IMG/VR virus record: IMGVR_UViG_3300049597_000059 | Origin: a virus | Lineage: Duplodnaviria > Heunggongvirae > Uroviricota > Caudoviricetes | DNA: 21,873 nucleotides | Reading direction: 5' to 3' (one strand) | In this document: in pieces, positions 1 through 21,873 of the stretch | Layout: each line of letters opens with the position of its first letter | How positions within the stretch are numbered: position 1 is the first letter of the stretch | Translations under genes and position numbers: made by a program | The notes under the pieces: generated by a model | What the model was told of the DNA's origin: nothing | What the model saw: the letters and a program-made list of their open reading frames with translations, nothing else | The model's database searches: none

Positions 1-3000
1 GCTAACCAGCTCAATCCTGAACTAAGTCCTATAAAGAATTTACTGTTCCAAATCATATTGATGGTGTTATCCATTGATGTATCTTCTATCTGTACACAGT
101 TGTCAAATGGGTTCTTCTCTTTAGATACATTTACTACTTTGTATCCTTGACTCACTAGATAGTTGATCACTTCCTGCCATCCCTCCTTAGTCCAAAACTT
201 ACATCCTGTTGTACTATTCGTAGCAATGGTTACGTACCTATCTTCAATTGTTGTAGGTGTAAAAGCAAACCTAGGTCTTATCTCTTTGTATTCTAGTCCA
301 AGTATATTAGTAGCTGCTTTCTGTAGAGGGATGGTGTTACATAACTCAGGCTCTTGGTCTGTGTTATATCTCCAACCTATTATGTATTCTCCATAAGCAT
401 TCACAGGTGTTCCAGGTGCAACAAACTCAAGCTCTGGATATGCTTTCTCAAACAAGAAGTTTTTGTATGTACTTACAACAACATGACAATTGTGCTTCTT
501 CTTAAACTCTAAACAGTATGGCATCCATGCAATGGTATCACCAAGACTTTCACTATCAAAGTAGATGAAGACAGTCTTGTCTGTATAGTCTAGTGTGTAG
601 TCGTGTATAAGATTACCATCTTGCCATATCTTGTTTCTCCATTTAGTGTAATAGCTTCTGTTTAGCTTTACCCACTGATTGGTTTTGATCACACTACTGT
701 AGTGACATACACCCTGCTCATCGTAGTATTCTATCTTGAAATTACTATCACTCACACCTGTTATCTCAAGAAATGGATTAACTATGTAATGCTGTGTGAT
801 GGTTACATCTTGTGGCTGTAGAGAGATAGAATCTACATGATTGTAGAAGTCTATGTTGTCTTGTCTAAATGTAATGTCTGGTATATCATAAATCACAATA
901 CCAGTACTATCAGTTTTAGCATATACATCGTCTAAGTCACTATCTATGGGTAGAAGATACTTAGTAAACATATCTTCATACTGTGGTAGGTTTCTAGCTA
1001 CAACAGGTAGTGCATAGCTGATGGCTTCTCTAAGTACAAGAGGATTGCATTCCCATGTGCTGTTGAACATGAATATGTCTGCAGCTATCAGGTAGTCTTC
1101 TACATTACTCTTCTCACCTAGAACATATACATTCTTTGGTAAGTCTTTCATCAAAGGTTCCCAGTAGTCTTTGAAGTTGCCTGCTTGATTACCTACAAAA
1201 TAGAAATCCATCCATGGATACTTCTTAGCTATCTCTATCCCCTCTGCTTGGTTCTTACCTGGAGTCCACAGTCCTACATTTACAACACTAGTCCTGAATG
1301 GAGCAAACCCCACCTTGTTCTTAGCTGCTATCTTACTTACAACACTTGGTCTTTTATCTTCTATAGGAAACTCAATCACCTTTGTATAACCTTGTAGGTT
1401 AGTAAATTTGTTGAGGTGGTAGGGTGTACAGAATGCATATGCTTCTGACTGAAACATCTTTTCTTCAGGCTTGAATGCTACATCATGGAATGTCTCTACA
1501 ATCTTGTATGATCTGTTTGTATCATACAACTTAGTAATCATCCCTCTATCATATCTTTCAGCAGGCTCATCCAGATGAATGATGTCTGGCTTCCAGCTAT
1601 CAATAATATCAAACAGTTCCATCTTGTTCTCATACAGTGTAGTGAAGTTAGATCCTACAATCTCTTTGATTGCATTACGCTGTACAACAAAGTCTAAGCT
1701 ATGGCATTGATACTCAACTACATATATCTCTACATGGTCTTTTATCTCCTGTATTCTCTTTAATAGAAACGCAGGCATACCACCTGTGGATAGATGAGGA
1801 GCTAAGAACAATATCCTTTTGTTACATTTTAATCTACTAATCATCTTGTACATTACATCTGGTCTCTTCTCTCCATGGTAGAAGAACAACTCATGCTTAC
1901 TATCAGGTAGTTTAAACCATTCCCAATGCTCTTTACCAAACTCATATTTATCTATGTTCTCTAGTACATCTAAGCTAGCATTGGTATAGATGAGTGGTAA
2001 TGACTGATCTATTTCATACTTCCAACGTACAGCATTGGCTACAGTTTCTTCATGGAAGGGTGCGTATTTCTTAAAGTCTTTTAGTATTGTAGGATGAGTA
2101 CACATGTTAGCCCACTCCTTTAAGAACGTCAGACAACTTACGCTAGCTAGGAAGTATCCTGTTTGTATATATCTGCCTCTCTGTATATCTAATAGATCAC
2201 AAATAGGTTTCTCAAGGTCTCCTTTTCCATTCAGAAACATCTGGTCATAAATGCTAGATGTAAATAGGGGATACTCAGAGACAGGATAGTTAAATACTCT
2301 GTCTACAAAAGATGTAGCAACACTATCACTGTCTACATACATCAGTGTATCAGCATACTTCAGACAGTCTATAACAATCAGTGGACGCTGTATGAGGATG
2401 TTATATACCCTATCATCTGTCCTATTGATATAAAACTGTTCTTTGGTATTGTATTCTATTGGATCTATATCACAGTTCCACCTGATAGTTGTAGCTCTAG
2501 GTACCTTCTTGTCAGAGTTGAGCATGTATACAAACACTGGATACTGACTGAATGTAGTGAGTGACTTAACACAGGCTGTCACAATATCATAATAGGCTTC
2601 TGTGGCATAGAGTACAAATGCTTTGTCTGCCACCTTCTTGCTTACATAATACCCATAGTAATCATTTGCATAGAGTAAGTCTAGTGTAGGGTAACGCTCT
2701 GCCATCACATCCTTGGTAAGATCTGCTTGCAGGTGGGTCTCATATGTATTACCATACTCCTCACCATCCTGCTCCATCATATAAGGAATAGCAACCAAAC
2801 ATTGCTTCCTAGCCATGGCAATATCACTGATAAGTTTCTGTCCTTCTTCAGCTGTTAAGTGCTCTAACACATCTCCTAGAATGATAAACTCATACTCAGA
2901 CCAATCAAACTCACGTATATCAGCAATATGTACATTACCATAATACTCCCACAGTTTATACTCACTAATGTATGGATCCCACACCTCAACAGCATCTATA

Positions 3001-3137
3001 GCATACCCAAGTTCAAACAGAAGCTTACCATATGTACCCTGTCCAGGTCCCACGTCTAACACTTTTGTGTTAGCAGGAACATTATCCCTGAACCACTCCT
3101 TCACCTCTTGCTTAAAATATGTATAACTGTTGGGCAT
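1..3137 (-). CDS. Multidomain glyco-enzyme (>=1045 aa, 3'-truncated at window edge): class I SAM methyltransferase + GT-A (DxD) + GT4-like GT-B + TibC/Aah-like heptosyltransferase
   Basis: Hand translation from ATG 3137 (MPNSYTYFKQEVKEWF...) is open to position 3. Motifs: VLDVGPGQG (aa 26-34) and LGDVLEH; YVDSDS (D269-x-D271); RILFLAPHLSTGG (about aa 441) and DIFMFNSTWECNPLVLREA (E696-x7-E704); FDSESLGDTIAWMPY (about aa 860-872) and FIGLSSGLSWLA at the window edge. Confidence 0.92.
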   Translation of the reverse strand, partial: MPNSYTYFKQEVKEWFRDNVPANTKVLDVGPGQGTYGKLLFELGYAIDAVEVWDPYISEYKLWEYYGNVHIADIREFDWSEYEFIILGDVLEHLTAEEGQKLISDIAMARKQCLVAIPYMMEQDGEEYGNTYETHLQADLTKDVMAERYPTLDLLYANDYYGYYVSKKVADKAFVLYATEAYYDIVTACVKSLTTFSQYPVFVYMLNSDKKVPRATTIRWNCDIDPIEYNTKEQFYINRTDDRVYNILIQRPLIVIDCLKYADTLMYVDSDSVATSFVDRVFNYPVSEYPLFTSSIYDQMFLNGKGDLEKPICDLLDIQRGRYIQTGYFLASVSCLTFLKEWANMCTHPTILKDFKKYAPFHEETVANAVRWKYEIDQSLPLIYTNASLDVLENIDKYEFGKEHWEWFKLPDSKHELFFYHGEKRPDVMYKMISRLKCNKRILFLAPHLSTGGMPAFLLKRIQEIKDHVEIYVVEYQCHSLDFVVQRNAIKEIVGSNFTTLYENKMELFDIIDSWKPDIIHLDEPAERYDRGMITKLYDTNRSYKIVETFHDVAFKPEEKMFQSEAYAFCTPYHLNKFTNLQGYTKVIEFPIEDKRPSVVSKIAAKNKVGFAPFRTSVVNVGLWTPGKNQAEGIEIAKKYPWMDFYFVGNQAGNFKDYWEPLMKDLPKNVYVLGEKSNVEDYLIAADIFMFNSTWECNPLVLREAISYALPVVARNLPQYEDMFTKYLLPIDSDLDDVYAKTDSTGIVIYDIPDITFRQDNIDFYNHVDSISLQPQDVTITQHYIVNPFLEITGVSDSNFKIEYYDEQGVCHYSSVIKTNQWVKLNRSYYTKWRNKIWQDGNLIHDYTLDYTDKTVFIYFDSESLGDTIAWMPYCLEFKKKHNCHVVVSTYKNFLFEKAYPELEFVAPGTPVNAYGEYIIGWRYNTDQEPELCNTIPLQKAATNILGLEYKEIRPRFAFTPTTIEDRYVTIATNSTTGCKFWTKEGWQEVINYLVSQGYKVVNVSKEKNPFDNCVQIEDTSMDNTINMIWNSKFFIGLSSGLSWL

Positions 3138-3141
3138 AGTA

Positions 3142-3172
3142 TTGATTATTTACAACAAAATTACTATATTTG
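3142..3172 (+). promoter_or_regulatory. Bacteroidota-type primary-sigma promoter (TTG-N20-TATATTTG) for 3196 ORF
   Basis: TTG 3142-3144, 20-nt spacer, TAnnTTTG 3165-3172, 23 nt before ATG 3196. Confidence 0.7.
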
Positions 3173-3186
3173 TGGAGAATATCCAA
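3156..3186 (-). promoter_or_regulatory. Bacteroidota-type promoter (TTG-N20-TAATTTTG) for the multidomain glyco-enzyme
   Basis: Minus strand reads TTG GATATTCTCCACAAATATAG TAATTTTG; the -7 element ends 18 nt before ATG 3137. Confidence 0.72.
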
Positions 3187-3195
3187 TAATTTTTT

Positions 3196-3564
3196 ATGCA
3201 AATAGAAGTTTCTATAGGAGAAGTGGTAGATAAGTGGACCATCTTATCTATCAAAGCTTTGAACATACAAGATAAAGATAAGCTTACCAACGTGTTTAAG
3301 GAGAGAACCTACCTCACTGGAGTGATTCCTCCAGAGATAGTACATGATTCTTTGACAGATGAACTGCTCTGGGTGAACAAAAAGCTCTGGGATGTAGAGG
3401 ATAGACTCAGAGATTGTGAGAGAAAAAAGGTTTTTGATGACTACTTTGTCCAGCTAGCTAGGAGTGTTTACTTATTGAATGACAAGCGAGCACGTATTAA
3501 GAAAGAAATTAATATGAAGTATGGTTCTGAGTTTATAGAGGAAAAGTCCTACCAACCCTACTAA
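3196..3564 (+). CDS. DUF6165-like protein (122 aa), a family often seen near phage glycosylation genes
   Basis: MQIEVSIGEVVDKWTILSIK ... L..VNKKLWDVEDRLR ... F..LARSVYLLNDKRARIKKEIN matches the family pattern as I recall it. Confidence 0.8.
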   Translation: MQIEVSIGEVVDKWTILSIKALNIQDKDKLTNVFKERTYLTGVIPPEIVHDSLTDELLWVNKKLWDVEDRLRDCERKKVFDDYFVQLARSVYLLNDKRARIKKEINMKYGSEFIEEKSYQPY

Positions 3565-3571
3565 AAAAAGA

Positions 3572-3603
3572 TTTGGTTATATCAATCTTTTTACATACCT
3601 TTG
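3572..3603 (+). promoter_or_regulatory. Bacteroidota-type promoter TTTG-N20-TACCTTTG
   Basis: TTTG 3572-3575, TACCTTTG 3596-3603. It overlaps the track's TTG start, so the real start is probably ATG 3613. Confidence 0.78.
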
Positions 3604-3612
3604 CCCAATATT

Positions 3613-3819
3613 ATGCCATTAGTCAAACGACATGTTGCAAAAACTATAAGTTACAGGATTGTCAGCACCTTAGTAGGCTTCTTGCTTATGTGGTGGATTA
3701 GCGGATCCATTAAGATAGGGGCTACCTTTGGGGTGGCTGAACTTATATACAAACCTATACAATACTTTATCCATGAACGTATCTGGTACAAGTGGATCAA
3801 GTATGGTCTGAAGAAATAA
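3613..3819 (+). CDS. DUF2061-like small membrane protein (68 aa)
   Basis: AKTISYRIVST ... YFIHERIW pattern with hydrophobic segments. Start revised from TTG 3601 to ATG 3613. Confidence 0.8.
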   Translation: MPLVKRHVAKTISYRIVSTLVGFLLMWWISGSIKIGATFGVAELIYKPIQYFIHERIWYKWIKYGLKK

Positions 3820-3891
3820 CTCCCATTTTTAAACTATATAGCACACTCTCCCTGTTAGGGAAGGGTATGCTATTGTCATTTTTGAAACAAG

Positions 3892-4182
3892 ATGAAAGAA
3901 CCTATTCAAAACTTTAAAGTTTGGATTTTCCCTAGCTTAGTATCAATACTAGCTATGATGATTTGGAATGATGTTAATGAAATCAAATCAGACGTTAAGG
4001 CCCTAATGGCCCAATCTAATGTAGACAAAACACGTATAGATAACCTAGAGAGGCTCATCTATAAGAAAACAGCTTCTGTTCCTTTTGACTTACCTAGTAC
4101 AGAGTTAGAGATGGAAACTTATGCCATCCTACCTAATAGAAAAACAATTAAAAACAAAAACTATGAAGAAATTCTTTTCTGA
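3892..4182 (+). CDS. Single-TM protein with coiled coil; holin/antiholin-like, first gene of lysis cassette
   Basis: Hydrophobic WIFPSLVSILAMMIW followed by heptad-like EIKSDVKALM...RIDNLERL. Confidence 0.6.
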   Translation: MKEPIQNFKVWIFPSLVSILAMMIWNDVNEIKSDVKALMAQSNVDKTRIDNLERLIYKKTASVPFDLPSTELEMETYAILPNRKTIKNKNYEEILF

Positions 4183-4414
4183 TCTATTTGATGACAGCAA
4201 CTCAATCAATGAGAAAGCTGTAATTGGTTTTGCTTCTTTTGTAATTATGATAATATTTGCTATAACAGATATTGTTACAGGAGCTATGAATAAACCATTG
4301 TTAGTAAATGAGTTCATATATGACTCATTTAAAATCTTGACTATAGCTTGTTTTGGAATTGCTTCCGTGGACAAGTTTATTAACAAGAAATCTGAATCTG
4401 AAACTAATGAATAG
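4163..4414 (+). CDS. Two-TM holin-like protein (83 aa)
   Basis: Start probably ATG 4163 (MKKFFSDLF). TM1 AVIGFASFVIMIIFAITDIV, TM2 ILTIACFGIASV, charged C-terminus. Confidence 0.65.
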   Translation: MKKFFSDLFDDSNSINEKAVIGFASFVIMIIFAITDIVTGAMNKPLLVNEFIYDSFKILTIACFGIASVDKFINKKSESETNE

Positions 4415-5015
4415 ATTACTTAGTCTTACAGTTATTGTTTTGATAGTGATTATACTCTTTCAAAGGAATGGGTGTACATATATAAAAGATAAACAACCTG
4501 AGGTGGTCACTGTACATGATACAACATGGCAAGTGCATGACTCATTGATTATCAAGAAGTTAAAGGTTAAGGAGACAATATATGAAACTATTCAAACTCC
4601 TCCAGAGTATATAGCTGATACATCCTATCCTAGGCTCAAAGAACAATATGATGCATTAGTTATTGCCTACCTGGCAAAGAATATCTATGCTGATACATTG
4701 AAGCTGGACACCTTAGGATATGTAGCTATAGCTGATACCCTACAAAAAAATGAACTACAGAATAGATCTTATAAATATAACTATAAGATACCTACTATCC
4801 ATACAACTACAACCATTACTAAGTACGCACCCCTTAAGAATCAATTATATATAGGCGGTGGTGTAATTGGTAACAAGACATCAGGTGTTACAAATCTAAA
4901 TGCTGGACTACTTCTTAAGACTAAGAAGGATCAGATTTATAGTGTGATAGTTGGTACAAACGTTGAAGGTCAAATAAACTATGGCTTTCAAACATTTTGG
5001 AAACTCAAAAAATAA
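4407..5015 (+). CDS. Membrane-anchored or lipoprotein-like lysis-cassette protein with beta-rich C-terminus (202 aa)
   Basis: Start probably ATG 4407 (MNRLLSLTVIVLIVIILFQRNGC). C-terminal amphipathic strands LYIGGGV...LNAGLLLK...INYGFQTFWKL. Confidence 0.65.
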   Translation: MNRLLSLTVIVLIVIILFQRNGCTYIKDKQPEVVTVHDTTWQVHDSLIIKKLKVKETIYETIQTPPEYIADTSYPRLKEQYDALVIAYLAKNIYADTLKLDTLGYVAIADTLQKNELQNRSYKYNYKIPTIHTTTTITKYAPLKNQLYIGGGVIGNKTSGVTNLNAGLLLKTKKDQIYSVIVGTNVEGQINYGFQTFWKLKK

Positions 5016-5018
5016 AAC

Positions 5019-5171
5019 ATGAAGAAGATTTTAGATCTACTTAAAAAACTATTTAGTAAGAAAGAACTTATTGGTCAAGCTATAGAAGTGGTAGCACCAG
5101 TAGTATTAAATAAACCCGCAGCTCCTAAAAAGAAACCTGCTAAAAAAAAGAAAAAAAATGAACCTAGATAA
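5019..5171 (+). CDS. Small basic protein (50 aa), not in ORF track
   Basis: MKKILDLLKKLFSKKELIGQAIEVVAPVVLNKPAAPKKKPAKKKKKNEPR. Fills the gap between genes and overlaps the endolysin start by 14 nt. Confidence 0.6.
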   Translation: MKKILDLLKKLFSKKELIGQAIEVVAPVVLNKPAAPKKKPAKKKKKNEPR

Positions 5172-5754
5172 ATTAAAAGGACACATTCCTGATGGAGTGA
5201 TTGCACAAATCCCTGATGTACAGGCTAAGTTTGAAATTAATACACCATTAAGACTAGCTCATTTCTTGGCTCAATGTGGTCATGAATCAGGTGGATTCAA
5301 AGCTGTTTCAGAGAACTTAAACTATGGTGCTAAAGGATTATCTACTATATTTAAGAAGTATTTTACACCTGAGAGTGCTAAAGATTTTGAACGCAAGCCT
5401 GAAAAGATTGCTAACGTTGTCTATGCTAATCGTATGGGTAATGGTAATCAAGCATCTGGTGAGGGTTGGAAATTTAGAGGTCGTGGATACATTCAGCTAA
5501 CTGGAAAGGATAACTATACAGCTTTTGATAAATCTGTAGAGGATGATATCCTTGCTACCCCTGATTTAGTAGCTACAAAGTATCCTTTATTATCTGCAGC
5601 TTGGTTCTTCCATAAGAATGGTTTACATAAGATTGCTGATGAGGGGGCTACAGATGCTGTAGTTACTAAGGTTACTAAGCGTGTTAATGGTGGTACAATT
5701 GGTCTTGCTGATCGTATCAAGCATTTCAATGAATACAATAACCTATTAAAATAA
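5158..5754 (+). CDS. Glycoside hydrolase family 19 endolysin
   Basis: RLAHFLAQCGHESGGF, FRGRGYIQLTGKDNY, LSAAWFF and VTKRVNGG motifs; lysis-cassette context. Confidence 0.93.
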   Translation: MNLDKLKGHIPDGVIAQIPDVQAKFEINTPLRLAHFLAQCGHESGGFKAVSENLNYGAKGLSTIFKKYFTPESAKDFERKPEKIANVVYANRMGNGNQASGEGWKFRGRGYIQLTGKDNYTAFDKSVEDDILATPDLVATKYPLLSAAWFFHKNGLHKIADEGATDAVVTKVTKRVNGGTIGLADRIKHFNEYNNLLK

Positions 5755-5760
5755 AATATA

Positions 5761-6063
5761 ATGGCAGCAAAGAAAGAAACAAACATTTCAGCAAATCCTT
5801 TACCTATAAGTTTTAAGGAGTTTGCTAAGAACCCAATAGTGGGTACACTCTTCCTAGTACTTATTGCTATTTCATACCTATATATAGATGTACGTACAAC
5901 ATTCAAAGAGCAGGCAACTTCTCAGAATGTACGTATTGATAAGGTGGAAGGTAGATTAGATAAGGTGCAGGAAGCACTAAGAGTTAGTGACAGCACTAAA
6001 GCTGTGACTACCACTCAGTTACAAACGTTACAACAATTAGGAGCTATAAAAAAGTTAAACTAA
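5761..6063 (+). CDS. N-terminal TM + coiled-coil protein, i-spanin/holin-like
   Basis: PIVGTLFLVLIAISYLYI TM, then RIDKVEGRLDKVQEAL heptads; directly after the endolysin. Confidence 0.6.
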   Translation: MAAKKETNISANPLPISFKEFAKNPIVGTLFLVLIAISYLYIDVRTTFKEQATSQNVRIDKVEGRLDKVQEALRVSDSTKAVTTTQLQTLQQLGAIKKLN

Positions 6064-6404
6064 TGAGAGCATTAACATTTTTAATATTAATAAGTCTATA
6101 TGGATGTCAATATACCACAGCTCAGCACGCTGATGAAACAGTTAAAGAAGATAAAGAACTTGAGTCCCTACTTAACAAAGTTTCAGAAAATAATAAAAAT
6201 GGTGCAGCTGTACAAGAAGGTGCTGCCAAAGCACAAACAAAAATAGTAAACCAAGCAGTTAGCCAAATTGTATCATTAAAGGCAGAGGTTAACTCATTAA
6301 AATCTGAATTAAGCAATGCTAAAAGTAAACTTGATAGTAATCTTGTTGATACTGGTGTCAGCTACAACGTACTCCCAGTATCCAAGAACAAAGAAAATAG
6401 GTAA
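6063..6404 (+). CDS. Lipoprotein with coiled coil, o-spanin-like
   Basis: MRALTFLILISLYG-C lipobox-like signal, coiled coil VSLKAEVNSLKSELSNAK, TAATG coupling to previous gene. Confidence 0.65.
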   Translation: MRALTFLILISLYGCQYTTAQHADETVKEDKELESLLNKVSENNKNGAAVQEGAAKAQTKIVNQAVSQIVSLKAEVNSLKSELSNAKSKLDSNLVDTGVSYNVLPVSKNKENR

Positions 6405-6747
6405 TGATTCAGTGGTGATAATGACCGTTGAACAAGGAAACTATATCAATACATTAATCAAAGGATATAAATCCCAAATAGATTCGTTAAGCATTGATAA
6501 TCAATTAAATAAGGTTTTCATAGACTCATTAACCTATAAGGTGGATTCATTGAAATCTAGACAGGATAGTCTAAAAACTGTAATAGCTGATGTTAGCCAA
6601 TACAAATGGAAGTATGAGGCTAATAGGGAAATCTTTTTCAAGGCTCAAAAGGAAGAGAAGTTTAGAACCAAGATGCACGAGCTAGGTAAGTTTTTACTAG
6701 TAGCTGTCGTGGTATTACAATTTGTTACAATCGCATCATTAAAATAA
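6316..6747 (+). CDS. Signal peptide + coiled coil + C-terminal TM protein, spanin-associated
   Basis: MLKVNLIVILLILVSATTYSQ signal; QIDSL/KVDSL/RQDSL repeats; C-terminal FLLVAVVVLQFVTIA; overlaps previous ORF by 89 nt. Confidence 0.6.
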   Translation: MLKVNLIVILLILVSATTYSQYPRTKKIGNDSVVIMTVEQGNYINTLIKGYKSQIDSLSIDNQLNKVFIDSLTYKVDSLKSRQDSLKTVIADVSQYKWKYEANREIFFKAQKEEKFRTKMHELGKFLLVAVVVLQFVTIASLK

Positions 6748-6753
6748 ACCAAT

Positions 6754-6861
6754 ATGGCAAATGCTAAAAAGAAACCTGTTGCTAGACGCAGCAGACGTTC
6801 TGGAATAAAGACACTAGAACAAATCAAAACCAATTTAGAAATCCTTAAAAAATACAAGTAA
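6754..6861 (+). CDS. Small basic protein (35 aa), not in track
   Basis: MANAKKKPVARRSRRSGIKTLEQIKTNLEILKKYK; TAATG-coupled to next ORF. Confidence 0.6.
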   Translation: MANAKKKPVARRSRRSGIKTLEQIKTNLEILKKYK

Positions 6862-6986
6862 TGGCAAAAGCAAAAGGTGGTGAAGTTAGAAAGATTAGCT
6901 TTGGTAAACGCAAGGGAGGCAAAGCTAAAAAGACTAGTGGACCAAAAGAAAAAGCTGTAAGCAAGTACAGAGGACAAGGTAAATAA
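6861..6986 (+). CDS. Small basic protein ending YRGQGK (41 aa), not in track
   Basis: MAKAKGGEVRKISFGKRKGGKAKKTSGPKEKAVSKYRGQGK. I recall the YRGQG(K/R) terminus from small aquatic-phage proteins. Confidence 0.7.
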   Translation: MAKAKGGEVRKISFGKRKGGKAKKTSGPKEKAVSKYRGQGK

Positions 6987-7025
6987 TGGTAGTATTACTA
7001 CCAACATTTAAATATTTATAAACTC

Positions 7026-7064
7026 TAATCAATTTAGTTAGAAATCAAGTAATCAATTTAGTTA
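7026..7064. repeat. Two perfect 15-bp direct repeats TAATCAATTTAGTTA, 24-bp period
   Basis: Copies at 7026-7040 and 7050-7064, intergenic, 20 nt before a promoter. Confidence 0.9.
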
Positions 7065-7084
7065 TTGTAAATTATTGATGCTCA

Positions 7085-7114
7085 TTGGTTATAGTAAAAA
7101 ACAACATATCTTTG
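7085..7114 (+). promoter_or_regulatory. Bacteroidota-type promoter TTG-N19-TATCTTTG
   Basis: TTG 7085-7087, TATCTTTG 7107-7114, ATG 7132. Shares TTGGTTATA with the 3572 promoter. Confidence 0.75.
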
Positions 7115-7131
7115 AACATTAATTTTTAATC

Positions 7132-8286
7132 ATGCCTACATTCATAAAGCCAGGATTTTGGAGAGAACTTTGTAACCCATGTAATGGTTATGAAGGTTGG
7201 CTTAATTTAGATGATCTTATTGAAAATGTTGCTGGTACATCTGGCACAACTGGATCATCAGGCTCATCAGGAACGTCAGGTACTAGTGGTGTCTCAGGCA
7301 CATCTGGTATAAGTGGTCAATCTGGAGACAGATATCAAACCACATCTTCTACATCATTTACATTAGGGACAAGTGGAACAATCACTGTAGGTACAGGATT
7401 GGCATACACTGTTGCTCAAGATATATTGATATCTTATGATATTAATAACCATCAGGTTTCAATGGTTATATCCTACAACCCTGCTACAGGGGTTTTGGTG
7501 TTTGGTGCTCCTTCTGAAGTGGAAGGTTCAGGAACTTACACATCATGGGGTGTAAACCTTAATGGAGCTGCTGGTGGTAATGGTTCTAATGGTACATCTG
7601 GTACATCAGGACTAACTGGTTCTTCTGGTACCTCTGGCACTAGAGGGACTTCTGGAACTACAGGTACATCAGGAACAAGCGGTTCCTCAGGATTAACTGG
7701 TACTAGTGGCACTTCAGGCATAGCTGGTACATCAGGAACTAGTGGAGTTTCTCCAACACTTCCTACATCAATAAGCTATGGACTATTTGCTCAGACAGCA
7801 AACAGCACTATAATCACTAACACTACTGTAGAAACTAGTCTTATTAATGGTGGTGTAGGTACACTAACTGTACCAGCTAATGGATTCTCTGTAGGAGATA
7901 GTTTTAGAGCTGTGTTTGGTGGTGTAATTAACGCAGATAATAATCAAACTATTAGAATTAGAATGAGGACAGGATCTGTTCTTCTTTTAGATAGTGGTCT
8001 ACAGAATCTTGGCAGTGCTGTTATAAATGATGTTTGGTCTTTAAATGTTGATTTTACCATTAGACAACTAGGAACTGCTGGTGTAGCATCTATTGTAGCA
8101 CTAGGTGGTTTCCATTACACAAAAACAAACAACGCTTCTGTTCAAGGATTTGGATTTAACGTAGTGAATAGTACAACTTTTGATACAACAGTTAGTAATG
8201 TATTAGACGTTACAGCTCAATGGGGAGCTGCTTCTACAGGAAACAACATCTACAGTGACATATTTATATTGAACAAAACTTATTAA
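7132..8286 (+). CDS. Collagen-like (Gly-Thr-Ser)n fibre or decoration protein with beta-rich C-terminal domain
   Basis: Two Gly-X-Y tracts (10 and 19 triplets, mostly GTS/GSS) separated by a beta-rich domain, plus a C-terminal beta-rich domain. Confidence 0.8.
7234..7323 (+). repeat. Gly-X-Y tract 1 (10 triplets)
   Basis: [30 protein letters not shown]. Confidence 0.9.
7582..7752 (+). repeat. Gly-X-Y tract 2 (19 triplets)
   Basis: [21 protein letters not shown] ... [12 protein letters not shown]. Confidence 0.9.
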
Positions 8287-8298
8287 AATAATAATAAC

Positions 8299-8469
8299 AT
8301 GGCAATACCATCTAGACAAATAGGCTGGAGTACAACAGATAATTTACTTTGGCAAATATCCAAGCAATTGGAATATTTAACTCAAGTTACAGCTCATCCT
8401 CCTGCGTCTACAACAACAACATCTAGCAGCAGTACTACAACTACAACTACTACAACTGCTACACCGTAA
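8299..8469 (+). CDS. 56-aa protein with Thr/Ser-rich mucin-like tail, not in track
   Basis: MAIPSRQIGWSTTDNLLWQISKQLEYLTQVTAHPPASTTTTSSSSTTTTTTTATP; fills the gap between two genes with an A-rich start context. Confidence 0.8.
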   Translation: MAIPSRQIGWSTTDNLLWQISKQLEYLTQVTAHPPASTTTTSSSSTTTTTTTTATP

Positions 8470-8497
8470 ATAAAACAAAACCAACAAAACTACATAT

Positions 8498-9514
8498 ATG
8501 AAGGATCTCAGATTTATCTGTGCTCAACCAGATGATACCTATTACACATGGCAGGTACATTTATGGATAGAAAGCTTAAAGAAAATTGGACATTCAGACA
8601 AAGCAATTGTGCTTATATTCATTCCTAGTTATAGGGAAAAGAATACCAAATGGCAGCAAGTGATAGATCTCTATCCAGAAGCTGAATTTGTATTCTACAA
8701 AGATGAGCACAGCATTAGCAACATGTTAGGAGTTTATATTCCTGTGTTGCGTCCTTATTGTCTGAGAAGATATTTTGAAGAGAATCCAGGGATGAAAGAT
8801 AAAGCTGTTATGTATTGTGATTCAGACGTAGTGTTTACAGAGAATCTCAATATTGATGCTTATCTGGATGATGATATAAACTATGTATCTGATACAAACA
8901 GTTATATCAATGCTTCATATTTTGATAGTAAAGTGAAGGATGTAAAGCCTGAAAAGCTTGAGCTGTATAAAACTAGAGACATTCTAGCTGAAACAGCAGA
9001 ACTTACAGGCATAACTAGAGAGATAGCTGAGGCTAATAATCAGCATTCAGGAGGAGCACAATACCTATTAAAGAACATCGATAGTGATTTCTGGGATAAG
9101 GTGTTGCAAGACTGTTTGGTAATTAGAACACATTTACTAAACGTGAACAGAGAATTCTTTGAGAATGAAGATAAAGGCTTTCAAAGTTGGTGTGCTGATA
9201 TGTGGGCTGTTCTCTGGGCTATTTGGTATAGGAAACAAGAAGCGAAGATTATTCCTGAAATGGATTTTGCTTGGTCTTCTGATCCAATTCAAAAACTAGA
9301 GAGAATGGGACTCTTACATAACGCAGGAATTGTTGGCGATGAAGCCAATGGGTATCCTGCTTTCTATAAAGGAAAGTATCACACAGGACAAGATCCTTTA
9401 GATGATCCTCATTTACAAGAAGTTATGAATAATGAGAACAGTCAGAAGCATTGCACTCACTATTATGCATCTAAACTAATAGAATTAAAAAACAAATATA
9501 ACCTTAACTATTAA
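8498..9514 (+). CDS. GT-A glycosyltransferase resembling peptidyl-serine galactosyltransferase / hydroxyproline arabinosyltransferase (SERGT1/HPAT, GT96-like)
   Basis: N-terminal FICAQPDDTYYTWQVHLWIESL (compare C..YFDWQ..L.HS), MYCDSDVVF DxD motif, GGAQY, SWCADMWA (compare W.SEMY), LLHNAG. Confidence 0.7.
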   Translation: MKDLRFICAQPDDTYYTWQVHLWIESLKKIGHSDKAIVLIFIPSYREKNTKWQQVIDLYPEAEFVFYKDEHSISNMLGVYIPVLRPYCLRRYFEENPGMKDKAVMYCDSDVVFTENLNIDAYLDDDINYVSDTNSYINASYFDSKVKDVKPEKLELYKTRDILAETAELTGITREIAEANNQHSGGAQYLLKNIDSDFWDKVLQDCLVIRTHLLNVNREFFENEDKGFQSWCADMWAVLWAIWYRKQEAKIIPEMDFAWSSDPIQKLERMGLLHNAGIVGDEANGYPAFYKGKYHTGQDPLDDPHLQEVMNNENSQKHCTHYYASKLIELKNKYNLNY

Positions 9515-9531
9515 CCATAAAAATTTAAAAA

Positions 9532-10035
9532 ATGGGAAGTAACAATCGTGATCTTAAAGCTTATGTCCGCTATGATGGTAGTGGCAGAGTAGTTGCAGGT
9601 AGCTTAATACTGCGTAGAAACAAACCAAAGGTGGGCAACTGGCAACAAGTACAAGGGTATGAGTGCAACAGTGGCGGTACCTCTTATGAAATTATAGCAA
9701 CTGGTGAAGGTGCTGTATCAAGTGTTATCACTTACAGATCTGGTGTTGATAACAGTACACAAAGTGTAAATTTAGTTGGTGAAGATTTATTAGTAGCTAC
9801 TATATGTGCTGTAACTGGTTCTGTATCTGCAGTGGATGCAGAAGGAACTACAACAGTTATTACAGCAGGAGCTGGTTGTGAGTGTTCTGGTTTAAGTCCT
9901 GAAGTGAGTTTTAGTAATACAACTACTACCACTACATCATCTACTAGTACAACAACTACATCATCTACTAGTACAACCACTACAACTACAACTGTAGCAC
10001 CTACTACTACAACAACAACCACTACTCCTGGATAA
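9532..10035 (+). CDS. Protein with globular N-terminal domain and long Thr/Ser mucin-like tail (167 aa)
   Basis: LKAYVRYDGSGRVVAGSLILR...YECN domain; C-terminal 38 aa almost all T/S. Confidence 0.85.
   Translation: MGSNNRDLKAYVRYDGSGRVVAGSLILRRNKPKVGNWQQVQGYECNSGGTSYEIIATGEGAVSSVITYRSGVDNSTQSVNLVGEDLLVATICAVTGSVSAVDAEGTTTVITAGAGCECSGLSPEVSFSNTTTTTTSSTSTTTTSSTSTTTTTTTVAPTTTTTTTTPG
9919..10032 (+). repeat. Poly-Thr/Ser tract with 23-nt direct repeat (24-nt period)
   Basis: ACTACATCATCTACTAGTACAAC at 9931-9953 and 9955-9977. Confidence 0.9.
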
Positions 10036-10049
10036 TAAAATCAACATAA

Positions 10050-10454
10050 ATGGCAAAATCATTATTCCCTGATGAGATGATGAAATCAGGAGAACTAAAT
10101 TTAGAAATAATAGCTGGGAAGCTTACATATTTCCATGAGCAATTACATCTATTACATTGGCAAACAAAAAGTTATGCTCAACATAAAGCTCTTGGAAAAA
10201 TATATGAATATGTTCAAGATTTTAAAGATGATGTTGTTGAGAAACTTATGGGTTATACAGGTAAACGTCCTGGTGCAATTAAACTAGAACAGTTAACAGC
10301 TACAGATCCTAATGCAGTTGTCACAGCACTTATGGACTTTGCTAGTAACTTAAAAAGATATGCTGAATCAAATAGCTTCCATGACATCGCTAACCTAGCA
10401 GATGCATTATCTGGAGAAGCTGCAAAAACTAAATACTTATTAACCTTGTCTTAA
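10050..10454 (+). CDS. Ferritin/Dps-like four-helix protein (DUF5856-like)
   Basis: HLLHWQTKSYAQHKALGKIYE...KDDVVEKLMG matches the Dps-type HW...H..L...YE...D..AE pattern. Confidence 0.8.
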   Translation: MAKSLFPDEMMKSGELNLEIIAGKLTYFHEQLHLLHWQTKSYAQHKALGKIYEYVQDFKDDVVEKLMGYTGKRPGAIKLEQLTATDPNAVVTALMDFASNLKRYAESNSFHDIANLADALSGEAAKTKYLLTLS

Positions 10455-10735
10455 TGCAAATTAACAAGAAATTCTTTCCTGAGGTGATGCAAGATAACGA
10501 ACTTGCTTATTTTGCTCACCTTCAGGGAATTATAGATTCTGTGGATGAGTTAGCCACATTAGAAATTACTAGGAATCCTAATTCCTATCACTTTAGACTA
10601 GCACCATCTATACCCAGGTATAATGACATGTTGCTAGAAGAGTTATTGAAGTTTCATAACCTCTTACAGATCCATTTAGATCTGTCTAAAAGTATAAAGA
10701 GTTCTGCCACAATAGTGTTTGATATCACCATGTAA
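10454..10735 (+). CDS. Hypothetical protein (93 aa)
   Basis: ORF track; TAATG-coupled to upstream gene. Confidence 0.8.
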   Translation: MQINKKFFPEVMQDNELAYFAHLQGIIDSVDELATLEITRNPNSYHFRLAPSIPRYNDMLLEELLKFHNLLQIHLDLSKSIKSSATIVFDITM

Positions 10736-10741
10736 AATAAA

Positions 10742-10773
10742 TTTGGTAGATATTGCAGAAATACATATCTTTG
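10742..10773 (+). promoter_or_regulatory. Bacteroidota-type promoter TTTG-N20-TATCTTTG
   Basis: TTTG 10742-10745, TATCTTTG 10766-10773, ATG 10799. Confidence 0.8.
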
Positions 10774-10798
10774 TTCGTAAAACCAAAAAATATATAAT

Positions 10799-11092
10799 AT
10801 GTCAGAAGAATTAGTACAAGATGTAACTCCAGTTCAAGAAGAAGTAAATATTCAAGAATCTGTTCAAGAACCTGTAAAGTATGATCCTAACAAGAAATAC
10901 ACCTGGAATACAGATGATATTTTTGTTATCAACGGTGCTGAGTTTGGTGTAATCCTTAACTCACTACGTTCACAATTAGCTACAGAAGAAGCTGCTCGTA
11001 TTCTTTTAGCTAACAGAGCTAACAATACAATTGAGCAAGTGTTAGCTAGATCAGTAGAAGCTGGTGTTATTAAAGAAGCTGAAAATCAATAA
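10799..11092 (+). CDS. Acidic hypothetical protein (97 aa)
   Basis: E/Q-rich N-terminus, KYDPNKKYTW; first gene after the promoter. Confidence 0.8.
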   Translation: MSEELVQDVTPVQEEVNIQESVQEPVKYDPNKKYTWNTDDIFVINGAEFGVILNSLRSQLATEEAARILLANRANNTIEQVLARSVEAGVIKEAENQ

Positions 11093-11095
11093 GTT

Positions 11096-11245
11096 ATGGC
11101 AAAAGAAATGATTAAACGCAAGGATGGTTCTGTTTCACAACGTGGTTTGTGGGACAATATTCGTGCTGCTAAAGGCTCAGGTAAGAAACCTACATCTGCT
11201 ATGCTTAAGCAGGAAAAAAAGATCAAGGCTAAAGGTAAGAAGTAA
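11096..11245 (+). CDS. Small basic protein with GLWDNIR motif (49 aa), not in track
   Basis: MAKEMIKRKDGSVSQRGLWDNIRAAKGSGKKPTSAMLKQEKKIKAKGKK. Confidence 0.75.
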   Translation: MAKEMIKRKDGSVSQRGLWDNIRAAKGSGKKPTSAMLKQEKKIKAKGKK

Positions 11246-11325
11246 TGAACGATCATTGCCCCATACATGAAATAGCTCTTGAGGAAGGACAATGTCCTAA
11301 ATGTCTAGAACAATCTAATATATAA
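11245..11325 (+). CDS. 26-aa putative zinc-knuckle microprotein, not in track
   Basis: MNDHCPIHEIALEEGQCPKCLEQSNI; C-x2-H-x8-C-x2-C; TAATG-coupled; stop is 5 nt before the next ATG. Confidence 0.55.
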   Translation: MNDHCPIHEIALEEGQCPKCLEQSNI

Positions 11326-11330
11326 ATAAG

Positions 11331-11825
11331 ATGACAAAAGTAAAAAAAGCCCAATCTGGTATTAAACTTAGAAAAGGACAATACAAAAGACTTGGCAGAA
11401 TAGCAGAAAAAAATCCTGACAGAGCTGATAAGGTGGCTGATCGCATGAAAGAAAGAGCTACACGTTTACAACGTGGTAAAAGAGTTGCTGAAAGCAGTGG
11501 CTCTAGAGCTTCAAGCATGCTACCTAAAGCTAAAGATGGTAAATCATTCCCAGACTTAAACAAGGATGGTAAGATTACTAAAGCTGACATTCTTAAAGGA
11601 CGTGGTGTTATTAAGAATGGTGGTAAGGTTAAGAAGGCTCAAGCTGGTTTAACTGCTTCTAACAAGCGTGTAGGACCTGTTGATCCTAAAGGTGCTTGGA
11701 CTAAGGTTCAAGAAATGAACTTACCTCCTCGTAATGTTAAAACTAAGGTTAGTCTTACAAGAGACAAACAGTTAGGTGCTACAAAGATGATGAAATCTGG
11801 TGGTAAAATGAAAAAGAAAAAGTAA
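11331..11825 (+). CDS. Highly basic protein with two KKAQxG motifs and an EF-hand/dockerin-like loop
   Basis: MTKVKKAQSG, GGKVKKAQAG, PDLNKDGKITKADILKGRGV. Confidence 0.85.
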   Translation: MTKVKKAQSGIKLRKGQYKRLGRIAEKNPDRADKVADRMKERATRLQRGKRVAESSGSRASSMLPKAKDGKSFPDLNKDGKITKADILKGRGVIKNGGKVKKAQAGLTASNKRVGPVDPKGAWTKVQEMNLPPRNVKTKVSLTRDKQLGATKMMKSGGKMKKKK

Positions 11826-11986
11826 TGGCTACAGATAAAAAGTGGATGCAGAAAGTAACTAAGTCTATTAAGGCTAGAGGTACAGAAGGCAAATGCACTC
11901 CTATCACAAAACCTGGTTGTACAGGTAGGGCTAAAGCTCTTGCTAAAACATTTAAGAAGATAGCTGCAAAGCGTAAAGCTAAATAA
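11825..11986 (+). CDS. Small basic protein (53 aa), not in track
   Basis: MATDKKWMQKVTKSIKARGTEGKCTPITKPGCTGRAKALAKTFKKIAAKRKAK; TAATG-coupled. Confidence 0.75.
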   Translation: MATDKKWMQKVTKSIKARGTEGKCTPITKPGCTGRAKALAKTFKKIAAKRKAK

Positions 11987-11987
11987 T

Positions 11988-12428
11988 ATGGCTAGAATTC
12001 CTAAAACAAAGGTATATAACCCACAGAAAGCAGAAGCTTATGTAGGTAAGGGAGTTCTTAGAGTTGGTGGTAAAATCACCCCTGTTCCTAATGGTCCTCT
12101 TGTTAAAAAGAAGGGAGAGTTTAAAGGCTCTACATTAAAGGACGGTGGTAAGGTTAGCCCAGCATGGCAAAGAAAAGAAGGTAAAAACCCTGAAGGTGGT
12201 TTAAATTCTAAGGGTGTAGCTTCTTATAGAAAAGCTAACCCAGGTAGTAAGCTGAAGACAGCTGTTACTACTAAACCTTCAAAACTCAAAGCTGGTTCTA
12301 AAGCAGCAAGTAGACGTAAGTCTTTCTGTTCTAGAATGTCAGGTATGAAAAAGAAACTCACGTCTGCTAAAACGGCTAATGACCCTAACAGCAGAATTAA
12401 TAAATCACTTCGTAAATGGAACTGTTAA
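11988..12428 (+). CDS. Basic protein with DUF6321-like domain
   Basis: AWQRKEGKNPEGGLNSKG...RRKSFCSRMSGM...DPNSRINKSLRKWNC pattern, recalled from aquatic phage genomes. Confidence 0.8.
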   Translation: MARIPKTKVYNPQKAEAYVGKGVLRVGGKITPVPNGPLVKKKGEFKGSTLKDGGKVSPAWQRKEGKNPEGGLNSKGVASYRKANPGSKLKTAVTTKPSKLKAGSKAASRRKSFCSRMSGMKKKLTSAKTANDPNSRINKSLRKWNC

Positions 12429-12429
12429 A

Positions 12430-12711
12430 ATGGCAAAGGTAAAAAAAGCACAAAAAGGAGACTCTCTAGTTTATGAAACTAAAGGCGTTCGTTATCCAAA
12501 AAGAAGACTAGCTGTTGATACAACTGGCTATGCTGAGGGTAAAAAAACATTCAAAGGTACTGGTAGGTATTTAGAAGGATTAGAATCAGGTGTATATAAA
12601 GATTATCCTGCAAAACCTAAAAAATATGGCAGAAAGATTGTAAAATCAATCATAAATGCTAAAGGTGCAACACCTAAAAAGAAATCTGGTGGCAAGGTTA
12701 GTAAAAAATAA
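12430..12711 (+). CDS. Basic protein beginning MAKVKKAQKG (93 aa)
   Basis: Start revised to ATG 12430, just after the previous stop; ends KKKSGGKVSKK. Confidence 0.8.
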   Translation: MAKVKKAQKGDSLVYETKGVRYPKRRLAVDTTGYAEGKKTFKGTGRYLEGLESGVYKDYPAKPKKYGRKIVKSIINAKGATPKKKSGGKVSKK

Positions 12712-12739
12712 ATTATTAAAAAAATAAAAACAAAACAAA

Positions 12740-13204
12740 ATGGCAACTGTTAAAAAGGTTAAAAAAGCCCAAAGGGGTGGTTGTGTATCAAACATGTCTT
12801 CTCAAGAGAGAACTAATTTCTTCAGAGGTGGTACCGAAGGTCAATTAAGAAGAGCTGGTAACAAACAAATGCGTGAAAATGCAAGAGCAGAACGCAAAGA
12901 AGAAAGAGTTGAAAAGAGAGCTGCTAAAAAAGCTGCTAAATCTGCTCCTGCAGCTAAAGCTGGTAAAACTATTAAGAAAGCTCAAAGAGGTGGATGTGTA
13001 TCAAACATGTCATCTAAAGAAAGAACTAGCTTTTTTAGAGGTGCTTCAGAAGGCCAAATGAGAAGAGCTAACAACAGAATGGCACGTGAAGTAGCTAGAG
13101 ATGAGCGTAAAGAAGCAAGAGCTGAGAAGAAAGCTGCTAAAAAAGCTACTCCTCCTGCTAAATACGGCAAAATGGTTAAAAAAGCTGTTTCTAAAAAGAA
13201 ATAA
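12740..13204 (+). CDS. Basic protein built from two tandem 71-aa repeats
   Basis: KKAQRGGCVSNMSS.ERT.FFRG..EGQ.RRA starts at aa 8 and aa 79. Confidence 0.85.
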   Translation: MATVKKVKKAQRGGCVSNMSSQERTNFFRGGTEGQLRRAGNKQMRENARAERKEERVEKRAAKKAAKSAPAAKAGKTIKKAQRGGCVSNMSSKERTSFFRGASEGQMRRANNRMAREVARDERKEARAEKKAAKKATPPAKYGKMVKKAVSKKK

Positions 13205-13206
13205 TA

Positions 13207-13347
13207 ATGAAATCAGGTAAACCTAGATTGGCTCCAAAGGTTAAGAACCCTAAGCCAAACAAACCTTATATGAGGGAATCTGACAATACTAGAAACAAGG
13301 GTAAAAGTCCTATGGCTCCTATGACTGGTAAGAAATTATCAAAATAA
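13207..13347 (+). CDS. Small Lys/Pro-rich protein (46 aa), not in track
   Basis: MKSGKPRLAPKVKNPKPNKPYMRESDNTRNKGKSPMAPMTGKKLSK; ends immediately before the terminator. Confidence 0.65.
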   Translation: MKSGKPRLAPKVKNPKPNKPYMRESDNTRNKGKSPMAPMTGKKLSK

Positions 13348-13348
13348 T

Positions 13349-13379
13349 AAAAAGCCCCAAATTAATGGGGCTTTTTTTA
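13349..13379. terminator. Bidirectional intrinsic terminator between convergent units
   Basis: AAAAAGCCCCA-AATTAA-TGGGGCTTTTT(TT), with A and T tracts on both sides, between stops at 13347 (+) and 13380 (-). Confidence 0.9.
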
Positions 13380-14015
13380 TTAGTTTATTTTATCTTTTGT
13401 ACCAAAACTTGGTACATGCATAACTCTATAAGATAAAATATTGCTTTTTGATTTTTCGCCTTTTCCTTGTTTTGACATAGCATTTATAAATTCCCAATCA
13501 TGTCCATATATTGGTAAATGTTCTGGTAATTGTTTTGCTAGCTCTGTTGTTAATATTATCTCACTATGACCTATTTCACAATTAACAAGTTTTGACACTC
13601 TAACTTTATTAATAGGATCTACAAAGGAGTCAAAGAACATGTAATCCAAATTCGTATTTTCTATTTCTAGGTAATTACTAAAATGATTACTAAGTATAAT
13701 ATCATCATTTGCATAGAATATAAAATATTTACCTGTAGCATTTTGTATTGCGTAGTTAATTAATTTATATCCACATCCCCCTCCATTTTCTTTAGCATTA
13801 AAGAAATGAATAATGTTTCCTTTTTTTTCTTGTTCCTCTTTAATAGATTGGAGATATCCACTATCAATAAGTTTTTGAAAATCTGGACAACAGTCTCCCA
13901 TTATAAAGGCTTCCCAACCATTAATATCTTGATCTAATATACATTGTATAGATCGTTTAGTTCTCTCAGGTCTACCGTAACAAGCTATACTAATTGTTAT
14001 TCTTGGCTGCGTCAT
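13380..14015 (-). CDS. GT2-family glycosyltransferase
   Basis: ITISIACYGRPE, FIMGDCCPD, NYAIQNATGKYFIFYANDD, GHDWEF. Confidence 0.85.
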   Translation of the reverse strand: MTQPRITISIACYGRPERTKRSIQCILDQDINGWEAFIMGDCCPDFQKLIDSGYLQSIKEEQEKKGNIIHFFNAKENGGGCGYKLINYAIQNATGKYFIFYANDDIILSNHFSNYLEIENTNLDYMFFDSFVDPINKVRVSKLVNCEIGHSEIILTTELAKQLPEHLPIYGHDWEFINAMSKQGKGEKSKSNILSYRVMHVPSFGTKDKIN

Positions 14016-14484
14016 TACTTCCTATATGTTTTACAGGTGATCCTGCATATTTTTGATAAGCTTCGAGTTTACTTTTTTTAATAACTACACTATTCATACC
14101 AATCATAATTCCTTCTGGTAAAGTTGTTTTTTGATGAATAGCTGCTCCCATACCAAGATTCACTTTATTTCCTACGGTACAGAATCCAGCTAATTTGGAA
14201 CCAGCACTCATGGTTACACTAGACCCAAGAATACAATCATGAGCCACATAAGCATGTTTCATAAGATAACAATTATTACCAATTACAGTTTGTCTTTCTG
14301 CTCCTGAATCAATAGTGATCATTCCAGTAAGTCTAGTACCACTTTTAATTAAAACACCTTTATCTTCATTTTCTCTTCCTTTCCATTCAGGAGGCATTCC
14401 TATAATACAATAAGGACCTATATAAACATCATCTTCTATAATAACATTTTTACCAATTATAGCTGTTTCATCTAGATGTATCAT
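13990..14484 (-). CDS. Hexapeptide-repeat (LbH) acyltransferase, LpxA-like
   Basis: I/V-G-x-N hexapeptides; LMKHAYVAHDC and AAIHQK resemble LpxA AHIAHDC and VHQ motifs. Confidence 0.8.
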   Translation of the reverse strand: MIHLDETAIIGKNVIIEDDVYIGPYCIIGMPPEWKGRENEDKGVLIKSGTRLTGMITIDSGAERQTVIGNNCYLMKHAYVAHDCILGSSVTMSAGSKLAGFCTVGNKVNLGMGAAIHQKTTLPEGIMIGMNSVVIKKSKLEAYQKYAGSPVKHIGSNDAAKNNN

Positions 14485-15223
14485 TAATATAATTTTTTAA
14501 CATTTGTGAATAATCATTTTTCCAATTGGGAACTAAATGTACATCTCCTGTAGGAATGTTTCCTATAAGTCTTTGTGATTCAATGTAAGCACTGTGTCTT
14601 TGTATAGCGTTGAGCTTTCCAGGATGGTCAGTACCCTCACCACTCATGTGATATCCTCTACCACCCCACATATAGAACCAACTTGCTTCTTCCTTAGGAG
14701 GTTTAGCAAATAGTCTTCCTCCATATGCATTGATTGCTTCAATGAATGTCATATCATATCCAGCATTTTGAAGAGGATGTCCTCCTATAGCTTTCCAAGC
14801 TGACTTTCTAAACACAATACCAGAGTTACCTATCCAACCAACTTGTTCAATACCTGTAATGTGACATAACACTCCTGTTTCCCAGTGAAGGATGTTCACA
14901 TTATCAGTCATGTATTTAGCTACATTTTGTAAGTGATTTGGTAAAGCTACATCATCATCATCCCATTGACATATAATATCTCCCTGGCATAACTCTGTAG
15001 CATAGTTCTCTTTCTCTCCTATAGTATCATATCCCTTAACTAAGTTAACTATCTTAACTTGAGGATGGTCAAATACAAGAGTTTGTAAAGGATAGTCATT
15101 GACTATTATAAGCTCACACTTATCTGCAGGGTAGTCCTGCTTGAGGAAAGATTCAATACTCTCCTCAAGCGTAGACACTCTACCATAAGTTATACATTTA
15201 CATGATATAAATGGATACTCCAT
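14468..15223 (-). CDS. GT2-family glycosyltransferase
   Basis: ISCKCITYGR, ELIIVND, IGEKEN, ICQWDDDD, AGYD. Confidence 0.88.
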   Translation of the reverse strand: MEYPFISCKCITYGRVSTLEESIESFLKQDYPADKCELIIVNDYPLQTLVFDHPQVKIVNLVKGYDTIGEKENYATELCQGDIICQWDDDDVALPNHLQNVAKYMTDNVNILHWETGVLCHITGIEQVGWIGNSGIVFRKSAWKAIGGHPLQNAGYDMTFIEAINAYGGRLFAKPPKEEASWFYMWGGRGYHMSGEGTDHPGKLNAIQRHSAYIESQRLIGNIPTGDVHLVPNWKNDYSQMLKNYINDTSR

Positions 15224-15224
15224 A

Positions 15225-15512
15225 TTACCAGATTTGGATTATGTCAAATGGTGATACTAAAATAGCACGTTCATCATTTTCATTGATTGGAACCAATGTA
15301 GCTTTGTTTAAAGCTGCTGGATCTACTAAAACCCAGTCTCCTGCTTTAATCTCTGTAACGATAGTACCAACTTGTAACACCTTTAGTTTAGACATCTTGT
15401 TAAGCAATTCTCTTTGTAATGCTTCTTTAGTGTTCTCGTCTACAACAATCTTACTTTCCTCTTCTTGTGGAGGTAATTGTAATAACACTCTGTTTCCTAA
15501 TAACTTTGGCAT
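15225..15512 (-). CDS. groES: Co-chaperonin GroES-like protein
   Basis: KLLGNRVLL, KVLQVG, IKAGDWVLV and ILVSPFDII align with GroES PLHDRVIV, EVLAVG, VKVGDIVIF and IMSESDIL. Confidence 0.8.
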   Translation of the reverse strand: MPKLLGNRVLLQLPPQEEESKIVVDENTKEALQRELLNKMSKLKVLQVGTIVTEIKAGDWVLVDPAALNKATLVPINENDERAILVSPFDIIQIW

Positions 15513-15514
15513 GA

Positions 15515-15781
15515 TTATTTGTTTAAATTGTTAAATCTTGTAATGTCTTCTCCTTCTAAATAGATTTCAGACTGGAATGTCTCTCTCACTCTCTTCACTT
15601 CTAGTTTGTTTGTCTTGATGTTTGGAGCTTGTACATCTCTAGCACGCTCGTGTAAGTCATCTAATAAGATTAACAACGCACCATCTTCCATTTGTACTGA
15701 ACGTACAACCTTGTTTAGGTTAAAACTCTCTGTAAAGGATTTGCCATCCATTGTTCTTGTGTAAAAGAATAAATTGCTCAT
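15515..15781 (-). CDS. Hypothetical protein (88 aa)
   Basis: MSNLFFYTRT...ESFNLNKVVRS. Start revised to 15781 to avoid overlap with the upstream stop. Confidence 0.8.
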   Translation of the reverse strand: MSNLFFYTRTMDGKSFTESFNLNKVVRSVQMEDGALLILLDDLHERARDVQAPNIKTNKLEVKRVRETFQSEIYLEGEDITRFNNLNK

Positions 15782-15782
15782 T

Positions 15783-16067
15783 TTAATTTTCATTTTTATC
15801 TGGGTTATTTAAATCTGTCATTCTTTGAACTAATATGTTTTCATAATTCTGCATAGTAGCTAATTGATTGTCTAGCAAACGTTTATGAAAGTAATTTACA
15901 TTTTTAAAATCAGGACTCATTGTCATAAAAGTCTTTAACTTTTCAATCTTAGTTGATAATTCAAGTCTTTCAATGTGAAGCTTGTGTTGTAAAGGTAAAT
16001 CTGCTTCTTGTTTTAGTTCTTCTGGTGGACATGTTTGTGGGATATCATCCCATGCTGTTGCAATCAT
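15783..16067 (-). CDS. crAss001_48-like / T4 Y16Q-like two-helix protein, candidate immune-signal sponge
   Basis: QHKLHIERLELSTKIEKLKTF...F......RLLDNQLATMQNYENILVQRM fits the family pattern Q.r...E..eL..Ki.kL..F...Q...M..Y...L..R as I recall it. Confidence 0.72.
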   Translation of the reverse strand: MIATAWDDIPQTCPPEELKQEADLPLQHKLHIERLELSTKIEKLKTFMTMSPDFKNVNYFHKRLLDNQLATMQNYENILVQRMTDLNNPDKNEN

Positions 16068-16070
16068 ATA

Positions 16071-16328
16071 TTAATATTTAAATGTTAAAGATTTTACAAC
16101 CATCATTTGTGCTTTTAAAATATCTGTAATAGCAGCAGAAAATATAGAATGCTCAAGAAATAATCCTTCAATATCTTTTTTTCTATTGTCGTTTAATAAG
16201 TCTGCTAACTCAGCACATAGTTCTTTTGCTCTTTGAACTTTAAGGTCTCCACTTGGATTGAATGTTATACCAACTAATTGTTCTCCAAAAGTTGGTTGCC
16301 AGGGCATTTCTGCTGTTTCTGTACTCAT
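16071..16328 (-). CDS. Acb2/Tad1-like helical-hairpin protein, candidate immune-signal sponge
   Basis: TFGEQLVGITFNPSGD.KV..AKELCAELADLL...AITDILKAQMMVVKSLT. The C-terminal helix resembles Acb2 (TDIQTGMMAIIRAI) and Tad1 (AITKLEEAMLW), both recalled from memory. Confidence 0.6.
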   Translation of the reverse strand: MSTETAEMPWQPTFGEQLVGITFNPSGDLKVQRAKELCAELADLLNDNRKKDIEGLFLEHSIFSAAITDILKAQMMVVKSLTFKY

Positions 16329-16774
16329 TTTGTTTGGTTTACTTGTTTATAAAATTGTTTTGTTAAATACTGTAACTGGTAGGTGTACACCTCTTCTGTT
16401 TCATCATTTAGCTCAATACCTGCCCATTTCATCATATCTATTGTTACATGGAGTAATTCATGTTGTACAATAGATGAGTCCTCAATGTCTGAGAACCATA
16501 TGATAGGAGGTTTACCATCGGCTGTACCAAATGTTACAGCTCTAGCGTCTAAATTAGGACTCTTAAGACTACTGTCAAATTTGGTAGTTATATATTTAGC
16601 AGCAAATGCTGTATCCTCTGTAACAATGATTTGTACATCCAGATCAAATGTTCCAGCAGGTATTGTATACACCTTATGATAAGGATCTGCAGGCTTTTTG
16701 TCTATTGTCCAAACAGCTGTAGCTAACATCAATCCTATAGATATACCTAGTATTATTCCCTCAGCTAATTTCAT
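16325..16774 (-). CDS. Membrane-anchored HExxH putative metallopeptidase
   Basis: N-terminal hydrophobic GIILGISIGLMLATAVW; IVQHELLHV; downstream DETEEVYTY. Confidence 0.6.
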   Translation of the reverse strand: MKLAEGIILGISIGLMLATAVWTIDKKPADPYHKVYTIPAGTFDLDVQIIVTEDTAFAAKYITTKFDSSLKSPNLDARAVTFGTADGKPPIIWFSDIEDSSIVQHELLHVTIDMMKWAGIELNDETEEVYTYQLQYLTKQFYKQVNQTK

Positions 16775-17177
16775 ACTTTTGTTTTAAATGTTCACGTCTA
16801 TTGTTTACTTCCTCAAACCTATAAATATCACTCTCTACTTGATCATGTTCATTCAAGGTCAAAAGTATGATATTTTCTTCATCTAACGCAGCTTGAGGGT
16901 ATTTTTCTTTTGGTAAAATGTGATGGAAGTATACTGAGAGGGGCTCCCCAACTAAGGGAAGCCCACTAATCTCAGATAAGTGTTGTCTTTTTTTCCAGAT
17001 TTGTAAGAAAAAGTTCTGCATGTCTACAACTTTTGCAAGCACTTCTCCAAACTTTTCTGAATTATCTTTACTAACCCAACCTTTAGTATTTTTACCTTTC
17101 AAAGGCTTTCTAGGCTTATGTTGGAAACAATACTCTCCATCACAGTTTTTACCACATGTTTTACATTGTGTTTTCAT
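16761..17177 (-). CDS. N-terminal zinc finger + HNH-like nuclease domain
   Basis: CKTCGKNCDGEYCFQH; YFHHILPKEKYP...ENIILLTLNEH. Confidence 0.7.
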   Translation of the reverse strand: MKTQCKTCGKNCDGEYCFQHKPRKPLKGKNTKGWVSKDNSEKFGEVLAKVVDMQNFFLQIWKKRQHLSEISGLPLVGEPLSVYFHHILPKEKYPQAALDEENIILLTLNEHDQVESDIYRFEEVNNRREHLKQKYEIS

Positions 17178-17179
17178 AA

Positions 17180-17533
17180 TTATCTACATCCTGCATAGTG
17201 ATAAATGTTGCTTCTATCTCTTCTAATAAGCTCTGATGCATCTTTAACACAAAGATTATTACCTATAACAAATCTAGAGAAATCAACAATGGCTGCCCTT
17301 TCTTTTCTAGTGGTGCTTCTGTTAAGTCTTACGTTGGTATCTTTAACTATCTCAATATCTGCACCATGTCTTTCAACACATTCTGAAAGAGCTTGCTCAA
17401 GTGTTTGTCCTTCATCTGCCATAAACTTTAAGTTTTTCATTTCTGCAAAGTCTATCTCAAGCTTCTTTCCAAATGTTTCTTGGAACTCACGCTGGTAACC
17501 TTTAATCACTGCTAATTCTCTTGGAGTCATCAT
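17180..17533 (-). CDS. DnaA domain IV-like helix-turn-helix protein
   Basis: Ends VKDASELIRRDRSNIYHY, similar to DnaA IG..FGGRDHTTVLHA; stand-alone 117 aa. Confidence 0.55.
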   Translation of the reverse strand: MMTPRELAVIKGYQREFQETFGKKLEIDFAEMKNLKFMADEGQTLEQALSECVERHGADIEIVKDTNVRLNRSTTRKERAAIVDFSRFVIGNNLCVKDASELIRRDRSNIYHYAGCR

Positions 17534-17545
17534 TTTAATTTTATG

Positions 17546-17998
17546 TTATTTTAATCCTGTAGAACCAAATCCACCTTCACCTCTATTTGTATCTGATAGG
17601 GCTGTCACTTCTAAGAATGCAATGTTATACACCTCATCTAGATAGAACTGTGCCACTCTATCACCTACATTATAAGGAAAGTCTTCTACAGCTCCTCCAC
17701 TTGATGTATTAAATTCTAATCGTGTGAATATACACATCCACTCACCACGGTAATCAGAGTCAATAATACCTATAGAGTTGTTCATCACCCAGTTGTACTT
17801 AGTTAAGTTACTACGGGGAACCAATACAGCTTTATAACCTGTAGGAATTTCTGTCTTAAACCCTAGACCAACAGCCACTTTCCCATCATCTTTATGTACA
17901 ATGGAATGTGCATACACATCATAACATGCTGCATCTAAACTTCCTCTAGAGGGAACAATCGTGTTGTCAGAGATTTTCTTAAATTTCACTTGTAACAT
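17546..17998 (-). CDS. dut: Trimeric dUTPase (150 aa)
   Basis: ACYDVY, PRSNL, GIIDSDYRGE, GDRVAQ, RGEGGFGSTG; start revised to ATG 17998. Confidence 0.96.
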   Translation of the reverse strand: MLQVKFKKISDNTIVPSRGSLDAACYDVYAHSIVHKDDGKVAVGLGFKTEIPTGYKAVLVPRSNLTKYNWVMNNSIGIIDSDYRGEWMCIFTRLEFNTSSGGAVEDFPYNVGDRVAQFYLDEVYNIAFLEVTALSDTNRGEGGFGSTGLK

Positions 17999-19013
17999 CT
18001 TCTTCAGTTTTAATTTCAGTTTGATTAATTTTGTTAATAATACTAGCCTTGATTTCATTGTAAAACTCTTCGTTGTCTAACAACATAGCTTTAAACTCTT
18101 CAAGATCATACTTTGTTTCATTGAATGTGAATGTCTTACCATACTTCCTACCAAGTTCAAACTCATTAAGAAGTTCCATAATCTCACCCACCTTATCAAT
18201 ACCCTCACCATATACAATATCAAATGCATGTAGCTTATAAGGAGAACTCATTTTGTTCTTTACAGCTTTCACCTTGGTAATATTACCGTAGTTTACATCA
18301 CCTTCCTTAGCTAAGCTCTTGCTCACCTCTATTCTTACATCAGTGTAGAACTTCAATGCATGACCACCTTGAGTTGTAGTAGGATTACCAAACATAACAC
18401 CAATCTTCTCACGATATTGGCTTACAACAATAACACATACATTATGTTGTGATAGGGCTCCTTTTAGTTTTGGATATGCATTGCTATTCAATCTAGCTTT
18501 GTAACCGATAGTGCTATCACCTACATCACCATCTAATTGTTTCTTAGGAATCAATGAGCTATCAGAGTCAATAATAACAAGATCTACATCTCCTGTTTGA
18601 ATCATTTCCATAGCAATGTTAAAACCTTCCTCACCACATGATGGTTGAGCAATTAACATCTTGGTAGTATCTACACCTAGAGCTTGGAAGTATTGCTTAT
18701 CAACAGCATGCTCGCCATCTATATATAATACAGTGCCTCCCTTCTTTTGACATTCTGCTACAGCATGTCCACAGATTGTAGACTTACCTGAGCCTTCCCA
18801 ACCCATTAGTTCATACATCTTACCTTTTACAAATCCTCCAGTTCCCAATGTGATGTAATCAAAACCAATACTCCCCGTACTGATAATTTCATATGCACCA
18901 TCTGTTTTGCTTTCTAGTGTTAGGATTGTTCCTACACCATAAGCTTTGTTTAATTTCTCAAGGGCTTCTTGATATTTACTTTTGCCCTCTGAGGTTTCCT
19001 TTGCTTTTGCCAT
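17979..19013 (-). CDS. recA: RecA/UvsX-family recombinase (344 aa)
   Basis: STGSIGFD, Walker A GWEGSGKST, IDGEHA, VIIDS, SQYREKIGVMFGNP, GGHALKFY, KAVKNK; start at ATG 19013 (MAKAKE). Confidence 0.95.
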   Translation of the reverse strand: MAKAKETSEGKSKYQEALEKLNKAYGVGTILTLESKTDGAYEIISTGSIGFDYITLGTGGFVKGKMYELMGWEGSGKSTICGHAVAECQKKGGTVLYIDGEHAVDKQYFQALGVDTTKMLIAQPSCGEEGFNIAMEMIQTGDVDLVIIDSDSSLIPKKQLDGDVGDSTIGYKARLNSNAYPKLKGALSQHNVCVIVVSQYREKIGVMFGNPTTTQGGHALKFYTDVRIEVSKSLAKEGDVNYGNITKVKAVKNKMSSPYKLHAFDIVYGEGIDKVGEIMELLNEFELGRKYGKTFTFNETKYDLEEFKAMLLDNEEFYNEIKASIINKINQTEIKTEEDVTSEI

Positions 19014-19033
19014 AATTGTTGGTTTTATAGATA

Positions 19034-19041
19034 CAAATTTA
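19034..19041 (-). promoter_or_regulatory. TAnnTTTG -7 element upstream of recA
   Basis: TAAATTTG ends 20 nt before ATG 19013, just downstream of a terminator; no -33 TTG at canonical spacing. Confidence 0.5.
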
Positions 19042-19070
19042 CGAATAACTTTACAAAATAAAAAATAAAA

Positions 19071-19095
19071 AAATAGCCCCAGATAGGAGCTATTT
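19071..19095 (-). terminator. Intrinsic terminator after the HNH gene
   Basis: Minus strand AAATAGCTCC-TATCT-GGGGCTATTT followed by TTTTATTTTT. Confidence 0.8.
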
Positions 19096-19524
19096 ACAGT
19101 TATTGATAAGTTCTTGAAGAAACTCATCTTTAGTAAGATGACTGTTCTGACTATATATATTAAGAATTTTTTGTCTAGATATTACTGCACCATTTTTTGA
19201 TATGTTTTTAGAGTGGTATAAGTTTTCTTTTTGATTACACCATTCTAAGTTATTGATGTTATAATTTTCTGAATTACCATCAATGTGATTAACAACAGGA
19301 TAATTGTTTGGATTGTCTATAAATGCTTTAGCTACAAGTCTATGTAATAAATGATTACTTTTTCTTCCTATAGATAGATCTTGTTTTTGTAGAGTTACAG
19401 TAGGATAACCATTAGAAAGAAAATATTTTCTTGGCTTTTTGGTTTTTGCATTTCTTACATTACCAAAACTACTTATCTCGTACTTAGGAGCATCATTAAC
19501 AACTTTCCAAATTTCAATACTCAT
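19090..19524 (-). CDS. NUMOD4-HNH homing endonuclease
   Basis: EIWK...YEISSFGNVR (NUMOD4); LHRLVAKAFIDNPNNYPVVNHIDGN..NY...NLEW (HNH). Confidence 0.92.
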   Translation of the reverse strand: MSIEIWKVVNDAPKYEISSFGNVRNAKTKKPRKYFLSNGYPTVTLQKQDLSIGRKSNHLLHRLVAKAFIDNPNNYPVVNHIDGNSENYNINNLEWCNQKENLYHSKNISKNGAVISRQKILNIYSQNSHLTKDEFLQELINNCK

Positions 19525-19551
19525 ATCATTAATTTAACTAATTTAAAATAT

Positions 19552-19577
19552 AGCCCCCCCATAGAAATGGGGGAGCT
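19552..19577 (-). terminator. GC hairpin, probable terminator upstream of the HNH gene
   Basis: Minus strand AGCTCCCCCAT-TTCT-ATGGGGGGGCT followed by ATATTTT. Confidence 0.6.
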
Positions 19578-19604
19578 TTCATAATCAAAACAGAACACAG
19601 AACA

Positions 19605-19784
19605 CTATATTTTTTTCTCTTCTTCTAGAAGAGTATTACCTTTTTTTCTTGGTTTGGTATATGGGCAGTTCTTACACCCGTTTGCACAACATTCACCACG
19701 TTGGGTGAGGAACAGAGCTGTAAATACAACTCTATCCCCATCCAAGTAGTAATGTTTATCTTTTATAAATTCTTTCTTTTCCAT
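19605..19784 (-). CDS. DUF5522-like Cys-rich small protein (59 aa), not in track
   Basis: MEKKEFIKDKHYYLDGDRVVFTALFLTQRGECCANGCKNCPYTKPRKKGNTLLEEEKKI; YY...VFT......RG.CC..GC..CPY pattern. Confidence 0.8.
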   Translation of the reverse strand: MEKKEFIKDKHYYLDGDRVVFTALFLTQRGECCANGCKNCPYTKPRKKGNTLLEEEKKI

Positions 19785-19795
19785 TAAATTAATTA

Positions 19796-19874
19796 TGCAA
19801 TTTTAGGTTGGATTTATTATTAGGCTTTAACCACGTACTATCATTGCTGATAGGTAGCCATTCCTAAGATTGCA
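19796..19874. other. Nested inverted repeats, possible structured RNA
   Basis: Outer TGCAAT/ATTGCA and TTAGG/CCTAA; inner GGCT/AGCC; hairpin CTATCA-GCAA-TGATAG (minus strand). Confidence 0.5.
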
Positions 19875-19880
19875 ATAATT

Positions 19881-19913
19881 TTAGATATTGACCTCACAAG
19901 CACCACCTGCACT
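19881..19913 (-). pseudogene. Relic 3' end of nrdJ (SAGGACEVNI*)
   Basis: AGT GCA GGT GGT GCT TGT GAG GTC AAT ATC TAA parallels the active nrdJ end TGT AGT GGT CCA GGA GGA TGC GAG ATT AAT ATC TAA. Confidence 0.7.
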
Positions 19914-19917
19914 TATT

Positions 19918-20172
19918 TTACGTATATGATATATTTGGGTGTTGCCATTTTTCTAAACCACATATCTTACATTTTGTTTTAGATGAAGATTTTTTATCTG
20001 ATTCAAATGAATGACTATAAGTAGTACTTGTACCAACACTAAATGTGGTTCCTGAACTTGTTACTCCTTGAGTATACTCAGGACAATGACTACACATTTG
20101 TGTTGTTGGAGAATACACCCTTTTACATTTTGGGCATTCCCAACCTTGTGGAATAAAACTTGTTTGAAACAT
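19918..20172 (-). CDS. Small zinc-ribbon protein (84 aa)
   Basis: GWECPKCKRVYSPTTQMCSHC and CKICGLEKWQH. Confidence 0.75.
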   Translation of the reverse strand: MFQTSFIPQGWECPKCKRVYSPTTQMCSHCPEYTQGVTSSGTTFSVGTSTTYSHSFESDKKSSSKTKCKICGLEKWQHPNISYT

Positions 20173-20185
20173 AGGTTATTTATTT

Positions 20186-21873
20186 TTAGATATTAATCTC
20201 GCATCCTCCTGGACCACTACATGCAGCAATGGCACCAAAGTCTACAGTATCATCTAGTTCCATCACCTTTGTTAAGTCAATGGATTTCAATGATTTAATG
20301 CGGTTGTTGTATTCCTCTTCTGTGATGTCTTCAAAAGGAGCTTGTTTATACGTACCACCAAAGAATGGTAATACAGATAGACCATTGTACACCTCTCTAT
20401 TGTCCCACATCCAATTACCTACAGCTTGCCATTCATTTAACCAGCCCTCTTTTGATAATGTAAATTGACTTCCTTTACCATCAGACATGTTAATAGAAGT
20501 GTATTTTCTATCATTATCGATAGAGATTGTAGCACTTACATTGTGTGTGTTAGCTCCATTGTTATGACCTGCTTTAACCCATTCTGTAGAGAACTTCTTA
20601 ACACGTTCTAGTGTATCAAGTGCTGTCTCTGTACGTAGAATAGATCCTTCAGGGGCTGCAACAGGAATGCGTACACACACTGTATCCTTAGGACGTAACA
20701 CATCATCTTCACATAGTTCAGGATGGTTAATCTCTAAGTACATAGCAATGTCTTCATTCTTGTTAAATCTCATAGTTCTTAGATAGTGAGGAGCATGCCA
20801 AGCATGTATACCACTAGCTGTTCCTAACACAAGGCTAGTTGTACCTGATGGTTTAATACATGTGATACGAGCTGCTTCATTAGTACCAATAAGAGCTGAT
20901 AAATCCCTATTCATAGTTTTAGCTGTGTTAGCTACTAATTCTAGGTCATACTTCAAGATTTCTCCTGAACCAATACCAGTCATACCAATACCCAATAGAG
21001 CATCTTTCTGTGTAGTCTTTTGCCAGATAGGACGTAAGTAATGAAAGTCAAAGAACCCTGCTTGTAATGTACCAAAGAATGAAGCAATTGCTACTCTCTC
21101 ATTAAGATCGTCTTGATCCTTAACATCAGATACATTCACTTCACATAGGTTACAGAATTGGAAAGGTCTCAGACCTATTTCACAACAAGGATTAGTTCCC
21201 CAATCTAAGTCGTTAGACCAATAGATACCTGGTTCACCACTTCCTGATGCTTCAATTCTTTTCCATAGAGACATGAATTCTTCTTCACTCACCTCACCTC
21301 TTTTAAGGACAGCTGAGTTATTACTTCTACCACGTTGTTCATTAAGCTCCCACCAGTTGCCATACTTACATGTAATCATTTCCTCATCATCATGGCTGAA
21401 TAGGCTAATCATAGCACTTCTTCTAATACCACCTGCAAGGACACTGTTAGCAATGTGACACATGATATCATGGCATTCTAGAGGAGATAGTTTACTACCA
21501 TCTTCTTTACGCTCCATAATAGCATCAATGTGAGCTAATGCAATCTTTAATGGCTCAGGACCAGGTGCTTTACCACCAGCTGTTACAAGTCTAGCTCCTT
21601 TCTCACGGATAGCTCTAAAGTCAAACTTAGGCTTAAGACCACCCTCAAAATAGAACTTCATTAACACCTTCACAGCATCAGCCCATCCCATAATGCTATC
21701 CTCAATAAGATAGTTCTTATGCTTATAAGACTCTTGTTTCTTAACGGCTGGTAATTGAGCTACATGGTGCTTCTGTACAGAAAAACCAACACCTGAACCA
21801 CCTAATAATAAGAACATAGTCTCACTGAAGCTATACAGACTATCTACTGGCAGATAAGCACAGTTGTATCCCC
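20186..21873 (-). CDS. nrdJ: Class II (adenosylcobalamin-dependent) ribonucleotide reductase, monomeric RTPR-like, 5'-truncated
   Basis: Frame stays open past 21817 to the edge (GYNCAYLPVD). GSGVGFSV, GGIRRSA, GTNPCCEI, QFCNLCE, TCIKPSGT, C-terminal Cys pair ACSGPGGCEINI. Confidence 0.95.
   Translation of the reverse strand, partial: GYNCAYLPVDSLYSFSETMFLLLGGSGVGFSVQKHHVAQLPAVKKQESYKHKNYLIEDSIMGWADAVKVLMKFYFEGGLKPKFDFRAIREKGARLVTAGGKAPGPEPLKIALAHIDAIMERKEDGSKLSPLECHDIMCHIANSVLAGGIRRSAMISLFSHDDEEMITCKYGNWWELNEQRGRSNNSAVLKRGEVSEEEFMSLWKRIEASGSGEPGIYWSNDLDWGTNPCCEIGLRPFQFCNLCEVNVSDVKDQDDLNERVAIASFFGTLQAGFFDFHYLRPIWQKTTQKDALLGIGMTGIGSGEILKYDLELVANTAKTMNRDLSALIGTNEAARITCIKPSGTTSLVLGTASGIHAWHAPHYLRTMRFNKNEDIAMYLEINHPELCEDDVLRPKDTVCVRIPVAAPEGSILRTETALDTLERVKKFSTEWVKAGHNNGANTHNVSATISIDNDRKYTSINMSDGKGSQFTLSKEGWLNEWQAVGNWMWDNREVYNGLSVLPFFGGTYKQAPFEDITEEEYNNRIKSLKSIDLTKVMELDDTVDFGAIAACSGPGGCEINI

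Follow-up and report, generated by a model that had tools for sequence, protein, structure and literature searches.

Why does a tailed phage carry a glycosyltransferase gene directly between two genes whose products end in almost nothing but threonine and serine? This arrangement occupies positions 7132-10035 of a 21,873-nucleotide stretch of DNA from a large, uncultured member of the Caudoviricetes (referred to here as the window), and an earlier note on this DNA had read it as a protein O-glycosylation module in which the enzyme is encoded together with its acceptors. The cassette consists of four tightly spaced ORFs, separated by gaps of 12, 28 and 17 nt; all four of the genes described in that note are present on the + strand. 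The features of the cassette and of the region immediately preceding it are as follows.

7107..7114, + strand: Bacteroidota-type -7 promoter element (TAnnTTTG) within the 124 nt that precede the cassette; a weak promoter candidate.
7132..8286, + strand: collagen-like fibre protein of 384 aa, the first cassette gene, with a globular C-terminal part.
8299..8469, + strand: mini-protein of 56 aa, proposed as an acceptor: module A (about residues 1-32, nt 8299-8394), followed by a tail of Thr/Ser (residues 37-56, nt 8407-8466).
8498..9514, + strand: soluble GT-A glycosyltransferase of 338 aa with a DxD motif (D108/D110), matching phrog_4417; proposed Thr/Ser O-glycosyltransferase.
9532..10035, + strand: protein of 167 aa, proposed as an acceptor: module B at the N-terminus (residues 1-47, nt 9532-9672), then a middle part that varies, then a Thr/Ser tail of 38 residues (nt 9919-10032).

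The promoter previously placed at 7085 was not recovered, as a sigma-70 scan gave no + strand site at that position. The TAnnTTTG motif at 7107-7114 is the sole + strand copy between 6903 and 10738, in a window where this motif barely exceeds chance (38 matches, against 28 +/- 5 expected).

When all ORFs of at least 40 aa with an ATG start were scanned across the whole 21.9-kb window, only two reached a density of at least 11 Thr/Ser per 15 residues, and both directly flank the enzyme gene. The smaller of these, the 56-aa ORF, is a real gene: module A, of about 32 residues, is kept in 46 of the 61 distinct ORFs found upstream of the enzyme in related contigs, and 39 of these 46 end in a run of at least six Thr. 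Its product is a 36-residue head followed by a tail, with little else, and 18 of the final 20 residues are Thr or Ser; the Thr-rich end had been correctly described, but eight consecutive Thr precede the closing ATP, and not seven. The tail of the 167-aa protein holds 33 Thr/Ser (27 Thr and six Ser), and its module B is conserved across 28 aligned homologues, the remainder of the protein being variable. A DNA-microsatellite origin of the Thr runs was considered and discarded, since the Thr codons in the tails (ACA, ACT and ACC) are mixed, with the same usage as in the adjoining genes. Furthermore, run length is sharply constrained to seven in this lineage, which suggests that selection acts on the tract itself. 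A close relative stands in for the genome from which the window derives; its enzyme is 95% identical, and its 114.6-kb genome encodes, away from the cassette, at least five other proteins with Thr7 linkers.

Neither the 56-aa nor the 167-aa protein has a match in Pfam. The AF2 model of the latter is poor overall (pLDDT 44), with values of 73-79 for module B and of 28-35 for the tail, and an ESM-Atlas look-up with this protein gave a best match of only 0.76. In relatives, module A is found at the head of collagen-like tail fibres and of a phrog_1645 virion structural protein (E 2e-137), and module B at the head of proteins ending in LRR_5 (BspA-type LRR) or Peptidase_S74 domains. Since these N-terminal modules are common to tail fibres and a virion structural protein, the sequences of both tailed proteins look like those of minimal fibre-type proteins, with the N-terminal module as a predicted anchor. 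The 384-aa protein encoded by the first gene matches Pfam Collagen (PF01391; E 8.9e-13, 48.2 bits against a cut-off of 27.2) as well as PHROG tail fibre families (for example phrog_5073, E 4.5e-10). It contains two Thr/Ser-rich stretches of Gly-X-Y repeats, of 11 triplets (residues 35-67) and 21 triplets (residues 145-207), in which the triple-helix runs are proline-poor and of the Gly-Thr/Ser-Ser/Thr type; the collagen fibre of a relative that looks orthologous (L005:4462-5553) has module A at its N-terminus instead. The 384-aa protein is no more than a possible further acceptor.

The 338-aa enzyme itself has no match in Pfam and aligns over residues 5-325 with positions 2-286 of the 293 in phrog_4417, a family of unknown function (E 9.3e-55). 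Its own family comprises 769 clusters at 50% identity (E up to 1e-3), annotated as hypothetical or of unknown function; a search started from the representative P0173 found no relatives. The DxD motif previously reported as CDSD is present (C107-D108-S109-D110), both aspartates being among the nine residues that are invariant across 61 diverse homologues (Y80, D108, D110, Y136, Q229, F257, H274, F289 and K291). The AF2 model (pLDDT 97) matches 93 solved chains at a Z-score of at least 8, with GT-A glycosyltransferases at the top, which, together with the invariant DxD, identifies a GT-A fold. The solved-structure neighbours are retaining GT8-type enzymes, pointing to a presumably retaining chemistry. 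Several act on protein-linked acceptors, namely glycogenin (Z 14.4), Skp1 AgtA (13.9), UGGT (13.4), the serine-rich-repeat enzyme GlyE (12.9) and A64R, which glycosylates the capsid of PBCV-1 (11.2), and others, among them LgtC (14.0) and WbbM (13.4), act on sugars.

A closer likeness emerged from the AlphaFold DB, in a comparison with predicted structures on both sides. The best named match is Arabidopsis SERGT1 (E 8e-12, TM 0.60), in the company of HPAT1-3, PLENTY, RDN1 and RDN2 (TM 0.56-0.61), with galactinol synthases, glycogenins and GAUTs lower (TM 0.39-0.48). Fold clusters rank alike (TM 0.54-0.64 for HPAT-like domain proteins, against 0.49-0.53 for GT8), and the closest named ESM-Atlas clusters carry HPAT. 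The fold search called for in the earlier note therefore bears out the SERGT1/HPAT-like fold proposed there, as SERGT1 and the HPATs outrank GT8 enzymes in both the AlphaFold DB (GT8 at TM 0.44-0.48) and the fold clusters. Its label for the enzyme, SERGT1/HPAT (GT96)-like, holds only in part: the likeness of fold stands, but membership of GT95 or GT96 does not follow from it, the enzyme going undetected by Pfam HPAT, a family that belongs to CAZy GT95 rather than GT96. Indeed, the HPAT profile (PF23452) gives no match to the window enzyme at E values up to 1; it weakly matches four of the 61 homologues (best E 1.3e-4) and is still the most-matched family in the alignment. Searches of five enzyme-bearing genomes with this profile were negative and, control genomes being equally silent, uninformative, and Glyco_transf_8 (PF01501), which detects six of 14 control genomes, had no match in five enzyme-bearing genomes. 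The enzyme sequence and its 61-member profile yielded only chance-level matches to solved structures. Since the Pfam HPAT and GT8 models miss the enzyme and its phage homologues, the class of acceptor has been deduced from structural neighbours of only 11-14% identity. The type II membrane anchor of HPAT and SERGT1 is lacking, the first β-strand starting at residue 4 and the longest hydrophobic stretch measuring nine residues. Some homologues are fused to GT2, methyltransferase or Gly_transf_sug domains, which fits a role in glycan building, and, as a lead only, PqqD, which binds peptide leaders, occurs together with HPAT-like domains in one ESM-Atlas cluster (score 0.87).

The association between the enzyme and Thr tracts was evaluated within the lineage of the window and beyond it. 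Across 80 lineage loci with enzymes 66-96% identical, a Thr/Ser-dense ORF begins directly after the enzyme gene in 59-61 and ends directly before it in 28; under a relaxed criterion, a Thr run is found nearby on the same strand in 78 of the 80 and on the opposite strand in none. Around 31 enzyme clusters from other phages, clustered at 60% identity, tract density amounts to 0.77-0.97 per kb within 1 kb upstream, compared with 0-0.065 at distances of 3 kb or more, and all 59 tracts lie on the enzyme strand. A Thr run occurs between -2.5 and +1.5 kb of the enzyme in 24 of these 31 clusters and is lacking in seven, and in one distant set only 37 of 80 loci have a run within the same limits; the association is thus not universal. 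The gene-order comparison that the earlier note had proposed nevertheless agrees with its reading, as the Thr-rich neighbours on whose absence a refutation was to rest accompany the enzyme in nearly all lineage loci and most of the other clusters, and recur in unrelated phages.

In three Firmicutes siphophages the enzyme gene lies inside the head-tail morphogenesis operon. In Enterococcus phiFL1A and Lactococcus 1706 it directly follows the gene for a major tail protein ending in poly-Thr, and in Lactobacillus PLE3 it follows that of a 126-aa protein, half of it poly-Thr and annotated 'major tail protein'; the gene immediately before that one encodes a major head protein with Thr7 at its end. 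In these phages it is tail-tube and capsid proteins lacking a module leader that carry the poly-Thr ends, and the Thr association is present at loci with no collagen-like gene near the enzyme. In Chryseobacterium phage MA9V-3 the gene before the homologue encodes a 428-aa protein that contains a Thr/Ser tract of 21 residues; two genes further upstream lies that of a 245-aa protein containing two such tracts, 41 and 18 residues long. The fused GT2-methyltransferase form likewise comes after a large protein, whose Thr/Ser tracts measure 21 and 33 residues.

On the scale of whole genomes, seven enzyme-bearing genomes of about 100 kb have 4-23 Thr-run matches each. Five complete relatives have 4-23 Thr7-coding matches, on one strand only, against 0-4 on that strand for a reversed control pattern, and MA9V-3 has 15 Thr6-coding matches. 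Neither the enzyme nor any Thr6 tract was detected in the Crassvirales Cellulophaga phi14:2, crAss001, DAC15 and crAss002, a contrast that amounts to few independent events, since the five positives form one lineage and the kinship of the negatives is unconfirmed, the RecA-like protein of the window having no match in these four genomes.

With both the fold and the gene-order checks positive, the glycosylation-module reading is supported overall. We estimate a probability of about 0.7 that the enzyme O-glycosylates poly-Thr tracts of phage proteins, giving mucin-like stalks or brushes on virion appendages, as judged from fold similarity and gene association. The soluble, DxD metal-dependent GT-A enzyme would act in the cytoplasm of the infected cell, moving a sugar from a nucleotide-sugar donor to the hydroxyl groups of Thr (and Ser) in the poly-Thr tracts of phage-encoded proteins. 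The nearest acceptors would be the two flanking proteins, in each of which a Thr/Ser tail is joined to a conserved N-terminal module, the presumed anchor, and the Thr7 linkers in the five or more other proteins of the close relative could serve as further acceptors. Once glycosylated, the tracts may become extended, stiff, hydrophilic and protease-resistant. The acceptor-tail coat put forward in the earlier note is accordingly narrowed: the tailed neighbours remain the likely acceptors, but small fibre-type proteins and Thr7 linkers take the place of a capsid-wide coat. The first sugar may then be extended or decorated by the products of further glyco-genes in the window.

3..3137, - strand: multi-domain glycosyltransferase of more than 1045 aa, running off the window (Pfam Glycos_transf_1, E 8e-9, Glyco_trans_1_4 and weak Glyco_transf_9; PHROG glycosyltransferase); possibly a glycan-extending enzyme.
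13380-14015, - strand: GT2 (Pfam Glycos_transf_2, E 3e-6).
13990-14484, - strand: hexapeptide acyltransferase (Pfam Hexapep, E 6e-17).
14468-15223, - strand: GT2 (Pfam Glycos_transf_2, E 2e-11).

The last three form a gene trio (13380..15223, -) of possible glycan-extending or glycan-modifying enzymes.

The glycosyltransferases among these genes could instead belong to a polysaccharide pathway, in which case the enzyme might glycosylate a non-protein acceptor such as a host surface polysaccharide, LPS, teichoic acid or phage DNA, and the Thr-rich genes would adjoin it merely through shared fast-evolving fibre and accessory regions. The sugar-acting LgtC and WbbM among the solved-structure neighbours are compatible with such a role, as is the distant set in which about half of the loci have no nearby Thr run, and some of the co-location could indeed reflect shared variable regions, since poly-Thr tracts sit at the junctions of swappable fibre cassettes. 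This explanation is nonetheless unlikely, given that the three Firmicutes siphophages place the gene in the head-tail operon, directly after proteins ending in poly-Thr, that tracts are densest within 1 kb of the gene and always on its strand, that enzyme-bearing genomes have Thr tracts and the four enzyme-less ones have none, and that peptide O-glycosyltransferases rank first among the named fold neighbours. The poly-Thr tracts could also be unmodified flexible spacers or recombination joints for fibre-domain swaps, the enzyme targeting a different place, for instance a folded domain or the Gly-Thr-Ser repeats of the collagen-like kind. C-terminal domains do differ between relatives at the tract junctions, and the collagen-like Gly-X-Thr repeats of the Bacillus exosporium protein BclA are glycosylated. 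A spacer function would, however, leave little reason for the many tracts that are terminal tails with nothing beyond, as in most module A proteins, for an association that persists where the enzyme has no collagen-like gene nearby, or for a run length held tightly at seven, and we regard it as highly improbable.

A different possibility is that the tails are glycosylated and the two small proteins are intracellular or released glycopeptides that serve, for example, as decoys, help assembly or modulate the host, and whose N-terminal modules act as leaders recognised by the enzyme. The 56-aa protein, hardly more than a head and a tail, would suit such a role; the ESM-Atlas cluster joining HPAT-like and PqqD leader-binding domains hints at leader recognition, and the particle location is deduced from shared modules, with a poor AF2 model for the 167-aa protein. 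Module A is, however, common to collagen-like tail fibres and the phrog_1645 virion structural protein, and module B to tail-fibre chaperone (Peptidase_S74) and adhesin-type LRR proteins. Moreover, since the putative tail-tube and capsid acceptors of the Firmicutes phages carry no such leader, the enzyme does not appear to need the modules, and a non-virion role for the small proteins is quite unlikely.

The preferred reading, glycosylation of poly-Thr tracts on virion proteins, may extend well beyond the window. With somewhat better than even odds, this is a widespread, so far undescribed system of phages: a single cytoplasmic GT-A enzyme of the HPAT/SERGT-like type would read encoded poly-Thr tags, as Thr7-x-x-Pro units in this lineage, and build mucin-like virion brushes, both in large Bacteroidota phages (plug-in mini-fibres and fibre linkers) and in many phages of Gram-positive hosts (capsid and tail tube). 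The recurrence of the same pairing across unrelated phages makes it probable that these viruses sugar-coat parts of their own particles. To our knowledge, sugar-coating of phage virions has been demonstrated experimentally only in mycobacteriophages, whose virion O-glycosylation was reportedly described by Freeman et al. in 2023 (Cell Host Microbe 31:1216). According to papers that cite this work, the glycosyltransferases of mycobacteriophages Che8, Corndog and Myrna modify the phages' own structural proteins at C-terminal extensions, and the glycans lie on exposed parts of the particle (PMC12619734, PMC12691614). The combination of a phage glycosyltransferase with C-terminal extensions on structural proteins, here poly-Thr and putative acceptors, also occurs in the Firmicutes phages that bear a homologue. 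In contrast, none of the 77 phage records with an enzyme homologue is a Mycobacterium phage, the enzyme family is different, the tag is a near-pure poly-Thr tract and the modification is a prediction, in a presumably Bacteroidota host. Furthermore, the acceptors are capsid and tail-tube proteins in mycobacteriophages; in the window phage they would be linkers and small fibre-type proteins, whose shared N-terminal modules suggest a place on the virion.

Other known systems share single elements with the one proposed. SERGT1 (GT96) and HPAT1-3, RDN and PLENTY (GT95), the best named fold neighbours, are GT-A enzymes with a DxD motif from plants and algae that attach the first sugar to the hydroxyls of extended peptides of low complexity, as is proposed for the phage enzyme. 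The plant enzymes have a type II membrane anchor and a secretory-pathway location, with Ser-Hyp4 as the plant acceptor motif, whereas the phage enzyme, only 11-14% identical, has neither an anchor nor a secretory context, and its presumed acceptor is Thr in poly-Thr rather than Ser or Hyp. The serine-rich-repeat adhesin systems of streptococci and staphylococci (GtfA/GtfB with GT8-type extenders such as GlyE) likewise rely on co-encoded, dedicated cytoplasmic O-glycosylation of Ser/Thr-rich low-complexity fibre tracts. These adhesins are bacterial and exported after modification, and their initiating enzyme is GT-B, in contrast to the phage context, where one enzyme alone, a GT-A, is conserved together with the tracts. 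In chlorovirus PBCV-1, a virus-encoded cytoplasmic GT-A enzyme, A64R, glycosylates a structural protein of the virus itself, for which a phage counterpart is predicted here; PBCV-1 is a eukaryotic giant virus with atypical N-linked glycans on a folded capsid protein and, unlike these phages, has no poly-Thr tags. The literature that was searched contained no description of the pairing of this enzyme with poly-Thr tails, which is not proof of absence.

If the proposed mechanism is correct, virion glycosylation would be common rather than a mycobacteriophage peculiarity: O-glycan-decorated particles would be widespread in nature beyond the actinobacteriophages, including the abundant aquatic phages of about 100 kb, and poly-Thr would be a portable glycosylation handle. 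The prediction can be put to a direct test, since carriers are in culture: Chryseobacterium phage MA9V-3, Enterococcus phiFL1A, Lactococcus 1706 and Lactobacillus PLE3. A small single enzyme acting on a poly-Thr tag would also be a practical tool for the cytoplasmic glycosylation of recombinant proteins. For the phages themselves, such brushes, whether on fibres, capsids or tail tubes, would influence how virions adsorb to glycan-binding host surfaces and stick to mucus and organic particles, how well they withstand proteases, and how antibodies recognise them in phage therapy.

The window is phage DNA and encodes a GH19 endolysin, a UvsX/RecA-like recombinase, a dUTPase, a ribonucleotide reductase and HNH endonucleases; glyco-genes are unusually abundant in it. 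Four close-set genes on the + strand, separated by intergenic gaps of 12, 28 and 17 nt, make up a cassette (7132-10035) that includes a GT-A glycosyltransferase, hereafter the enzyme:

7132-8286, + strand: gene 1, collagen-like fibre, 384 aa (Pfam Collagen, E = 9e-13; PHROG tail-fibre families)
8299-8469, + strand: gene 2, 56-aa protein with a terminal 20-residue tail, 18 of them Thr/Ser
8498-9514, + strand: gene 3, the enzyme, 338 aa, with C107-D108-S109-D110
9532-10035, + strand: gene 4, 167-aa protein with a terminal 38-residue tail, 33 of them Thr/Ser

Two stretches of the fibre consist of Gly-X-Y triplets, 11 in one and 21 in the other, mostly Gly-Thr-Ser. In a survey of ORFs of at least 40 aa with an ATG start, genes 2 and 4 were the only ones in the 21.9-kb window to contain stretches with at least 11 Thr/Ser per 15 residues, which upholds the earlier note's description of Thr/Ser-tailed proteins flanking the enzyme.

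The enzyme has no match in Pfam but strongly matches phrog_4417 (E = 9e-55), a family of unknown function. The family comprises 2922 proteins at E <= 1e-3 in a 90%-clustered collection and 769 cluster representatives at 50% identity, and longer homologues carry additional GT2, methyltransferase or Gly_transf_sug domains. Across 61 aligned, diverse members of the family, residues Y80, D108, D110, Y136, Q229, F257, H274, F289 and K291 are invariant. The AF2 model of the enzyme (pLDDT 97, pTM 0.94) has retaining GT8-type GT-A enzymes as its neighbours among solved structures, including glycogenin (Z = 14.4), LgtC (14.0), the Skp1 galactosyltransferase (13.9), UGGT (13.4), the serine-rich-repeat enzyme GlyE (12.9) and the PBCV-1 capsid enzyme A64R (11.2). 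Among predicted structures of reviewed proteins, the best matches are SERGT1 (E = 8e-12, TM 0.60) and the hydroxyproline O-arabinosyltransferases (TM 0.56-0.61), with galactinol synthases, glycogenins and GAUTs ranking lower (TM 0.39-0.48); in the AlphaFold fold clusters, three proteins from the family of the enzyme itself, all unnamed, come first (TM 0.76-0.82), followed by the same order. The likeness to SERGT1/HPAT enzymes that the earlier note had read from the sequence therefore holds at the level of the fold. At the sequence level the link to HPAT is thin but points in the same direction: Pfam HPAT is the family matched by most alignment members (four of 61, best E = 1.3e-4), and the nearest named clusters in the ESM-Atlas carry HPAT. 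Since this link is thin and direct searches with the Pfam HPAT and GT8 profiles left the phage enzyme genes undetected, the enzyme is best regarded as belonging to a distinct family that resembles GT95/GT96, and not as a member of either. No hydrophobic anchor was found in its sequence or AF2 model, and it should therefore act in the cytoplasm. The ESM-Atlas look-up also returned a bacterial cluster (score 0.87) in which 95% of the members carry PqqD and 55% an HPAT-like domain. PqqD binds peptide leaders in RiPP pathways, and this cluster is a lead towards relatives of the enzyme fold that glycosylate peptides in bacteria.

The surroundings of the enzyme were compared across 80 loci on viral contigs of the same lineage (enzyme 66-96% identical, many contigs of 100-119 kb). 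Immediately downstream of the enzyme, 59-61 of the 80 loci have the start of a Thr/Ser-dense ORF; in 28, such an ORF ends immediately upstream. Under a relaxed criterion (a run of at least six Thr or at least nine Thr/Ser, from -2.5 to +1.5 kb of the enzyme), a run lies nearby on the same strand in 78 of the 80 loci and on the opposite strand in none. Some 32 N-terminal residues (module A) are common to 46 of the 61 distinct versions of the small upstream ORF, and 39 of the 46 end in a Thr run; on this conservation, the 56-aa ORF proposed in the earlier note is to be taken as a genuine gene. The downstream genes begin with a different 47-residue module (module B), after which come variable domains and Thr tracts. 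The length of the Thr runs in this lineage is strikingly quantised: among 302 distinct runs of at least four Thr in the enzyme flanks of loci L005-L084, 156 have exactly seven residues, 40 have eight and none has ten or more, and most runs in the lineage are followed by x-x-Pro (AAP, VAP, ATP). Run lengths in other enzyme-bearing lineages are broad, up to 26. At five of the related loci (L011:5917-7017, L065, L074, L076 and L078), HNH/NUMOD-type endonuclease-like genes of 194-202 aa stand immediately before or after the enzyme; as they replace the small Thr-tailed gene there, mobile-element insertion into the cassette is suggested in several relatives.

The association extends to unrelated phages. 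A homologue (gp51) directly follows a major tail protein with a long terminal poly-Thr/Ser tail in Enterococcus phage phiFL1A, and in Lactococcus phage 1706 one comes after a major tail protein whose last ten residues are Thr. In Lactobacillus phage PLE3 the homologue comes after a 126-aa protein that is about half poly-Thr (annotated 'major tail protein'), itself preceded by a major head protein with seven terminal Thr. Just upstream of the enzyme, Chryseobacterium phage MA9V-3 encodes a 428-aa protein whose Thr/Ser tract spans 21 residues and, two genes further upstream, a 245-aa protein with two tracts, one of 41 and one of 18 residues; among cultured phages, MA9V-3 is the nearest relative by both enzyme (31%) and RecA-like gene (44%). 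Two scans with distant representatives added 160 loci, and all enzymes were grouped into 31 clusters at 60% identity. In these clusters the density of strict tracts is 0.77-0.97 per kb within 1 kb upstream of the enzyme, compared with 0-0.065 per kb at distances of at least 3 kb, and all 59 strict tracts lie on the strand of the enzyme; by the relaxed criterion, 24 of the 31 clusters have a nearby run, against one of 31 on the opposite strand. Conservation of the gene order of enzyme and Thr-rich ORFs, which the earlier note had proposed as a check, is thus borne out within the lineage and beyond it. The link has exceptions: in one distant set, just 37 of 80 loci have runs near the enzyme. Two fused forms of the enzyme were examined, and one of them lies downstream of a large protein containing 21- and 33-residue Thr/Ser tracts.

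That the tailed proteins are not parts of the virion is less well supported than a structural role. Module A is also found at the N-terminus of other proteins in related contigs: collagen-like tail fibres, among them one that looks like a counterpart of gene 1 with a different N-terminus, as well as a phrog_1645 virion structural protein (E = 2e-137) and a Fib_succ_major-domain protein. Module B begins proteins whose C-terminal part is a Peptidase_S74 tail-fibre chaperone or BspA-type leucine-rich repeats. Because the modules are shared with fibre and virion proteins, genes 2 and 4 appear to encode minimal representatives of two plug-in fibre families, each product consisting of an anchor with a Thr tail. 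For the 167-aa protein, AF2 gives a confident model of module B only (pLDDT 73-79), and the low values for the tail (28-35) would fit a disordered segment.

Two further readings, that the Thr tracts are unmodified spacers or that the acceptor of the enzyme is not a protein, are likewise less well supported. At the level of whole genomes, five complete relatives contain 4-23 Thr7-coding matches each, all on one strand, compared with 0-4 on that strand for a reversed control pattern. In the closest relative (114.6 kb, with terminal repeats), runs occur in both enzyme-flanking genes and also, at three places elsewhere, in at least five other proteins; two of the latter adjoin a Peptidase_S74-chaperone tail fibre, a sulfotransferase and an APS-kinase-like gene. 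In MA9V-3 the enzyme is accompanied by 15 Thr6-coding matches, while Cellulophaga phage phi14:2, crAss001, DAC15 and crAss002, which are without the enzyme, have no Thr6 tract on either strand. This contrast is clean, yet it represents few independent events, and the kinship of the negative genomes to the window phage is unconfirmed.

Glycosylation of the tracts is accordingly proposed only as a model. A cytoplasmic, metal-dependent GT-A enzyme would add a sugar to the hydroxyls of Thr (and Ser) in poly-Thr tracts of phage proteins before or during assembly, giving extended, stiff, protease-resistant mucin-like stalks or brushes on the virion appendages. GT8, GT95 and GT96 are retaining enzymes and, by analogy, a first guess would be an α-linked first sugar from a UDP-sugar donor. 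Other glycosyltransferases, the acyltransferase and a relative's sulfotransferase could extend or decorate the glycan, their link to the cassette being conjecture. They are found at the following places:

3-3137, - strand: multi-domain glycosyltransferase of more than 1045 aa, its open frame exiting the window; it includes a GT-B domain (Glycos_transf_1), and its C-terminal region is weakly GT9-like
13380-15223, - strand: GT2, hexapeptide-repeat acyltransferase and GT2 whose stops and starts overlap, forming a second block of glyco-genes, on the strand opposite to the cassette
L247:35-4892 (relative G002), about 5-10 kb past the left end of the window by collinearity: two small proteins with Thr8/Thr9 runs, between a Peptidase_S74 tail fibre and three genes

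These three genes encode a sulfotransferase (E = 3e-20), an APS-kinase-like protein (E = 1e-8) and a 291-aa product without assignment, which hints at sulfated glycans.

The promoter that had been placed at 7085 was not recovered in a sigma-70 scan. A Bacteroidota-type TAnnTTTG at 7107-7114 is the sole + strand copy before 10738, where the next one lies beyond the gene that follows the DUF5856 gene. Transcription of the cassette as a single unit is plausible, and no firmer than that because TAnnTTTG occurs in the window at about chance frequency. The DUF5856 protein (10050-10454, directly after the cassette) bears the PHROG name starvation-inducible regulator. Small, basic, very lysine-rich proteins are clustered at 6861-6986, 11096-11245, 11331-11825, 11825-11986 and 11988-12428, and are possibly packaged DNA-binding or internal proteins; one has a C-terminal DUF6321 domain, which PHROGs places at the end of much longer phage proteins. 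The HNH endonuclease genes at 16761-17177 and 19090-19524 (- strand), adjoining the dUTPase, RecA-like and ribonucleotide reductase genes, are probably homing endonucleases.

O-glycosylation of mycobacteriophage virions takes place on C-terminal extensions of capsid and tail-tube proteins (Freeman et al., 2023, as cited in PMC12619734 and PMC12691614). The enzyme family here is different, as none of 77 homologue-bearing phage records is a Mycobacterium phage; moreover, the proposed tag is poly-Thr and the hosts differ. No description of the enzyme-tail pairing was found in the literature searched. While self-glycosylation by phages is already known, the enzyme family and the type of tag described here appear to be new.
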